Assembly (NCBI GenBank): GCA_001799795.1
Contig: MGUD01000018.1
Location: 2,647-66,646 of the forward strand
DNA from: Elusimicrobia bacterium GWC2_61_19
Lineage (GTDB): Bacteria > Elusimicrobiota > Elusimicrobia > Elusimicrobiales > UBA9959
DNA: 64,000 nt
Direction of reading: 5' to 3'
In this document: positions 1 to 64,000 of the stretch, piece by piece
Position numbering within the stretch: position 1 is the stretch's first letter
How the letters are laid out: every line of letters starts with the position of its first letter
The notes under the pieces: generated by a model
Told to the model about the DNA's origin: nothing
The model's input: the letters and a program-made list of their open reading frames with translations, nothing else
Databases searched by the model: none
Translations under genes and position numbers: made by a program

Positions 1-282
1 ACTTCCGTAACCTACCAGACGCCGCTGGAAAAGCTTAAACTCGTGCCGGCCATGCTAAAGGAAGCGGTCGCCGGCCTGGAGAACGCCACCTTCGACCGGG
101 CCAACATGGCCGGGCTGGGGGATTTCTCCATAGATTTCGAAACGGTCTATTACCTGGAATCTCCGGATTACAACTTGCATATGCAGGCCCAGGAACGCCT
201 GCTGCAGGCCCTGATAGGGAAATTCGCCAAAGAAGGCATAGAGTTCGCCTATCCGACGCAGACACTTTACGTACAGAAATAA
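1..282 (+). CDS. MscS-family mechanosensitive channel, C-terminal fragment (5' end outside window)
   Basis: Frame 1 is open from nt 1 (TSVTYQTPLEKLKLVPAMLKEAV...) and runs into listed ORF 43..282. The C-terminal MscS-like pattern is present (..FSIDFETVYYLES.., ..EGIEFAYPTQTLY). Confidence 0.6.
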   Translation, partial: TSVTYQTPLEKLKLVPAMLKEAVAGLENATFDRANMAGLGDFSIDFETVYYLESPDYNLHMQAQERLLQALIGKFAKEGIEFAYPTQTLYVQK

Positions 283-297
283 GCAACGGAGGGAATT

Positions 298-1155
298 ATG
301 AAAAGAACCATATTAGCGGCCGCCCTGCTGGCGGTATTCGCCGGCGGCCTTTACGCCGCCGAGAAAGAAGTAGCCGTGGTCAACGGGCGGAAAATAGCCC
401 GCGAAGACCTGACCAAGAAACTCTGGTGGCAGTACGGGGCCCAGGGCCTTTCCGAACTCATAGACGAGCGGCTGCTGCTGGCGGAGGCCGCGCGCCTCGG
501 CGTAAAAGCCGACCCGAAGGAGGCCCAGGAGCGCTACAACAGCCTGTCCGCCGGTTACCCCGACAAGGCCCAGTTCGAGGCCAACCTGAAGTCCGTGGGC
601 TGGACCCCCGCCGACCTGCGCGCCCTTATCGACCGCCAGCTGACCATCCGCGCCACGGTGATAGCCGCCAGGAAACTGGCCGTCACGGACGCCGACGCCA
701 GGGACTTCTTCGACAAGAACAAAGAGCGCCTGGCCACCCCCGAGTCGCTGAAACTCAGCCAGATCTTCGTGAACACCAAAGCAGAAGCGGACGACGCCTA
801 CGAACTGCTGACCTCCGTCGGAGCGGACTTCGCCAAGCTCTCCAGCCTAAAGTCCACCGACGCCAACCTCAAGAAGAACAACGGCAGCCTGGGCTATATC
901 TCCAAGGGCATGCTGCTGCCCGAGATAGAGAAGGAAATATTCTCCCTGAAAGCCGGGCAGTACAGCAAAGTCCTGCCCACCGGCAACGGCTTCAGCATTT
1001 TCAAGGTGGAAGAGCGCAAACCGGGCCAGGACGCCTCGTTCGACAAGGTGAAAGACGAGCTCAAGGTCGCCCTGCTCAACCAGGCCGTCACCAAAGCCCT
1101 GCCCGAGCTGGCCGCGGAACTGCGCCAGAAGGCCAAGATAGAAATTATAAAGTAA
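298..1155 (+). CDS. Exported parvulin-type peptidyl-prolyl cis-trans isomerase (SurA/PrsA-like)
   Basis: GGAGGG lies just upstream of the ATG. Signal peptide MKRTILAAALLAVFAGGLYAA. C-terminal rotamase pattern GSLGYISKGMLLPEIEKEIFSLKAGQYSKVLPTGNGFSIFKVEE. Confidence 0.8.
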   Translation: MKRTILAAALLAVFAGGLYAAEKEVAVVNGRKIAREDLTKKLWWQYGAQGLSELIDERLLLAEAARLGVKADPKEAQERYNSLSAGYPDKAQFEANLKSVGWTPADLRALIDRQLTIRATVIAARKLAVTDADARDFFDKNKERLATPESLKLSQIFVNTKAEADDAYELLTSVGADFAKLSSLKSTDANLKKNNGSLGYISKGMLLPEIEKEIFSLKAGQYSKVLPTGNGFSIFKVEERKPGQDASFDKVKDELKVALLNQAVTKALPELAAELRQKAKIEIIK

Positions 1156-1178
1156 CTTAAGCCGAAGCGAAAAAAGAG

Positions 1179-1214
1179 AAGGCGGGCCGGATATTCCGGC
1201 CCGCCTTTCTTTTT
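1179..1214. terminator. Bidirectional intrinsic terminator between convergent genes
   Basis: 12-bp stem aaggcgggccgg/ccggcccgcctt with loop atatt. It is flanked by an A-run upstream and tctttttt downstream. Confidence 0.7.
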
Positions 1215-1228
1215 ACCCGCTTGGCTTT

Positions 1229-1969
1229 TTACGCGGCTTCCTCGGTGGAAACTTCCTTCTTACCCTTAGTGAAGAACGAGTGAGCTATGAAGTATATCAC
1301 CATGGCCGCCAGAATGACCTGGCTGGCGTAGAAATACTTGGCCGCGGAGTAGGTGTACAGGTCGTCGAAGCGCCCGTACAACAGCGAGAACCGGGCCATG
1401 ACGGTATTACCGAAGGCCGCGCCGAAGTAGACCATCAGGAAGTAGATGCCCACATTGGAGACTTTTTTAAGGTGGCCTTTATGCTCCACCGAGAAGAAGA
1501 AGTAGAAGAGCACGCAGATAGTACCGCCCGCCACCAGCAACGACCCGAAAATATTGAACGGGGTCATGGAAGCCAGCATGGAGAACGGCTTTATGGTGCC
1601 GCCTATCTGGCTGATGAAGTCCGTGGAAAGGCCGGCCGGGATGGCCAGGCCGGAGCCGTAGCCCATCATGAACGTGAAGCCGTAGCGGGAGATCCAGGAG
1701 ATCTTGGGGATGAACTGGGTCAGCAGTGAAATACCCAGGATGGAGGGGATTATCACCAGCATCTCGCCGTTGGAGACGGGTTCCCAGATCTTCGGCAGCC
1801 ACACGTTCGTGACCGACACCTGGAACAGCCAGCCCATGCCGGCGCCCAGGTACAGGTGCTCGGCGATCTTAAAGAACGGGTTGTCCTTGTAAAGGAAGCT
1901 GAAGAGGAAGATAGTGAGTCCCGCCGACACCCAACCGCCGATAATAAGCCATGTTTCTGACATAATCAC
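1229..1969 (-). CDS. Polytopic inner-membrane protein, unknown function (membrane module gene 4)
   Basis: The listed ORF starts at GTG 1969; ATG at 1963, preceded by GAGGTG, is the likelier start. Several hydrophobic helices. It begins 18 nt after the upstream gene. No family recognised. Confidence 0.7.
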   Translation of the reverse strand: MIMSETWLIIGGWVSAGLTIFLFSFLYKDNPFFKIAEHLYLGAGMGWLFQVSVTNVWLPKIWEPVSNGEMLVIIPSILGISLLTQFIPKISWISRYGFTFMMGYGSGLAIPAGLSTDFISQIGGTIKPFSMLASMTPFNIFGSLLVAGGTICVLFYFFFSVEHKGHLKKVSNVGIYFLMVYFGAAFGNTVMARFSLLYGRFDDLYTYSAAKYFYASQVILAAMVIYFIAHSFFTKGKKEVSTEEAA

Positions 1970-1987
1970 CTCAAGAGAAAGTTGTTA

Positions 1988-2812
1988 TCAAAAATATTTA
2001 ATGAACAGCAGAATGATGTTGGAAGTCAGGATAAGCACCAGCACCAGCAGGTGCGCCAGGTTAAGCGCGTCGATCCCGGAAGTGCCTTTGCCCGGCTGCT
2101 TGATGAGCGACTCGTACTCCGCCGCGCCCTTCATGCCGCCTATAAGGCCTTTCAACTGATTGGTCTGCAGGTAGGGCCCGTAGCCCGGCTGGCTGATGGC
2201 TGTAACGCCGCCGGCCACCGGCACGCTGTACTTGTCGCCGACGTAAGCCACCCAGTAATCCAGCAGCGCGGTACCGGTAACGCTTACGATAAGGGCCATA
2301 TCCTTATAGTTCTTCACGCCCTTCATGACGGGCATATCTTTGATGGGGGCACCGTTGCGGTCCTTGGCGTAAATACCGTAGAGGTCCGAAGACATCTGCG
2401 TCATGACCGCCAGCACATTGGGCTGGTACGGGAAAATAACATAATCCTGCCCGTCCGTTTTATTGTATTCCTTGGGGACCTTGGCGAAGACCTCTTCTAT
2501 CAGGCCCGTGGAGCCGGCTATATAGGTAACCACGCCCACGCGCAGGTTCCGGCTGAAGGCGTGCCGCACCAGCGCCATGGCCATAGGATGCAGTTCAGGC
2601 CTGGTCGAGGGGTCGTAGTCGAGCGATAAAAGCACGAAAGACCCGACGGGCAGTTTCTCGATATTATCGTAGACCCGGCGGGTGGCGGGGGAGATGGTCT
2701 TATTGGGCAGGCCGATAGGCTTCATTATCGGGACGAACAGCGTGACCGCCAGCAGCAGGAAGATCCAGCGCCTGTCTATCTTGAAGAATTTCTGAAGTTG
2801 TTCCTTGAGCAT
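1988..2812 (-). CDS. Bitopic membrane protein with large soluble middle domain, unknown function (module gene 3)
   Basis: N-terminal TM (WIFLLLAVTLFVPIM) and C-terminal TM (LLVLVLILTSNIILLFI) flank a ~220-aa domain. The start lies 3 nt after the upstream stop. Confidence 0.7.
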   Translation of the reverse strand: MLKEQLQKFFKIDRRWIFLLLAVTLFVPIMKPIGLPNKTISPATRRVYDNIEKLPVGSFVLLSLDYDPSTRPELHPMAMALVRHAFSRNLRVGVVTYIAGSTGLIEEVFAKVPKEYNKTDGQDYVIFPYQPNVLAVMTQMSSDLYGIYAKDRNGAPIKDMPVMKGVKNYKDMALIVSVTGTALLDYWVAYVGDKYSVPVAGGVTAISQPGYGPYLQTNQLKGLIGGMKGAAEYESLIKQPGKGTSGIDALNLAHLLVLVLILTSNIILLFIKYF

Positions 2813-2815
2813 GGC

Positions 2816-3484
2816 TTAATCCTTCCCCATATACTGTTTTTCGATGCCGAAGATTATTTTAAGCGAGGTCACGATAGCGCCGATGGAGATGCCTATCATG
2901 ATACCGCGTTTGCCGGCCACCGCGGGTACCTGCATGATCCATTCTATGACCTGGTCCACCCCGGCGCCGGTCCAGCCCAGCACCGAACTCCAGATTATCT
3001 GGCCCAGCGGAACTTTGCCGAGTATCAGGATGAAAGCCGCCACGAACAACACGAAAGCCTGCAGTGATTTTATCCTGAACGACCTGTAAGCGGTGGAAAC
3101 GATGTAGAAGGCCAGCACCGCGAACATGGTGCCCGAGAGGGCATTGTAGATGAACTTGAACGACCAGCCCAGCGGGGTCAGGCCGGCGTCGGTCATCTGC
3201 TTACCGTGGCTCAGGTAGGCGGGCAGCACCATGGCCAGGAAGCCCACGAACACGAAGACGCTGTAGCCCCAGCCGTCGGCGTGCCTCTTGATCTTATTGT
3301 AGTGCGAGAAGAACAGGCTGATGAGCCCCAGCAGAAAAGCGAAAGCGACCACGATATTTTCCCACTGGCTCAGGGTCTCGATGTAATTAACCGAGACCTT
3401 GTTGGGGACATAATAAGACACCAGTGTAAGAACACCGGTCACCATCACGATGGCTAAAGGTATATGTTTTTTTATCAGTTTCAT
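2816..3484 (-). CDS. Polytopic inner-membrane protein, unknown function (module gene 2)
   Basis: Multi-TM ORF separated by 3 nt from the upstream gene. No family recognised. Confidence 0.7.
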   Translation of the reverse strand: MKLIKKHIPLAIVMVTGVLTLVSYYVPNKVSVNYIETLSQWENIVVAFAFLLGLISLFFSHYNKIKRHADGWGYSVFVFVGFLAMVLPAYLSHGKQMTDAGLTPLGWSFKFIYNALSGTMFAVLAFYIVSTAYRSFRIKSLQAFVLFVAAFILILGKVPLGQIIWSSVLGWTGAGVDQVIEWIMQVPAVAGKRGIMIGISIGAIVTSLKIIFGIEKQYMGKD

Positions 3485-3487
3485 AAA

Positions 3488-4732
3488 TTAATAGCCTTTG
3501 AACAGGTGGAGCAGGCCGGCCACGAAATTGGTCCAGCCGAACTTCGCCCCCAGGACCACCAGGATCATGCCGAAGAAAGCCGAGACCATCACTATAAGCT
3601 TGCCGAAGTCCTGCACCTTGAGGGCGCTGAGCAGCATGGGCTCCTTGGACAGGTAGGCCCCCGCGGCGTAGAGTTCCTCGCCGATAAGCGTATAGTCGCA
3701 GGCCGTGAAGAAGAAAGGCAACTGGTGCTCCACGTCGGTGCCGGCGATCTGGATGGCGCCCGAGGTGGCGCCGACTTCGGCCAGCAGCAGGGATTCGGCC
3801 ATGAAGTAACCCATATAGAAACAGGCGGCCGGTTTTTCGCGCGAGATCATACCGTCTACCGAGGCCGCGTAAGAGAACTGGTCGGCGCTGACGAACTGGT
3901 TGACGTCCTCGCGGTAGGAATCCGGGCGGCCGGCTTCCAGGTAGGACTGCTTGACTATCTCCTTGCAGACGGTCATGACTATGGGGTCGTAATGCGGCAC
4001 TTTTATCTGGGAATCGTACTGGGCGACCTTTTTAGAAACCTCGCCCAGGATGAAAGCGGAGGCGATGGTGGAAATGGAGCTCATGGAGCCGATACCGGGC
4101 ACATAGAAGATGGGCTTGCCCATCTCGGTGGCGCGGCCGATGGCCTCGTCTATGGCGTCCAGACCCGCTATGCGGCGGATGAACAGGCCTTTGCGCTTGG
4201 CGTGCGACACCGCCCAGAAAAAGATAACGATGAGCACGATGAGCAGGATGAGGTTGTTGAGGCGGTCGAGGCGGAACCAGTTGCCCACCGGGGTCACGGC
4301 CACGGGCAGCGACTCCGCTATTACTTTCTTGCCTTTTTCGGCCGCCACTTTGAACTGAAAAACAGAGGCGGGCAGGCTCTCGCCGAAAAGGTTATTGAGC
4401 TCGACTTTTACCGCGTGCTCGTCGGCGGAACCGTTCCAGGCCCAGAAAGGCAGGTCGATATCCTTGCCGGTCCTGGCGTCGAAGGCGAACCTGTCGGCCT
4501 CCAGCCAGCCGCCGGTCTGAAGAGAAGAAGCGTAAACCACGTAAACAGTATCGGGGGTATCGGCGGGGTTCACCGGCCATCTGAGGACGGCCGCGTTGCC
4601 GACGTCGTAGGGCATGTCCCCGGCGGTGAAGCCGTTCAGGACCGCCGCGGCGGGGGCCGGTTTAGCGGCAAAAACGCTGCCGGCGGCAAAGAGCATTAAA
4701 ACAATAAGGGGGATCACTTTGGTTTTAATCAT
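3488..4732 (-). CDS. Signal-peptide protein with exported beta-rich domain, TM segments and a conserved-looking GLDAIDEAIGRATEMGKPIFYVPG domain; unknown function (module gene 1)
   Basis: Signal peptide MIKTKVIPLIVLMLFAAGSVFA. A ~130-aa exported domain is followed by a TM helix (LILLIVLIVIFFWAV), a ~200-aa domain and C-terminal TM helices. Confidence 0.7.
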   Translation of the reverse strand: MIKTKVIPLIVLMLFAAGSVFAAKPAPAAAVLNGFTAGDMPYDVGNAAVLRWPVNPADTPDTVYVVYASSLQTGGWLEADRFAFDARTGKDIDLPFWAWNGSADEHAVKVELNNLFGESLPASVFQFKVAAEKGKKVIAESLPVAVTPVGNWFRLDRLNNLILLIVLIVIFFWAVSHAKRKGLFIRRIAGLDAIDEAIGRATEMGKPIFYVPGIGSMSSISTIASAFILGEVSKKVAQYDSQIKVPHYDPIVMTVCKEIVKQSYLEAGRPDSYREDVNQFVSADQFSYAASVDGMISREKPAACFYMGYFMAESLLLAEVGATSGAIQIAGTDVEHQLPFFFTACDYTLIGEELYAAGAYLSKEPMLLSALKVQDFGKLIVMVSAFFGMILVVLGAKFGWTNFVAGLLHLFKGY

Positions 4733-4743
4733 AACTGTCTAAT

Positions 4744-4772
4744 AATATACACTTTATGGATTTTCCAGGCAA
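4744..4772 (-). promoter_or_regulatory. Candidate sigma70-type promoter for the four-gene membrane module
   Basis: On the minus strand: TTGCCT (4772..4767), 17-nt spacer, TATATT (4749..4744). ATG at 4732 is 11 nt downstream with no SD. The gap is AT-rich in a GC-rich region. Confidence 0.4.
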
Positions 4773-4781
4773 GGTCAAATG

Positions 4782-6542
4782 TCAGTTCTCCAGCAAATAG
4801 CTGGACACCCCGGCCCGCGAAGGCCCTGAGCTCAGGAATCTCTTTATCGCCGCGACGTGTTTCTGCATACCGGCCTTGTTCATATTTTCAAAAACGGCCT
4901 CTCTTGCCGCGCGGCTGATGTTTTTGGGCCAGAGCAGGTAAAGGGTGGCGGGGGCGCTGCCTTCTCCCTCATAGCGAAAAACTTTCATCAGTCTGTAAGG
5001 CTCAAGGAGAGAATCCAGCTGTTTGGCCGTAACATGCCATTGCGAGTACAAGTCCCTGTCCGCAAGGACATCTCCCGTCATGTACACGGGGACGGCCTGT
5101 GCATAGTAACGCGCGAGGCTGGCGCGCAGCTGCGCGACCGGGTCTTTTTTGTCCGCGTAGGCGTTCAGGATAGCCAGCTGGATGGAGATCCTTTTACGGT
5201 TGGAGAAATACGGGAGATAGACCTTCAACGCCCCGCCGGAGATCAGGACGGGGCTGTCCGGGTAGGTAAAGTGCGCGACCGCTTCGCAAAACCCGATGGC
5301 CGGCTTGACCTGCTTACCCAGATAATTAGGCACGATAAGCCGGAAGAAATTATTGCCGGCCAGAAGACCGACGAAGAGAAACCCGGCCGCGGGTAAAAAG
5401 CGGGCCTTCAGCGCCCGGACGCGCGCCTGGAACAGCGCCGCCAGCAGCCCGCAGCAGAGCGCGACATTGGTGGACCAGTAAATAGTGTTGGCCGGCTGCC
5501 AGACGGAGTACAGCAGCAGGAACAACGCGAAAGGCAGGCCGAAGGCGGCCGCGAGCGGCGCGCTTTCGGGTGTAAGGAGGGGGCGCTTTTTATCGCCGGA
5601 AGACGCGCTGAAGGCGGCCATGGCCGACAGGAGGAGCGCCGCGGCGGCGAGTACGGCCGCCGCTGATCCGCCGGTAAAGTAGAAAAAAGACAGGAGCAGG
5701 TTCTTTACCGGCAACAGTATGTGGGCGGGGATATTCAGGTCGAACTGCCCCAGGGGATTGCTCTCGGGTGAAACTCCGTTCACAAGCCCCGAACCCCACT
5801 GCCACCAGCGCGCCAAGCCGCCCCTGACAAAAAAACCGTGTATACCGGCGTAAGGCAGGAAGAAAACCAGGAATATGCCGGACAAAATACCGGCCTGCCT
5901 GAGGACCTCCTTGCGGTGATATAACAGCGCGGCAGCCGCGGCGGCCCAGAGGATATTATTGGCGATATGGAAACCGGAGGCCAGGCCGGCGAAAACACAC
6001 AGCCAGGTGAAAGCGGCCAGGGAAAATTCCCGGAAATACCTGTAGAGCGCCGCGCAGAAAAGAACGGTGAACAGCGTCCCGGCCAGGTACGGCTCCGCCC
6101 CGGTGGAGCGGCTCCAATACACATTGCTGACGCCGGCCAGCAGCGTCCAGAACAGCGCCGGCCGCCTGGAAAGGAGCCCGTTAAGAATGGCGAAGAAGAA
6201 GGCCAGGCCAAGCGCGCCGGCGGCCGCGTTGAACCACTGGATGGCCTCATAGGTCAGGCCGCCGAAGCCCAGGGCCCGGATTAGCACGTAGAAAAAGCGC
6301 GTGGCGGGGTACCAGAGGAAATGGTTCCATTCGAATATGACGGAGAGTTCGTTGAGGCCGAGAGGCGCCCTGATGATGCCGGCGTACAGGACCGAATCAT
6401 AAAAATACGAGTGGTCGAAAGTTACGGAATAAAGGAGCAGGAAAGCTATAAAAACGAAGACCGGGTCGGAGACCGCCTGAGGAACGGAACCGGAAATTAT
6501 CTCTTTAAACCGGCCACCGCCGGGGTTGGACTCCATAAGCAC
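4782..6542 (-). CDS. GT-C-like (ArnT/PMT/DUF2723-like) polytopic membrane glycosyltransferase, putative
   Basis: More than 10 hydrophobic helices plus a ~170-aa soluble C-terminal domain. Loop motif DHSYFYDSVLYAG after TM1. The listed start is GTG; ATG at 6536 is an alternative. Assigned by architecture only. Confidence 0.5.
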   Translation of the reverse strand: MLMESNPGGGRFKEIISGSVPQAVSDPVFVFIAFLLLYSVTFDHSYFYDSVLYAGIIRAPLGLNELSVIFEWNHFLWYPATRFFYVLIRALGFGGLTYEAIQWFNAAAGALGLAFFFAILNGLLSRRPALFWTLLAGVSNVYWSRSTGAEPYLAGTLFTVLFCAALYRYFREFSLAAFTWLCVFAGLASGFHIANNILWAAAAAALLYHRKEVLRQAGILSGIFLVFFLPYAGIHGFFVRGGLARWWQWGSGLVNGVSPESNPLGQFDLNIPAHILLPVKNLLLSFFYFTGGSAAAVLAAAALLLSAMAAFSASSGDKKRPLLTPESAPLAAAFGLPFALFLLLYSVWQPANTIYWSTNVALCCGLLAALFQARVRALKARFLPAAGFLFVGLLAGNNFFRLIVPNYLGKQVKPAIGFCEAVAHFTYPDSPVLISGGALKVYLPYFSNRKRISIQLAILNAYADKKDPVAQLRASLARYYAQAVPVYMTGDVLADRDLYSQWHVTAKQLDSLLEPYRLMKVFRYEGEGSAPATLYLLWPKNISRAAREAVFENMNKAGMQKHVAAIKRFLSSGPSRAGVSSYLLEN

Positions 6543-6565
6543 CCTTTCACTTAGCGCCCTAAGTC

Positions 6566-8725
6566 TTATTTCGCACCTATGTACCGGACGATGACTTCCC
6601 GCATGATGTTGAAAGCAGGGGAGACCCCGGGAGGGAGTTTAGACACAAGTTCATAAACGGCCACGCGGTTGACGGGACGGCCGTTGTCCATCTCTTCGTG
6701 GGCGTACACTTCCACTACGTGCTTATCCCAGAAGGCATCGTAGATCCCGCGGGCCCGGGCGTCCCAGTAGAACATATTGTAGGCCTTGCCCAGCCTTATG
6801 CCTTCGGCTGGATTCAGCAGCAGATGCGTTATTCCCTCGGCTTTCAGGCGCGAGTAAAGTTCCTCGCCCGTTTTGGCGGCGGCGGCGTACTCCACTATCG
6901 GGGTTTTGTCGAAAACGGAACTTACCATGAAATCTTTCCTGAAGTACGAACCGCGGGCGTCCCCTATAATCAGCGTTTTGGCGCCGGGCGGCAGTTTATA
7001 ATTGATGAACTGAATGGCCCCATAATGGCTGTAAGGGTAGGTGGGTTCGGTGACGGCCAGGTAAGCATCCTTGTCCACAAGGCCGAACACCGGCCGCCAG
7101 CGGCCCTGTGAATACAATATGAGGCCGGCCCAGTACACCCCGAAAGCGCAGGAGAACAGCGTCAGGATAGCGAGCGTTTTGCGCAGGAGCCTGTGCTGGC
7201 GGGCGTCGAGCGCCGCGGCTATCAGCAGGGCCGCCGCCGGGTAGACGGGCATCAGGAAGCGCACCATGGTGGAGGCGAAGGACCACAGCAGCCAGCCGCA
7301 GAGGAAATAGAGCCAGAACGGCGGCGTGCCCGCCGGCTGCAACAGGAACAGCAGCGGCAGCATGACCAGGAACAGAGGCGTGAAATAATTAGAATTGGGC
7401 AGGGCGCCCATCGTGACGTTCCACGGGTGCAGCAACCAGGCCTTCGGTTCCAGGGCGCTCATCTGCCGCGTTTCCACCATAAAGCCGCGCAGTTTATCCG
7501 GGTCCGCCCCGGACAGCCCGAAGACGGACGTCAGGAAGGGAAAGAAGGGATTGCCGCGGTACAGCCAATTCTTGGCCAGCCAGGGCAGCACCGGCAGGGC
7601 GGCCACGCCCGCGAACACCAGGGCAGCGCGCAGGGCGTTAGCGCGGTCGGCCCGCGCGCGCCAGAGCAGGACCAGGCCGGTGCCCACGGCCGGGAACAGG
7701 CCGGTGGTCTTTACCGCCATGCCGCAGCCGGAAAGAAAAGCCGCCAGCAGCAAAAAACGGTATTCTCCGGGCTCGTGGCGCAGGGCGGCGGCGAGCGCGC
7801 AGACCGAGAACAGGGTAAGCAGGTCTTCCGTGCCGGAGGACCAGGAGGCCATCATCGCCTGCGCTACGGTGTAGAAGATCAGCCCGGCCCAGAGGCCGGC
7901 GCGCAGCGTGAAATGCCGGCGGCCGATGCCGACTACGGCTACCAGGCTCAGGACCCCGGCCGCGTAGTTCAGCAGTTTGGGCACCATCTCGTCCTTAAGC
8001 AGCAGGCCGGCGGAATAGAGCATGCCGTGCAGCAGGAAGAGGTTGGAATACAGGTTATACGGCATGTCCGAGATACCATGCTTTATCGTATAGAAACTGG
8101 GCACGGCCAGGTGATAGACCAGAGAATCGTAAAAGATCTCGGGGCTGAGCGCGCCGATGAGGTTGAGCAGCAGCGCCGCGGCCAGCAGGGCCATGGCGAG
8201 CAGGTCGGGGAACTCCGGCCTGAAAGCGGGGGCGGGGGCTTCCGGGGGGATGGGATAATGTTTTCTGGAAAGCGCTCCCAGCGCCAGCGAAACCCCCAGG
8301 ACCAGGTATACCGGCCCCCTGTAAAGGAAACCGCAGGCGGCCAGAACAAGTATCAGGTGCCCTACGGCACCGAACCCCAGCGCTACCGAGAAAGCCGACT
8401 CTTCGCAGGCCGTCATGCGCCCGGGGTTAAGCGCGGCGGCCAGCAGGAACCTGCCCAGGCCGGCGCAGGCCAGGACAAAGAACAGGCCGGACAGCAGCGC
8501 GGAAAAATGTCCGGGCAGGGCCTTGAACAGGGCGGCGCTGAAATACTGCCCCGGCGAAAGGACGACAAAAAGCGAATTGAGATCGGGGGGATAATGCGAG
8601 AGGTAGGTCTTAAGGACCCAGCCGCCCCAGAGCAGGAAAGCGCCCCAGGCCAGCCAGGCCGGGAACCGGGGCGGCTCTGGCGCGGCAGGCGGAACGGCGG
8701 CGGCGTTTTTACGTTTTTTTGCCAT
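6566..8725 (-). CDS. GT-C-like polytopic membrane glycosyltransferase, putative (paralog of 4782..6542)
   Basis: 719 aa with many TM helices and a soluble C-terminal domain. It shares the motif SPEIFYDSLVYHL with its neighbour. Assigned by architecture only. Confidence 0.5.
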   Translation of the reverse strand: MAKKRKNAAAVPPAAPEPPRFPAWLAWGAFLLWGGWVLKTYLSHYPPDLNSLFVVLSPGQYFSAALFKALPGHFSALLSGLFFVLACAGLGRFLLAAALNPGRMTACEESAFSVALGFGAVGHLILVLAACGFLYRGPVYLVLGVSLALGALSRKHYPIPPEAPAPAFRPEFPDLLAMALLAAALLLNLIGALSPEIFYDSLVYHLAVPSFYTIKHGISDMPYNLYSNLFLLHGMLYSAGLLLKDEMVPKLLNYAAGVLSLVAVVGIGRRHFTLRAGLWAGLIFYTVAQAMMASWSSGTEDLLTLFSVCALAAALRHEPGEYRFLLLAAFLSGCGMAVKTTGLFPAVGTGLVLLWRARADRANALRAALVFAGVAALPVLPWLAKNWLYRGNPFFPFLTSVFGLSGADPDKLRGFMVETRQMSALEPKAWLLHPWNVTMGALPNSNYFTPLFLVMLPLLFLLQPAGTPPFWLYFLCGWLLWSFASTMVRFLMPVYPAAALLIAAALDARQHRLLRKTLAILTLFSCAFGVYWAGLILYSQGRWRPVFGLVDKDAYLAVTEPTYPYSHYGAIQFINYKLPPGAKTLIIGDARGSYFRKDFMVSSVFDKTPIVEYAAAAKTGEELYSRLKAEGITHLLLNPAEGIRLGKAYNMFYWDARARGIYDAFWDKHVVEVYAHEEMDNGRPVNRVAVYELVSKLPPGVSPAFNIMREVIVRYIGAK

Positions 8726-8768
8726 TAAACAAAAGCGGCCGCGCGGCGGGTTACCGGCGCAGGCCGCT
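8726..8768 (-). terminator. Intrinsic-terminator-like GC hairpin plus U-tract abutting the ATG of the 719-aa gene
   Basis: On the minus strand, stem agcggcc..ggccgct (8768..8734, with inner GC pairs) is followed by TTTTGTTTA and then ATG at 8725. Confidence 0.45.
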
Positions 8769-8779
8769 CGTAGGTCAGG

Positions 8780-9904
8780 TTACTTCTCCAGCACTTCTAT
8801 ATTGGCGCGGGGGACCACTATCACCTCGCCGCCGTCGAGCGTAACTTCCAGCACGCGGGCGTGGGATTCGCTGCCTATCACGGTCAGTTCCGGCGGCAGG
8901 GACTTCACGGTGCCTATCACGCCGAAGTGGGGCTCGCGGATTATGCGGATAGGGTCGCCGGGTTCTATCCAGCCGCGGCCCTGGTCCTTCTTGCACTCGG
9001 TCACGTTCTTGGGGAAGCCGGGCACGATGATCTCCGGGCGCATGACGCCGGCGCGGATCTGCGTAGCGCCGGAAACGGAGGCGTTCTCCCCGTTGCGCGA
9101 CGAGATCAGTTTAAAAGTATACTCGGCCATCGGGATCGCGCCGAAGCCTTCGGTCACGATCACGGTAACGCCCAGCTGCTCGTTGCCGGTCACCGCCACG
9201 CCGATGTCGTAGCCCAGGAGTTCGCGCAGGTCGCGGTCGTGGATGCCGCCCACCACTATGGCGTTAACGCCCATCTCGACGGCGCGCTTGATGGTGGCGA
9301 GGCTCGCGTGCCTGCCGCCTATGACGATCTTGCCCTTGTGTATTTCCTTGATGGCCTCCGGCTGAAGGTCCTCGTCGGGGCTGGCCACGGCCACGGCTAT
9401 TTCGCCGTTGGTCTCGCCGCCCACGCCGAAGATGCCCTGGATGAAGGTGCCTTCGGCCTCTATGGCGACGCCGAAATTGGGGGTAACCTCCACCACTTTG
9501 CCTTTTACGTAGGCCTTAATGGGCAGCACTTTCGGGGGCTCGCGCAGCAGCACCTGGCCGGTTATAAAGGAGACGCTTTCCACGGTGCCGCTTACCGGCG
9601 ACTCCACGGAGGTCTTGAACCACTTCAGGAAGGGTTTGTTCTCGGCGAGGATCTCGCCCTGCTTCACGGCCTCGCCCTCTTTCTTGAGCATATAGCCCTG
9701 TATTTCTTCCGGGCCCACGGAAAGGCGGTTCGCGACGTTCACGGAGAAGACCTTGCCGGGCAGTTCGGTCTGGGCCACGATGTCCAGCGAATCTACCTGC
9801 TGCCCCAGGGCGGCCAGCACCTTGCCGGGGATGGGCAGCAGCCTCTTCTTCACCAGCCGTGTGCAGGGCATTACTTTAAGTCCGGGTGTATACGCGTGTG
9901 CCAT
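8780..9904 (-). CDS. Barrel-sandwich-hybrid (lipoyl/RnfC-N-like) domain protein, unknown function
   Basis: AAGGAGA SD. The pattern EGEAVKQGEILAEN...VESPVSGTVESV is present, but there is no MKM biotin motif. Gly-rich segment KGKIVIGGRHASLATIKRAVEMGVNAIVVGG. Confidence 0.6.
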   Translation of the reverse strand: MAHAYTPGLKVMPCTRLVKKRLLPIPGKVLAALGQQVDSLDIVAQTELPGKVFSVNVANRLSVGPEEIQGYMLKKEGEAVKQGEILAENKPFLKWFKTSVESPVSGTVESVSFITGQVLLREPPKVLPIKAYVKGKVVEVTPNFGVAIEAEGTFIQGIFGVGGETNGEIAVAVASPDEDLQPEAIKEIHKGKIVIGGRHASLATIKRAVEMGVNAIVVGGIHDRDLRELLGYDIGVAVTGNEQLGVTVIVTEGFGAIPMAEYTFKLISSRNGENASVSGATQIRAGVMRPEIIVPGFPKNVTECKKDQGRGWIEPGDPIRIIREPHFGVIGTVKSLPPELTVIGSESHARVLEVTLDGGEVIVVPRANIEVLEK

Positions 9905-9926
9905 AAATTATCTCCTTGTGGTCGTA

Positions 9927-11720
9927 CTAGAGAGGATACATCGACATCGCTTTGTACCACTTGTTCAGGTCGTCGCGGCGCTTGGACGGGTCCTTCGCCA
10001 GGTTGAAGGGGCGGCCGCGCCCGTCCAGCACCAGGCCCACCACGCCGCCCTCGATATCGGCTTCCACGCGGTTGCCGGAACCGGCGCCCATGTCGAAGCC
10101 CTTCACCGGCTTGGCCACGAGTTTGGCTTTGGGAGCGGCGAACGGCACATGGATGATGTCGCCGAAGCGCAGTTCTCCGGCCTGCCGGCTGCCGTCGGAG
10201 CCGGTAACTTCCCACTCCATTATAAGCTGGCCTTCCTTGGCCAGGCCCTTGGGGGCCAGGCAGGTGCCCATCCGCACAAGGCAGTCGTGGTAGAACACGT
10301 CCAGCGCGGCCTTCTCGCTGATCTGCGCCAGCACGCCCAGGTGCGGCATCATGAAGATGGAGTCCACGGCCATGCGGGTGACGCCTTCGGGCTGGTAGGC
10401 GTCTATCATCATCAGCATGGACTGGGTGCGGCGGGGGGAATGCGCCAGAATGCCGCCCGAACCTATCACGTAGTCGAGCCGCATCACGTTGATGAGGCTG
10501 GCCCCGGAAGAGGTCTGGTCGAAAGCGTCCGAGATGGAGCGCTCCTGCTGCACGCCCTTGAGCCCGACGGCCAGCGCCTTGTGCTGGTCGAAAGCCAGGC
10601 GCAGCGCCTCGCGCGAGACGGCATGCTCGATCTGCAGGTCCTCCACCGTCTGGGGGATGGTGGTGGGGCGGATCATTTTGTTCTTCAGGCGGTTTCTGAG
10701 GTCCTGCTCTTCGATGTCGAAAGGCAGCCAGCGCAGGATGTTCGCCAGGCCCGCCTCCGCCATGACATTGGAGATGGAGTAGCTCATACCCAGGTTGGCG
10801 CTGACGGTGCGGTTGAAGACTTCGGAGAACACGGAGAACACGTCGGTGGTGGCGCCGCCGATGTCCACGGCCAGGACGTTGAATTTATTGGCCTTGGCGA
10901 ATTTTTCCGTCATGGTGCCTACCGCGGCCGGCGTGGGCATGATGGGCGCGCCCACCATCTTCATCAGGCGCGGGTAGCCGGGGGCCTGCTGCATCACGTG
11001 CTCGAGGAAAATGTCGTGGATCTTGTGGCGGGCCGGCATCAGGTTCTCGCGCTCCAGGCTGGGGCGCAGGTTCTCGGTTATGATCAGGGCGGTGGTGTCG
11101 CCGAGGATCGCCTTGATCTGGTCGTGCGCCTTGTTGTTGCCGGCGTAGATCACCGGCAGCTTGTAGGAGGCGCCGAGGCGCGGCTTGGGGTCGGCCGCCT
11201 TCAGGAACTGGGCCAGTTCCACCACGTGCGTGATGGTGCCGCCGTCGGTGCCGCCGGAAAGCAGCATCATGTCCGGGCGCAGCTGGCGGATGCGCTCGAT
11301 CTTCTCGTGGTCCGCGCGGCCGTCGTTAGAGGCCAGCACGTCCATCACGATGGCGCCCGCGCCGAGCGCGCAGCGCTGGGCGGATTCGCCGGTCATGGCC
11401 TTCACCGCGCCGGCCACCATCATCTGCAGGCCGCCGCCGGCCGAGGAGGTGGAGACGTAAATATCGGCGCCCACATTGCCGTTGTTCGGGGTTATTATCC
11501 GTTCGCCGTCGAGGATCTTGCGGCCGGAGAGCTCCTCCACCTCGGTGATGGAGTTGAGCACGCCCTTGGTGACGTCTTCAAAAGGGGCTTCCACAGTGGT
11601 GGGGGCTTCGCCGCGGAAAGTCTGGCGGTAGGTGTCGCCTTTCTTTTCGATAAGGATGGCTTTCGTGGTGGTACTGCCGCAGTCGGTGGCTATTATGACT
11701 TCAAGGTCTTTGTTGGACAT
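9927..11720 (-). CDS. GlmL/MutL-family ASKHA-fold ATPase (glutamate-mutase-L-like), orphan
   Basis: AAGGAGAG SD. Phosphate-binding motifs IATDCGSTTTKAIL and VLAVDIGGATTDVF. Family assignment is from memory of GlmL/MutL-like proteins. Confidence 0.65.
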   Translation of the reverse strand: MSNKDLEVIIATDCGSTTTKAILIEKKGDTYRQTFRGEAPTTVEAPFEDVTKGVLNSITEVEELSGRKILDGERIITPNNGNVGADIYVSTSSAGGGLQMMVAGAVKAMTGESAQRCALGAGAIVMDVLASNDGRADHEKIERIRQLRPDMMLLSGGTDGGTITHVVELAQFLKAADPKPRLGASYKLPVIYAGNNKAHDQIKAILGDTTALIITENLRPSLERENLMPARHKIHDIFLEHVMQQAPGYPRLMKMVGAPIMPTPAAVGTMTEKFAKANKFNVLAVDIGGATTDVFSVFSEVFNRTVSANLGMSYSISNVMAEAGLANILRWLPFDIEEQDLRNRLKNKMIRPTTIPQTVEDLQIEHAVSREALRLAFDQHKALAVGLKGVQQERSISDAFDQTSSGASLINVMRLDYVIGSGGILAHSPRRTQSMLMMIDAYQPEGVTRMAVDSIFMMPHLGVLAQISEKAALDVFYHDCLVRMGTCLAPKGLAKEGQLIMEWEVTGSDGSRQAGELRFGDIIHVPFAAPKAKLVAKPVKGFDMGAGSGNRVEADIEGGVVGLVLDGRGRPFNLAKDPSKRRDDLNKWYKAMSMYPL

Positions 11721-11741
11721 GTGGCTCTCCTTGGAATACCG

Positions 11742-12056
11742 TCAGATCTTCTTTTCAGCGTCCGCTCCCAGCCGCTCCGTCAGATAGGCGACGGCCTTGG
11801 GATTCTCCAGCAGCTTGGCATACCTGCTGACTTCTTCTTTCTGAAAAACCATGCTGAGCATCGGGCCCAGGAAAACCACGCCCTGCGCGCCCAGGTTATG
11901 CAGGGGCCTGGTGCTCTCCAGCGCCAGGGCGGCCATGTCGCCCATCTTTCTGGCCCGGACCTTGTCGGCGAGGGCGTCCAGAAGTTTTTTTTCCTCTTCC
12001 GTCGCCTCCGGCGGTTCGGGGAGTTTAAAAGCGTTGTCCCAGATTCCCATGCGCAT
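11742..12056 (-). CDS. Small acidic/helical hypothetical protein, first gene of the ASKHA trio
   Basis: 104-aa ORF, 21 nt upstream of the ASKHA gene. The in-frame ATG at 12050 may be the true (leaderless) start. No family recognised. Confidence 0.5.
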   Translation of the reverse strand: MRMGIWDNAFKLPEPPEATEEEKKLLDALADKVRARKMGDMAALALESTRPLHNLGAQGVVFLGPMLSMVFQKEEVSRYAKLLENPKAVAYLTERLGADAEKKI

Positions 12057-12058
12057 TT

Positions 12059-12122
12059 ATTTTACAATATTTAATACGGCGCAACGCGGATTCGGGCCGA
12101 CCGCCGCATTATATTGTAAAAT
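12059..12122. promoter_or_regulatory. Divergent promoter region with 12-bp inverted repeat, each arm carrying TGTAAAAT
   Basis: attttacaatat (12059..12070) and atattgtaaaat (12111..12122) are reverse complements. Each arm supplies a TAAAAT -10 box facing outward. Confidence 0.45.
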
Positions 12123-12144
12123 TATACCGTAACAGGACAAAGAT

Positions 12145-12672
12145 ATGGACCCGAACAACAGGACAAAACTTCCAGGCGGCCTCAGCCCGGCCGCCCTGCT
12201 TATCTTGGGCGTCGTCCTGACCGCCGCCATCATCCTGGGCATTAAGTTCCTGATGGGGAACGACTCCGAAGGGGCGCCGCCGTCCGCGGCGAAGGACGCC
12301 ATTTTCAGGGACGAGACGGACCACACTAACGCGCCCGGCTACAATCCCGCCGTCCTCCCGGAAAACCCCGGCGGGGATTCGCTCTCCATGTTCAAGAAGA
12401 CCAACGCCGGGTACGCGGCAGACGAATCCTCCGCCACGGACAAAGAGGAACAGGCCGGCCCGAAAACCGCTAAAAAGACGGCCGCGGTGAAAAAACAGGC
12501 CGCCAAAACCCCGCAAAAAAGCCGGCAGCGCACGGTGATCCCGCGCATGCAGGGGGCGAAACCTTTCGGCTCGGCGACGCCGGCCAGGCAGGGCCTGCCG
12601 GGCGGCGCCGGGATGCCGGACATCTCCGACATAATGAAGCAGGCCCAGCAGAAGCCGCAGAGCGGCGACTAA
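12145..12672 (+). CDS. Membrane-anchored low-complexity (Pro/Ala/Lys-rich) protein
   Basis: AGGA lies 7 nt upstream of the ATG. Single TM helix (AALLILGVVLTAAIILGIKFL), then a disordered-looking tail. Confidence 0.55.
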   Translation: MDPNNRTKLPGGLSPAALLILGVVLTAAIILGIKFLMGNDSEGAPPSAAKDAIFRDETDHTNAPGYNPAVLPENPGGDSLSMFKKTNAGYAADESSATDKEEQAGPKTAKKTAAVKKQAAKTPQKSRQRTVIPRMQGAKPFGSATPARQGLPGGAGMPDISDIMKQAQQKPQSGD

Positions 12673-13142
12673 AAATAACGGGGGAAGGAAATTCTAATTT
12701 TCGAGCCGGGCCTGACCCGGTGCGCGCGGGCCGAACCCGCCGGCAGCTCCAGCACCAGGCTGGCGGGCGCCACGGCGCGCGCCACCTCGTCTTCCGGCTG
12801 GTCCGGCCTTGACCGGGGCACCCGGTGAAAGACCCGCAGCACTTTCAGGTCCGCGTCCAGAAAGACCATGTCCAGATCTATGAGGGTATTCTTCATCCAG
12901 AAAGATTTAACCCCGCCGCTGCCGAACACGAACAGCATGCCGCGGCCGGGTGGCAGCGAGGTGCGGAACATCAGGCCCTTGGCCTGGGCCTCGGGGGTGA
13001 GCGCCAGCTCCACGCGGACCGCGGCGCCGTCGGGCAGCGTCAGGACGGCCTCGCGCGCGCCGGACGGCACCCGCAGCGCCTGGACCCCGGCGCAAAGGCC
13101 CAGCAGCAAAGCGGCGGCGATAAATTTATTTCTTTTCGGCAT
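12669..13142 (-). CDS. DUF192 family exported protein
   Basis: Signal peptide, then GLMFRTSLPPGRGMLFVF...FWMKNTLIDLDMVFLD, which is typical of DUF192. Confidence 0.75.
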   Translation of the reverse strand: MPKRNKFIAAALLLGLCAGVQALRVPSGAREAVLTLPDGAAVRVELALTPEAQAKGLMFRTSLPPGRGMLFVFGSGGVKSFWMKNTLIDLDMVFLDADLKVLRVFHRVPRSRPDQPEDEVARAVAPASLVLELPAGSARAHRVRPGSKIRISFPRYF

Positions 13143-13653
13143 CTGTTCGGGGGGGCGCGGTCGAGGACGCGGCCTCGTACGCCGCTGCTCCTGAAGTGGA
13201 GGTCGAGAGCAGGAAAAGCGGCAGACGCAGGTCGGCCGCTTCCTTAAGCCGGCCGCCGGCCTCGAAAAGCGCCATGGCGTCCGCCTTGTGTTTTTTGGCT
13301 AGGGCGCGGAAACTTCCCGCCTTCGCCAGGTCCGCCGCCAGCGTCCGGAAGGGAACCCGGACGCTCTCCGACATCAGCAGCATGGCGGCAAGTTCCTGAC
13401 GGTAAATGCCCTGGCGCAGGTATTTAAGGATCTCCCGTTCCGGCGCCGTGGATTCGAAAACGGTATAGAGCGAAGCGCTGCTCACTTCCACGCTGAGGGC
13501 CCAGGCGAAAGCGTCCTCTCCGTCGGTGTCTATCTTCGCGTCGTCACCCCTGGTAAAGGCGTCCGGCCCGACCTCGGCGCCGAGAAAGACCTGAGCCGCG
13601 GCCGGAACGGCCGCGGACAGGGCGAGCAGGACGCAGACCAGAAGGGCACGCAT
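13126..13653 (-). CDS. Exported hypothetical protein
   Basis: Signal peptide MRALLVCVLLALSAAVPAAAQ. It overlaps the downstream DUF192 gene by 17 nt. Confidence 0.55.
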   Translation of the reverse strand: MRALLVCVLLALSAAVPAAAQVFLGAEVGPDAFTRGDDAKIDTDGEDAFAWALSVEVSSASLYTVFESTAPEREILKYLRQGIYRQELAAMLLMSESVRVPFRTLAADLAKAGSFRALAKKHKADAMALFEAGGRLKEAADLRLPLFLLSTSTSGAAAYEAASSTAPPRTDAEKK

Positions 13654-13664
13654 GCGGCGCCGGC

Positions 13665-13898
13665 TTACAGCGACGTCGTCACCAGGGTTTCGGTGGAAAG
13701 CACGCCGGGGATACCGCGTATTTCCTGCACCACTATGTTGGAAAGAGTGGGAAGGTCGTCCGTCTCCATATCCAGCACCAGGTCCCAGCGCCCGAAGACG
13801 GCGGACATGTGCACCACGCTCTTGAGCGCCTTAAGTTTGTTAAGGGTCTGTTTTTCCTTGCCGGGCATCAGTTTCACGAGCACTAATCCAGTAACCAT
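13665..13898 (-). CDS. Stand-alone Lrp/AsnC-type ligand-binding (RAM) domain protein
   Basis: 77 aa. The pattern VLVKL.PGKE...L..L..V......V.G.WDLVL... matches AsnC_trans_reg-type small proteins. There is no HTH. Confidence 0.65.
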   Translation of the reverse strand: MVTGLVLVKLMPGKEKQTLNKLKALKSVVHMSAVFGRWDLVLDMETDDLPTLSNIVVQEIRGIPGVLSTETLVTTSL

Positions 13899-14043
13899 TT
13901 TAATTTCCTTTTCGCGCGGCCCTGAACTCCGGCCCGCGCGCGTTCAACCTATTATACAATCGGCCAGTTATATATTCAAGCCTGCCGCCCCCTTCAACGC
14001 CGCCGCCGTCACTATCTTGTGCCGCGGAGACGGATAAATTAAT

Positions 14044-14049
14044 TATAAT
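14044..14049 (+). promoter_or_regulatory. Consensus -10 box (TATAAT) 6 nt upstream of the dtd ATG (leaderless geometry)
   Basis: TATAAT at 14044..14049, then agagct, then ATG at 14056. There is no SD. Confidence 0.45.
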
Positions 14050-14055
14050 AGAGCT

Positions 14056-14502
14056 ATGCGTGCGCTGATACAGCGGGTAAAACGCGGCGGCGTAAGAACG
14101 GCCGGCGCGCATAGCACCATAGGGCCGGGCCTGGTGGTGCTGCTGGGCGTGGGGGAAGGGGACTCGGAAACCGACGCGGACTTCCTGGCGGAAAAGATCG
14201 CCAACCTCCGGATATTCTCCAACGCGGCGGGGAAATTCGACCGGTCGCTGCTGGACACAGGCGGGGCGGCGCTGGTGATCTCCCAGTTCACGCTGTACGC
14301 CGACGCGGCCGGCGGCCGCCGCCCGGACTTCACGGGCGCGGCGAAACCCAGCGAGGCGCTGCGCCTTTACGACTATTTCACGAAGGCCCTGCGCGGAAAA
14401 GGCCCGCCCGTGCGGACCGGGGTCTTCGCGGCGGACATGGAAGTGGAAATAATAAACGACGGCCCGGTCACGATCTGGCTGGACAGCCGCGTAAAGAAGT
14501 AG
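14056..14502 (+). CDS. dtd: D-aminoacyl-tRNA deacylase
   Basis: MRALIQRV...[10 protein letters not shown]...SQFTLYAD...GRRPDF, the canonical Dtd pattern and size. Confidence 0.9.
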
Positions 14503-14526
14503 ACGGCGACGACAGGCAGGGACGGT

Positions 14527-15240
14527 ATGAAGACACTACAAATAAAATTATTGGCGGCGGCGCTGCTGGCGGCGGTTTTCACGGCGGGCTGTATTAATCC
14601 GGCCATGTTCAAAAAAGGCGCTTACGCCATAGACGACTGGGAAACCTGGACCGGCTGGAACGACGCCTACGGTTCCCACGAGGTACTGCCTGACGGTCTT
14701 TATTACCGCCTCACGGAACGTCAGGACGACACCCGCGACATGTCCTCAGACGGCTATTCGCCGGGGCTTATACTTTCCAAAGAACTGCTGGGCGCCAGCT
14801 GGACCCTGGACCTGGAAGCCGATTTCAGGATCCCGCCAGGCCAGGTAAAGCGTTTCTCCTACGGCATCTGGGAGGGCGGCGATTCCTCGCGGCCCTCTAT
14901 CGGCAACGCCTCCGCCGTCCTTAAAGTGCTGGCCCAGCGCCAGAACGGCCCGCGGCCGCAGGACGACGCGCTGCTGGTCTTCTACCTGCCCGGCGGCAAG
15001 CCCTTCAGCCTGCCTATAAACCTCAAGGTGCTGCGGTTCAAGCGCGCCGGCAATTTCTTCTCGGTGGACTACTCCATGAACCGCAAGAAATTCATTCCCG
15101 TGTTCAGGCTGGACGCACAGGCCGCGGCGGCGGTACCGTCCCAGAAATTTTTCATCGGCGGCTTTGCCGGCGGCGATCCGCAGGGCGCCTACGCCAGGCT
15201 TACCAGCCTTAAAATAAACGGCAGGGAAACCCTGAGATGA
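14527..15240 (+). CDS. Lipoprotein, beta-sandwich-like, unknown function
   Basis: Lipobox AVFTAGC. The soluble domain has no recognised motif. Confidence 0.6.
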   Translation: MKTLQIKLLAAALLAAVFTAGCINPAMFKKGAYAIDDWETWTGWNDAYGSHEVLPDGLYYRLTERQDDTRDMSSDGYSPGLILSKELLGASWTLDLEADFRIPPGQVKRFSYGIWEGGDSSRPSIGNASAVLKVLAQRQNGPRPQDDALLVFYLPGGKPFSLPINLKVLRFKRAGNFFSVDYSMNRKKFIPVFRLDAQAAAAVPSQKFFIGGFAGGDPQGAYARLTSLKINGRETLR

Positions 15241-15268
15241 AGGCGCCGCGCGCCGAGTTCCGTAAAGA

Positions 15269-15763
15269 ATGAAAGAAACCGCCGACGGACTTATAGCACT
15301 TTATTCGCTTGAAACGCACCCAGAGGGAGGCTTTTTCCGCGAAAGCTACAGAGCGGGGGGAAAAACCGGTACGGAGCGGGGGGAAAGGAATTTTTCCACC
15401 GCCATCTACTTCCTCCTTAAAGAAGGCCAGGTGTCGCGCCTGCACCGGATAAAGGCCGACGAAGTCTGGCATTTTTACGCGGGGGGGCCCCTGACCGTGG
15501 CCGGCATACTCCCGGACGGCCGCGTAGAGGAAACCGTCCTGGGCCGGGACACGGCGGCGGGGCAGAAGTTCCAGTACGCGGTACCCGCCGGCCGCTGGTT
15601 CGGGGCGTACCCGAACCCGGGAACCGGATTTTCGTTCGTCGGCTGCACGGTGGCCCCGGGCTTCGAGTTCGCCGACTTTGAAATGGGGGACCGCGGGAAA
15701 CTCCTGAAAGAGTTCCCGGCGGCCAAAAAGATAATCGAGAAATTGACCAAAGGAATAAAATGA
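15269..15763 (+). CDS. Cupin superfamily protein (DUF985-like)
   Basis: HPEGGFFRESYR...TAIYFLL...SRLHRIKADEVWHFYAGGPL pattern. Confidence 0.75.
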   Translation: MKETADGLIALYSLETHPEGGFFRESYRAGGKTGTERGERNFSTAIYFLLKEGQVSRLHRIKADEVWHFYAGGPLTVAGILPDGRVEETVLGRDTAAGQKFQYAVPAGRWFGAYPNPGTGFSFVGCTVAPGFEFADFEMGDRGKLLKEFPAAKKIIEKLTKGIK

Positions 15764-17817
15764 AATCACATTGGAAAAAACGCGAGACGCGCGGCGCCTC
15801 CGGCGGCCATGAGGCCATAGTTGAAGGCGTAATACAGCACAAGGGCACCTTCGCCTTCCTCCTCTCGGAGAAAGAGGGCGTGGGCGACGTCTTTATCCGC
15901 GGCCGCGGGCTGGACCTGGCCATGGACGGGGACCGCGTTCAGGCGCGGGTGCGGCCCGAAAAGAGCGGCCGCCTGGCCGGCGAGATCATCGCCGTGGTAA
16001 AACGCGCGCACAGCTCCATGGTGGGCATACTCAGGAAAGTAAGGGACACCTGGGCGCTGTTCCCCGAAAAGGGCAACGCGCCGCCCGCGCTGGTAAACGG
16101 CTTCGCCCAGAAAATAACCCCGATAGAGGGGGCTTTCGCCGTGCTGGAGGTCAAACACTGGCCCGAGGGCGGCAACCCCGCCTCCGGCCTGGTTACCGAA
16201 ATACTGGGCGACCCGGGCGACGTGCGCGCCCGCATAGACTCCATCCTGCGCGCCAAGGGCATAGAAGAGGTCTTTCCTCCGGAAGTTATAGCCCAGGCCG
16301 AAAGTTTCGGCGCCCGGCTTGAGCCCGAGCAATGGAAGGACAGGGAGAACCTGATCGACCTGCCCATTTGCACCATAGACGGGGCAGACGCCAAGGACTT
16401 CGACGACGCGGTCTCGCTTGAGGACCTGGGCGGCGGGACACTGCGCCTGGGCGTGCACATCGCGGACGTGGGCCATTACGTTAAGACCGGAACCGCGCTT
16501 GACGCGGAAGCCTACGAGCGCGCCACCAGCGTTTATTTGCCCGACCGGGTCGTGCCCATGTTGCCGCCGGCGCTGTCCGACAATCTCTGCAGCCTGGTGC
16601 CGCGCCAGGAGCGGCTGACCATGTCGGCCTTCATGGATATAAACTCGGCCGGCAAAGTAACGAAGAGGCGCCTGGCCCAAACCGTCATACGCTCGTGGCG
16701 CCGGTTCACTTACGAGGAGATCCAGACCCTTATAGACGGCGGCAAAGTGCCGGACGTACCCAAAGCCGTGGAAGAAGCCGTCATGCGCATGAGCGACCTG
16801 ACCGACGTGCTGTACAAGCGGCGCGTGGCCCGCGGGGCCCTGGACTTCAACCTGCCGGAATACAAGATCAACGCGGACCCGCACGGCAGGCCGCTGGGCG
16901 TAAGCCTGCGGCCGCGGCTCAAGAGCCACCGCCTGATAGAGGAATTCATGCTGCTGGCCAACGAGGCCGTGGCCACGGAACTCTATGCCGCTAAAATGCC
17001 GTTCCTGCACCGCCGGCACGATTCGCCGGACCCGCTGAAGCTGAAGGCGCTGTCCGCCGCGCTGGGCGAGCTGGGCCTGACCGCCGGGCACATCGAGGGC
17101 GCCAACGCGCAGAAAGGCCTGCAGGATGTGCTGCGCCAGGCGGAGAACCACCCGCTGACCAATATCATAAACTCGCTGATGGTACGCAGCATGCGCCAGG
17201 CCGTTTACTCGCCGGAGTCCGAGGGGCACTTCGGCATAGCCACGCGCTTCTATTCGCACTTTACGTCGCCCATACGCCGCTACCCGGACCTGATGACGCA
17301 CCGCGCCGTCAAGGCGCTGCTGGCGGGCAAAAAAGAGAACCACGGGGCGCTGCCGCTGGATAAGGCCGGGGTGCACTGCTCGGAACGCGAGCGCGCCGCC
17401 GCCGACGCCGAGCATAAGTCGGTGGATATCATGCGGGCCGAAATGATGAAGGAACTTGTGGGTTCCATAATGGACGGGGCCGTTACCACCGTTATCGACA
17501 GCGGGGCTTTCATAATGCTGGGCAGCACCGGCGCCGAAGGCCTGCTGCGCGTGAACGGCCTGAAGCCGGGCACCAAGGTGAAAGTGATGATAGCCGCGGT
17601 GGACACGGCGGAGGGCAAGATAGACCTGTCGCTGGAAGGCGCCCCCGGCGCCGGAGTCAGTGCGGCTCCGCGCGGCGGTCAGGGCCGCCAAACCCGCGGC
17701 GGCCGGCCCGGCCAGCGGCCCGGCGCGCCGCTCAACTTCGCCCGCGTCGCGCGCAACAAAGCCGGCGGCAAGGGCCGAGGCCGCGGCAGAGGCAGGGGCC
17801 GCGGAGGCGCAAGGTAA
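15760..17817 (+). CDS. rnr: Ribonuclease R
   Basis: RNB-domain motifs (CTIDGADAKDFDDAVS, HFGIA...YSHFTSPIRRYPDL), a C-terminal S1-like region and an RG-rich basic tail. It overlaps the upstream stop by 4 nt. Confidence 0.9.
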   Translation: MKSHWKKRETRGASGGHEAIVEGVIQHKGTFAFLLSEKEGVGDVFIRGRGLDLAMDGDRVQARVRPEKSGRLAGEIIAVVKRAHSSMVGILRKVRDTWALFPEKGNAPPALVNGFAQKITPIEGAFAVLEVKHWPEGGNPASGLVTEILGDPGDVRARIDSILRAKGIEEVFPPEVIAQAESFGARLEPEQWKDRENLIDLPICTIDGADAKDFDDAVSLEDLGGGTLRLGVHIADVGHYVKTGTALDAEAYERATSVYLPDRVVPMLPPALSDNLCSLVPRQERLTMSAFMDINSAGKVTKRRLAQTVIRSWRRFTYEEIQTLIDGGKVPDVPKAVEEAVMRMSDLTDVLYKRRVARGALDFNLPEYKINADPHGRPLGVSLRPRLKSHRLIEEFMLLANEAVATELYAAKMPFLHRRHDSPDPLKLKALSAALGELGLTAGHIEGANAQKGLQDVLRQAENHPLTNIINSLMVRSMRQAVYSPESEGHFGIATRFYSHFTSPIRRYPDLMTHRAVKALLAGKKENHGALPLDKAGVHCSERERAAADAEHKSVDIMRAEMMKELVGSIMDGAVTTVIDSGAFIMLGSTGAEGLLRVNGLKPGTKVKVMIAAVDTAEGKIDLSLEGAPGAGVSAAPRGGQGRQTRGGRPGQRPGAPLNFARVARNKAGGKGRGRGRGRGRGGAR

Positions 17818-17844
17818 GTAATAAGGCCCGCGCCAGTACGCAAT

Positions 17845-17876
17845 AAAAAACCGGAGGGGTGACCCTCCGGTTTTTT
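17845..17876. terminator. Bidirectional intrinsic terminator
   Basis: aaaaaa-ccggaggg-gtga-ccctccgg-tttttt, lying between convergent rnr and the PAP2 gene. Confidence 0.8.
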
Positions 17877-17892
17877 ATTGCGGCTCAAAGTC

Positions 17893-18639
17893 CTACTTTA
17901 CCAGCAGGGCTTTCATTCTTTCTATATCTTTGCGGTAGGCCTCGGATTTAAGGAGATCGGCGTGGTAGAGGTCGCCGAAGACCTTGCCGGCGGCTATGTC
18001 GGTGGGGAAATGCACACCGCCTATCACGCGGTCCTGGGCTATCTCGTCGGCCTTGGCGAAGAACTCGGGCTTACGCTCCGGCACGATGTCGGTCATCACA
18101 TTGGCGAAAACCCTGGAGAACGAGGAATGACCGCTGGGGTAGGAGAAGCCGCCGCTTCTCTTTATGCAGGGCTCGGCCTGGCCGGGATAGGCCTTGAACG
18201 GCCGCAGGCGCTGGTAGCGGTCCTTGATGTTGGTGACGGCGCTGTCGAGGTCCAGGGTCAGGCGGTCGAAGAACTCCACCACTTCGGCCGGCAGCGGCTC
18301 GGGGAACGGGCTTTTGGCGCCCCAGAAAGCATCGTAAGTGGATTTAGCGGTTTTCTTGGCCTTCTTGCAATCCGCGGCCGTGCGCTTGCTCTGCCAATCC
18401 ATTATCGCCGCGATATCGGCTTTCTGGACGTCGGAATCGAAAGCGGGGGGAGGGGCGAACTCCACGGTCTTGAACTGTTCGGCCTCCACATAGTATGTCC
18501 GTGTGGGTACGAGATGGGCCCTTTTAAGGGCGATCCTCGCCGTGGGCGAAGAGCAGGAGCTGGCGCCCAGCGCCAGCGCGATAAACACCAAAGCCAGTTG
18601 TTTTTTCCTGAAGATCATACCCAAATTGTACAAAATCAA
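17893..18639 (-). CDS. PAP2-family (class A acid phosphatase-like) exported phosphatase
   Basis: Motifs KDRYQRLRPF, SYPSGHSSFS and RVIGGVHFPTD. N-terminal signal or lipoprotein-like segment. Alternative start at the internal MIFRKK. Confidence 0.8.
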   Translation of the reverse strand: MILYNLGMIFRKKQLALVFIALALGASSCSSPTARIALKRAHLVPTRTYYVEAEQFKTVEFAPPPAFDSDVQKADIAAIMDWQSKRTAADCKKAKKTAKSTYDAFWGAKSPFPEPLPAEVVEFFDRLTLDLDSAVTNIKDRYQRLRPFKAYPGQAEPCIKRSGGFSYPSGHSSFSRVFANVMTDIVPERKPEFFAKADEIAQDRVIGGVHFPTDIAAGKVFGDLYHADLLKSEAYRKDIERMKALLVK

Positions 18640-18790
18640 AGCTCCGTCAACCTTGACAATAAATCTTCCCCGCGGCCTGTGAAGTATCCGAATTACCCGC
18701 CTAATTTAACGCGACACTACGGTGTCGGGATGACCTGCTATGCTTAAAAGGAGATTAAGAGTTAATTTAAACAGAGTCTGAAAATAGGCC

Positions 18791-18819
18791 TTGCGTATAC
18801 AAGATATATCATGTATACT
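18791..18819 (+). promoter_or_regulatory. Promoter/operator of the toxin-antitoxin pair
   Basis: TTGCGT, 17-nt spacer, TATACT. Two GTATAC palindromes bracket the spacer as a possible operator. GGGAAGGGGG SD precedes ATG 18840. Confidence 0.5.
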
Positions 18820-18839
18820 ATTTTCGGGAAGGGGGCGGG

Positions 18840-19178
18840 ATGTATTCTGTTGAATTTTACCAGACCCCGGGCGGAGAGTATCCCGCGCGCGACTTCCTGG
18901 CGCAACTGCAGGCTAAGGTCAGGGCCAAAGTCGCAAAGTGGCTTCAACTGCTACAGGAGGAAGGGCCGGACCTAAAAAGACCGTACGCGGATATGCTGCA
19001 TGACGGCATAAGGGAATTGCGGGTCTCGTTCGGACATATTGAAGTTCGGCTGTTATACTTTATAGACGGCAAAGCCATAGTTCTGAGCCATGGCTTCTTA
19101 AAAAAGACCCTGCAGACGCCGGTTATGGAAATTGAAAGGTCAAAGAGATACCGCGCCGACTGGCTTAGAGCAAAGTGA
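18840..19178 (+). CDS. Gp49/HigB-like RelE-superfamily toxin
   Basis: The pattern YSVEFYQTPGGEYPARDFL...IRELRV...VRLLYFIDGKAIVLSHGFLKKT is typical of phage Gp49-like/HigB toxins. Confidence 0.75.
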   Translation: MYSVEFYQTPGGEYPARDFLAQLQAKVRAKVAKWLQLLQEEGPDLKRPYADMLHDGIRELRVSFGHIEVRLLYFIDGKAIVLSHGFLKKTLQTPVMEIERSKRYRADWLRAK

Positions 19179-19185
19179 GAAATTT

Positions 19186-19470
19186 ATGAAAAATAAAAAA
19201 CTGCTTCTAAACACCTGGCTCAAAGGTGAACTAAAAAATAAGGAATTCAAAAAAGCTTTCGACGCGGAAGACATCCGCGCGCGCCTGGCCCTGCTGATAG
19301 CCGAAAAACGCCACAAACTGGGCGTAAGCCAAGCCGAGCTGGCCCGCCGCATCCACACAAAACAGCAGGTAGTCTCGGACATCGAAACCCTGAAGCACTC
19401 GAACATAACCATCCTGACCCTGGACAAAATAGCCAAAGCCCTGAACAGCCACCTGACGATCTCTTTCTAA
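19186..19470 (+). CDS. XRE-family HTH antitoxin (HigA-like)
   Basis: ATG at 19186, 8 nt after the toxin stop and in frame with listed ORF 19132..19470. HTH segment LGVSQAELARRIHTKQQVVSDIE. Confidence 0.75.
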   Translation: MKNKKLLLNTWLKGELKNKEFKKAFDAEDIRARLALLIAEKRHKLGVSQAELARRIHTKQQVVSDIETLKHSNITILTLDKIAKALNSHLTISF

Positions 19471-19690
19471 GGTAATAGGTGTCTGTCCCTAGTTAAGTTA
19501 TATAAAGGGGCTGATACCCCAAAATGCTAAAAATCAAGACCTGACCCCAGTGCACAATGTGCCGCTGTTAATCTCGCGTATCGTAGTACTCCCGATATGC
19601 CTTTCTTTTTTTAAGATCTAAAAAATCCCGCAGCGGCCGCCCGTTTTCATATTTCCAAAGCGTAATGGAACAAAATCAACGCACGCGAAA

Positions 19691-19836
19691 CCGGAGGGGG
19701 CTGCCGGGGGTATGGCCCTGAGCACCCGTTGCGGAAAGGGGGCCCCAGCCTAATTTTCCCGGCTGGGGGGAAACCGACGCAAGGGTTTCCTCTGCCCGGG
19801 TGAGCAGGGCCATACCCCCGACAGCCCCCCGACCGG
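19691..19836 (+). ncRNA. Unclassified highly structured element (long closing helix plus three-way junction); candidate sRNA or cis-regulatory RNA
   Basis: 19696-19720 pairs with 19805-19829 (25 bp, 1 mismatch). CCGG/CCGG and cacccg/cgggtg extend the helix across a tandem A-G/A-G internal loop. Inner hairpins lie at 19743-19768 and 19769-19790. Strand uncertain. Confidence 0.35.
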
Positions 19837-19875
19837 GCATCCTTGCGGACCTAAAACCAAAGTTATTCTAAGCTT

Positions 19876-19898
19876 CCCCGCTCATTGCGGGGATTTTT
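19876..19898 (+). terminator. Intrinsic terminator downstream of the structured element
   Basis: ccccgc-tcatt-gcgggg followed by attttta. Confidence 0.6.
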
Positions 19899-19934
19899 AT
19901 TGTAAACGCGCTTGAATTTTTAAATAATAGACAT

Positions 19935-21104
19935 ATGACACCGGCCATTAACGAGAAGAGGATGGTGCAGCTGTTCTGCGACCTGGCGCGCATCACGTCG
20001 CTTTCCGGCAAAGAAGGCGCCATAGCGCGGCGCCTCTCCATACTCCTTAAATTCATGGGCGCCGAGGTCTTCATAGACGACGCCGGCCGTAAGATAGGCG
20101 GCGAGACCGGCAACCTCATAGCCCGCTTCCCCGGCACCGCCCCCGGCGAACCCTTTTTACTCTCGGCCCACATGGACACCGTAGGCCCCGCCGACAACGT
20201 CCGACCCGTAGTACACAAAGACCGCGTCACCTCAGACGGCACCACCATACTCGGCGCCGACTGCAAAGCCGGCATAGCCATCATCCTCGAGGTCATCAAG
20301 ACCCTCGACGAGAACAAGATCCCTCACCCGCCCATAGAAGCCGTCTTCACCATCAGCGAGGAAATGGCCCTCATGGGCGCCAAGTACCTGGACTACTCCA
20401 AGCTCCGCTCGCGCTACGGGCTCATCTTCGACAACGAACAGGGCCTCGAGAACGTCATCACCAGCGCCCCCGCCGCCGACGCCATGGAAATAAAAGTCTA
20501 CGGCGCCGCCGCCCACTCCGGTGTAGCCCCCGAAAAAGGCATCTCCGCCATCAAGGTGGTTTCCGACGCCATCTCCGGCATGAAGCTTGGCCGCATAGAC
20601 TCCGAGACCACCGCCAACATCGGCTTCATCTCCGGCGGCAACGCCATCAACATCATACCGCCCCTGGTGGAACTCTCCGGCGAAGCCCGCAGCCACGACC
20701 CAGCCAAACTGAAGAAACAGACCCGCCACATGGAAGACTGCCTCAAGCGGGCCGTCAAAAAGATAAAGATCCGCGCCGACGGGAAAATGATCATCCCCCG
20801 CTACGAATTCCTCATAGAGCAGAAATTCCCGCACCTGCGCATAGACAAGGCCAACCCCGTGCTGGCCCTCATCTCAAGCGCCCTGCGCGACGAAGGCCTT
20901 AAGATGAAACCCTCGGCCTCCGGCGGCGGCACCGACGGGAACATCCTCTACGGCCACGGCATCAAAGCCCCCATCCTGTCCACCGGCATGCGTGACGTCC
21001 ACACCACCCACGAATACCTCGACCTCAAAGATTTCTTCGGCTGCGCCCGCCTCACCCTGAAAGTGATCTCCAGCTGGACGCAGCGCGAATACGCGAAGAA
21101 TTAA
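19935..21104 (+). CDS. M20-family metallopeptidase (peptidase T-like)
   Basis: Motifs LLSAHMDTV and GADCKAGIA, and a PepT-like length. AATAAT lies 6 nt upstream of the ATG and there is no SD. Confidence 0.75.
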   Translation: MTPAINEKRMVQLFCDLARITSLSGKEGAIARRLSILLKFMGAEVFIDDAGRKIGGETGNLIARFPGTAPGEPFLLSAHMDTVGPADNVRPVVHKDRVTSDGTTILGADCKAGIAIILEVIKTLDENKIPHPPIEAVFTISEEMALMGAKYLDYSKLRSRYGLIFDNEQGLENVITSAPAADAMEIKVYGAAAHSGVAPEKGISAIKVVSDAISGMKLGRIDSETTANIGFISGGNAINIIPPLVELSGEARSHDPAKLKKQTRHMEDCLKRAVKKIKIRADGKMIIPRYEFLIEQKFPHLRIDKANPVLALISSALRDEGLKMKPSASGGGTDGNILYGHGIKAPILSTGMRDVHTTHEYLDLKDFFGCARLTLKVISSWTQREYAKN

Positions 21105-21111
21105 AAGAACT

Positions 21112-21687
21112 ATGGCTCATATTTTCGACCCCGAGGAAAGACATAAACTGGACAACGCCGACCGGCGCGCGGTGATGCCGCCGGAAGAAACCCTGGTGAA
21201 GGCCGGCATAAAGCCCGGCGACGTGGTGCTGGACATCGGCTGCGGCATGGGCTACTTCGCCATCCCCGCCGCAAAAATGGTGGGCCCCAAAGGCCTCGTC
21301 TACGCGCTGGACATTTCCGGCGTGATGCTGGCCGAACTCCGTTCAAAAACGGCCTCCACCGGCATATTCAACATACACACGCTGCAGACGCAGCACGGCA
21401 AACTGGCCATACCGGAAGTGGACTACACCCTGGCGCTGCTGTCCAACGTCCTGCACGAGGTGGATGACAAGAAGGTTTTCCTGGCCGCCATCGGCGCGGC
21501 GCTTAAACCCGGAACGCGCCTGGCCGTGATAGAGTGGAAGAAGGCGCAGACCCCGGCCGGCCCGCCCGTAAAAGAAAGGATCTCCGAGGACGAGATACAG
21601 GTGCTGCTGAAAAAAGCCGGCTTTACCGAACCTGTCACCTCCGACCTCACACCGTCGAGCTGCCTCTACACCTGCGTCAAGGCATGA
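21112..21687 (+). CDS. Class I SAM-dependent methyltransferase
   Basis: Motif I VLDIGCGMGYFAIPAA, with post-I and motif II patterns. Confidence 0.8.
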   Translation: MAHIFDPEERHKLDNADRRAVMPPEETLVKAGIKPGDVVLDIGCGMGYFAIPAAKMVGPKGLVYALDISGVMLAELRSKTASTGIFNIHTLQTQHGKLAIPEVDYTLALLSNVLHEVDDKKVFLAAIGAALKPGTRLAVIEWKKAQTPAGPPVKERISEDEIQVLLKKAGFTEPVTSDLTPSSCLYTCVKA

Positions 21688-23105
21688 AATACCGCAACCG
21701 GTTCCTCGCAGTAATTTCCGGGCTCCTCCTGGCCGCGTCGTTCGCGCCTTTCGGCGCCGGCGGACTCGCCTGGCTGGCCCTGGCCCCTCTGTTTTACGCC
21801 GTCCTGGACACCGGCGGGATGGTGGCCGCCGCCCGCCTGGGCGCGCTGGCCGGTCTGGTCTTCTACTCGGTCTCCCTGGTCTGGATGACGACGGTGGTGC
21901 ATTACCTGGCCATAGTGTTCTGGGGCGTGTTCGCCCTGTGGCTGGCGCTGCACGCGGCCGTCATACGCGGTCTGTGGGACCTGGCCCGGAAACGGGGAGG
22001 AGGGCCGTGGAGCGCGCTGGCCTGGGCGGCCTCGTCCGGCGTGGTCTGGGCCGGCATAGAATATTTCCGTTCGGAACTCTGGCCGCTGGCCTGCCCCTGG
22101 CTGGGCATCGGCTACAGCCAGATGTACAGCCCGCCGGCGCTGCAGTCCCTGAGCGTCTGGGGCGTGTACGGCCTTTCGGCCTTTATCGTGGCGGCCAACT
22201 CCGCCTGGGCGCTGGCGCCGCGCAAACTGCGGCTGCCCGCCGGTTTTTTCCTTGCCGCTCTCATCCTCGTCACCGCCTGGGGCAAACACCGCCTGGCCGT
22301 CCTGCCGGCGGAGAACGGAACCCCTGTAAAAGTGGCGCTGGTGCAGGCCGAGCGCGCGGATATCGACAAGCTGGCAAAACTCAGCCTTACCCCTGAGGCC
22401 GCCGCGGCCGACCTGCTGGTCTGGCCGGAATGCTCGGTGATGATGCCCGCCGCCGACAGCCCGGACTACGTCGCGCTGATAGCGAAAAGGCTCAGACCCT
22501 CCAAAGCCGAAGCCGTCATCGGCGTCTGCGTGGACGCCAATAAGGCCCGGGGCATAAAACGCGCGAATTTCACCCTGGTGCTGGGCCGCGACAAAAAGAC
22601 CTTAGGCGTCTACAATAAAATGCACCCCGTGCAGTTCGTGGAGACCGGCCTGCCGGAGAATAAAACACCGGCGCCGGTGGCCACGCCGCTGGGCAGGCTG
22701 GGCCCGCAGATCTGCTACGACCTGGCCTTCGAGGACGGGACCAGGAAGATGACCGCCCAGGGCGCGCAGCTGCTGATAGTACCGACGCTGGACCCGATGG
22801 AATGGAGCGAGTGGCAGCATCGTCAGCATTCGGACATGTCCGCGGCGCGGGCCGTGGAAGCCGGCCTCTGGCTGGTGCGGTCGGCCTCTTCCGGCTATTC
22901 CCAGGTCATAGACCGGCTGGGCTATGTCCGCGCGGAACTTGCGACCGGCAAGGAAGGCGCGCTGACGGCCGCAGTTTACGTGGGCGACGGGGGGACTTTC
23001 TACACAAGGGCCGGCTGGCTGTTCGCCCCTTTCGCTTTCGCCTTCGCGCTGGCCGCGGCGGCCTGGCTGGCGTTGTGCGCTTTCAGAGCAGGTAAACCGA
23101 CTTAG
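21684..23105 (+). CDS. lnt: Apolipoprotein N-acyltransferase
   Basis: ATG 21684 overlaps the upstream stop (ATGA). Multi-TM N-terminus plus a CN-hydrolase domain (VALVQAE..., PQICYDLAFED). The longer listed ORF start at 21534 was rejected. Confidence 0.85.
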   Translation: MKYRNRFLAVISGLLLAASFAPFGAGGLAWLALAPLFYAVLDTGGMVAAARLGALAGLVFYSVSLVWMTTVVHYLAIVFWGVFALWLALHAAVIRGLWDLARKRGGGPWSALAWAASSGVVWAGIEYFRSELWPLACPWLGIGYSQMYSPPALQSLSVWGVYGLSAFIVAANSAWALAPRKLRLPAGFFLAALILVTAWGKHRLAVLPAENGTPVKVALVQAERADIDKLAKLSLTPEAAAADLLVWPECSVMMPAADSPDYVALIAKRLRPSKAEAVIGVCVDANKARGIKRANFTLVLGRDKKTLGVYNKMHPVQFVETGLPENKTPAPVATPLGRLGPQICYDLAFEDGTRKMTAQGAQLLIVPTLDPMEWSEWQHRQHSDMSAARAVEAGLWLVRSASSGYSQVIDRLGYVRAELATGKEGALTAAVYVGDGGTFYTRAGWLFAPFAFAFALAAAAWLALCAFRAGKPT

Positions 23106-23120
23106 ACTGGAGACTACCAC

Positions 23121-24590
23121 ATGACAGAGACAAAAGAAGAATCTTTCATCGGCAAATTCATGGTGCTGAAGGGCTCCATACGCGAACTCTGGATCATCTT
23201 CGGCACCAAGATCATGACGATATTGGCGTACAGCCTGGTAAACTCCGTGCTGGTGCTGTGGCTCTCCTCCGACCTGCGCCTCTCCGACAAGAGCGCGGGC
23301 TGGATCATAGGCTACTGGTCCATCATAATGACGGCCTTTACCGTGATGGTGGGGTCGCTGGTGGACGCGGTGGGCATACGCAAATCTCTGATAGCTGGCT
23401 TCGGCCTGGCGGCGCTGGCGCGCCTGGTGATGGCCTTCTTCGCCGCCAAGTGGATAGCCGTGCCGTTCGGCCTGTTCCCGCTGGCCCTTGGCGAGGCGCT
23501 GCAGACCCCGGTGATGGTAGCGGCGGTAAGACGCTTTACCACGACGAAGCAGCGCTCCATCGCCTTCTCGATGTACTACTCGATGATGAACGTCGGCTTC
23601 GCGATAGCGAGCTACGTGGTGGACAAGGTGCGCGGTGGCATGGGCGAGTACGGCCACTTCACGGTGCCCTACCTGGGCATGCAGATCAGCACCTACCAGA
23701 CCATCATCCTGCTGGGCATGTTCTGTACCCTGCCCAACCTGGTGCTGACCTGGATCGCCATGCGCGAAGGCGTGGAGGCCACCGACGAGGGGGTAAAGGT
23801 AACGCCCGCCGTCAGCAAATACGGCGGTGAGGGTTTCATGACCGCCTTCCTGCTGTCCTGCCGCGACGCGGCCAGGGACTGGTGGAGGATCTTCAGCGCG
23901 CTGTGGAGCCAGCCCACCTTCTACCGCTTCCTCACCTTCTTTGGTTTCGTAGTGTTCACGAAGCTCATCCTTTATCATTTCTACTACACCTTCCCCAAGG
24001 TGGTCATCCGCGAGCTCGGGGAGGGCGCGCCCTTCGCGCGGCTGTTCGGCTTCCTGAACGCGGTGGTGGTGATCATCCTGGCCCCCGTGGTGGGCGCGCT
24101 GACGCAGAAGTTCACGGCCTACAGGACCGTCATCATCGGCACCACTATAGCCGGCCTTTCCATCTTCCTGATGGCCCTGCCTCCGGCCACGTTCCAGCCG
24201 CTGGCGGGCGGGCCGTTCGGCGCGGTGATCTCCTGGTGGCTGGACCTGAAGGGCCCGCTGCACCCGCTTTACGCGGGCATAGTGCTGTGCGTGCTCATTT
24301 ATTCCGTGGGCGAATGCTTCTACTCCCCGCGCCTCTACGAGTACCCGGCGGCCATAGCGCCCAAGGGGCAGGAAGGCTCTTACCTTGCCCTCTCGATGCT
24401 GCCGTACTTCTTCGCCAAGTTCCTGGCGGGCGGCCTCTCCGGCTATCTGCTGGCCGCCTACTGCCCGCCCGAAGGCCCGCGCAATTCCCAGATGATCTGG
24501 GTGTGGGTGGCGGGCATGGCCCTTATCACCCCTATCGGCCTTCTGCTGGCCAGGCGCTACATACAGGTGCACGAGGCGGGCCGGGAATAA
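23121..24590 (+). CDS. MFS-type transporter (POT-like N-terminal motif)
   Basis: 12-TM-like profile. N-terminal RELWIIFGTKIMTILAYSLV resembles the POT ExxERF region. Substrate unknown. Confidence 0.7.
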   Translation: MTETKEESFIGKFMVLKGSIRELWIIFGTKIMTILAYSLVNSVLVLWLSSDLRLSDKSAGWIIGYWSIIMTAFTVMVGSLVDAVGIRKSLIAGFGLAALARLVMAFFAAKWIAVPFGLFPLALGEALQTPVMVAAVRRFTTTKQRSIAFSMYYSMMNVGFAIASYVVDKVRGGMGEYGHFTVPYLGMQISTYQTIILLGMFCTLPNLVLTWIAMREGVEATDEGVKVTPAVSKYGGEGFMTAFLLSCRDAARDWWRIFSALWSQPTFYRFLTFFGFVVFTKLILYHFYYTFPKVVIRELGEGAPFARLFGFLNAVVVIILAPVVGALTQKFTAYRTVIIGTTIAGLSIFLMALPPATFQPLAGGPFGAVISWWLDLKGPLHPLYAGIVLCVLIYSVGECFYSPRLYEYPAAIAPKGQEGSYLALSMLPYFFAKFLAGGLSGYLLAAYCPPEGPRNSQMIWVWVAGMALITPIGLLLARRYIQVHEAGRE

Positions 24591-24603
24591 CCCTAACTAC
24601 GCT

Positions 24604-24733
24604 GGCGTGACAAGGGTGCCGGATAAGCAAAACCGTCGTTGAGCCCGCCGCTTGCATAAGCGCGGCGGGCGAATACCGAGTGAGGGCACGGTGTGCCCGA
24701 ACGCGTTTTGCGTTCCGGCACCCTTGGCGCGCC
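24604..24733 (+). other. Y-shaped GC-rich stem-loop structure in the MFS 3' region / ligase 5' region
   Basis: caagggtgccgga (24611-24623) pairs with tccggcacccttg (24714-24726). gcaaaac/gttttgc extends the helix. Inner hairpins at 24643-24670 and 24684-24698. Confidence 0.35.
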
Positions 24734-24825
24734 TGGAGTCCCGTTATTTTGGTTACAAGGTCTTTAATAAACGCTATTTATTATCTACAATTTACTCTTA
24801 ACATGCGTTCCGGAGGCGCCAACAA

Positions 24826-26418
24826 ATGACCGAACCTAAAGATCTTTACTCCTGCCTTGCCAAAACGGCCGAGAGGAACCCCGAAGAGACCGCTTTTGTC
24901 ACCGGCGACAAGCGCATGTCCTGGCACGAGGTCCTTTTTTCCGTGGACAGGGCGGCCGATATGTTCTGGCAGCTGGGCCTGCGCAAAGGCGACCGCGCCG
25001 CCATAGCCCTGCGCAACTCCCCTGAATTCGTTATCGCCTACTTCGCCCTGGTAAAGATCGGCGCGGTGGCCGTCCCGATCAACTTCATGGTCTCCAAGGC
25101 GGATGAGCTCGCCTACATACTAGAGAACGCCGCCTGTAAGGGCGTGGTCACCGAAAAAGAATTCGTCAAGAACTACGTCAACGTAAAAAAGAACCTGCCC
25201 GGGCTGAAATTCCTGATCTCGGCCGACTTCTGCGGCGTGGACGGCGTGGTGGATTTCTGGCATTACCTCAAGCACGCCCATTACCACCCGCAGACCCAGA
25301 AGGCCTCCGCCGACGAACAGGACGTGGCCAGCATCCTTTACACCTCCGGCACCACCGGCCACCCCAAGGGCGTGCTGCTGACCCACCACAACATGCTGGA
25401 GAATTCCAAGGCGTCCATCGCCACCCTGGAACCCACCAAGAAGGACGTCTTCATGGCGCTGCTGCCCATGTTCCACACCTTCTCCTGGACCGGCAACGTC
25501 ATCACCCCGATCCTGCTGGGGTCGAAAACCCTGATAGTGAAGAGCATCACCCCGCCCAAGCCGTGGCTGCAGGCCATGGGCCGCGAAGGCGTCACCATCA
25601 TGATAGCCGTGCCCCAGATCTACGGCGTGCTGGCCAAGGAGGCCCGCGGCCTCAAGAAGTTCTTCCTCAAATTCTGGAGCCTCAGGAAAGTGCGCCTGTG
25701 CATGTCGGGCGCGGCGCCGCTCAACCATACCATCGCCCAGCACTTCCATAAATGCTTCGGGCTGCACGTGCTGGAAGGCTACGGCCTGACGGAAACCAGC
25801 CCGGTGGTCACCATCGTCCCGCCCCGGTCGCGCAGGCACGGCTCGGTGGGCAAGGCCATCCCCGGCGTGAAGATACGGATCATGGGCGAGGACGGCGGCC
25901 ACCTCAAGCACGGCGAGGAGGGGGAGATCTGCGTGATGGGCCCCAATATCACCCGCGGCTACCACCAGAACGACCAGGCCACCAAGGAACTGTTCACGGC
26001 CGACGGCTGGCTCAAGACCGGCGACATCGGCGTGCTGGACACGGACGGCTTCCTGTTCATCCGCGACCGCAAGAAGGACATGGTGATAGTGAAGGGCCTG
26101 AAAGTTTTCCCTGCCCAGGTGGAACACGTCATAAACACCCACCCGAAAGTGCTGGAGAACGCCGTCATAGGCATACCGGACGGCTCCGGCAACGAGACCA
26201 TGAAATGCTTCTGCGTCCCCAAGCCCGACGTACAGCTGGAGAAAGCGGAGATCATGCATTTCATAAAAGCCAATTTCGACGCCTACAAGCGCCCGCGCGA
26301 GGTTGAGATAGTCAGCGCCCTGCCCAAGAACACGATGCAGAAAGTGCTGAAGCGGGAACTCCTCAAAAAAGAACTTGAAAAGCGCCTGAAGGCCGCCGGA
26401 GCGGCCCCGTCGCATTAA
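24826..26418 (+). CDS. Long-chain acyl-CoA (or acyl-ACP) synthetase, AMP-binding family
   Basis: GGAGG SD. AMP-binding motif YTSGTTGHPKGV, plus TGDIG and the C-terminal K of ANL enzymes. Confidence 0.85.
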   Translation: MTEPKDLYSCLAKTAERNPEETAFVTGDKRMSWHEVLFSVDRAADMFWQLGLRKGDRAAIALRNSPEFVIAYFALVKIGAVAVPINFMVSKADELAYILENAACKGVVTEKEFVKNYVNVKKNLPGLKFLISADFCGVDGVVDFWHYLKHAHYHPQTQKASADEQDVASILYTSGTTGHPKGVLLTHHNMLENSKASIATLEPTKKDVFMALLPMFHTFSWTGNVITPILLGSKTLIVKSITPPKPWLQAMGREGVTIMIAVPQIYGVLAKEARGLKKFFLKFWSLRKVRLCMSGAAPLNHTIAQHFHKCFGLHVLEGYGLTETSPVVTIVPPRSRRHGSVGKAIPGVKIRIMGEDGGHLKHGEEGEICVMGPNITRGYHQNDQATKELFTADGWLKTGDIGVLDTDGFLFIRDRKKDMVIVKGLKVFPAQVEHVINTHPKVLENAVIGIPDGSGNETMKCFCVPKPDVQLEKAEIMHFIKANFDAYKRPREVEIVSALPKNTMQKVLKRELLKKELEKRLKAAGAAPSH

Positions 26419-26451
26419 GCCCGGGCCGGCGCCCGGCTAGTCAGGCCTGCA

Positions 26452-27936
26452 ATGAACATAACCGCCAGCATCCTCAGCGTTTTCGGCGAAGCCTACCTGG
26501 TAGGCGGCGCCCTGCGCGACGCCGTCCTCAAGCGGCCGTTCAAGGACATAGACCTGGCGGTCCCGCCCTCGGCCGATTTCCGCGCCAAGGCCGCGCGCCT
26601 GGCCCGGAAACTCGACGCGGCCTGTTTCCCCCTCGACGAAGAGAACCAGGTGTACCGCCTGACGGGCCGCAAAGCCCCCAGGGCGCAGATCGACATCATG
26701 CCCTTCGTCGGCGGCGCGCTCAAGCCCGACCTCGAAAGGCGCGACTTCACCGTAAACGCCATGGCCCTGAAGCTCACCAAGGCCCTGGAATTCAAGACCG
26801 ACCGGAAAACCGGCGGCTTCACCCTGCGCGCCGACAAGGCCGCCATCATAGACCCGTGCGGGGGGCTCAAGGACCTCGCCGCCAAAAAGATAAAAGCCGT
26901 CTCGGCCGGGATCTTCACGGAGGACCCGGTGCGCCTGATGCGGGCTTTCCGCATCGCCGCGGCCCTGGATTTCGATATCGCGCCGGCCGTGCTCAAAGCC
27001 GTCAGGAAACAGGCGCCCCTGATAAAAAAACCGGCCCAGGAACGCGTGCGCGAAGAACTGATGCGCCTCTTCGAGAGCCCCGAGTCCAGCCGGTGGCTGG
27101 CCCTGATGCACAAACACGGTCTGCTGACCGCCCTCTTCCCGGACCTGGCGGCGCAGGAGACGTGCGCCGTCGGCTATTACGGCGCGGGCGGCGTGCTGAA
27201 GCACACCCTGCTGGTGGTGGAGCGCATCGACCACCTGTTCGAGAACCTGCCCGCCTACCTGCCGGACTATAAAAAAGTGGAGGAGTTTTTAGCCGCGCCG
27301 CGCACGCTTAAATTCGCCGCGCTGCTGCACGACATAGCCAAGCCGCCCAAAGCCGCCATGGTAAAGGGCCGCCTGCGCTTCTTCGGCCACGAGGAGTACG
27401 GCGCCATCATGGCGGAAAAGGTCATGGAGGACCTGCGCTTCTCGCGCGACGACATCCGGCTGGTGTCGCGCATCATAGGCACCCACCTGCGCCCGGGCAA
27501 CCTGGCCGCCAACGAGACCATTTCGGACAGGGCGATGTTCCGCTTCTTCCGCACCCTCGGGGAATACACCGTGCCCCTGCTGGCGCTGTCCTGGGCCGAC
27601 CACGCCAGCTACGTGTCGGCGCAGCAGCTGAGCAAAATGCGCAAGCGCCTGCAGCACCCGCCGGGCCCGCTGCCGGCCGGCGGCCTGCCCTACAATTCGC
27701 CCAAAAAGACCCTGCGCTATATGCAGGTGCTCAACCTGCTTTTCAGGGTCTACGTAAAGAAGAACATGAAGCTGCGCTCGGCGCGCCTGATAGACGGCAA
27801 CGACATCATAAAGACGCTGAAACTGCAGGAAGGCCCGCGCATAGGCGAACTGCTCGAGAAGGTCCACCTGCTCCAGTTCGAGGGAAAGATAAAGACCCGC
27901 GAGCAGGCCCTGAAAGCCGTTAAGGGAATGAAATAA
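26452..27936 (+). CDS. cca: CCA-adding tRNA nucleotidyltransferase with HD domain
   Basis: LVGGALRDAVLKRPFKDIDLAV nucleotidyltransferase head and LLHDIAKP HD motif. Confidence 0.8.
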   Translation: MNITASILSVFGEAYLVGGALRDAVLKRPFKDIDLAVPPSADFRAKAARLARKLDAACFPLDEENQVYRLTGRKAPRAQIDIMPFVGGALKPDLERRDFTVNAMALKLTKALEFKTDRKTGGFTLRADKAAIIDPCGGLKDLAAKKIKAVSAGIFTEDPVRLMRAFRIAAALDFDIAPAVLKAVRKQAPLIKKPAQERVREELMRLFESPESSRWLALMHKHGLLTALFPDLAAQETCAVGYYGAGGVLKHTLLVVERIDHLFENLPAYLPDYKKVEEFLAAPRTLKFAALLHDIAKPPKAAMVKGRLRFFGHEEYGAIMAEKVMEDLRFSRDDIRLVSRIIGTHLRPGNLAANETISDRAMFRFFRTLGEYTVPLLALSWADHASYVSAQQLSKMRKRLQHPPGPLPAGGLPYNSPKKTLRYMQVLNLLFRVYVKKNMKLRSARLIDGNDIIKTLKLQEGPRIGELLEKVHLLQFEGKIKTREQALKAVKGMK

Positions 27937-27960
27937 CCGCTCACCGGCACCGCTGCCCGA

Positions 27961-27987
27961 AAGGCCTACAGAGATGTAGGCCTTTTT
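27961..27987 (+). terminator. Intrinsic terminator after cca
   Basis: aaggcctaca-gaga-tgtaggcctt followed by ttt. Confidence 0.7.
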
Positions 27988-28073
27988 ATTTTGCAAACAT
28001 GGCCACCGGGCCCGTGCCGGCCCCGCGCCCTTAGTGTAAACTATACAGGAACAGCGGACAGGAGACAAAAACC

Positions 28074-28703
28074 ATGAAGATAAAATTCGCGCTTTCCGCC
28101 GGCCTTGTACTTCTCTCCGGGCTGGGCCTGGCTTTCGCCGCCGCCCCCGGCAAAACCATAACGCCGGCCGTCAGCCAGGAAGACGCGAAAACCCGCGACT
28201 ACAAGGACATCCTTTTCAAGCTTGTGCGCCAGGACGAATACCTCGACGAGGCCATGGAGACCCTGGACGGCGCCAACGGCCGCATGCGCGCCCATGATCT
28301 TTCCGCCATGGGCCTGAGCCTTAAGATGATAGCCGGCAACCTCGACCGCGTGGCGGCCCTTAACAAAACGGAGTTCTCTTCCGTGCAGGCCGGTTCCATG
28401 CACGCCAGGTACATCAACACCATATTCAGCTACAGCTCCAAGGTCAACCGCAAAGCCGTCAAGGTCAGCGCCGTGATCGGGCGGATGGCCGCGAAGTATA
28501 AGAAGTCCGCCATGCGCGACGCTGTCTCCTCCAGGAAAAACGGCATAAAGGTCCGCGGCAAAAAAGTCCGCGGCAAAAAGTTGACCCAGCTGCTTGAGGA
28601 GAGAAAGGCCATGGACACCCTGGCCGCCGACGCCAAGGTCCTGCGCGCCGCCGCCCGCGGCGTCTCCGCCACCAGCAAGTGGCTGTATATCTCGGCGAAA
28701 TAA
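28074..28703 (+). CDS. Exported helical hypothetical protein
   Basis: GGAGA SD. Signal peptide MKIKFALSAGLVLLSGLGLAFA. No family recognised. Confidence 0.55.
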   Translation: MKIKFALSAGLVLLSGLGLAFAAAPGKTITPAVSQEDAKTRDYKDILFKLVRQDEYLDEAMETLDGANGRMRAHDLSAMGLSLKMIAGNLDRVAALNKTEFSSVQAGSMHARYINTIFSYSSKVNRKAVKVSAVIGRMAAKYKKSAMRDAVSSRKNGIKVRGKKVRGKKLTQLLEERKAMDTLAADAKVLRAAARGVSATSKWLYISAK

Positions 28704-28738
28704 TAAAGAACCGCCGCCGGCCGCCGGCACGGCCAGAC

Positions 28739-28768
28739 TCCCCCGCGAAGAAGCGGGGGATTCTTTTT
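28739..28768 (+). terminator. Intrinsic terminator
   Basis: tcccccgc-gaagaa-gcggggga followed by ttcttttt. Confidence 0.65.
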
Positions 28769-28796
28769 GGCCGGTAAAGTTTGTAAAATCATAATC

Positions 28797-29354
28797 ATGA
28801 AAGATCCGCTCGAAGCCGCGACCCTGCAGATACTCAAAGCCATAGGGGAAGACCCGGGCCGGGAGGGGCTGAAAAAAACGCCGCAGCGCGTGGCGCGCGC
28901 CCTGCGCGAGATCACCTCCGGCTATAACGCCGATATAACCAAAGTTTTCAACGGCGCTTTTTTCAAGGCCGATTACAGCGAGATGGTGATAGTCAAAGAT
29001 ATCGCCTTTTACTCCCTTTGCGAACATCACATGCTGCCCTTCTTCGGCAGAGCCCACGTGGCGTACATCCCGAACGGCCGCATAGTGGGCCTGTCCAAGA
29101 TCCCGCGCCTGGTGGAAACTTTCGCCCGCCGCCTGCAGGTGCAGGAACGGCTTACCGTGGAAATAGCCGATACGCTGTTCAAGACGCTTAAGCCGCTGGG
29201 GGTGGGGGTAGTGATGGAGGCGGAACACCTCTGCGTCAGCATGCGCGGGGTAAAGAACGAAACCTCTTTCGCCACCACCAGCTCCATGCTGGGCGTCTTC
29301 CGCAGCGACAACAAAGTAAGGGAAGAATTCCTCAAACTCATAAAGAAACAATAA
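28797..29354 (+). CDS. folE: GTP cyclohydrolase I
   Basis: [10 protein letters not shown]...[10 protein letters not shown]...VEAEHLCMS-like motifs. ATG 28797 was chosen because the listed TTG start at 28767 lies inside the upstream terminator U-tract. Confidence 0.9.
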
Positions 29355-29477
29355 TAATATTGAAATCTATAGGCCTTCTTAGGTAGAATTTACAGGTATC
29401 GGTAATTTGTGCATTTGAGAGGGGAGTAGTTCCCTTGAGAAAAGCCCGGGGCGGAAAGCGCCAAGGGCATAAACAGC

Positions 29478-29551
29478 GCGGGCGTCGTACAATGGTAGTA
29501 CGAGTGCTTCCCAAGCATTAAACGTGGGTTCGATTCCCATCGCCCGCTCCA
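29478..29551 (+). tRNA. tRNA-Gly (anticodon CCC), CCA encoded
   Basis: Cloverleaf by eye: acceptor GCGGGCG/CGCCCGC, D stem GUAC/GUAC, anticodon stem AGUGC/GCAUU with loop UUCCCAA, T arm GUGGG-UUCGAUU-CCCAU, and a 3' UCCA. Confidence 0.9.
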
Positions 29552-29555
29552 AATT

Positions 29556-30059
29556 ATGACAAAATCAAAAACATTCTGGGCTGCCGCGGCGTTCGTCAGC
29601 CTGGCAGCCGCGGCTTTTGCCGGCTACTCCATCTATGAACGCATGTCGCTGCACTTCTCAGGCGACACTATAGAAGTGCACCCGGTGCCCCTGCCGGCCG
29701 CTCCGGCTGAAGAACCGACCGAGGAAACAGCGCCGGCCGCCGCCGCCAAACCCGAAGAAGTAAAACCCGCCGTCACCACCAAGGGCGCGCAGGCCGCCGA
29801 GCAGGCCGCGACCGAAAAGATAAAAGCCGTAAAGACCGCTTTCGTCTATAAAGACGCCAAGGCCAAGTCCGTAAAAATAGCGGGCAGCTTCACCTCCTGG
29901 AAAGACGTCAAACTGACAAAGAAGAACGGCGTCTGGGCGACCGACATATACATACTGCCCGGCACCTACCCCTACCATTTCACGGTGGACGGGAAAAAAA
30001 AGCTGGACCCGGGCAAACCCAAAGCCCCGACAGGGGATTCGCTGGTGGACGTGAACTGA
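29556..30059 (+). CDS. Membrane-anchored protein with AMPK-beta/CBM48-like glycogen-binding domain
   Basis: N-terminal TM, Ala/Pro/Glu linker, then KSVKIAGSFTSWKDVKLTKKNGVWATDIYILPGTYPYHFTVDGKKKLDP. Confidence 0.7.
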   Translation: MTKSKTFWAAAAFVSLAAAAFAGYSIYERMSLHFSGDTIEVHPVPLPAAPAEEPTEETAPAAAAKPEEVKPAVTTKGAQAAEQAATEKIKAVKTAFVYKDAKAKSVKIAGSFTSWKDVKLTKKNGVWATDIYILPGTYPYHFTVDGKKKLDPGKPKAPTGDSLVDVN

Positions 30060-30126
30060 AAACCGTTCTTTTACCGGGCCGCAACAAAGTTGTAACAGTT
30101 TTCTTGTAGACTATCTCCGGATAATT

Positions 30127-33100
30127 ATGAATTTCAGAAAGGTCCTTCCTATATCGCTGTTCGCCCTGGCCTTGTTAGCGCCGGGAGCTGGCGCGCTTGC
30201 CACCGGCCGCCACGGCCATACCACCACCCTGCTGCCTGACGGCAATATCCTGGTAGCCGGCGGCACCACCGGCGCCGCCAACGTCTCCCTCAACAGCGTC
30301 GAGATCTATTTCACTTCCGCGGCCGCTTTCGGCGCGGCCCCCAACATGCCGGCCTCCCTGTCCTCCCACACCGCCACGCTCATGGGCAACGGTATGGTCC
30401 TGGTAGCGGGCGGTTTCACCAACGGCGTCCCGGTAAACTCCGCCGCGATCTATAACCCGCTGACAAAAACCTGGACGCCTGTAACCGCCACCCTGGCCTC
30501 GACGAGGGGGGGACATACCGCCACCCTGCTTAATAAAGGCGCCAGTTCCGGAAAAGTCCTTATCTGCGGCGGGCAGACCGCGAGCGAAACTTCCATAACC
30601 AACACCTGCGAGGTTTTCACCCCGAACGTCACCCCGGCGCTCGGTAATTTCGCCTCGGTCCAGGCCATGAGCAGCGAACGCATGGGCCACTCCGCCAGCG
30701 CCATAGCCGGCGGCCGCGTATTCGTATCGGGCGGGCGCCGTTGGGACGCCGTCGCCTCCACCTTCACCTACCTGTCCACCAACGAGATCTACGACCCCGA
30801 GAACTACCAGTGGCAGACCGTAACGGCCCTTACCACCGGACGCACCGACCATTCCGCCGTGGTACTCAACAACGGCACCATCCTCATCTCCGGAGGGTAC
30901 AACGGCATCGACAAGCTGGACACAGCGGAAGAGGGCTGGTATAAAACCCCGCTGGGCAGCGCATCCAACCAGAACGCAGGCAGCAAAGGTTTCCTGGACA
31001 GCGCCGAGATCTTCGACTCTTACGGCGGCAGGGTGCCGGTCTCCGGCTCCGACTACCAGGTGATGCCTTACAGGAACTCGAAACACGCCGCCGCCCTCTC
31101 CCCGGACGGCAAGCAGCACATGTACGGCGGCTACGGCAATATCCCGCCCAAATTTTTCTTCGCCATCCCGACCATGGAAACCGGCTCGCAACTGGACACC
31201 ACAAAGACCAATATAACCACCGCCAGGGTGAACACCAGCAGCATCCTCCGGTACCTGCTGGACATCAATCTCTCCAGGCCCGTGGACGGCCGCCTCGTCG
31301 ACGCGGATATCTTTATCTCGCGGGCGGTGGACGGGCCTTCCCTCAGCGTCTCTAACGCGTCCATTTATATCGACGGGCCGAGCACCGCCACCGTGGACGG
31401 CTTTACGGTCGGCCTGATGGTCCCCGGCGTGGCACCGGGAGAGTTCAGGGACATAGTGCAGCCGCAGAACCCGACCGGCACCGTCAGCTTCGCCCCGGTC
31501 GGGGTCGCCTCCATCGACACCTACGCGACCTCCGGCTCGCTGGTCTTCTCGATCACCCCGATCCCGGTCGGGAATCCGCCCGTCCCGCTGACGGCGGGCT
31601 CCGTGCTGACCATTCCCGTCACCATCGAAGTCTCCCCGACCTACGTCGGAGGCATCATCAGCGGCACAATGACGATAACCGGCGCGTCGATATCCGACAA
31701 CCTTGGCTACTGGCTGGCCTCCCTGACCGGCGGCACGGGGGAATTCACCAGCGGCGCGGTAACCTACGACGCCTTCACGGGGATGGGCGTGGCCTCCGGC
31801 AACGTGGCCTTTTCAGCCCTCACCGGTACTATCATAAATTCGACAACTACCGCGATAGTGTCCAGCCCGCTGGCCACTACCGCCAGCGACCCCGTGACCT
31901 CCGTATCACTGCGGGCCTATTACACCTCCACCAGGATAGACCTTTCAGACCTGCAGTATGCCATAAGCATATCCACATTCGTCGTCCGGGAAATGATATT
32001 CTCCGACAACCTGGAGTACAGCCCGGATAAGGCCAAATGGCAGTTCGGACAGGTACTCTACCCGGTCTTCAACCTGTCGGCCCTGGTCACCCCCGGCGCG
32101 GACACGGCCATCATAGGCGGCAGGAACTGCGAACTGATCCCGTCCGCACACTGCAAGCGCGCGGCCCTGGCCCCGGTTTTCACCGCCTCCAATATCTCCG
32201 GGGCGTTCATCTCCCAGAACCATTCAACTTGGTCCAAAAGCGGAAAACTCGCCAACAAGCGCGCCTTTCATACCAGCACCCTGCTGCCGGACGACGGGAT
32301 ACTTACCTGCGGCGGCTCCGACGGCACAGCCACGCTGGCCACCTGCGAAATGTTCTACCCGGCGGAACAAGAGTGGAGGCCGGCCGGGACCATGAATTAC
32401 CCGCGCTCCAGGCACACCGCCACGCTGCTGCCCAACGGCCGCGTGCTGGCGGCCGGCGGTGCCATAAACTCCTCTACCCATGCCGTAACTTACGCGGAGA
32501 TCTACTACCCGGACACCGACAAATGGCTGCCGACGAACTCAATGGCTTTCGCCCGCACGAACCATACCGCCACGCTGCTGCCGGACGGCAACGTGCTGAT
32601 GGCCGGCGGTGATACGATAAACGGCTACTCGGCGACCTCCGAGATCTACCTTACCACCAGTTCGGTCTGGCTGACCGCCGGCGCCCTGGCGAACGGCGGC
32701 AGGGCCCAGCACACGGCCACGCTGCTTAAGAGCGGCAACGTGCTGATAGCCGGCGGCATAAACGGCAACGGCGCCATAAAGACCACGGAAGTGTATAATT
32801 TCGCGACGCGCACCTGGACCGACACCGGCGACGACCTGCAGGTAAAGCGCTACGCGCACGCCGCGAACCTGCTGATGGACGGCCGCGTTATGGTCACCGG
32901 CGGCACCGACGGCTACGGCCCGATGGACACCGCCGAGGTTTACGACGGGTTAAGCTGGAAACTCACCACCCAGCTGGGGGGCAACAACATGCTCGCCCGC
33001 CGCACAGGCCACCGTTCCACCCTGCTGCCCAACGGCAAGGTCCTGATCACCGGCGGTGAGGCCCCGGGCATCGCCTACTCTCTGGTAGAAGGCTACGACG

Positions 33101-35784
33101 TAGATTTCAGCACCTGGCAGAGCCAGGGTGAAACTTCCAACCGCTCCAACCATACCACGGTGCTGACCTCAAGCGGTACCCTGCTGGCCATAGGCGGCTG
33201 GGACGGGGCACAATATCTCGACACCACGGAAACTATCTACTTCAGCGCGTACCCGGACACCGAAGGCTTCGCGCCCAAGGACCTGCGCAACCCGCTGGTT
33301 TCCACGGGCACCACGCTCTTCGACCGCGGCGACAGGCTGACCCTGCTGGGCAACACCTCCAACTTCCACGGTATCAGCGAAGCCTCCGGCGGCGGCTCCG
33401 GCTCCATGAATTCCTCTTTCCACAATCCGCGCATTTACCTGCAGCAGATAGACAACCCCAGCGGCTTCCTGACCGACATGACCACCCGGCTGTACACCAC
33501 CTACGGCGGCCCGAATACGGCCTGGGATAAAACGATCTCATCCATTACCATCATCTCCCCCATAACCCCCGGTGAAATGCCGTACGGCTGGTACCACGCG
33601 CGGATAGCGGCCAACGGCCAGTTCTCCAACGGCGTCCCCGTACAGGTCTCAGCGCCCAGGCCCACCGGCAGCCCCACCGCCCCCGTAGGCGCCGTACTGG
33701 GGACCAGTTCCATAACCTGGTCCTGGACTTCCGGCACCAGTTCCGCCGCGGACGGTTATGCGCTTTATTCCTCCTCCGACAACGTATTCATTACAACCAC
33801 CGCTTTCTCGCCCTCGGCCGCTTTCACGCAGACCAGCCTGCAGCCCAATACCGCCGCCTCCGTGAAGGCAAACACTTACAACACGGGAGGCAGCGGCCAG
33901 CTGGCGCAGTCGTCCACCTATTACACGCTGGCCGCCAAGCCCACGGCGCTGACCGTGATGGACGCCAGTTTCACCACGGCCAAACTGGAGTGGGGCAGCG
34001 CCAATGCCCCCGGAACGCCGTTCGAAGTTTCCATGTGCGCGGGCAGCGATTTCGCCGACCCGGTGCTTATCTCCACGCCCGTGCCGTTCAATCTCATTTA
34101 CACCAGCACCTCCGCCACGGTAGACAGGCTTTTGACCAACACCCGGTATTTTTTCCGCGTGCGGGCCAAGAACGGGGAGGGGGTCCCGACAGATTTCTCC
34201 AACAGGCCCTCCACGCTGACGGTATCGGATGTGGGCACGCTTACCGGCACGCCCACCAGCAGCTCTACCATAAACTGGGCGTGGAACTCCGCCGTAGGCG
34301 CCGACTTCTATGAGATCTTCGACGTCACCGCGGACACCGCCAACCCCGTCTATGTGGGGTCCACCACCTACACCGACTTCACCCAGAGCGGGCTGGGCGC
34401 CAACCGCCCCTATGCGGTATTCGCGCGCGCGGTCAACAACGACCCCTCCCCTGTCTACGGCCCCATGTCGGCCTCCGGCCGGGTCTACACGCTGGCGGGA
34501 GCGCCCTCTCCGGACCCGGCGAATATTTTTACCAACGTCAGCACCGGCAGTTTTACCGCCAACTGGCTGACCAACGACAACTCCACCTGGACAGTTTACG
34601 GGCTGATGATCTCCACCAGCAGCCTCTACCTCAGTTCAGGCACCAGTTCCGCCTCGGTCATCGGCAACAGCCATAATTTCTCCGGCCTGGCCGCCAACTT
34701 CCGTTACTACGTCAAGCTCGCTGCCATAAACGGCGACGGCATCCCCTCGGAAGCCGTCTCGCTGGGCTCTAAATATACCCTGGCGCGCGCCCCCGCGCAG
34801 GTTACGCCGGCTACGGTGGCCATATCGGGAGTGACGATAACCTGGTCCCAGAACAACAATACCCCGGGCACCGTTTACGAACTGCGCGGCACCACCGGCA
34901 GCTTCACCGGGCCCGTTACGACCTACGTGCCTTTCTCCCTCGGCTATACAGGCAATGCCTACACGCTGACCGGCCTGCTTACTTCCACTACCTATTACTT
35001 CGACGTGACGGCCAGGAACGGAGAGAACATCCTTACGTCCAGATCGCAGGCGGTGCCCGCCGCTTTCACCGACGACAAACTTACCAGCGCGCCCGCCGGC
35101 TCCATCGCCGGCACATCGGACCCCGCCCAGACCGTCACCATAACCGGCACGCTGCCCAACAGCCGCACCGTCACCCTTACCGTCCCGGCGGAGTCTTTCC
35201 CCGCCGCCACGGCCATAGCCATCTCGCCGTCCGCCACCAACAACTGCGGTTCCTACCTGATCAACGGCAGGACGGTGGAGGTGGCCGTCTACACGCAGAA
35301 CAACGCCCAGCCGCAGACGCCGGTGACCCTCAGTGTTTCCTACGACGGGTTCATCGTCCCCAGTTCCGATATCTACAGCCTGGTGCTGGCCCGCGACAAC
35401 GGCAACGGAGTTTGCCTGCCCCTTGAGACCAGGATTGACACGGGCCTAAAAACGATAACCGCTACGCTCAACCACTTCAGCGTGTTCCAGCTGATGTTCA
35501 AGGCCGCCGCTACGAACCTCAACGACGTGCTGGTTTACCCGAACCCTTTCAAGCCCAACCGCGGCAACGGTTTTGTCACCATCGCCAATCTCCCGGCCAG
35601 CTCCAAACTCCGCGTCTACACCCTGTCCGGCGCCAAAGTGTGGGAGGGGACGGCGGGCACCACAGGCATAATAATCTGGCGCGGCCTTAACGACGCGGGC
35701 AACCTGGTGGCCAGCGGCGTCTACCTGGCGGTCATCGATTCTAGCGCCGGCAAGAAGGTTCTGAAACTGGCGGTGGAAAGGTAA
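30127..35784 (+). CDS. Giant exported Kelch-repeat / fibronectin-III protein with FlgD-Ig/T9SS-type C-terminal sorting domain
   Basis: Signal peptide. Two blocks of Kelch blades (repeated GHTATLLPDGxVLxAGG) are separated by a ~340-aa non-Kelch insert. About 5-6 Fn3-like repeats follow. C-terminus VYPNPFKPNRG...RVYTLSGAKVWEG...WRGLNDAGNLVASGVYLAVI. Confidence 0.8.
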   Translation: MNFRKVLPISLFALALLAPGAGALATGRHGHTTTLLPDGNILVAGGTTGAANVSLNSVEIYFTSAAAFGAAPNMPASLSSHTATLMGNGMVLVAGGFTNGVPVNSAAIYNPLTKTWTPVTATLASTRGGHTATLLNKGASSGKVLICGGQTASETSITNTCEVFTPNVTPALGNFASVQAMSSERMGHSASAIAGGRVFVSGGRRWDAVASTFTYLSTNEIYDPENYQWQTVTALTTGRTDHSAVVLNNGTILISGGYNGIDKLDTAEEGWYKTPLGSASNQNAGSKGFLDSAEIFDSYGGRVPVSGSDYQVMPYRNSKHAAALSPDGKQHMYGGYGNIPPKFFFAIPTMETGSQLDTTKTNITTARVNTSSILRYLLDINLSRPVDGRLVDADIFISRAVDGPSLSVSNASIYIDGPSTATVDGFTVGLMVPGVAPGEFRDIVQPQNPTGTVSFAPVGVASIDTYATSGSLVFSITPIPVGNPPVPLTAGSVLTIPVTIEVSPTYVGGIISGTMTITGASISDNLGYWLASLTGGTGEFTSGAVTYDAFTGMGVASGNVAFSALTGTIINSTTTAIVSSPLATTASDPVTSVSLRAYYTSTRIDLSDLQYAISISTFVVREMIFSDNLEYSPDKAKWQFGQVLYPVFNLSALVTPGADTAIIGGRNCELIPSAHCKRAALAPVFTASNISGAFISQNHSTWSKSGKLANKRAFHTSTLLPDDGILTCGGSDGTATLATCEMFYPAEQEWRPAGTMNYPRSRHTATLLPNGRVLAAGGAINSSTHAVTYAEIYYPDTDKWLPTNSMAFARTNHTATLLPDGNVLMAGGDTINGYSATSEIYLTTSSVWLTAGALANGGRAQHTATLLKSGNVLIAGGINGNGAIKTTEVYNFATRTWTDTGDDLQVKRYAHAANLLMDGRVMVTGGTDGYGPMDTAEVYDGLSWKLTTQLGGNNMLARRTGHRSTLLPNGKVLITGGEAPGIAYSLVEGYDVDFSTWQSQGETSNRSNHTTVLTSSGTLLAIGGWDGAQYLDTTETIYFSAYPDTEGFAPKDLRNPLVSTGTTLFDRGDRLTLLGNTSNFHGISEASGGGSGSMNSSFHNPRIYLQQIDNPSGFLTDMTTRLYTTYGGPNTAWDKTISSITIISPITPGEMPYGWYHARIAANGQFSNGVPVQVSAPRPTGSPTAPVGAVLGTSSITWSWTSGTSSAADGYALYSSSDNVFITTTAFSPSAAFTQTSLQPNTAASVKANTYNTGGSGQLAQSSTYYTLAAKPTALTVMDASFTTAKLEWGSANAPGTPFEVSMCAGSDFADPVLISTPVPFNLIYTSTSATVDRLLTNTRYFFRVRAKNGEGVPTDFSNRPSTLTVSDVGTLTGTPTSSSTINWAWNSAVGADFYEIFDVTADTANPVYVGSTTYTDFTQSGLGANRPYAVFARAVNNDPSPVYGPMSASGRVYTLAGAPSPDPANIFTNVSTGSFTANWLTNDNSTWTVYGLMISTSSLYLSSGTSSASVIGNSHNFSGLAANFRYYVKLAAINGDGIPSEAVSLGSKYTLARAPAQVTPATVAISGVTITWSQNNNTPGTVYELRGTTGSFTGPVTTYVPFSLGYTGNAYTLTGLLTSTTYYFDVTARNGENILTSRSQAVPAAFTDDKLTSAPAGSIAGTSDPAQTVTITGTLPNSRTVTLTVPAESFPAATAIAISPSATNNCGSYLINGRTVEVAVYTQNNAQPQTPVTLSVSYDGFIVPSSDIYSLVLARDNGNGVCLPLETRIDTGLKTITATLNHFSVFQLMFKAAATNLNDVLVYPNPFKPNRGNGFVTIANLPASSKLRVYTLSGAKVWEGTAGTTGIIIWRGLNDAGNLVASGVYLAVIDSSAGKKVLKLAVER

Positions 35785-35785
35785 T

Positions 35786-36841
35786 ATGAAAAGGTCGAAC
35801 ACCCGGACGGGAATATTAACGGCGCTGGCCGCGGCGGCCTGCCTGGCCGCCTGCGCGGCGCCGTACGCCCGCGCCGGGGAAGACCCCCGCTATTTTTCCG
35901 CCGCCGCCGCCGGCACCACCACGGCCGACTTCCTGAACCTGCCCGTAGGGGCCCGGGCCGCGGCCATGGGCGGCGCCTACACCGCCGTAAGCGACGAAGC
36001 CTCCGCCATCTACTGGAACCCCGCCGGTCTTGTGCAGATCCCCAAGCTGTCGGCCGTGTTCATGCGGGCGCAGTACCTGGAAGAGATCAGCTACCAGTAC
36101 GCCGCCTACGCTCACCGCCTGTCCTACGACTCCGTTATCGCCGGCTCCATCCTGCTTACCGATATCGGCTCCATCAAGCAGACGGATATTTCCGGCAACA
36201 CGGTGGGCAGCTTCGCCCCGCGCGACCAGGTTTTCACGCTTTCCTACAGCAAGGCCATCCTGGAATTTTCCGACAAGGACATAGACGTCTCCATCGGCGT
36301 GAACGCCAAATACATAAAGTCGCGCATCTCCGGCTCCGCCAGCAGCTACGCCGGGGATATCGGCGTCATGACCTATAATTTCTCGGACATTCCCTACCGC
36401 CTGGCCGTCACCGCCAGCAACATAGGCGGCGGCCTGAGGTACGACACCGAATCCAACCCGCTGCCCCTCACGTTCAAACTGGGCGCCGCGGTGAACCCTT
36501 TCCGCAACATGCTCCTGTCCACGGACGTGGTCTTCCCCAAACAGAACAAGCCCAACGTGCTGCTGGGCGCGGAACTCGCCACCACGCCCAACGAGCTGAC
36601 CCGCCTTTGCGTGCGGGCCGGCCTCAACACCCAGCAAATGCGCGACGGCATCAGCGGCCTCTCCATGGGCGTGGGCGCCACGCTGCACTTCTTCTCCCTG
36701 GACTACGCTTTTATCCCCATGGGGGAACTCGGCTCTACGCACCGCATTTCGCTCACCTTCGACTTCCCTTTCCGCAGCCCCGTCTTCCAGCGCAGGGACC
36801 GCACCATCTTCACCAAGATGAAAGGTATTTCGTTCAAATAA
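35786..36841 (+). CDS. PorV/PorQ/UPF0164-type (FadL-like) outer-membrane beta-barrel
   Basis: It starts 2 nt after the Kelch stop. Signal peptide, the hallmark ADFLNLPVGARAAAMGGAYTAVSDEASAIYWNPAGL, and a C-terminal aromatic residue (..ISFK). Confidence 0.65.
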   Translation: MKRSNTRTGILTALAAAACLAACAAPYARAGEDPRYFSAAAAGTTTADFLNLPVGARAAAMGGAYTAVSDEASAIYWNPAGLVQIPKLSAVFMRAQYLEEISYQYAAYAHRLSYDSVIAGSILLTDIGSIKQTDISGNTVGSFAPRDQVFTLSYSKAILEFSDKDIDVSIGVNAKYIKSRISGSASSYAGDIGVMTYNFSDIPYRLAVTASNIGGGLRYDTESNPLPLTFKLGAAVNPFRNMLLSTDVVFPKQNKPNVLLGAELATTPNELTRLCVRAGLNTQQMRDGISGLSMGVGATLHFFSLDYAFIPMGELGSTHRISLTFDFPFRSPVFQRRDRTIFTKMKGISFK

Positions 36842-36865
36842 CGCCTCCCGGCCACAAGGCCTTAC

Positions 36866-36899
36866 GGGGTTCCGGCCGCCGCGGAACCCCGGTTTTTTT
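36866..36899 (+). terminator. Intrinsic terminator after the barrel gene
   Basis: ggggttccg...cggaacccc followed by ggttttttt. Confidence 0.75.
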
Positions 36900-36914
36900 C
36901 GGAGGCCGCGTCGG

Positions 36915-36943
36915 TTGACACCCCCCGGCAAATAATATAGATT
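36915..36943 (+). promoter_or_regulatory. Candidate promoter of the speH-speE-dksA-like operon
   Basis: TTGACA (36915..36920), 17-nt spacer, TAGATT (TATAGA is the alternative with a 15-nt spacer). Confidence 0.4.
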
Positions 36944-37009
36944 GTTAGGCCGCCTGAAGGCCATAGGCCTTGTTGCGGCACAAGCATAGCTTTGACCGGA
37001 AGAACCTAA

Positions 37010-37363
37010 ATGAAAGCCCTTGGCCAACACCTTATACTGGAACTTTACGGCTGCAACGCCGCGGCCCTTTCATCGGTGACAAAAGTGCAGGACGCCATGC
37101 TGAAAGCCGCCCGCGCGGCCGACGCCACCATCATAGACTCGATCTTCCATCATTTCAAGCCCTACGGCGTTTCCGGCGTAGTGGTGATAGCCGAATCCCA
37201 TTTCGCCATCCACACCTGGCCGGAACACCAGTACGCCTCCGTGGACCTCTACACCTGCGGCGAAAGGACCCGCCCCTGGGAAGCTTTTAAAGTGGTAAAG
37301 AAATTATTCAGGTCCACCCATTTCAGCATGATGAAGATGGAACGGGGCCTGCTGCCGAAATGA
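37010..37363 (+). CDS. speH: S-adenosylmethionine decarboxylase proenzyme (small, pyruvoyl type)
   Basis: GQHLILELYGC...VVIAESHFAIHTWPE (Glu-Ser self-cleavage site)...VDLYTCGE. Confidence 0.85.
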   Translation: MKALGQHLILELYGCNAAALSSVTKVQDAMLKAARAADATIIDSIFHHFKPYGVSGVVVIAESHFAIHTWPEHQYASVDLYTCGERTRPWEAFKVVKKLFRSTHFSMMKMERGLLPK

Positions 37364-38331
37364 AAACCTCCAAGTTCAAATGGCTCAAGAATTCCAGGAG
37401 CGTCCTGCCCCGCGGGGAGTGGTTCGTGGAGTTCTTTACGCCCGGGGAGCTGCACGCCCACCGCGCCCTGGAGACGCTCGAGCATTCCTCCACGGCCTTC
37501 CAGGAAGCCACCCTCATAAGGACGCACACTTTCGGCAAGGTGCTGGTGATAGACGGGGAGACCCAGAGCAGCCAGTACGACGAGGCCTTTTACCACGAAT
37601 CCCTGGTCTACCCGGCACTGCTGGCCCACCCCAGGGCGCGCCGGGCGCTGATCCTGGGCGGGGGGGAAGGCGCCACCGCCCGGGACATCCTCAACGACCG
37701 CGGCATCGAGCTTGTCGTAATGGCCGACATCGATTACAACATACTGCGCTTCGCGAAAAAACACCTGGAGTCCTGGCACAAAGGCGCCTTCGACGACCCG
37801 CGCCTGCGCCTGCTCGCCCAGGACGCGAAAAAGATAGTCGAGAACACCGCGACCAAATTCGACCTCATCTACTCGGACCTGCCCAGCCCCATAGAGGGCG
37901 GCCCGGCGTTCGGCCTTTACACGGTGGAATTCTACCGGCGCATGAAGCGCGTCCTGGCGGATGACGGGATCTTCACTATCCAGGCCGGCCCCGGCACACC
38001 GCTGCAGTTCGAACTGCATCCGGCCGTCTTCAACACCCTTAAGAAAGTTTTCAAGTTCGTCGGCAGCTACACCGCTTTCATCCCGTCCTACGACATGCCC
38101 TGGACTTTCCTTTACTGCACGGATGCTCCGGCCCTGGCCCCGCGGCGGCTCAAAGCCGCCGCCCTCGACCGGGCGGCAAGCTATAAGCTCAAACGCCCGC
38201 TCAAGTATTCCGACGGGCTCACCATAACCGGGGCCTTCGTCCTGCCCAAGTACTACCGGGACAGGATCAAGGCCTCGCGCGCCGTTATCACCGAGGCGCG
38301 CCCGATGTTTTTCAGCACTTCCCGACATTGA
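37360..38331 (+). CDS. speE: Spermidine (polyamine aminopropyl) synthase
   Basis: ATGA overlap with speH. VLVIDGETQSS...ALILGGGEGATARDIL...SDLPSP motifs. Confidence 0.85.
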   Translation: MKTSKFKWLKNSRSVLPRGEWFVEFFTPGELHAHRALETLEHSSTAFQEATLIRTHTFGKVLVIDGETQSSQYDEAFYHESLVYPALLAHPRARRALILGGGEGATARDILNDRGIELVVMADIDYNILRFAKKHLESWHKGAFDDPRLRLLAQDAKKIVENTATKFDLIYSDLPSPIEGGPAFGLYTVEFYRRMKRVLADDGIFTIQAGPGTPLQFELHPAVFNTLKKVFKFVGSYTAFIPSYDMPWTFLYCTDAPALAPRRLKAAALDRAASYKLKRPLKYSDGLTITGAFVLPKYYRDRIKASRAVITEARPMFFSTSRH

Positions 38332-38348
38332 CATTAACGGAGCCGATC

Positions 38349-38840
38349 ATGAAAAAAACAAAAAAGACAGCGAAGAAGAGCCCCTCCAGGGCCGCGGTAA
38401 AGACCAAGCCCCGCGCCGCCGCGGCGCTGAAACTCAAAAAAAAGCCCGCCGCCGCGCCGGCGAAAAAGACGTCGCCCGCCAAAGAGGCGCTTACCAAGGC
38501 TGAGCTGGCGGAGATAGCCGCGCATCTCTCCGAGATGAAAATAGATATCGCCAAGAACGTCGAGGACAAGAAGAACCTGGACCTGCTGGAACCGGAGGTC
38601 GGGGACTCGATAGACCAGGCCACGCAGAGCCTGGACAAAGAGATCCTCTTCGAGCTCTCGGACAACGAACGCAAGATCCTGCGCGACATAGAAGCCGCGC
38701 TGCGCAAGATGGAGAAGGGCACCTACGGCCTCTGCGAGCACTGCAAGAACGTGATAGAGAAGAAGCGCATAAAAGCGCTGCCTTCCGCGCGCTACTGCAT
38801 GGTCTGCCAGAGCGGTTCCGAACGCAACAGGGGGGAATAA
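38349..38840 (+). CDS. DksA/TraR C4 zinc-finger protein with Lys/Ala/Pro-rich N-terminal tail
   Basis: ATG 38349 (in frame with listed ORF 38328). Tail KKTKKTAKKSPSRAAVKTKPRAAAALKLKKKPAAAPAKK. Coiled coil, then CEHCKNVIEKKRIKALPSARYCMVCQ. Confidence 0.75.
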   Translation: MKKTKKTAKKSPSRAAVKTKPRAAAALKLKKKPAAAPAKKTSPAKEALTKAELAEIAAHLSEMKIDIAKNVEDKKNLDLLEPEVGDSIDQATQSLDKEILFELSDNERKILRDIEAALRKMEKGTYGLCEHCKNVIEKKRIKALPSARYCMVCQSGSERNRGE

Positions 38841-38864
38841 CCCCGCAGCCGGCTTTCCCGGCGT

Positions 38865-38897
38865 AAAAAAAGCCCCGCGTCCAACGCGGGGCTTTTT
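38865..38897. terminator. Bidirectional intrinsic terminator
   Basis: aaaaaaa-gccccgcg-tccaa-cgcggggc-ttttt, lying between convergent genes. Confidence 0.8.
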
Positions 38898-38918
38898 CCG
38901 TCCTCCGGCGGCGCCCGG

Positions 38919-39797
38919 TCAGCGCCGCTGCGGGGGCGCCGACGCCACCTGGACTTCCGTCTTGCGCCAGTTCCTGGCCTTGGCGGTGATGTAATACTTG
39001 CTGCCGTTGGAAGCTATCGCCAGCGTCCCCGGCTCGAGGGTCTTGAAAAGTTCCGCGCGCACGGCGTTGACGTTGCCGGTCATCTCGGCCAGGGTCTTCA
39101 TGTCGTTGGTGTAATGCCCCTCCTGCCGCATGTAAATTTCCTCGAGCTTAGCCAGCTTGGAAATAGTGCGGTGCGCCGCTATGATCTGGCCTTTTTCGGC
39201 GGGGGAGATCCTGAGGACGGTCTGGTTCAGCCAGGACCCGATGAGTATCGCCATCAGGCCCCAGGAGAAGGCCAGTACCAGCCCGTTGGCCAGGTCCCCG
39301 CGTTCGCGCACGCTTACCACGCGGCTGCCGGCCAGATAGTCGTGCAGCGCCCTTTTCTCCGGGGTGACCAGGGCGGCGAAATAGCCCAGGTTCAGCGTGC
39401 CGGAACTAACAAAATAGGACAGCGCCCTGACGAAAGCCCGGCCCACGGAGAGGTCGCCCCCGTCCTTGGCCCGCACCCGGATGTTCAGCAGCAGCTTGCC
39501 CACCGTGGCCCGGCCGCCGCTCGACAGGACCGTTTCATAAATTATGTACGCGCCTATCCAGAGCAGCTTCCACTTCCATTCGTTGGCGGGGGTATAGGAA
39601 ATAACGCCGGCCTTGACCAGGGCGTTAAGGGAGAGGTAGGTGCCGGCCACGAACGGAAAAGCGTCTATAGCATAAGCCAGGAACCGCTCGTTAAAGCCGG
39701 CCGGGACGGGCCCTTCCGGGCTGAATTCGGCTGGGGTGCCGTCCTCCCCGAGCATGGGCGCCGCCTGGGGCTCGATATTAAAATCTTCGTTTTCCAT
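38919..39797 (-). CDS. RDD-family membrane protein with C-terminal extracytoplasmic domain
   Basis: RFLAYAIDAFPF...GRATVGKLLLNIRV...ALHDYLAGSRVV (RDD pattern), followed by a TM helix and a ~100-aa tail. Confidence 0.7.
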   Translation of the reverse strand: MENEDFNIEPQAAPMLGEDGTPAEFSPEGPVPAGFNERFLAYAIDAFPFVAGTYLSLNALVKAGVISYTPANEWKWKLLWIGAYIIYETVLSSGGRATVGKLLLNIRVRAKDGGDLSVGRAFVRALSYFVSSGTLNLGYFAALVTPEKRALHDYLAGSRVVSVRERGDLANGLVLAFSWGLMAILIGSWLNQTVLRISPAEKGQIIAAHRTISKLAKLEEIYMRQEGHYTNDMKTLAEMTGNVNAVRAELFKTLEPGTLAIASNGSKYYITAKARNWRKTEVQVASAPPQRR

Positions 39798-39861
39798 ATA
39801 TGCCTGCCTGTCCCGGAAATATAGTGACTACATGATAATTATATAAACATTAACCGGTCAT

Positions 39862-39890
39862 TTGAATACCCCCTCCAAATTGAATAAAAT
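39862..39890 (+). promoter_or_regulatory. Candidate promoter upstream of the GATase-HEAT-Bat gene string
   Basis: TTGAAT (39862..39867), 17-nt spacer, TAAAAT (39885..39890). ATG 39900 is 9 nt downstream with no SD. Confidence 0.5.
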
Positions 39891-39899
39891 ATAGGCCTG

Positions 39900-40607
39900 A
39901 TGTGCAGGATAACAGCGGTTATTTCGGCCAGGCCGGTTTCGGGCCGGGACCTTCTTTGCGAGGGCCCCAAGTCCTTGCCGGCCCGGGCCGGCGCCGCCGC
40001 GGCTGCGCGCGTTACCCTGACCCATCCGCGCGAGGCCTCCGATCCGGCCGGCCTGCCGAAGACGCGGCTGATAAGCCGCGCCAATACCCGGCCTTTCTCG
40101 GCCTACGGCCTGACCTTCGCCCATAACGGCACGCTTTTTATAAAGGACGAGATCCGGTCCCTGCTGGGCAAGTACGCCGCCAGAGTCAAAGGCGCCGACG
40201 ATTCCGAAGTGCTGTTCTGGCAGGTGGTGAAGATGCTGGACGCCTACGGTTCCATGGGCACGGCGCTTGAAATGGCGCTCGACGAGATCCGCACGGTGTG
40301 GATCTCGACCAGGGACAAATATCCCGGGCGCGCCGCCCCTTACCGCGGACTGAACATGTTCCTGGCCTCTAAAGATTCCCTGGCGGTGCTTTGCCACTCG
40401 CCGTCCAAAAAGCGCGCGCCGGCCCTGCTGCCCCCGGGCTGGGAATTCGGGCGCGTGGCCTGGCGCCGGGAAAAGGACCGCCTGGTCTTTTCGAGCGAAC
40501 CCGCCGACGTACGGCCCGGCTGGAAGAAGATGAACGACCCGGAACTGGCCTGCGCGACGGCGCGCGGCGGCAAATTGGAACTCTCCTTCAGGAGGCTCTG
40601 CTTATGA
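39900..40607 (+). CDS. Class II (Ntn) glutamine amidotransferase-like protein
   Basis: N-terminal Met-Cys (MCRITAVIS), AHNGTLF, and a YafJ-like size. Confidence 0.65.
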   Translation: MCRITAVISARPVSGRDLLCEGPKSLPARAGAAAAARVTLTHPREASDPAGLPKTRLISRANTRPFSAYGLTFAHNGTLFIKDEIRSLLGKYAARVKGADDSEVLFWQVVKMLDAYGSMGTALEMALDEIRTVWISTRDKYPGRAAPYRGLNMFLASKDSLAVLCHSPSKKRAPALLPPGWEFGRVAWRREKDRLVFSSEPADVRPGWKKMNDPELACATARGGKLELSFRRLCL

Positions 40608-41227
40608 AATGGTTTTTAATGCTTTTGATCTTCATCTCCGGTATCTACTACCTGGTGAACCAGCACAAGCGCGAGACCGCCCGCAAGGAAATGGTCCAGC
40701 TGGCTAAAAAGGACCAGCTCAAGACCCTGGAAGAACCGCCCCTGCCGGTCAAGACCGAAAGAGTCTACATGATGAAATTCTCGCTGCAGACCATCAAGAC
40801 CCTGCGCTCCCTCACCGAAGACTCCAACGAGAAGGTCCGCTTCGCCTCCGCGGAGCTGCTCTGGCAGCTGCAGGACGAGAGCGCCCCGGCGGTCATCAAG
40901 AACATGTTCGAGAACGAAACCGAGCCGGTGGTCAAGAGAAGCCTGATAGAAATGCTCGGCAAGGATAAGAGCAAGCTCAGCCTGGCCCTGCTCACGGAAG
41001 CCCTGAAGGACTACGACAGGGAGACCCGCCTGCGCGCGGTGGAGGCCATCGGCAATTTTTCCAACAAAGAAGGCATCCTGGCCCTCAATAAAGCGCTGCA
41101 GGACTACGACGAAGAAGTGCGCCTGAAGGCGCTGGAAGCGGTCAACCGCATCCGCCGCGACATAGAGGCCCACAAAGAGCAGCAGCTGCGCGAGATAGAG
41201 AGCAAACCGCTCTTCCGCATAGAATAA
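40604..41227 (+). CDS. Membrane-anchored HEAT-repeat protein
   Basis: ATG 40604 with an ATGA overlap. N-terminal TM (WFLMLLIFISGIYYLV). Repeated D..VR..A..AL / E..P.V segments. Confidence 0.65.
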   Translation: MKWFLMLLIFISGIYYLVNQHKRETARKEMVQLAKKDQLKTLEEPPLPVKTERVYMMKFSLQTIKTLRSLTEDSNEKVRFASAELLWQLQDESAPAVIKNMFENETEPVVKRSLIEMLGKDKSKLSLALLTEALKDYDRETRLRAVEAIGNFSNKEGILALNKALQDYDEEVRLKALEAVNRIRRDIEAHKEQQLREIESKPLFRIE

Positions 41228-41262
41228 AACCGCGATCACCCACCAAGACGAAGGAGCGACAC

Positions 41263-42252
<990 letters not shown>

Positions 42253-42288
42253 AGCAAGTCCGAGAGTCCGAAGGCCGAGACTGCCGTT

Positions 42289-43176
42289 ATGAACACAGCC
42301 GAGATCCTCAAGAAGGTCCGCCAGATAGAGATCAAGACCGGGCGCCTGGTCAGCGAGACCTTCTCGGGCCAGTACCAGAGCGTGTTCAAGGGCCGCGGCA
42401 TTGAATTCTCCGAAGTGCGGGAATACGTGCCCGGCGACGACATCCGTTCCATAGACTGGAACGTCACGGCCCGCGCCTCCAAACCCTTCGTCAAGCGCTA
42501 CATCGAGGAGCGGGAACTCACGCTGATGATCCTTTGCGACGTGTCCGCTTCGCAGAGCTTCGGCTCCGGCGAGAAGCCGAAAAGCGAAGCGGCGGCTGAA
42601 CTGGCCGCCATGTTCGCCTTTTCCGCCCTGAAGAACAGCGACAAGACCGGCCTGCTGCTGTTCACCGACAAGCCCGAACTCTACATCCCGCCCAGAAAGG
42701 GTAAGAACCACAGCCTCCGCATCATCCGCGAACTCCTCGCCTACACGCCCAAAAGCCGCGGCACCGACGTGGCCATGGCCCTGAGGACCGCCAACCGCGT
42801 AATGAAGCGCCGCGGCATCATCATCCTTATCTCGGACTTCAACTCCCCGGACTACGCCAGGGAGGCCCGCCTGACCGCGCGGCGTCACGACCTTATCCCC
42901 GTGATCATAACCGACCGCTTCGAGCGGAGCCTGCCCGAAGCGCGGGCGCTGCTGGTCTCGGAACCGCTGGAGGGGGGCCCCGTCTTCACGGCCGACCTCT
43001 CGAGCCAGACCGTCAGGCGGGACTACGAAGCCGCCGCGGAGTTCAGGCGCTCGGCGCTGGAAAGCCTCCTGCGCTCGGCCGGCGCCGACTGGATAGACGT
43101 CGACCCCGCCCTGCCCGTCTACGGCCCGGTGGTGAAATTTTTCCGCCAGCGCAGGAGGAACTTCCGCCTGCTATGA
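42289..43176 (+). CDS. DUF58 (VWA-like) protein, MoxR partner
   Basis: FKGRGIEFSEVREYVPGDDIRSIDWNVTAR hallmark. Confidence 0.85.
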   Translation: MNTAEILKKVRQIEIKTGRLVSETFSGQYQSVFKGRGIEFSEVREYVPGDDIRSIDWNVTARASKPFVKRYIEERELTLMILCDVSASQSFGSGEKPKSEAAAELAAMFAFSALKNSDKTGLLLFTDKPELYIPPRKGKNHSLRIIRELLAYTPKSRGTDVAMALRTANRVMKRRGIIILISDFNSPDYAREARLTARRHDLIPVIITDRFERSLPEARALLVSEPLEGGPVFTADLSSQTVRRDYEAAAEFRRSALESLLRSAGADWIDVDPALPVYGPVVKFFRQRRRNFRLL

Positions 43177-44123
43177 AGACCGCCGTCGTCCTGCTGCTGG
43201 CCGCGCTGACGCTCGCCCCGGTTCACGCCGGGGCGCAGGAAACCGTCTCCTTCAAGATAACGCCGCCGCCGGGGAAAACGCGCCTCGCCGAGGTTTTCAA
43301 ACTGAAAGTGCAGGCGTCCTTCCCGGAGAAATACTCCGTACGCCCGGACACGGCCTCCTTCGAGGGGCAGGATTTCGGACTGCTCTCCTATTCGGGCTCG
43401 CCCGGCAAAGCCGCCGGCGGCCTGAAAACGGAGACCTTCGAACTGCGCCTGCAGGCGTTCACCCTGGGCGTGAGCACCTTCCCCGAGCTCACCTGGACGC
43501 TGTACGGCGCGGCCGCCGCCGCCTCGGCCAAAAGCCCCTCTTTTACGATGGAGATCCTGCCCGCTTTCGAAACCAGGCAGAACGAGGACATCCGCGATAT
43601 CTATCCGCCGTTCCGCTACTTTCCCTGGCTCTGGCTGCTGGCCGGCGCGCTGGCGGCGGCGGCGGGCTGGCTGCTCTACCGGCGCTTCAGGCGCGCTTCC
43701 GCCATTCTCGCGGCCGCGGCCTGGACCGACGCCAGGGCCCCCTACCGGCGCGCCAAGGACAGATTGGGCGGGGTGGAAAAGTCCGGCCTCGCGGCGGCCG
43801 GAAAAATGAAGGAATACTACAGCGGCCTCGCCGCGGTACTGCGCTTTTACCTGGTCGAGGAGTTTTCCATAAACGCCGACCTCATGACGACCTCCGCCCT
43901 GGCCCGCGAGCTGAAAAGGACCGGCACGGATATCAAGGCCACGCTGAAGGCGCGTGAATTCCTGCAGAAAGCCGACCTGGTAAAATTCGCCAGACTGAAG
44001 CCCGAGGACGCGCAGGCCGACGCGGCCGCGCTGGACGGACTGCTGACCGACTTCAACAGCGCCGCGGAGACGGCCCGGGCCGCCGCGCAAGCCGCGCGCC
44101 TGGCCGCGGAGAGAAAGCCATGA
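43173..44123 (+). CDS. Bat-operon membrane protein (BatD-like N-domain plus DUF4381-like segment)
   Basis: 4-nt overlap with the upstream gene. Signal peptide, then IRDIYPPFRYFPWLWLL followed by a TM helix, as in DUF4381 proteins of Bat operons. Confidence 0.6.
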   Translation: MKTAVVLLLAALTLAPVHAGAQETVSFKITPPPGKTRLAEVFKLKVQASFPEKYSVRPDTASFEGQDFGLLSYSGSPGKAAGGLKTETFELRLQAFTLGVSTFPELTWTLYGAAAAASAKSPSFTMEILPAFETRQNEDIRDIYPPFRYFPWLWLLAGALAAAAGWLLYRRFRRASAILAAAAWTDARAPYRRAKDRLGGVEKSGLAAAGKMKEYYSGLAAVLRFYLVEEFSINADLMTTSALARELKRTGTDIKATLKAREFLQKADLVKFARLKPEDAQADAAALDGLLTDFNSAAETARAAAQAARLAAERKP

Positions 44124-45106
44124 CGGTTTTCAAACACCCCCTGTTCCTGCTGCTGCTGCCGCTGCTGGGCGTGCTGGCCGGCCTCGCGCGCGCCCAGTCG
44201 GCGCGCCGCCTCAACTCCGCGCCGGTGCCGACGGGCCTGCCGGCCAGGGAAAGCCTGCGCTCGGTACTCTTCTCGCTGCTGCCTTTCTGGGGCAGGGTGC
44301 TGGCCATTACGCTGCTGATCTTCGCCCTGGCGCGCCCGCAGAAAGCCGCGCGCGGCGAGGCGCCGCCGTCGGAAGGCATAGATATAATGCTTACCCTGGA
44401 CACCTCCGGCAGTATGGCCGCCGAGGACTTCGCCCCTTATAACCGCCTGGAGGCCGCCAAGGCCGCCGCCGCCGCCTTCGTAAAGAAGCGCCATAACGAC
44501 CGCATCGGCGCGACCGTGTTCGGCGGCACCGCCCTGCTTACCTGCCCCCTGACCCTGGACTACCAGTCGGTACTGGAACTGCTGGACTCCACTTATCTCG
44601 ACATGACAAAAGCGGAGGGCACCGCGGTAGGCGACGCCATCATCACCGCCGTAAACCACCTGAAGGACAGCAAAGCCAAGAGCAAAGTCATAGTGCTGCT
44701 CACTGACGGCCGCTCCAACGTGGGCATGGTGACCGACCTCCCCCTGGCCGCCAGGACGGCGGCCGCCTACGATATCAAGATCTACACCATAGGCACGGCG
44801 GGCAAAGGCAGGGCGAAGGTTACCACCGGCGATCCGGCCCAGCCAGTGGTCTACATAGAAGAGGACCTGGACGAGCCGACCCTGCGCGAAATAGCCGGCC
44901 TCACCGGTGGGGAATTCTACCGCGCCAAGAATTACGCCGAGCTGGACAAAATCTATTCGAAGATAGACGCGCTGGAGAAAACGAAGTTCGAGGCGAAGAC
45001 CTATACCAATTATACGGACCTCTACCTGTATCTCCTGGCGCCGGCGCTGGCGCTGCTGGCCGCGCTGTACGTGCTGGAAAGAACTTATTTCAGGGTCATC
45101 CCGTAG
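44120..45106 (+). CDS. batA: VWA-domain membrane protein BatA
   Basis: N-terminal TMs, MIDAS motif LDTSGSM, a VWA fold pattern and a C-terminal TM. Confidence 0.8.
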   Translation: MTVFKHPLFLLLLPLLGVLAGLARAQSARRLNSAPVPTGLPARESLRSVLFSLLPFWGRVLAITLLIFALARPQKAARGEAPPSEGIDIMLTLDTSGSMAAEDFAPYNRLEAAKAAAAAFVKKRHNDRIGATVFGGTALLTCPLTLDYQSVLELLDSTYLDMTKAEGTAVGDAIITAVNHLKDSKAKSKVIVLLTDGRSNVGMVTDLPLAARTAAAYDIKIYTIGTAGKGRAKVTTGDPAQPVVYIEEDLDEPTLREIAGLTGGEFYRAKNYAELDKIYSKIDALEKTKFEAKTYTNYTDLYLYLLAPALALLAALYVLERTYFRVIP

Positions 45107-45111
45107 GGCTT

Positions 45112-46887
45112 ATGGATCTATTCAGATACCCTTCAATTTTACTCTGGGCGGCCGCGGCGCTGGCGGCCCTGCTCTTCTTCCGTTTCAAGGCGGAGGAAAG
45201 GCGCCTGGAGACGGCCCGCCTGCTGTTCGGCCCCGCGTTCGAGCGGCTTACCGCCGGGCCGGCCGCCGCCCGCAGGCGGCTGCGCGGACTGCTTTACATC
45301 GCGGCCCTGGGGTTCGCGGCGGCCGCCGCGGCCGGCCCGCAGTGGGGCGTGGAACTGACCCCGGTGACGGACCTGAAAGGGAACATTGTCATAGCTGTGG
45401 ACACGTCCCTGTCCATGGCGGCGCGCGACCTGAAGCCCAGCCGCCTGGAGAACGCCCGCCTGCTCCTGGGCGCCATAGCCGAGAAATTCTCCGACTACCG
45501 CATAGGCGTGGTGGCCTTCGCGGGCGAAGGTTACGTGCAGTGCCCGCTGACCACGGACCAGGAAGCCATCAGTTATTTCGCCTCCGCGCTCACGCCGGGC
45601 ATGCTGCCGGAGCAGGGCACCGACTTTTCCGAGGCCATCGCCACCACCCTTAAAATGCTGTCGCGCTACGGCGGGCAGAAGGTGATGGTGCTGATAACCG
45701 ACGGCGAGGACCACTCCTCGGTGCTGGACACGGCGCTAAAGGACGCGGCGGCGCAGAACCTGAAGATCTTTACCATCGGCATCGGCACCCCGGACGGGGA
45801 ACTGATCCCGATGAACGACTCGGCGGGCAACACCCTGGAGTATAAGAAGGACTCCGGCGGCAAGACCGTGGTCAGCCGCCTGGGCGAGGCCCAACTGATG
45901 AAGATAGCCAGCCGCACGGGCGCGGCCTACCTGCGCTACGCGGACCCCGACGCGGCGGCGGAAGAAATGCGCAAGGCCGTAAGCTCGCTCGACCTGGAAA
46001 AAAGCAAAGGCAAAGGCCGCGCCAATTTCAAGAACCGCTACCAGTGGCCGCTGGCTTTGGCCCTGCTCCTGCTTTTGATAGAATTAACGCTTATGGACAA
46101 GGGGTTCAGACTGGAATTCTCCTGGCTCCGTAAAGCCGCGGCGCCGCTGCCCCGCCGCATAGCTGCTGCCATAGCGGCGGCGGCGCTGCTGGGCACGCTG
46201 ACGGCCGGCCTGAACGCCGCGGACGGCGGGGCGCTGGCCAGGCAGGGCAATTCGGCCTACGACAAGAAGGACTGGCCCAAAGCTTTCGAATACTATTCCA
46301 GGGCGATGGAGAAAAACCCGGCGGACAAGCGCCTGGACTTCAATATCGGCGACGCGTTTTACCGCATGGAAGACTACGCCAAAGCGGGGGAGTTCTTCGG
46401 CCAGGCCGCGGGGGCGCCGAAGGTGGCCGCCAGGGCCTATTACAACCGCGGCAACGCGCTGTACCGGGCCGGCGACCTGCCCGGCGCCATAGCGGCCTAC
46501 CGCTCCGCGCTCACCCTGGCCCCCAAAGACGAGAACGCCAGGTTCAACCTGCAGAAAGCGCTCGAGCAGAAAAAAAAGAATTCCTGTAAAAACCCGAAAG
46601 AAGATAAGAAAGATAAGGACAAAAAGGACAAAAAGGACAAGAAGGACCAGGAGAAGAAGCAGCAGCCCCAGGACAAGAAAGACGACAAGCAGGACAAAGA
46701 AAAGCAGGAACAGGATAAAAAACAGGAACAGGAGCGGAAAAAAGCCGAAGCCAGGGAAAAAAGCCGCCAGATACTGGAAATGATGAAAGAAAAAGAAAAA
46801 GCCGCTGCCCGCGACCCGCAATCCGCCCAGCGCGCGCTGCGACAGGCCGGCAAGCCGCCGCCGCGGCCGAGGATGGAGGACTGGTGA
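45112..46887 (+). CDS. batB: Fused BatB (VWA) / BatC (TPR) protein with Lys/Asp/Gln-rich tail
   Basis: MIDAS motif VDTSLSM, mid-protein TM, TPR repeats (AYYNRGNALYRAGDLPGAIAAYRSAL), then KKDKDKKDKKDKKDQEKK... Confidence 0.75.
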   Translation: MDLFRYPSILLWAAAALAALLFFRFKAEERRLETARLLFGPAFERLTAGPAAARRRLRGLLYIAALGFAAAAAAGPQWGVELTPVTDLKGNIVIAVDTSLSMAARDLKPSRLENARLLLGAIAEKFSDYRIGVVAFAGEGYVQCPLTTDQEAISYFASALTPGMLPEQGTDFSEAIATTLKMLSRYGGQKVMVLITDGEDHSSVLDTALKDAAAQNLKIFTIGIGTPDGELIPMNDSAGNTLEYKKDSGGKTVVSRLGEAQLMKIASRTGAAYLRYADPDAAAEEMRKAVSSLDLEKSKGKGRANFKNRYQWPLALALLLLLIELTLMDKGFRLEFSWLRKAAAPLPRRIAAAIAAAALLGTLTAGLNAADGGALARQGNSAYDKKDWPKAFEYYSRAMEKNPADKRLDFNIGDAFYRMEDYAKAGEFFGQAAGAPKVAARAYYNRGNALYRAGDLPGAIAAYRSALTLAPKDENARFNLQKALEQKKKNSCKNPKEDKKDKDKKDKKDKKDQEKKQQPQDKKDDKQDKEKQEQDKKQEQERKKAEAREKSRQILEMMKEKEKAAARDPQSAQRALRQAGKPPPRPRMEDW

Positions 46888-48731
46888 GAACTATTTCCAC
46901 CCTTCTCCTGGCCATGACCCTGGCCGTCTGCGCCGCCCCGGCCCGCGCGGCCCTGTCCGTCTCCGCCGAGGTCGATCGCAATTCCGTGGAGATCAGCGGC
47001 AACCTCTACCTGACGGTGACCGTGTCGGGCGATTCCGCCAGCGTGCCGGACCCCAAACTGGCCAACATGCAGAACTTCAACGTCTACAGTTCCGGGCGCA
47101 GCCAGAGTATCTCCATCATAAACGGCAGGATCGCCACCTCCGTCACTTTCACCTATATCCTGACGCCGCGCTTCCTCGGCGTCCAGCGCATCCCGCCCAT
47201 CACCGTTTTTAACGGCAAGGAAAAAGCCGTGACCCCGGAAATACAGGTGACCGTCACAAAAGGCGGGCAGCAGGGCGCCGCGGCGCAGCCGACGGCCCAG
47301 CCCCAGCGCTCCTCCCACAGGCAGCCGACCAGGGCGGCCGCCCAGGGCGGGCCGCAGATCTTCGTAAAAGCGGAACCGGACAGGAGATCCGCCTACCCCG
47401 GCGAACAGATCAATCTCAGCATAAAATTCTACACCTCGGTGCCGCTCAGCTCTAACCCGCAGTACCTCCCGCCGACCTTCAAGAACCTGATCTCGGAAGA
47501 CCTGCCCCCGATACGCAGCGGCGAAACGGAGATAGGCGGCGTGCGCTACGCCTTCAGCGAGATCAGGACCGCCCTTTTCGCCCTGGCGCCGGGCGGCGCG
47601 GAAATACGGCCGCTTTCCGTGATAGCCCAGATCCCCTCCAACGAACCCGTGGACCCGTTCGACCCGAATTTCTTCCAGAACCTGATGGCCATGAGCGGGG
47701 CGCAGGGAAAAAGCCAGGAATTCACCACCGACATCATCCCCCTGACGATAAAGCCCCTGCCGCCCGGCGCGCCCGCCGACTTCGGCGGGGCGGTGGGGAA
47801 TTACACCATAACGGCCTCCGCCGACAGGTCCGAAGCCAGAACCGGCGAAGCCGTGAACTTTTCAATAGCCCTCAACGGCACCGGCAACCTGAAAGCCGTC
47901 ACCGCCCCTAAATTGCCGGACCTGGCGGATTTCAAAGTGTTCGACACCATGAGTTCCCTGGACATAAAGAAGGAGAGGGACATCATAAGCGGTAAAAAGA
48001 CCTTCACTTATATCCTGGTGCCGCGCGCGGAAGGCCGCAAAACGGTGCCGGCGGTGAAGTTCGCCTTCTTCGACCCCGCCGCCGCCGCTTACCGGGAGAT
48101 ACGTACCGAGCCCGTCGTGCTGCGGGTGGAAAAAGGCGCAGAAGGCGCCAAGAGCGTTTATTTCAATCAGGCCGCGCCCGGCGGTGGCGACGTAACACCC
48201 TCCGGGTCCGATATCCGTTACGTCAGCGAAAGGTCCGGCGCCGCCGCGTCGCCGCGCCTGGCCGCGCGTGTGACCGCCCTGCCCCTCTGGGCCCACGCCA
48301 TCCCGGCCGCCCTGCTGACGCTGGGCTTCTGGCTGGCCAGGTTCAACCGCTTTAAATCCGCCAACCCGCTGCTCTTCAGGTTCCGCCGGGCGCGCGCTTC
48401 GGCCTCCCGCGACATCGACGAGGCCGAGGCCCTGGTGAAAGCCGGCAGGAACAACGAAGCGGTCTCCCTGCTTTATGACTCTTTCATGGACTACCTGTCC
48501 GATAAGTGCGGCGTAAAAGTAAGCGCCCTCACCATGAAGAAGGCCGGCGACCTCATAAAGGAACGCTTCCCCGGCGTCGGGGACCGCGCCATGGAGGAGA
48601 TCCGGGAACTTTGGACGGCCCTGGAACTGCGCCATTTCTCGCCCGAGGCCGCCGGCGCGGAAGGCACGTCCGACCTGGCTAAGAAATACGCGCTGCTGCT
48701 GGAGCTGCTGGAGAAGGAGCTTAGGAAATGA
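46884..48731 (+). CDS. batD: BatD (oxygen-tolerance) protein
   Basis: Signal peptide, repeated Ig-like modules, late TM helix, and the expected position in the Bat operon. Confidence 0.7.
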   Translation: MRTISTLLLAMTLAVCAAPARAALSVSAEVDRNSVEISGNLYLTVTVSGDSASVPDPKLANMQNFNVYSSGRSQSISIINGRIATSVTFTYILTPRFLGVQRIPPITVFNGKEKAVTPEIQVTVTKGGQQGAAAQPTAQPQRSSHRQPTRAAAQGGPQIFVKAEPDRRSAYPGEQINLSIKFYTSVPLSSNPQYLPPTFKNLISEDLPPIRSGETEIGGVRYAFSEIRTALFALAPGGAEIRPLSVIAQIPSNEPVDPFDPNFFQNLMAMSGAQGKSQEFTTDIIPLTIKPLPPGAPADFGGAVGNYTITASADRSEARTGEAVNFSIALNGTGNLKAVTAPKLPDLADFKVFDTMSSLDIKKERDIISGKKTFTYILVPRAEGRKTVPAVKFAFFDPAAAAYREIRTEPVVLRVEKGAEGAKSVYFNQAAPGGGDVTPSGSDIRYVSERSGAAASPRLAARVTALPLWAHAIPAALLTLGFWLARFNRFKSANPLLFRFRRARASASRDIDEAEALVKAGRNNEAVSLLYDSFMDYLSDKCGVKVSALTMKKAGDLIKERFPGVGDRAMEEIRELWTALELRHFSPEAAGAEGTSDLAKKYALLLELLEKELRK

Positions 48732-49483
48732 TCCCGGCGAAAAAAGTCTTATTCCTTTTGCTGGCGGCGGCCGCCCTGCCCGCGGCCGCCTACGACCGCA
48801 GCGAACTGGCGGAATTCAACGACCTGTATAAGACCGGCCGCTACGAAGAGGCCCTTGAGGGCTACAGGAACATCATAGCGGCCGAGCCGGCCAACCCCTG
48901 GGCGTATTACAACGCCGGCAACGCCTTATTCCGCCTTAACCGCATGGGCCCGGCGGTCCTGAACTATTCCAGGGCCTTCATGCTGGACCCGCGCTCCGCC
49001 GATATCCGCGCCAATCTCGACTACGCGCTGCGCCAGACCGGGCAGACCCTGGCCCCGGACAATGTGCCCAAAGCCCTGCATTACATTTACTATCTCCTGG
49101 CCGAGCGGGAGATAAAGGCGGCCGCCATACTGCTGTTCTGGCTGGCCTGCCTGGCGGGGGCGGCCAGCTTCCTGTTCGACGGCGGCGGGGCCGGCCGGGC
49201 CGCGGGCAGCGTCTCGCTGACGGCGGCGGGCCTGCTGGTGCTGGCGCTGGCCTGGCTGGGCGCGCGGCAGACCTCTCCCTTCACCGCCGCCGGCGTGGCA
49301 GTAAAACCGGACGGCGCGCGCATGCTCAGCGGCCCAGGCGGGAATTTCAAGACCTACGCCTCGGCCCCGGAAGGCCGGCTGGTCAGGATCCTGGACGCCG
49401 CCGACGACAACTATTACGAGATAGGCCTGCCGCGCGAAGGCATAAAGGGCTGGGCGCTCAAGACCGACATCGAGAGATTATAA
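48728..49483 (+). CDS. batE: BatE-like TPR / SH3b protein
   Basis: TPR (WAYYNAGNALFRLNRMGPAVLNYSRAF), TMs, and a C-terminal SH3-like YYEIGLPREGIKGWALKTDI. Confidence 0.7.
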   Translation: MIPAKKVLFLLLAAAALPAAAYDRSELAEFNDLYKTGRYEEALEGYRNIIAAEPANPWAYYNAGNALFRLNRMGPAVLNYSRAFMLDPRSADIRANLDYALRQTGQTLAPDNVPKALHYIYYLLAEREIKAAAILLFWLACLAGAASFLFDGGGAGRAAGSVSLTAAGLLVLALAWLGARQTSPFTAAGVAVKPDGARMLSGPGGNFKTYASAPEGRLVRILDAADDNYYEIGLPREGIKGWALKTDIERL

Positions 49484-49493
49484 AGGAACTGCC

Positions 49494-49943
49494 ATGAAAA
49501 TTGCCGTCGCCGGCGATCACGCCGGATATCCCCTGAAAGCCCTCCTGCTGCCGTATCTGAAAACCCTGGGCCACGAAGTGACGGACCTGGGGACCGATTC
49601 GCCGGACCGGCCGGTGGACTACCCGGACTTCGCCGCCGCCGCCGCCAGGGAGGTCCTGGCCGGCCGCTCCGAGCGCGCCATAGTGGTCTGCGGCTCCGGC
49701 GTCGGCGCCTGCGTGGCTGCCAACAAGATAAAAGGCATCCGCGCCGGCCTCTGCCACGACACCTACTCGGCCCACCAGGCCGTGGAACACGACGACATCA
49801 ACGTGCTGTGCCTGGGTTCGCGGATCATAGGCCCGGCCGTCGCCTTTGAAATAACCGCGGCCTTCATGAACGCCCGCTTTTCCGGAGAAGCCCGGCACAC
49901 CCGCCGGCTGAAGAAAATAGAAGACCTGGAAAAAGGCGCCTGA
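49494..49943 (+). CDS. rpiB: Ribose-5-phosphate isomerase B
   Basis: MKIAVAGDHAGY...VVCGSGVGACVAANK...RHTRR pattern. Confidence 0.9.
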   Translation: MKIAVAGDHAGYPLKALLLPYLKTLGHEVTDLGTDSPDRPVDYPDFAAAAAREVLAGRSERAIVVCGSGVGACVAANKIKGIRAGLCHDTYSAHQAVEHDDINVLCLGSRIIGPAVAFEITAAFMNARFSGEARHTRRLKKIEDLEKGA

Positions 49944-52900
49944 TGCTCACCCCGGCCGACATCGCCAGGACCGGCCAGAGCCTCTGGCTGGACAACCTCC
50001 GGCGCGACTTCCTGCTGGACGGCACGCTGACCCGCCGCATGCGCGACTGGGCCGTCACCGGCCTCACCTCCAACCCCTCTATCTTCGAAAAAGCCCTGGC
50101 GGGCGAATTCTACGCGGGCCCGATCGCGACCCTGGCCGCCGCCGGCGCCGGCCCCGAAGAGATCTTCGAGACCCTGGCCGTGGAGGACATACAGCGCGCG
50201 GCCGACCTTCTTAAACCGATCCACCGGGACTCCGGCGGCCTGGACGGTTTCGTCAGCATGGAAGTCTCCCCGAAACTGGCCCGCGACGCGGCCCGCACCG
50301 AAACGGAGGGCCTGCGCCTGGCGGAGCGCGTCGGCCGCCGTAACCTGATGATAAAGGTCCCCGCCACCAGGGAAGGCCTGCTGGCGGGGGAGAACTTGCT
50401 TAAAAAAGGCGTCAGCGTAAATTTCACGCTTATCTTCTCGCTGGAGCGCTACCGCGCTGTCACCCAGGCCTACACGGCGGCCATGTCCTGGCGCGTGCGC
50501 AACGCCCTGCCCGTCGAGGGCGTCGCGTCCGTGGCCAGTTTCTTCGTAAGCCGCATAGACACGGAGACGGACAAGGCGCTGGGCGCCGTTACGGGCCGCA
50601 GCGCCGGAGAGGCCGGGAAACTCATGGGCCGCACGGCGGTGGCGAACTCCCTGCTGGCCTACCGGCTGTACAGGGAGCTTTTCTACAACCCTGGCTTCAA
50701 GGCCACGGGTATACCGCCGCAGCGCATACTCTGGGCTTCCACCAGCGTCAAATCCCCGGTCTATCGGCCGGCGCAGTATATGGAAGAACTGGCCCTCGAG
50801 GGCTCGGTCAACACGGCCCCCGAGGACGCCCTGGCCGCGTACTTCGCCGACGGACGCATAAACAGGGCGCCCCTGGCGGGCCGCTACGCCGCCGCGGAGG
50901 CCCACTTCGCGCGCCTGAAGGCGCTGGGCCTGGATTTCGGCAGGATACTCGCAGACCTTGAGATTGACGGGATAGACAAATTCGCCAAGTCTTACGACGG
51001 GTTGCTGGCGGGCATAGCGCAGAAAGAGAATGCCGCCCGCCGACAGGAGGACCACATGCAGACGACACTACCGCAGACGAACAGCACGGCCGCTTTCAAA
51101 AAGCTGGCCGACATGGACTTTGCCGCCAGGCTCTGGAAAAAAGATCCCGGCCTCTGGAAAAAGGACGAGGCCGGCAGGAAATACATCTCCGGCGCGCTGG
51201 GCTGGCTGGACATCCCTTTCAAGATGCTGCCCAAGGTGAAAGAGATCCAAAGCTTCGCCGAGGAGGTCCGCGAGGACGGCTTCACGCACGTGGTGCTGCT
51301 GGGCATGGGCGGTTCGAGCCTGGCCCCGGAAGTTATCCGCACCGTGTTCCAGGACGCCGAATATCCCGAACTGCTGGTGCTGGACACCACCGACCCGGTG
51401 TGGGTGGCCTACGTGCGCGCCCGGATAGACCTTAAACATACCCTGTTCCTTTTCGCCAGCAAATCCGGCGGCACCATCGAGCCGTCCAGCCACTTCAAGT
51501 ATTTCTGGGGCCAGCTCAAGACCGCCGGCGTCAAGGCCCCCGGCGCCAACTTCATGGCCGTCACCGACGCGGGCACGGGCCTCGAGAAACTGGCGAAGGA
51601 AAAGGGGTTCCGCAAGGTCTTCATAAACCCCTCGGACATCGGCGGACGCTTCTCGGCCCTGTCCTACTTCGGCCTGGTGCCCGCGGCCCTGTGCGGCGCC
51701 GACATCGGCCGCCTGCTGGAGCGCGCCATCAACGCCGCCAGCCTGTGCAAGCTCCCCGAAATAGAGAAGAACCCCGGGGCGCTGCTGGGCGCGCTGATGG
51801 GCTCTTTCGCGCTGGAAGGCCGCGACAAGCTTACGCTGGTGATGCCGGAAAAATTCAAATATCTCGGCCTCTGGGTGGAACAGCTGGTGGCGGAAAGCAC
51901 CGGCAAGGAAGGACGCGGCATAACCCCCGTCTGTCTGGAACCGCTCATGGAGCCGGATAAATACCAGGCCGACCGCTTTTTCGTCTACACCAGGATGGAG
52001 GGAGCGGTCTCCAAGAACGACGAGGCCCGCCTTGAAGCCCTGAAGAACGCCGGGCACCCGGTCTACACCATAAACGTAAAAGACCCCTACGACCTGGGCG
52101 CGGAGTTCTTCCGCTGGGAAGCCGCCACCGCGGCGGCGGGGGCGCTGCTCGCGATAAACCCCTTCGACCAGCCCAACGTGCAGGAGGCCAAGCTCCTGAC
52201 CATGAACGTCCTGGCCAAGCTCTCGCAGAAGGGGAAGAAACCCGCGGCCGCGAAACCCTGCTTTTCCTCCGACCGCGTGGACGTTTACGCCTCCCGCGCC
52301 ATCAGCGACCCTAAAAAGACCGTCTCCGGCTACGACGACGTGTTCTGGACGGTCTTTACGGCGCTGGAGAAAAAAGAGTATATCGGCCTGCTGGCTTACC
52401 TGCCGGACGACCCCAAGGTGGCGGAGGGCCTGCGCAAACTGCGCGCGGCCTTTACGCTCTACACCTCGTCAGCCTGCACGCTGTCCTACGGGCCGCGCTA
52501 CCTGCATTCCTCCGGCCAGCTGCACAAGGGCGGCCCGGACAACGCCGTCTTCCTGATATTGACCAGCCAGGCCAAAAAAGATATAGTCATACCTGGGGAA
52601 AAATACACATTCGGGCAGTTGGAAACCGCTCAGGCATTGGGCGATTTCGAAGCCCTCGATTCCAAGAACCGACGCGTTTTGAGACTGCACCTTAAACACC
52701 CCCTGGACAAGTCCCTCGCTTACCTGAGCGAACGGATAGCCAGGGTCGGCAAAACCGGGGAGGCCCCCGGGACTGCCCCACAAGCGGAGGAAAGCGAAAT
52801 GCTTAAGTTAGCCGTGAAAAAAACCACAAACAATAAGACCGCCAAGACCAGGCTCACCAACACCGAAGAATACGTTGTTGTTGACCACCCGAAAAACCTG

Positions 52901-53128
52901 GAGACCATCACCTCCAGGCATTATTCGGTGCGCATAGGCGCCAGCGACTGCACGGGCGTCGACATTTCCGTCAACGACCAGCCCTGGCAGCCCTGCAGGC
53001 ACGCCGTAGGCTACTGGTGGTTCGACTGGAATAATTTCCAGACCGGCACCCATCAGCTGGTGGCCCGCATGCACACGCGCAAAGGCGAGTACCTGATCTC
53101 CAAGCGCCGCCGCTGCAAAGTAGTTTAA
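49943..53128 (+). CDS. Fused transaldolase / glucose-6-phosphate isomerase with extra C-terminal beta-domain
   Basis: The N-terminal ~360 aa look like transaldolase (QSLWLDNLRRD, MIKVPAT). The middle ~580 aa look like PGI (LLGMGGSSLAPE, FASKSGGTIE, GRFSALS). The last ~100 aa form an unrelated Trp/Cys-containing domain. Confidence 0.8.
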   Translation: MLTPADIARTGQSLWLDNLRRDFLLDGTLTRRMRDWAVTGLTSNPSIFEKALAGEFYAGPIATLAAAGAGPEEIFETLAVEDIQRAADLLKPIHRDSGGLDGFVSMEVSPKLARDAARTETEGLRLAERVGRRNLMIKVPATREGLLAGENLLKKGVSVNFTLIFSLERYRAVTQAYTAAMSWRVRNALPVEGVASVASFFVSRIDTETDKALGAVTGRSAGEAGKLMGRTAVANSLLAYRLYRELFYNPGFKATGIPPQRILWASTSVKSPVYRPAQYMEELALEGSVNTAPEDALAAYFADGRINRAPLAGRYAAAEAHFARLKALGLDFGRILADLEIDGIDKFAKSYDGLLAGIAQKENAARRQEDHMQTTLPQTNSTAAFKKLADMDFAARLWKKDPGLWKKDEAGRKYISGALGWLDIPFKMLPKVKEIQSFAEEVREDGFTHVVLLGMGGSSLAPEVIRTVFQDAEYPELLVLDTTDPVWVAYVRARIDLKHTLFLFASKSGGTIEPSSHFKYFWGQLKTAGVKAPGANFMAVTDAGTGLEKLAKEKGFRKVFINPSDIGGRFSALSYFGLVPAALCGADIGRLLERAINAASLCKLPEIEKNPGALLGALMGSFALEGRDKLTLVMPEKFKYLGLWVEQLVAESTGKEGRGITPVCLEPLMEPDKYQADRFFVYTRMEGAVSKNDEARLEALKNAGHPVYTINVKDPYDLGAEFFRWEAATAAAGALLAINPFDQPNVQEAKLLTMNVLAKLSQKGKKPAAAKPCFSSDRVDVYASRAISDPKKTVSGYDDVFWTVFTALEKKEYIGLLAYLPDDPKVAEGLRKLRAAFTLYTSSACTLSYGPRYLHSSGQLHKGGPDNAVFLILTSQAKKDIVIPGEKYTFGQLETAQALGDFEALDSKNRRVLRLHLKHPLDKSLAYLSERIARVGKTGEAPGTAPQAEESEMLKLAVKKTTNNKTAKTRLTNTEEYVVVDHPKNLETITSRHYSVRIGASDCTGVDISVNDQPWQPCRHAVGYWWFDWNNFQTGTHQLVARMHTRKGEYLISKRRRCKVV

Positions 53129-53132
53129 AGAG

Positions 53133-53192
53133 GGGGACGCTCTTAGTTAATTAGTTTTTGCACTCAAAAACTAATTAACTAAGAGCGTCCCC
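53133..53192. repeat. Perfect 27-bp inverted repeat (AT-rich core) with 6-nt loop
   Basis: ggggacgctcttagttaattagttttt (53133-53159), gcactc loop, then the exact reverse complement (53166-53192). A T7 run lies at 53202-53208. Confidence 0.9.
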
Positions 53193-53271
53193 TAAGCCGT
53201 CTTTTTTTGTGGAGCTGATCTAGCCCCAGTTAAAGGCGGCTTTTTCTATTATTGTGTAGAATACTGCCTAT

Positions 53272-54279
53272 ATGACAAAAACCAGGATACTGGCCACGCT
53301 GGGCCCGGCCTGCGCCGCGCCCGCCATGCTGCGCAAACTTTACGCGGCCGGCCTGGACGCCGTACGCCTGAATTTTTCCCACGGCACCCCGCAGGACCAC
53401 GAAGCCGGCGTAAAACTGGTCAGGGAACTTAACCGCAAACTCCGGCGGCACATACTCATACTGCAGGACCTCAAAGGCAACCGCATAAGGATAGGGCGCC
53501 TGAAGACCCCGCTGGAGCTGAAGAAGCGGCAGCGCGTGACCCTTATACAGGCTGACGCGGCCGGCAAGCCCGGCGAGATCCCTTTCGATTACCGCGGCTC
53601 CCTCAAGGTCATTAAAAAAGGCCACCTGGTCTACATAGACGACGGCAATATAGCGCTGGAAGTGAAAGCCCCCGGCCGCGATTCGCTTACCTGCGAAGTG
53701 ACGGCGGGGGGCCTGCTGAAAGAACGCAAGGGCGTGAACATACCGCTGGCGCGGCTGGACTTCCCGCTGCTCTCGGACGAGGACAGGGCGGATATAGAGT
53801 TCGGGGTAAAGCACCGCCTGGACTTCATCGCCCAGTCCTTCGTGCGCTCCCGGGAGGACGTGAGCGCCGTAGCCCGCCTGGTGAAACCGCGGCACCCCGC
53901 CTGTAAAATAATTGCCAAGATCGAGGCCCGAGAAGCCGTAAAGAATCTGGAAGAAATAGCCGACGCCGCCGACGGCATAATGGTGGCGCGCGGAGATCTG
54001 GGTGTGATGTTCCCGCTTTGGGAAGTGCCCATGCTGCAGAAGAGGATCATAAAGCTGGCCAACCGCCTGGGCAAACCCGTCATCACCGCCACGCAGATGC
54101 TGGAGACCATGACCGCCAGCCCCGTGCCCACCAGGGCCGAGGTTTCCGACGTGGCCAATGCCGTGCTGGACGGCACCGATTACGTCATGCTGTCGGCCGA
54201 GACGGCGGCCGGGAAATATCCGGCCGAAGCCGTCCGCATGATGGACCGGATAGTAAAATACACCGAAGCCAACTCTTAA
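53272..54279 (+). CDS. pyk: Pyruvate kinase, A+B domains only (no C-terminal regulatory domain)
   Basis: [11 protein letters not shown]...LNFSHG...MVARGDLG...TQMLETM...[10 protein letters not shown]. It ends after the A-domain at 335 aa. Confidence 0.8.
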
Positions 54280-54412
54280 GACCGGGAATTCCACCGCTAC
54301 CAAAAGGCCCAAGAAATAAGGGGCCTTTAGGACCTATTGCGCCTCCCGCCGGCCGGCTATAATTATATAAGTGAAAACCAATAGCACCCGTACAGCCAGG
54401 GAGAACCACCAT

Positions 54413-56215
54413 ATGAAATACCCCGTAAGAGGTCTTTTTACCTATTTATGCGGCCTTATGATCCTGGCCGGCCAGGTTTCGGCCGCGCCTATCGACGAAC
54501 TGGAAGCGCTCGCCGCCTCCGCGCCCGGCGACTACGGGAAGGTTTTCGACAAGAACCTGGCCTCCGCCACCGCCGGCGCCGCCGGGTCCATGACGCAGCA
54601 GCAGCTTAAGCAGCTGATGCTCCAGGACCTGGACTCGGTAAGGAACACGATAGCCGCCCGCTACGCCCCGGCCGGCTGGAAGCAGGAAGAGTTCGGCTGG
54701 AATCTGGACGCCGAGATACAGAAAGCCAAAGACAAGGTGAACGCCTCGGATTCCTTCGGCGTGCAGGACTACCAGCAGACGCTGAAAGCGATGCTGAACT
54801 CCCTGCGGGACTACCATGTGTCCGTTTCCTTCCATGCCACCGAATACTCCGCCCTGCCTATCGGCATTACCGAAGCGGGCGGCCGGTACTTTATTTCCGC
54901 CATAGGCCGCAAAAGCCTCCCCGAGAACGTCTTCCCTTTCAAAGTAGGGGACGAGGTCACGTCTTTCGACGGGAAACCCGTGGCCGAGGCGGTCGCGGAG
55001 CTTAAGAAAAAAGCCGGCATGGACAATGTGGCGCATACCGACGAAGCCATGGCCGTCATGATGTCCCTGACTTTCCGCGGCGCCATGTCCGGCGATGCCG
55101 TGCCCCAGGGGCCGGTGGCCATAAGCATCAGGCCCGCCGGGGCGGCGGAGTCCGTCCCCTTCCAGCTGAAGTGGATCCACGCGCCGGAGCTGATAGCCCC
55201 GCAGCCTTTCGTGACAAAGCGGACCGGCCTTAAACTCCCCATGTCCTGGCTGGGCATGATGCTGCTGGACACCCCTTACGCGGCCGTTAACGCCCAGGCC
55301 TCCTACGGCCTGGGCAACAAGGACGGCTTCCTGCCGGACTTCGGAGAGAAGGTCTGGGAAGCCCCGGCCGACAACTCTTTCAGGGCCTATGTTTACAAGT
55401 CGCCCGCCAGCGGCAGGAACGTGGCTTTAGTACGCATCCCCACTTACATGGTGGACAACCCCGCCAAACTGGTGAAGGACTTCGCCGCGCTGGTGCCCGA
55501 ATTCAACAACCGGGCGGACGCGCTTGTAATAGACCAGACCAACAACCCCGGCGGCATCGTGTTCTACCTTTACGCGCTGGCCTCCATGCTGACCGACACA
55601 CCGCTTACCCTGCCCAGGCACTATATCACGCTGACTCAGGCCGACGTGGCCGAATCGGTGAATTTCCTGCAGGAAACGGCCGCGGCGAAGACCGACGCGG
55701 ACGCCAAGGACATGCTGGGCCCCGACGTGGCCGGCTACCCCGTAAGCTACGAGCTGCTCGCCAACTGGGCCGCCTTCCACGCGGAAGTGGTCAAACAGTG
55801 GGCCGCCGGCAAGACCATGACGAGCCCCCTGCCGGTGTTCGGCATCGCCACTCTTAAACCCGACGCGGCCGTGCGGTTCACCAAACCCGTGATGATACTC
55901 ACCAACCCGCTCGACTTCTCCGGCGGCGACTTCTTCCCGGCCATCATGCAGGACAATAAGCGCGCCGTGATCTTCGGCGAGCGCACCGCCGGCGCCGGCG
56001 GCGTGGTAAAGGAATATAAACAGGCGAACTCCCTGCTGGGCGTGAGCAGCATCCACCTCACCGCCACCATAGCCGAACGCCCCAACGGCCAGCCCATCGA
56101 GAATCTGGGCGTAACGCCCGACGTGCCCTATATTGTAACCCCGGCCGACGTGCAGGGCGGTTACGCGGCCTATATAAGGGCGGCCGACGCCGCCGTAGCC
56201 GGGCTGTTCAGATGA
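54413..56215 (+). CDS. S41-family serine peptidase, CPAF-like
   Basis: ATG 54413 preceded by GGGAGA. Signal peptide. ALVIDQTNNPGG and PVMILTNPLDFSGGDFFPAIMQDNKRAVIFGERTAGAGG resemble, from memory, the CPAF active-site region. Confidence 0.65.
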   Translation: MKYPVRGLFTYLCGLMILAGQVSAAPIDELEALAASAPGDYGKVFDKNLASATAGAAGSMTQQQLKQLMLQDLDSVRNTIAARYAPAGWKQEEFGWNLDAEIQKAKDKVNASDSFGVQDYQQTLKAMLNSLRDYHVSVSFHATEYSALPIGITEAGGRYFISAIGRKSLPENVFPFKVGDEVTSFDGKPVAEAVAELKKKAGMDNVAHTDEAMAVMMSLTFRGAMSGDAVPQGPVAISIRPAGAAESVPFQLKWIHAPELIAPQPFVTKRTGLKLPMSWLGMMLLDTPYAAVNAQASYGLGNKDGFLPDFGEKVWEAPADNSFRAYVYKSPASGRNVALVRIPTYMVDNPAKLVKDFAALVPEFNNRADALVIDQTNNPGGIVFYLYALASMLTDTPLTLPRHYITLTQADVAESVNFLQETAAAKTDADAKDMLGPDVAGYPVSYELLANWAAFHAEVVKQWAAGKTMTSPLPVFGIATLKPDAAVRFTKPVMILTNPLDFSGGDFFPAIMQDNKRAVIFGERTAGAGGVVKEYKQANSLLGVSSIHLTATIAERPNGQPIENLGVTPDVPYIVTPADVQGGYAAYIRAADAAVAGLFR

Positions 56216-57099
56216 TAAAAGCGGCCCTGCTCGCGCTGACCGCCGCGATGTCGCTGACCCCGGGAGCCTGCGCGCTGGACCCCGGCTTCTGTATATTTAA
56301 CGGCCGCGACGGCGTCCCCGGCGCCGCCGCCTTCAATGCCGCCGTGGCAGCGAGCGACCTGGTCTGCGTGGGCGAGAGTCACGACCAGGCCAACGACCAC
56401 CTGGCCCAGTTGGAAGCGCTCAAAGCCCTTTACGCCGCCCGCGGCCGGAACGTGGCCGTCGGCTTTGAAATGCTGAACATGACGCTCCAGCCCGTGCTGG
56501 AGGACTACGCCGCCGGCAGGCTGAGCGAGGCGGAATTCCTGCTGAAAGCCGACTGGCGCAAAGAGTGGGGCTTCGACTTCAACCTTTATAAACCCATCTT
56601 CGACTTTATCCGGGAAAAGAAACTCGCCGCCATCGCCCTTAACCTGCCGAAAAAAGTGGTGGCTAAAATAGCCAGGACCGGCCTGGCCGGGCTTTCGCCC
56701 GAAGAGGCCAAGTACCTGCCCGCCAACCTGCACGTTACTACCGACGAGCGCTACATAGCCTACATCCGCCAGTCTTTCGACGGGCAGATGTCGGATATGT
56801 TCAAGTTCGAGAATTACCTGGCCGCCATGTCGGCCTGGAACGAAGCCATGGGCGCTCGCCTCGCCGATTTTCTAAACGCCAATCCCGGCTTCGCCGCGCT
56901 GTCGGTCGCCGGCTCGGGCCACATGATCTACAACGCGGGCATCCCGGCCTCGGTCAAAGCCAGGGCACCGGGCGCGCGCATCACCACCTATTTCATGCAG
57001 GGCTCCGCCGCCTGCCCCGGGGCTTTCCCGGCCGCCGACAAAGACCTCGGCGACTACATCTGGTACGTGCGGCACACCGCGGCGCCGGCGGAAAAATAA
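56212..57099 (+). CDS. ChaN/Tiki-superfamily (DUF399, haem-binding-uptake-like) exported protein
   Basis: ATGA overlap with the S41 gene. Signal peptide. VCVGESHDQANDHLAQLEALKAL hallmark. Confidence 0.65.
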   Translation: MIKAALLALTAAMSLTPGACALDPGFCIFNGRDGVPGAAAFNAAVAASDLVCVGESHDQANDHLAQLEALKALYAARGRNVAVGFEMLNMTLQPVLEDYAAGRLSEAEFLLKADWRKEWGFDFNLYKPIFDFIREKKLAAIALNLPKKVVAKIARTGLAGLSPEEAKYLPANLHVTTDERYIAYIRQSFDGQMSDMFKFENYLAAMSAWNEAMGARLADFLNANPGFAALSVAGSGHMIYNAGIPASVKARAPGARITTYFMQGSAACPGAFPAADKDLGDYIWYVRHTAAPAEK

Positions 57100-57132
57100 A
57101 ACCCCGGCGGCGTCCTCCAATTTAAAGCTTCA

Positions 57133-58938
57133 ATGGCCATACTGCTCAGCTGTCAAAATCTTTCCAAAAGTTTCGGCGCCCGGCCCCTGTTCGAGGGGCT
57201 GTCGTTCGGCCTTTCCGAAGGCGAACGCACCGGGCTCATAGGCCCCAACGGGACCGGCAAATCCACGCTGCTAAAAATCCTGGCCGGGGTAGAGACGCAG
57301 GACGCCGGGGCGGTCACGCCCAGGCGCGGCCTGCGGCTGGGCTACCTGGCCCAGCAGGACCGCTTTACCGACGCCCAGGGCGGCTGGACCGTGCGCGACG
57401 AAATACTGAAAGCCCTGGCGGACCTGAACCTTGAGGATTATGAGATCGACCGCCGCGCCGCCGCCGGGCTGGCCGCCGCCGGCTTTGCGGACCCGGCCCA
57501 ACCCGTGAACGTGCTGTCCGGCGGCTGGCGCAAGCGCCTGGCTATCCTGGCCCAAAGCGCGCGCGAGCCGGACCTGCTGCTGCTCGACGAACCCACCAAC
57601 CACCTCGACATCGAGGGCGTGCTGTGGCTGGAGAATTTTATCGCGGAGTTCAAATTTCCTTTCCTGGTGGTCACGCACGACCGCCGCTTCCTGGAGCGGG
57701 TCACCAACCGCGTAATAGAACTTAACAAGCGCTACCCGGAGGGCTACTTCAGCAGCGCCGGCAACTACAGCAAATTTCTGGAGAACCGGGAGTCTTTCTT
57801 CGACGCGCAGGCCTCGCGCGAGGACTCCCTGCGCAACGTTGTCCGCACGGAAATAGCCTGGCTGCGCCGCGGCGCGCGGGCCCGCATGACCAAGCAGAAA
57901 GCCCACATAGACCGTGCGGGGGGGCTGATACAGGAACTTTCCGAGCTGGAGTACCACAACGCCCAGAACCGCACCGCCGGCATAGATTTCACCGCCGGGG
58001 ACCGCCAGGCCAACCGCCTCATCCACGCCGTAAAGATAGAAAAATCCCTGGGCGGCCGAAAGTTGTTCGGCCCGCTGGACCTGACGCTGGGCCCGGGCGA
58101 GAAGCTGGGCCTGCTGGGCGGCAACGGCTCGGGCAAGACCACCCTGCTTAAAATGCTGACCGGCCAGCTGGCCCCAGACGCCGGCACCCTGAAACAGGCC
58201 CAGGGCCTGCGCGTGGCCGTGTTCGACCAGCACCGAAGCGCCCTTAACCTGGACCATACCCTCAAACACGCCCTGTGCGGCCACGGGGAGCACGTATTTT
58301 ACAAAGACGCCCCCATCCACGTAAAAGCCTGGGCCACGCGTTTTCTTTTCCGGGCCGAGCAGCTGGAGATGCCGCTGCGGCTGCTTTCCGGCGGCGAGCA
58401 GGCCCGCGTACTGATAGCCGGCTTCATGCTGGAACCCGCCGACGTGCTGCTGCTGGACGAACCGACCAACGACCTGGACCTCCAGTCGCTGGAAGTGCTG
58501 GAGAACAGCATGCAGGAATTCCCCGGCGCGCTGGTGCTGGTGACGCATGACCGCTACCTGCTCGAGCGCGTCAGCCGCCGTCTGCTGGCGCTAGACGGCA
58601 GGGGCAACGCGCGCTTTTTTGCGGATCTTTCACAGTGGGAGAGCTGGATGGCCGACACCGGCGCCGAAACCATAGCGGCACAGCCGGCACCCGCCGCCGC
58701 CCAGGGGCTTTCGGCCAAGGAAAGCCGTGAGGCCAAAGCCGCCATCCGTAAACTGGAATCGGAAATGCAGACCGCGGAGAACCAGGCCGCCAAAGCCCGC
58801 CTGGCCCTGGAAGACCCGGCCATAGCCACCGACGCCGGAGAACTGGCCGAACGCCAGAAGAAACTCGACGCGGCCCTGGCCAGGATAGACGGCCTCTTCG
58901 CCCGCTGGTCCGAACTGCACGAAAAAGCCGAAAATTAA
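57133..58938 (+). CDS. uup: ABC-F family ATPase (Uup-like)
   Basis: Two ABC cassettes (GPNGTGKST/LSGGWRKR and GGNGSGKTT/LSGGEQAR), an inter-domain linker WLRRGARARMTKQK, and a C-terminal coiled coil. Confidence 0.75.
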   Translation: MAILLSCQNLSKSFGARPLFEGLSFGLSEGERTGLIGPNGTGKSTLLKILAGVETQDAGAVTPRRGLRLGYLAQQDRFTDAQGGWTVRDEILKALADLNLEDYEIDRRAAAGLAAAGFADPAQPVNVLSGGWRKRLAILAQSAREPDLLLLDEPTNHLDIEGVLWLENFIAEFKFPFLVVTHDRRFLERVTNRVIELNKRYPEGYFSSAGNYSKFLENRESFFDAQASREDSLRNVVRTEIAWLRRGARARMTKQKAHIDRAGGLIQELSELEYHNAQNRTAGIDFTAGDRQANRLIHAVKIEKSLGGRKLFGPLDLTLGPGEKLGLLGGNGSGKTTLLKMLTGQLAPDAGTLKQAQGLRVAVFDQHRSALNLDHTLKHALCGHGEHVFYKDAPIHVKAWATRFLFRAEQLEMPLRLLSGGEQARVLIAGFMLEPADVLLLDEPTNDLDLQSLEVLENSMQEFPGALVLVTHDRYLLERVSRRLLALDGRGNARFFADLSQWESWMADTGAETIAAQPAPAAAQGLSAKESREAKAAIRKLESEMQTAENQAAKARLALEDPAIATDAGELAERQKKLDAALARIDGLFARWSELHEKAEN

Positions 58939-58948
58939 ATTTTAGGCC

Positions 58949-58976
58949 TTGACACCCAGAAAAATTCTGCTAGAAT
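58949..58976 (+). promoter_or_regulatory. Near-consensus promoter TTGACA-16-TAGAAT
   Basis: TTGACA at 58949..58954 and TAGAAT at 58971..58976, followed by a hairpin (58983-59018) and ttactttta. Confidence 0.45.
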
Positions 58977-59046
58977 ATGTTTGAGCCTGCGGCCCTTATA
59001 AACGGGATTCGTGGGCTCTTACTTTTATCCCCGTAAAATTCCCATT

Positions 59047-59055
59047 TGTTATAAT
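59047..59055 (+). promoter_or_regulatory. Extended -10 (TGTTATAAT) 7 nt upstream of ATG 59063 (leaderless geometry)
   Basis: tgt-tataat at 59047..59055, then ttaaccg, then ATG. There is no SD. Confidence 0.45.
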
Positions 59056-59062
59056 TTAACCG

Positions 59063-59542
59063 ATGCCACTGAACGCTATCTGCCGGGACGTGCGGGATTT
59101 CCTGAGCGGCCTCGTACACGATCTGCCCGAGGTTTTCCCGGCTCCGCGCGTTTACTACCGCCGCGCACCTACGCGCCTGGCCCGCCGGCCGTCCGCGGAG
59201 GAAGCCGCCGCCCGCAAGGGCGCAAGGGAAATTATCGGGGCGAGGGTCAGGCATTGGGCCGCGCTGATGAACCTCGATTACCGCCGGGTTTCCATAAAAG
59301 ACCAGCGCACCCTGTGGGGCAGCTGTTCGGGCAGGAAGAACCTGAACTTCAACTGGCGCCTGGCCGCCGCGCCGCCGGAAGTGCTGGATTACGTGGTCAT
59401 CCACGAGCTTTGCCACCTGCGCGAAATGAACCACTCCCGTAATTTCTGGGCCCTGGTAAACGCGCACTGCCCCGCTTACGCCGCCCGCCGCCGCTGGCTC
59501 AGGGATAATTGCTCCGCGCTAAGGGACCGCGCCTTATACTAA
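59063..59542 (+). CDS. YgjP-like (DUF45/M48-type) zinc metallopeptidase, short form
   Basis: RTLWGSCS...NFNWRL...VLDYVVIHELCHLREMNHSRNFWALV. It lacks the ~70-aa N-terminal part of typical YgjP proteins. Confidence 0.7.
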   Translation: MPLNAICRDVRDFLSGLVHDLPEVFPAPRVYYRRAPTRLARRPSAEEAAARKGAREIIGARVRHWAALMNLDYRRVSIKDQRTLWGSCSGRKNLNFNWRLAAAPPEVLDYVVIHELCHLREMNHSRNFWALVNAHCPAYAARRRWLRDNCSALRDRALY

Positions 59543-59585
59543 CCCCGCCCTGGCCTGACACAAACCTATATACTGAACATGTCCG

Positions 59586-60209
59586 TCACTCTATTTTAAA
59601 CCCCGTAAGTTTCCCCGCCAGCAGGGCCACATATCTGCCCTGGTACCTAGCGGCGGCCAATTCGTTAGCGCTCGGCATGCGCTCTCCCTGTCCTCCGGCT
59701 ATGGTGCCGGCGCCGTAAGGGGACCCCCCGGTTATTTCAGTCAGGCCCATCTGCCCCTGGAAGGAGTAAGGCAGGCCGGCGATCACCATCCCGTGATGCA
59801 GTAACGTGGTGTGGAAGGAAAGTATGGTGGATTCCTGGCCCCCGTGCTGGGTTGCGCTGCTTGCTATTACGCTGCCGACTTTTCCTACTAAGGAACCTTT
59901 CAGCCATAACGCTCCGGTCGAATCCAGGAACTGCCGCATCTGGCCGCACATATTGCCGAAACGCGTGGGCGTGGCGAAGATCGCCGCGTCGGCCCCGGCG
60001 AGGTCGTCGGTGGAGCACACCGGCACGGAAGCCTGTTTTTTTTGCGCCTCGACCGCCCCCATCTGCCCCAGCACCTCGACTGGGAGCGTTTCAGGCACAC
60101 GTTTTACGCTTACTTCGGCTCCTTTAACTGTAGCGGCGCCTTCGGCCGCGGCCTTGGCCATTTCATGAACATGGCCGTACATCGAATAATAAACCACCAG
60201 TATTTTCAT
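59586..60209 (-). CDS. wrbA: NAD(P)H:quinone oxidoreductase, WrbA type
   Basis: [14 protein letters not shown]...PTRFGNM...GGQE pattern. GGGGGGAAG SD and TATAAT upstream on the minus strand. Confidence 0.85.
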
Positions 60210-60292
60210 ATTTCTTCCCCCCGGGAATTATTATATTTCTACCCGCCTGAATCGTATATATTTTGACCTTTACAGTCAACACAACGCCGGGC

Positions 60293-60321
60293 TTGACAGA
60301 CCACGCCGGTTTTAATGTAAT
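60293..60321 (+). promoter_or_regulatory. Candidate promoter of the kor operon
   Basis: TTGACA (60293..60298), 17-nt spacer, TGTAAT (60316..60321). A purine-rich SD precedes ATG 60344. Confidence 0.4.
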
Positions 60322-60343
60322 CAGGGTAGGTGCAGGGGGTGGG

Positions 60344-62050
60344 ATGAAAAACGAGATCAACATAAGGATAACCGGCGAGGCCGGGCAGGGGATAATCTCC
60401 GCCGGCATGATGCTGGCCCGCATGTATACGGACAGCGGGCGGCATGTTTTCGCCATACAGGATTATATGTCCCGCATCCGCGGCGGCAATAACTTTTTCC
60501 AGGTGCGCGCGGCGACAAAGCCGGTAGCCGCGCCGGCAAAACAGGCCGATATCATAATCGCTCTGGACAAAGAAGCGGTAGAAGCCAGCAAGGCCGCGCT
60601 GGCCCCCGGCGGCGTGATGGTGCTCGACGCGGAGAAATTCGGGATAAAGGACCTGGAGAACGGCCGGATCAACGCGCCCATCTACGCCCTGGCGCAGGAA
60701 GCCGGCGGTCCCCTCTACGCCAATTCGGTCGCGCTGGGCATTCTGGCGGCGCTGACCTGCGATAACTTCGAAGACGCCGCAAAGACGGTGGCGCGTGAGT
60801 TCGCCTCCAAAGGCGGCGAAGCGGCCCTAAGGAACGCGCAAGCCGCCCGCAAAGGTTACGATTACGCCGCCGGGAACATAAAGGATCCCGCCTTCAGACT
60901 TGCCGCCGCTCCGCATGACCGCGGCTGCCTGCTGGCCGGCAACGAGGCGCTGGCGCTCGGCGTTATCTCCGCAGGGTGCAAGTTCTACAGCGCCTACCCC
61001 ATGTCGCCGGCCACAGGCATAATGAATACCGTGGCCGATCATGCCGCGCGCTACGGGATAATAGTGGAGCAGGCGGAGGACGAGATAGCGGCCGTCAACA
61101 TGGCCATCGGGGCGTCATTCGCCGGAGTACGGGCCATGACCGGAACGTCGGGCGGGGGCTTCGCGCTGATGTGCGAGGGGCTCAGCCTGGCCGCCATGAC
61201 GGAAACCCCTCTGGTAATAGCGCTGATAATGCGCCCGGGGCCCGCCACCGGCTTCCCCACCCGCACCGCGCAGGAGGACCTGCTGTTCGCGCTGCACGCC
61301 GGCCATGGGGAATTCGCCCGCGCCGTCTACACGCCGGGCTCGCCGGAAGAATGTTTCCTGGCCGCCAAACGCGCCTTCAACACCGCCGAACGCTTCCAGG
61401 TTCCGGCGCTTATCCTGTCGGACCAGTACCTTGGCGAGTCTTTTACCAATATTAAGTTTCCCGATACGGCGTGCGAACCGCCTGACAGGGGCCGCATCTT
61501 AAAGAACGGAACTACCCCTGGGACTCGCCGCTACGAATATAGCGATGACGGAGTCTCGCCCCGCGCCATCCCGGGCAGGTCCGAAGCGCTGGCCGCCGCC
61601 GACAGCGACGAGCACGGGCCGGAAGGCCATATAACCGAACTGGCGGAAGTCCGCATAAAGATGACGGAGAAGCGCCTGAAATTGAAGATGGCGGGCCTGG
61701 CGGGGGAGATCCTGCCGCCTACCGTGGTAAATCCCGGGGCGAAGACCATGCTCTGCGGCTTCGGCTCTACCCTTGGTGTGCTGAGGGAGACCTGCGCCGC
61801 GGCGAAGGAGACCGGATTCATCCATTACCCGCAGATCTGGCCTTTTCCGGCGGACGCGACGCTGGCCGCGCTGAAAGGGACCGGGCGCGTTCTTACGGTG
61901 GAGAACAACGCCGGCGGGCAGCTGGCCGGGCTTATACGCAGGGAATCAGGTGTACACGCCGCCGGGTCCGTGCTTAAATACGATGGGCGGCCGTTCACGC
62001 CGGACGAAGTGGTTTCGGCGCTGGAAAGGGGGAACCAAGATGGAGCCTAA
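60344..62050 (+). CDS. korA: 2-oxoacid:ferredoxin oxidoreductase, fused gamma/alpha subunit
   Basis: ATG 60344 (listed ORF starts at TTG 60263). N-terminal gamma-like ITGEAGQGIISAGMMLA, then alpha-like GNEALALGVISAGCKFYSAYPMSPAT. Confidence 0.8.
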   Translation: MKNEINIRITGEAGQGIISAGMMLARMYTDSGRHVFAIQDYMSRIRGGNNFFQVRAATKPVAAPAKQADIIIALDKEAVEASKAALAPGGVMVLDAEKFGIKDLENGRINAPIYALAQEAGGPLYANSVALGILAALTCDNFEDAAKTVAREFASKGGEAALRNAQAARKGYDYAAGNIKDPAFRLAAAPHDRGCLLAGNEALALGVISAGCKFYSAYPMSPATGIMNTVADHAARYGIIVEQAEDEIAAVNMAIGASFAGVRAMTGTSGGGFALMCEGLSLAAMTETPLVIALIMRPGPATGFPTRTAQEDLLFALHAGHGEFARAVYTPGSPEECFLAAKRAFNTAERFQVPALILSDQYLGESFTNIKFPDTACEPPDRGRILKNGTTPGTRRYEYSDDGVSPRAIPGRSEALAAADSDEHGPEGHITELAEVRIKMTEKRLKLKMAGLAGEILPPTVVNPGAKTMLCGFGSTLGVLRETCAAAKETGFIHYPQIWPFPADATLAALKGTGRVLTVENNAGGQLAGLIRRESGVHAAGSVLKYDGRPFTPDEVVSALERGNQDGA

Positions 62051-62888
62051 TGATTTTAATTCCGCCGATCCGGTGGCCTGGTGCCCGGGCTGCGGGAACT
62101 TCGGCGTTCAAGCCGCGCTGAAAGCCGCCCTGGCGCAACTCGGTAAAGAACCGCGCCAACTGCTGCTGGTTTCCGGCATAGGCCAGGCGGCGAAAATGCC
62201 GCATTATATAAAGGCCAACTTTTTCAACGGCCTGCACGGCAGGGCTTTGCCCGCGGCCGCGGCCGCGAAAATAGCCAACCGCGAACTGACCGTAATAGTA
62301 ACAACGGGCGACGGCGACTGCTACGGCGAGGGCGGCAACCACTTCCTCCACAATATCCGGCGCAACGTGGACATAACGGTGATAGTGCACGACAACCAGA
62401 TCTACGGCCTCACCAAGGGGCAGGCCTCTCCCACTTCGGAGCCGGGCATGAAGACAAAGATACAGCCCGGCGGGGTGATACTGGCCCCGTTCCCGCCGCT
62501 GGAAACGGCGCTGGCGCTGGGCTGCGGCTTTGTGGCCCGCGGCTACGCGGCCGAAAGGGAACATTTAACGGAACTTATCCTGGCCGGAATAAGGCACAAG
62601 GGCTTTTCGCTTATAGACGTTTTCCAGCCCTGCGTATCGTTCAACAAACTGAACACCTACGAATGGTACGCGCGGCGGGTTTATAAGGTAGGACCGGAAC
62701 ACGACGCGGCCGACAAAACCGCCGCCATGGCGCTGGCGGCCCAGCGGGAACGCCTGCCCATAGGCGTGATCTACAGCGGCGCAAAACCCTCCTACGGGGA
62801 GCTCAGCGGCCTGGACGGCATGCCGCCGCTGGTGGACGCCGACATAAGCAACGTCGACATAAACCCGGCCCTGGCGGATTTCCGCTAG
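62040..62888 (+). CDS. korB: 2-oxoacid:ferredoxin oxidoreductase, beta (TPP-binding) subunit
   Basis: ATG 62040 overlaps the alpha stop. WCPGCGNFG and GDGDCYGEGGNH motifs. Confidence 0.85.
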   Translation: MEPNDFNSADPVAWCPGCGNFGVQAALKAALAQLGKEPRQLLLVSGIGQAAKMPHYIKANFFNGLHGRALPAAAAAKIANRELTVIVTTGDGDCYGEGGNHFLHNIRRNVDITVIVHDNQIYGLTKGQASPTSEPGMKTKIQPGGVILAPFPPLETALALGCGFVARGYAAEREHLTELILAGIRHKGFSLIDVFQPCVSFNKLNTYEWYARRVYKVGPEHDAADKTAAMALAAQRERLPIGVIYSGAKPSYGELSGLDGMPPLVDADISNVDINPALADFR

Positions 62889-62925
62889 GAGCCAGGCGGA
62901 ACGAATTCTCGGTTAGGGGGAAGTC

Positions 62926-63615
62926 ATGAAGAATAACGTGATCGCGCTCGCTGTAGCGGCGGGGTTTCTGTACGCCGTTGCCGCGCGCGCCCAGCAGACT
63001 GAAAACATGGGGGGAAACATGCAGCAAACAATGCAAACCTACAAGGCGGCGCAATATCCGGACCTCTCCGGAATGCCCGGCTTCAGCAGCCAGTTGATAG
63101 CCAACCACATTAAGCTCTACCAGGGCTACGTGAACAACACGAATGCCCTGGCAGAGAAACTTGCGGCCATGCTCGCCGAAGGCAAAGAGAAAAACCCGGA
63201 GTACGCTGAGCTCAAACGGCGTTTCGGCTGGGAGTTCAACGGCATGCGCCTGCACGAGCTGTATTTCGACAACCTCGGCGGAAGCGGCATAGCCAGGCAG
63301 AGCAGCCGGATACACAAGGCCATCCAGGACGACTTCGGAAGTTTCGAGGCCTGGAAAAAGGACTTCACGGCCACCGGCCTTATGCGCGGCGTCGGCTGGA
63401 CGGTCCTATACCGGGACAACACCTCCGGCAGGCTGTTCAACGCCTGGATAAACGAGCACGACGGCGGCCACCTGGCCGGCTGCACACCGCTGCTGATAAT
63501 GGACGTATTCGAGCACGCCTATCTGACCGACTATCAGCTGGACAAGGCCAAGTACATCGAAGCCTTTTTCATGGTGATAAACTGGGACGAGGTGGACAAG
63601 CGCTGGCCGAAGTAA
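62926..63615 (+). CDS. Fe/Mn-family superoxide dismutase with N-terminal signal peptide
   Basis: GGGGGAAG SD. Signal-like MKNNVIALAVAAGFLYAVAARAQ. SOD motifs HIKLYQGYV, GWTVL and MDVFEHAYL. Confidence 0.8.
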   Translation: MKNNVIALAVAAGFLYAVAARAQQTENMGGNMQQTMQTYKAAQYPDLSGMPGFSSQLIANHIKLYQGYVNNTNALAEKLAAMLAEGKEKNPEYAELKRRFGWEFNGMRLHELYFDNLGGSGIARQSSRIHKAIQDDFGSFEAWKKDFTATGLMRGVGWTVLYRDNTSGRLFNAWINEHDGGHLAGCTPLLIMDVFEHAYLTDYQLDKAKYIEAFFMVINWDEVDKRWPK

Positions 63616-63711
63616 CGAACTCCGCTGCCCGGCTAAGGAAGGGGCTGCGGCTGGCCCCTTCCGGCCGGCTTTGAGACGGATAGAAAAATAAAATAACGAG
63701 AGGTGCGATAA

Positions 63712-64000
63712 ATGAAAGGCGATACAGAACTGATAAAGACGCTGAATTCACTGTTGGCCGACGAGCTTACGGCCATCAACCAGTACATGGTGCATTCCGA
63801 AATGTGCGGCAACTGGGGCTACGCCAAGCTGCACAAGCATTTAGAGAAACGGGCCATCACCGAGATGAAGCACGCGGAGAAACTAATCGGGCGCATACTT
63901 TTCCTGGAAGGCCTGCCCACCGTAAGCGTCCTGAATAAGATCTCGATAGGCGCCGACGTGCCCAAGCAGCTGGTTAACGACCACGCCGCCGAGGCGGGCG
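63712..64000 (+). CDS. bfr: Bacterioferritin, 5' part (3' end outside window)
   Basis: GAGG SD. MKGDTELIKTLNSLLADELTAINQYMVHSEM...EMKHAEKLI. The frame is open to the window end and is not in the ORF track because there is no stop. Confidence 0.8.
   Translation, partial: MKGDTELIKTLNSLLADELTAINQYMVHSEMCGNWGYAKLHKHLEKRAITEMKHAEKLIGRILFLEGLPTVSVLNKISIGADVPKQLVNDHAAEAG

Follow-up and report, generated by a model that had tools for sequence, protein, structure and literature searches.

The window analysed here is a stretch of 64,000 nucleotides from the genome of Elusimicrobia bacterium GWC2_61_19. Between a HigB/XRE gene pair and the promoter of an M20 peptidase gene it contains a highly structured segment, and the question which this locus raises is what kind of element that segment is. 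A preliminary description, made from the sequence letters, had allowed for three answers, namely a small RNA, a cis-regulatory leader and the remnant of a palindromic mobile element. On the evidence set out below, the segment at 19691-19836, together with a loose 3' tail extending to ~19862, very probably belongs to a family of interspersed repeats of the REP/MITE kind (here called type 1), which are non-coding and non-autonomous. This copy most likely does nothing specific for either the HigB/XRE pair or the M20 gene. The features of the locus are collected in Table 1.

Table 1. Features of the type-1 repeat copy, its surroundings and its sister family in the window.
Feature	Position in window	Strand	Basis and remarks
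Type-1 Y-shaped hairpin repeat (copy studied)	19691-19836	+	Long closing helix with three-way junction; RNAfold, 33-nt inverted arms, 148 bits against covariance model R1, ~18 paralogues
5' arm of closing helix	19696-19728	+	Sequence differs among copies, pairing kept
3' arm of closing helix	19797-19829	+	Inverted arms, covariation; G.U exceeds A.C on the plus strand
Conserved core	19729-19796	+	Junction strand UUGCGGAAAGGGGG, hairpin 1 (19743-19768), hairpin 2 (19769-19790), return strand UCUGCC
3' tail GACCGGGCATCCTTGCGG-N8-CCAAAG	19831-19862	+	Alignments; weak conservation
Terminator-like hairpin CCCCGC-TCATT-GCGGGG with T-run	19875-19898 (hairpin 19875-19893)	+	Consensus scan; outside the repeat
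M20 peptidase promoter TTGTAA-17-AATAAT (19900-19928) and ATG at 19935	19900-19937	+	Consensus scan; sigma-70-like, host sequence 3' of the repeat
Type-2 Y-shaped repeat	24604-24733	+	BLAST, at least 12 copies in the source genome; sister family with a different core

The closing helix of the window copy was found to consist of three paired segments, all of which had been described beforehand and all of which are present. CCGG at 19691-19694 is paired with CCGG at 19833-19836, the 25-bp segment at 19696-19720 is paired with 19805-19829 with a single C.A mismatch at 19704/19821, and CACCCG at 19723-19728 is paired with CGGGTG at 19797-19802. The two hairpins said to be enclosed by this helix were also recovered, the first being formed by CCCCAGCC (19743-19750) and GGCTGGGG (19761-19768) and the second by GGAAACC (19769-19775) and GGTTTCC (19784-19790). 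Between the second and third helix segments lies an AG/AG internal loop (19721-19722 and 19803-19804), which had been read as an RNA-type tandem G-A motif. The loop exists in the window copy but is not a conserved feature, being found in only 4 of 78 aligned copies, and the commonest state at this position is a paired CG/CG.

An inverted-repeat search returned arms of 33 nt in the window copy with 91% complementarity. RNAfold predicted one dominant structure for the plus strand, with a closing helix of 34 pairs, one C.A mismatch, the AG/AG loop, a short junction stem and the two hairpins. The minimum free energy of this structure is -111.9 kcal/mol compared with -76.1 +/- 5.2 kcal/mol for dinucleotide shuffles (z -6.9), and none of the 200 shuffles folded as well. 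The minus strand, at -110.8 kcal/mol (z -9.1), folds nearly equally well because the element is a near-palindrome.

Signals for independent transcription were sought around the window copy. The consensus scan detected no promoter-like site inside or immediately upstream of it, and the repeat itself has no U-run on either strand. The pattern of an intrinsic terminator was found only in the separate hairpin at 19875-19898, so that the terminator hairpin and T-run reported ahead of the M20 gene do exist. This hairpin is not part of the repeat. It has no counterpart in the orthologous loci of two related genomes (G018 and G023) and, judging from these comparisons, is private to the source genome. 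The earlier statement that the element could not be matched to SRP, 6S, tmRNA, Y RNA, hammerhead or common riboswitch consensus sequences agrees with the Rfam result, in that a tRNA alone passed the Rfam gathering threshold across the whole window, with no family for the element. When the region 19450-19960 was scanned by E-value instead, the best results were miRNA-precursor models scoring 17-29 bits against thresholds of 65-97, which are chance matches.

The window copy is not unique. Using BLAST, iterated nhmmer and a covariance model, ~18 type-1 copies were identified on 12 contigs of the source assembly (G000; 1.36 Mb in 29 contigs, 66% complete), with 76-86% identity to the window copy. 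The covariance model, R1, was built from an alignment of 11 full copies from this genome (A1). It gave matches in all 24 of the sampled species genomes of the genus, ranging from 1 to 68 matches per genome, counts which cover both strands and correspond to about half as many copies. From these matches the family is estimated to comprise hundreds of copies across the genus. Several copies in the source assembly contain assembly gaps (N) or are located at contig ends, and the repeat disturbs assembly.

Beyond the genus, a sister family was represented by two genomes, of which R1 matched one, weakly, and 14 small genomes from another family in the same order gave no match. In a sample of the phylum (141 genomes from 59 genera), strong matches were confined to the source genus and weak ones occurred in four other genera. 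An exact-pattern scan covering 185,579 prokaryotic species, with one genome per species, yielded at least 115 stretches. All those listed belong to Elusimicrobia, Elusimicrobiales, Elusimicrobiaceae or unclassified "bacterium" MAGs (SKS isolates), and among the matches listed none is from another named phylum. The listed records are mostly MAGs from groundwater and sediment. Viral contigs, plasmids and phages gave no match to the repeat, and a full-text literature search returned no paper on such repeats in Elusimicrobia. The window copy belongs to a family of Y-shaped hairpin repeats, so far uncatalogued, in a genus-level lineage of uncultured Elusimicrobiaceae. Many dispersed copies had been named in the preliminary description as the sign of a REP or MITE; with ~18 copies in a partial genome and hundreds across the genus, the mobile-remnant reading holds, and the small RNA and the leader lose most of their support.

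The case of the leader can be considered at the M20 locus itself. According to this reading, the element would regulate the M20 gene in cis as a leader or riboswitch, or else act on the HigB/XRE pair from its 3' side. Its attraction lies only in the position of a highly structured element between two units, followed by a terminator-like hairpin. However, the M20 promoter and its near-leaderless ATG are situated downstream of the element, and of 30 genus genomes compared nearly all have kept the arrangement ATTGTAAACGCG...AATAAT...ATG, whether or not the repeat is there. In these 30 genomes the repeat was found upstream of the promoter in 7, downstream of the gene in 4 and was absent in ~19, and the upstream neighbour of the M20 gene varies between genomes. 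The same element also adjoins glyA, metK, hisS, aspS, lipA and many unrelated genes. A leader of M20 is refuted by the copy number and by the absence of any association with one gene, and a specific regulatory role towards either neighbour is extremely improbable.

What the copies have in common was examined in a larger alignment (A2) of 78 copies from about 19 MAGs. In the long stem, changes affecting both partners were seen at all 24 pairs, and 95.2% of the cells are paired. Cells with a double change number 473, compared with 116 +/- 10 in shuffled alignments and 70-84 when the partner was slid by 1-3 columns, and none of 500 shuffles reached the observed value. Covariation among homologues, which the preliminary description had proposed looking for, is thus plentiful, and the 11 source-genome copies present the same picture. 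Conservation of the stem columns ranges from 0.1 to 1.6 bits. Outer parts of the arms reading GGGG.GGCC.GGGG reach 0.9-1.6 bits, yet all stem pairs covary, and the centre of the element is more conserved than its ends.

The apex of the hairpin behaves differently from the stem. The junction strand UUUGGGGAA(G)GGGGG holds 1.1-2.0 bits per column with most columns at 2.0, and hairpin 1 is mostly highly conserved, including its stem, in which GC/AU and CG/GC covariation was seen. The invariance of hairpin 2 in the 78-copy set is uninformative, since the search pattern itself prescribed this hairpin. The repeat unit is a hairpin of ~140-150 nt in which the stem can have any sequence provided that it is paired, and in which two small hairpins and a near-invariant three-way junction make up the apex. 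The column profile gives the ends of the repeat as (C)GGAG-GGGG ... CCCC-GAC(T), with no conservation in the 5' flank beyond CGGAG. On the 3' side, a tail of the form GAC-TNN-GCATC-YY-GCGG was recognised by eye in roughly 60% of the copies, often with CCAAAG 5-9 nt after it; its conservation is weak overall, at 0.2-0.7 bits. Tail-like sequence without the hairpin occurs at sites in G018 and G022. The tail was considered as an insertion target or as a shared end of the repeat, for which its conservation is too weak to decide.

The fold is not maintained equally on the two strands. In 10 of the 11 source-genome copies the plus strand folds as well as or better than the minus strand, by up to 17 kcal/mol. 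When the stem cells of the 78 copies are read on the plus strand of the element, G.U or U.G pairs number 82 and A.C or C.A combinations 18. The ratio of G.U to A.C is 19:6 in copies co-oriented with genes and 23:7 in anti-oriented copies, and this equality of the excess ties the constraint to the element's own polarity and not to host read-through transcripts. Where the syntenic aspS-lipA copy was compared between the source genome and G018, all three stem substitutions are transitions with pairing kept through G.U on the plus strand. The strand which has to fold is the plus strand of the element itself, regardless of the direction of the neighbouring genes. Arm-to-arm gene conversion could be a non-selective source of the stem pairing, but it would not account for the G.U excess.

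A G.U excess which tracks the element's own polarity could be expected if the family were a multicopy family of structured non-coding RNA genes, each copy being transcribed in its own plus direction, with a junction that binds a protein or RNA and with spread as a secondary matter. The combination of a conserved unpaired junction strand with a stem which keeps only its pairing is indeed the usual signature of a functional RNA, and many copies have been kept at the same locus across species with about 80% AspRS identity. However, the lack of conservation in the 5' flank beyond CGGAG means that no shared promoter is visible, and the copies are not followed by a common terminator, the one in the window appearing private to the source genome. 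The copies often fill spacers so tightly that only 0-30 nt separate them from the stop and start codons on either side, the number of matches varies from 1 to 68 between congeners, and individual copies have been lost, truncated, inverted and invaded. Taking into account also that the Rfam search gave no match, a family of RNA genes is considered distinctly unlikely, and the interspersed repeat remains the preferred description.

The turnover of this repeat can be followed at orthologous loci. At least four genomes have a hisS stop codon which overlaps the aspS start or almost adjoins it (as ATGA in G007 and G043, and similarly in G013 and G002). In most of the 30 genomes the stop codon of aspS overlaps or directly adjoins the start of lipA, mostly as TAATG or TGATG. 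The three genes therefore form an operon, into which the repeat has been inserted. A type-1 copy lies between hisS and aspS in at least 14 genomes, in every case oriented with the genes, and several relatives have type 2 in its place. Remnants were observed in this spacer in the form of GCGGAGGG-TGCTATCCTGCGG in G018 and of a 3'-arm fragment in G009, and in other genomes the spacer is empty. The aspS-lipA spacer is occupied by the repeat in only 4 of the 30 genomes. In the spacer between the pgm-like gene and metK, the element is inverted between the source genome and G022, where the flanks are about 95% identical.

In a tree of the repeats, the source-genome copies do not group together and are instead placed beside those of close species; many copies are old and have been inherited stably. 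The same tree contains bursts of near-identical copies in STC_50 with GWC2_64_44 and in co266_98 with GWB2_63_22, and near-identical copies were also found at non-syntenic loci of different species. The family is mosaic in its make-up. A structured module of 45 nt is located within the hairpin-2 loop of two source-genome copies, at another position in a G005 copy, and also on its own. Type 2, as seen in other genomes, shares its outer arms and tail with type 1 and differs in its branched core, and it too has no Rfam match. In STC_50, an inverted type-2 element and a type-1 element have been amplified together as one composite unit. At orthologous sites, copies of the repeat are gained, lost, truncated, replaced by the sister family, invaded by the 45-nt module and inverted.

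The orientation of the copies relative to genes bears on whether the repeat has been taken up by the host at the level of mRNA. In such an exaptation, the 30-bp duplex would serve in read-through transcripts as a 3' barrier, as a site for processing of the RNase III type or as an attenuator setting the relative expression of cistrons, in the manner of REP, ERIC and Correia elements. In the source genome, 16 copies lie between co-directional genes and 14 of these share the direction of the genes, as do 18 of 22 copies at the best-hit loci of relatives. Copies inside the hisS-aspS-lipA operon are inevitably transcribed, and convergent contexts are more frequent than divergent ones, an excess which is also seen for most bacterial repeats. 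In a wider sample of named MAGs, however, 17 copies were oriented with the genes and 24 opposed to them, and the pgm-like/metK copy has opposite orientations at the same locus in two close species. A general rule of co-orientation, and with it a function in read-through mRNA, was rejected on these two grounds. The G.U excess, being the same in both orientations, further argues that host read-through RNA is not what keeps the fold. Exaptation of this kind is considered rather unlikely, and any stable duplex formed in read-through transcripts, or other effect on host mRNA, would be a by-product of an interspersed repeat.

If the family is mobile DNA, traces of its mobilisation may be expected in its flanks. 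In the flanks of 65 copies no enrichment of direct repeats, and no general target-site duplication, was seen, and the copies of the recent STC_50 burst have clean ends without direct repeats. A minority of copies, in other species only, resemble MITEs derived from IS66. Two of them (L158 and L073) have outer inverted ends, GTAACTACTSAGGT, which start with GTAA and have direct repeats of 8 bp on their outside (GGAAAGAC and GAATAATC), and a third copy (L155) has similar GTAAC ends. In the case of L073, which lies upstream of M20 in G007, the duplicated GAATAATC has its counterpart in GGAATATTC at the empty site of relatives.

Ends in GTAA and duplications of 8 bp are typical of the IS66 family. 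The repeat might on this basis be an ordinary TIR-type MITE from an IS66-like insertion sequence, which carried the Y-shaped hairpin as a passenger and whose outer ends have been lost from most copies. In contrast to this expectation, no GTAACTACT ends were found anywhere in the source genome, the GTAA ends and 8-bp repeats are not seen in most copies, and neither the clean ends of the STC_50 burst nor the flanks of the 65 copies agree with it. The IS66 transposase (PF03050) was undetected in 24 of 24 genus genomes, which is a weak argument given that insertion-sequence copies are often lost or left unassembled in MAGs. IS66 as the general vehicle was rejected for the lack of a detected transposase in the genus and of GTAA ends in the source genome, and an IS66 origin of the family as a whole is unlikely. 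At least one sub-lineage in other species was probably carried by a GTAA-ended transposon making 8-bp duplications, and more than one route of mobilisation is likely.

The other candidate enzymes examined were the Y1 transposases of the RAYT class. The source genome encodes three RAYT-like genes with a PF01797 domain and a C-terminal HTH domain, which scored 67-87 bits with the NCBIfam model REP_Tyr_transpos against a cut-off of 80 (one above, two below). None of the three has a type-1 copy in its flanks. Two are bounded by a different TIR repeat, GGGGACGCT.../...AGCGTCCCC, and this GGGGACGC-ended repeat is also present in its own right as roughly two dozen short hairpin MITEs. Among the relatives, no PF01797 match was found in G003 (36 repeat matches, 93% complete) or G022 (24 matches, 91% complete), and G012, G013 and G020 have 2-4 Y1 genes yet only 1-2 repeat matches. 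RAYT/Y1 was therefore rejected as a simple partner, these genes having other TIRs, not being adjacent to the copies and not co-occurring with them.

An origin from TnpB and its omega RNA was set aside on the basis that the source genome has no match to PF07282, with the reservation that MAG assemblies often lose insertion sequences. The source genome was also found to have no solo arms around a gene, such as an autonomous copy would show. An integron attC array was rejected, the copies being located between housekeeping genes on many contigs. Among the RAYT/Y1, IS66 and TnpB candidates, no transposase or mobilising enzyme was identified for the repeat.

The closest known systems are found among other bacterial repeats. 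REP, BIME and REPIN sequences, with their RAYT (Y1 HUH) transposases (Bertels and Rainey, 2011, PMC3116915; Di Nocera et al., 2013, PMC3733652), share with the present family that they are extragenic, GC-rich, hairpin-forming repeats in dozens of copies. Both are persistent and mostly vertically inherited, with a hairpin kept by compensatory change, and both lack a target duplication and lie mostly between unidirectional and convergent genes. Modules are combined in mosaic fashion as in BIMEs, and RAYT-class genes are present in the genome. A hallmark of REP/REPIN-RAYT systems is a palindrome of 20-40 bp which carries GTAG or CGTC as an unpaired tag on one side (PMC3733652), and this tag is absent from the column profile of the Elusimicrobia repeat. 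The Elusimicrobia repeat is, moreover, a single Y-shaped hairpin of 140-150 nt with a conserved three-way core and not a doublet of 20-40-nt REPs. Unlike in REP/REPIN systems, where the repeat flanks a single-copy RAYT gene, the RAYT-like genes are not flanked by the repeat, two of the three having GGGGACGC-ended repeats of their own, and RAYT presence does not track copy number.

The Correia or NEMIS elements of Neisseria and the ERIC or IRU elements of enterobacteria are bacterial MITEs which are co-transcribed into mRNA. They are similar to the present repeat in their size of 100-170 bp, their long imperfect palindrome, their occurrence in intergenic and intra-operon positions in either orientation, and a copy number which varies among related species. 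As in ERIC, the centre is conserved, and a mobiliser is not known for either. In contrast to Correia and ERIC elements, for which an overview is available (Delihas, 2011, PMC3184786), the termini of the Elusimicrobia repeat are less conserved than its centre, its stems covary freely and its fold is constrained on one strand only. Most of its copies are without TA or any other regular target duplication, and no cognate insertion sequence was found. By analogy, the repeat would work like REP/REPIN, ERIC or Correia-type repeats. Most copies nevertheless fit neither the REPIN-RAYT pattern, as regards tag, flanking RAYT and co-occurrence, nor that of classical MITEs, as regards target duplication and cognate insertion sequence.

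It is proposed that the family spreads, or once spread, as DNA by way of a strand-specific single-stranded hairpin intermediate. The missing target duplication, the strand-specific fold and the free stem sequence together give the repeat a resemblance to the single-stranded hairpins handled by HUH/Y1 enzymes, such as those of REP/REPIN and IS200/IS605. The core is conserved far beyond the strict need of a selfish element, which leaves room for a host function. The Y-shaped core might be the recognition module of an undescribed mobilisation system or, alternatively, a protein-binding RNA or DNA site retained by the host, a proposal which is judged improbable. In one form of such a system, a single-strand-specific enzyme (HUH-type or other) would read the three-way junction on top of an arbitrary hairpin and insert it without target duplication; in a second form, copying would be RNA-mediated and SINE-like. 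Either form would explain the constraint on the plus strand only, the free stem, the occurrence of different cores (type 1, type 2 or none) on the same arms, and the nesting of modules in loops.

For the window locus, nothing suggests a regulatory role of the repeat for the M20 peptidase or the toxin-antitoxin pair. The interspersed repeat family is of wider consequence for the annotation of these genomes. In structure-based screens such repeats resemble riboswitches and small RNAs by their extreme z-scores, rich covariation and intergenic position, and unless masked, the family will yield false "novel RNA" calls in Elusimicrobia MAGs. Assemblies are broken by the family as well, as indicated by the N-gaps and contig ends inside copies. 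The element inserts into translationally coupled operons (aspS-lipA), and it provides a clean example of a freely changing stem combined with a fixed junction core and a strand asymmetry that is independent of host transcription. The near-invariance of this core and a strand-specific constraint which ignores host transcription are its unexplained and noteworthy properties. If the factor recognising the core were identified, it would become clear how repeats of this kind persist in the small, gene-dense genomes of uncultured bacteria.

The window carries a copy of type 2, a sister family of Y-shaped, GC-rich repeats whose core contains GAGGGCACGGTGTGCCC and GCCCGCCGCTTGCATAAGCGCGGCGGGC in this copy (see table). 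At least 12 copies were found in G000, the assembly from which the window comes, and in relatives the outer arms and tail are common to type 2 and to type 1, the Y-shaped hairpin repeat under study. Some repeat copies of G000 carry, nested in the loop of hairpin 2, a structured module of 45 nt, GGGCTATGCCC-GTGCCGTATCGAGAGCTATGCTC-N-CAGACGGCC; one copy of the genus genome G005 (locus L227) has the module at a different position, and it was also found on its own. The module is apparently a small repeat which inserts into other repeats.

Short hairpin MITEs with GGGGACGCTCTTAGTTAATTA and TAATTAACTAAGAGCGTCCCC ends were identified in the window and at approximately 25 further places in G000, with variants ending in ...CTGATGAATTG and ...CTGCTTCCTAAC. 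The genome has three RAYT-like Y1 transposase genes, two of which lie between the same ends, and together the MITEs and these genes look like a separate system of the REPIN-RAYT type. Upstream of every RAYT-like gene (3/3; loci L084, L085, and L086) the motif CCCGACA-N6-TGTCGGG-N3-4-TCTGCTAYRCT is conserved, and it is also present just left of the window (C18, at ~1440). It may represent a shared hairpin for regulation or recognition.

The repeat in the pgm-like/metK spacer was found in opposite orientations in G000 and its closest sampled relative, within flanks that are ~95% identical. Either the element flipped in situ between palindromic ends, or it was inserted anew at the same site. Assembly of the G000 MAG is limited by the repeat families; scaffold gaps (N runs) are located inside copies, and for four copies the nearest contig end is no more than 2 kb away.

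Coordinates of repeats and other features (C, contigs of G000; L162, locus of the closest sampled relative)
Feature	Position	Context
Type-2 repeat	window 24604-24733	directly 3' of MFS gene
Repeat copies with 45-nt module	C15:11824-12001; C3:3571-3745	module nested in hairpin-2 loop
Short hairpin MITE	window 53133-53192 (C18:55779-55838)	
RAYT-like genes bounded by the MITE-type ends	C20:13970-15103; C19:45271-46398	
Repeat in opposite orientations	C19:53894-54058; L162:6597-6759	pgm-like/metK spacer
N runs	C13:120231; C13:40545; C25:69934; C22:73145; C7:8704; C3:4690	within repeat copies
M20 promoter	window 19900-19937	
hisS-aspS-lipA	C13:120160-122260	both junctions opened

The promoter of the M20 peptidase gene downstream of the type-1 copy, ATTGTAAACGCG-N-AATAAT, is kept in nearly all of 30 genus genomes (loci L054-L083), as is the placement of the ATG 6-7 nt 3' of the -10 box, a spacing consistent with a near-leaderless first gene. 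The stop and start codons of the hisS-aspS-lipA operon overlap in most congeners (loci L202-L231). Repeat insertions in G000 have opened both the hisS-aspS and the aspS-lipA junctions, thus giving aspS and lipA new 5' spacers.
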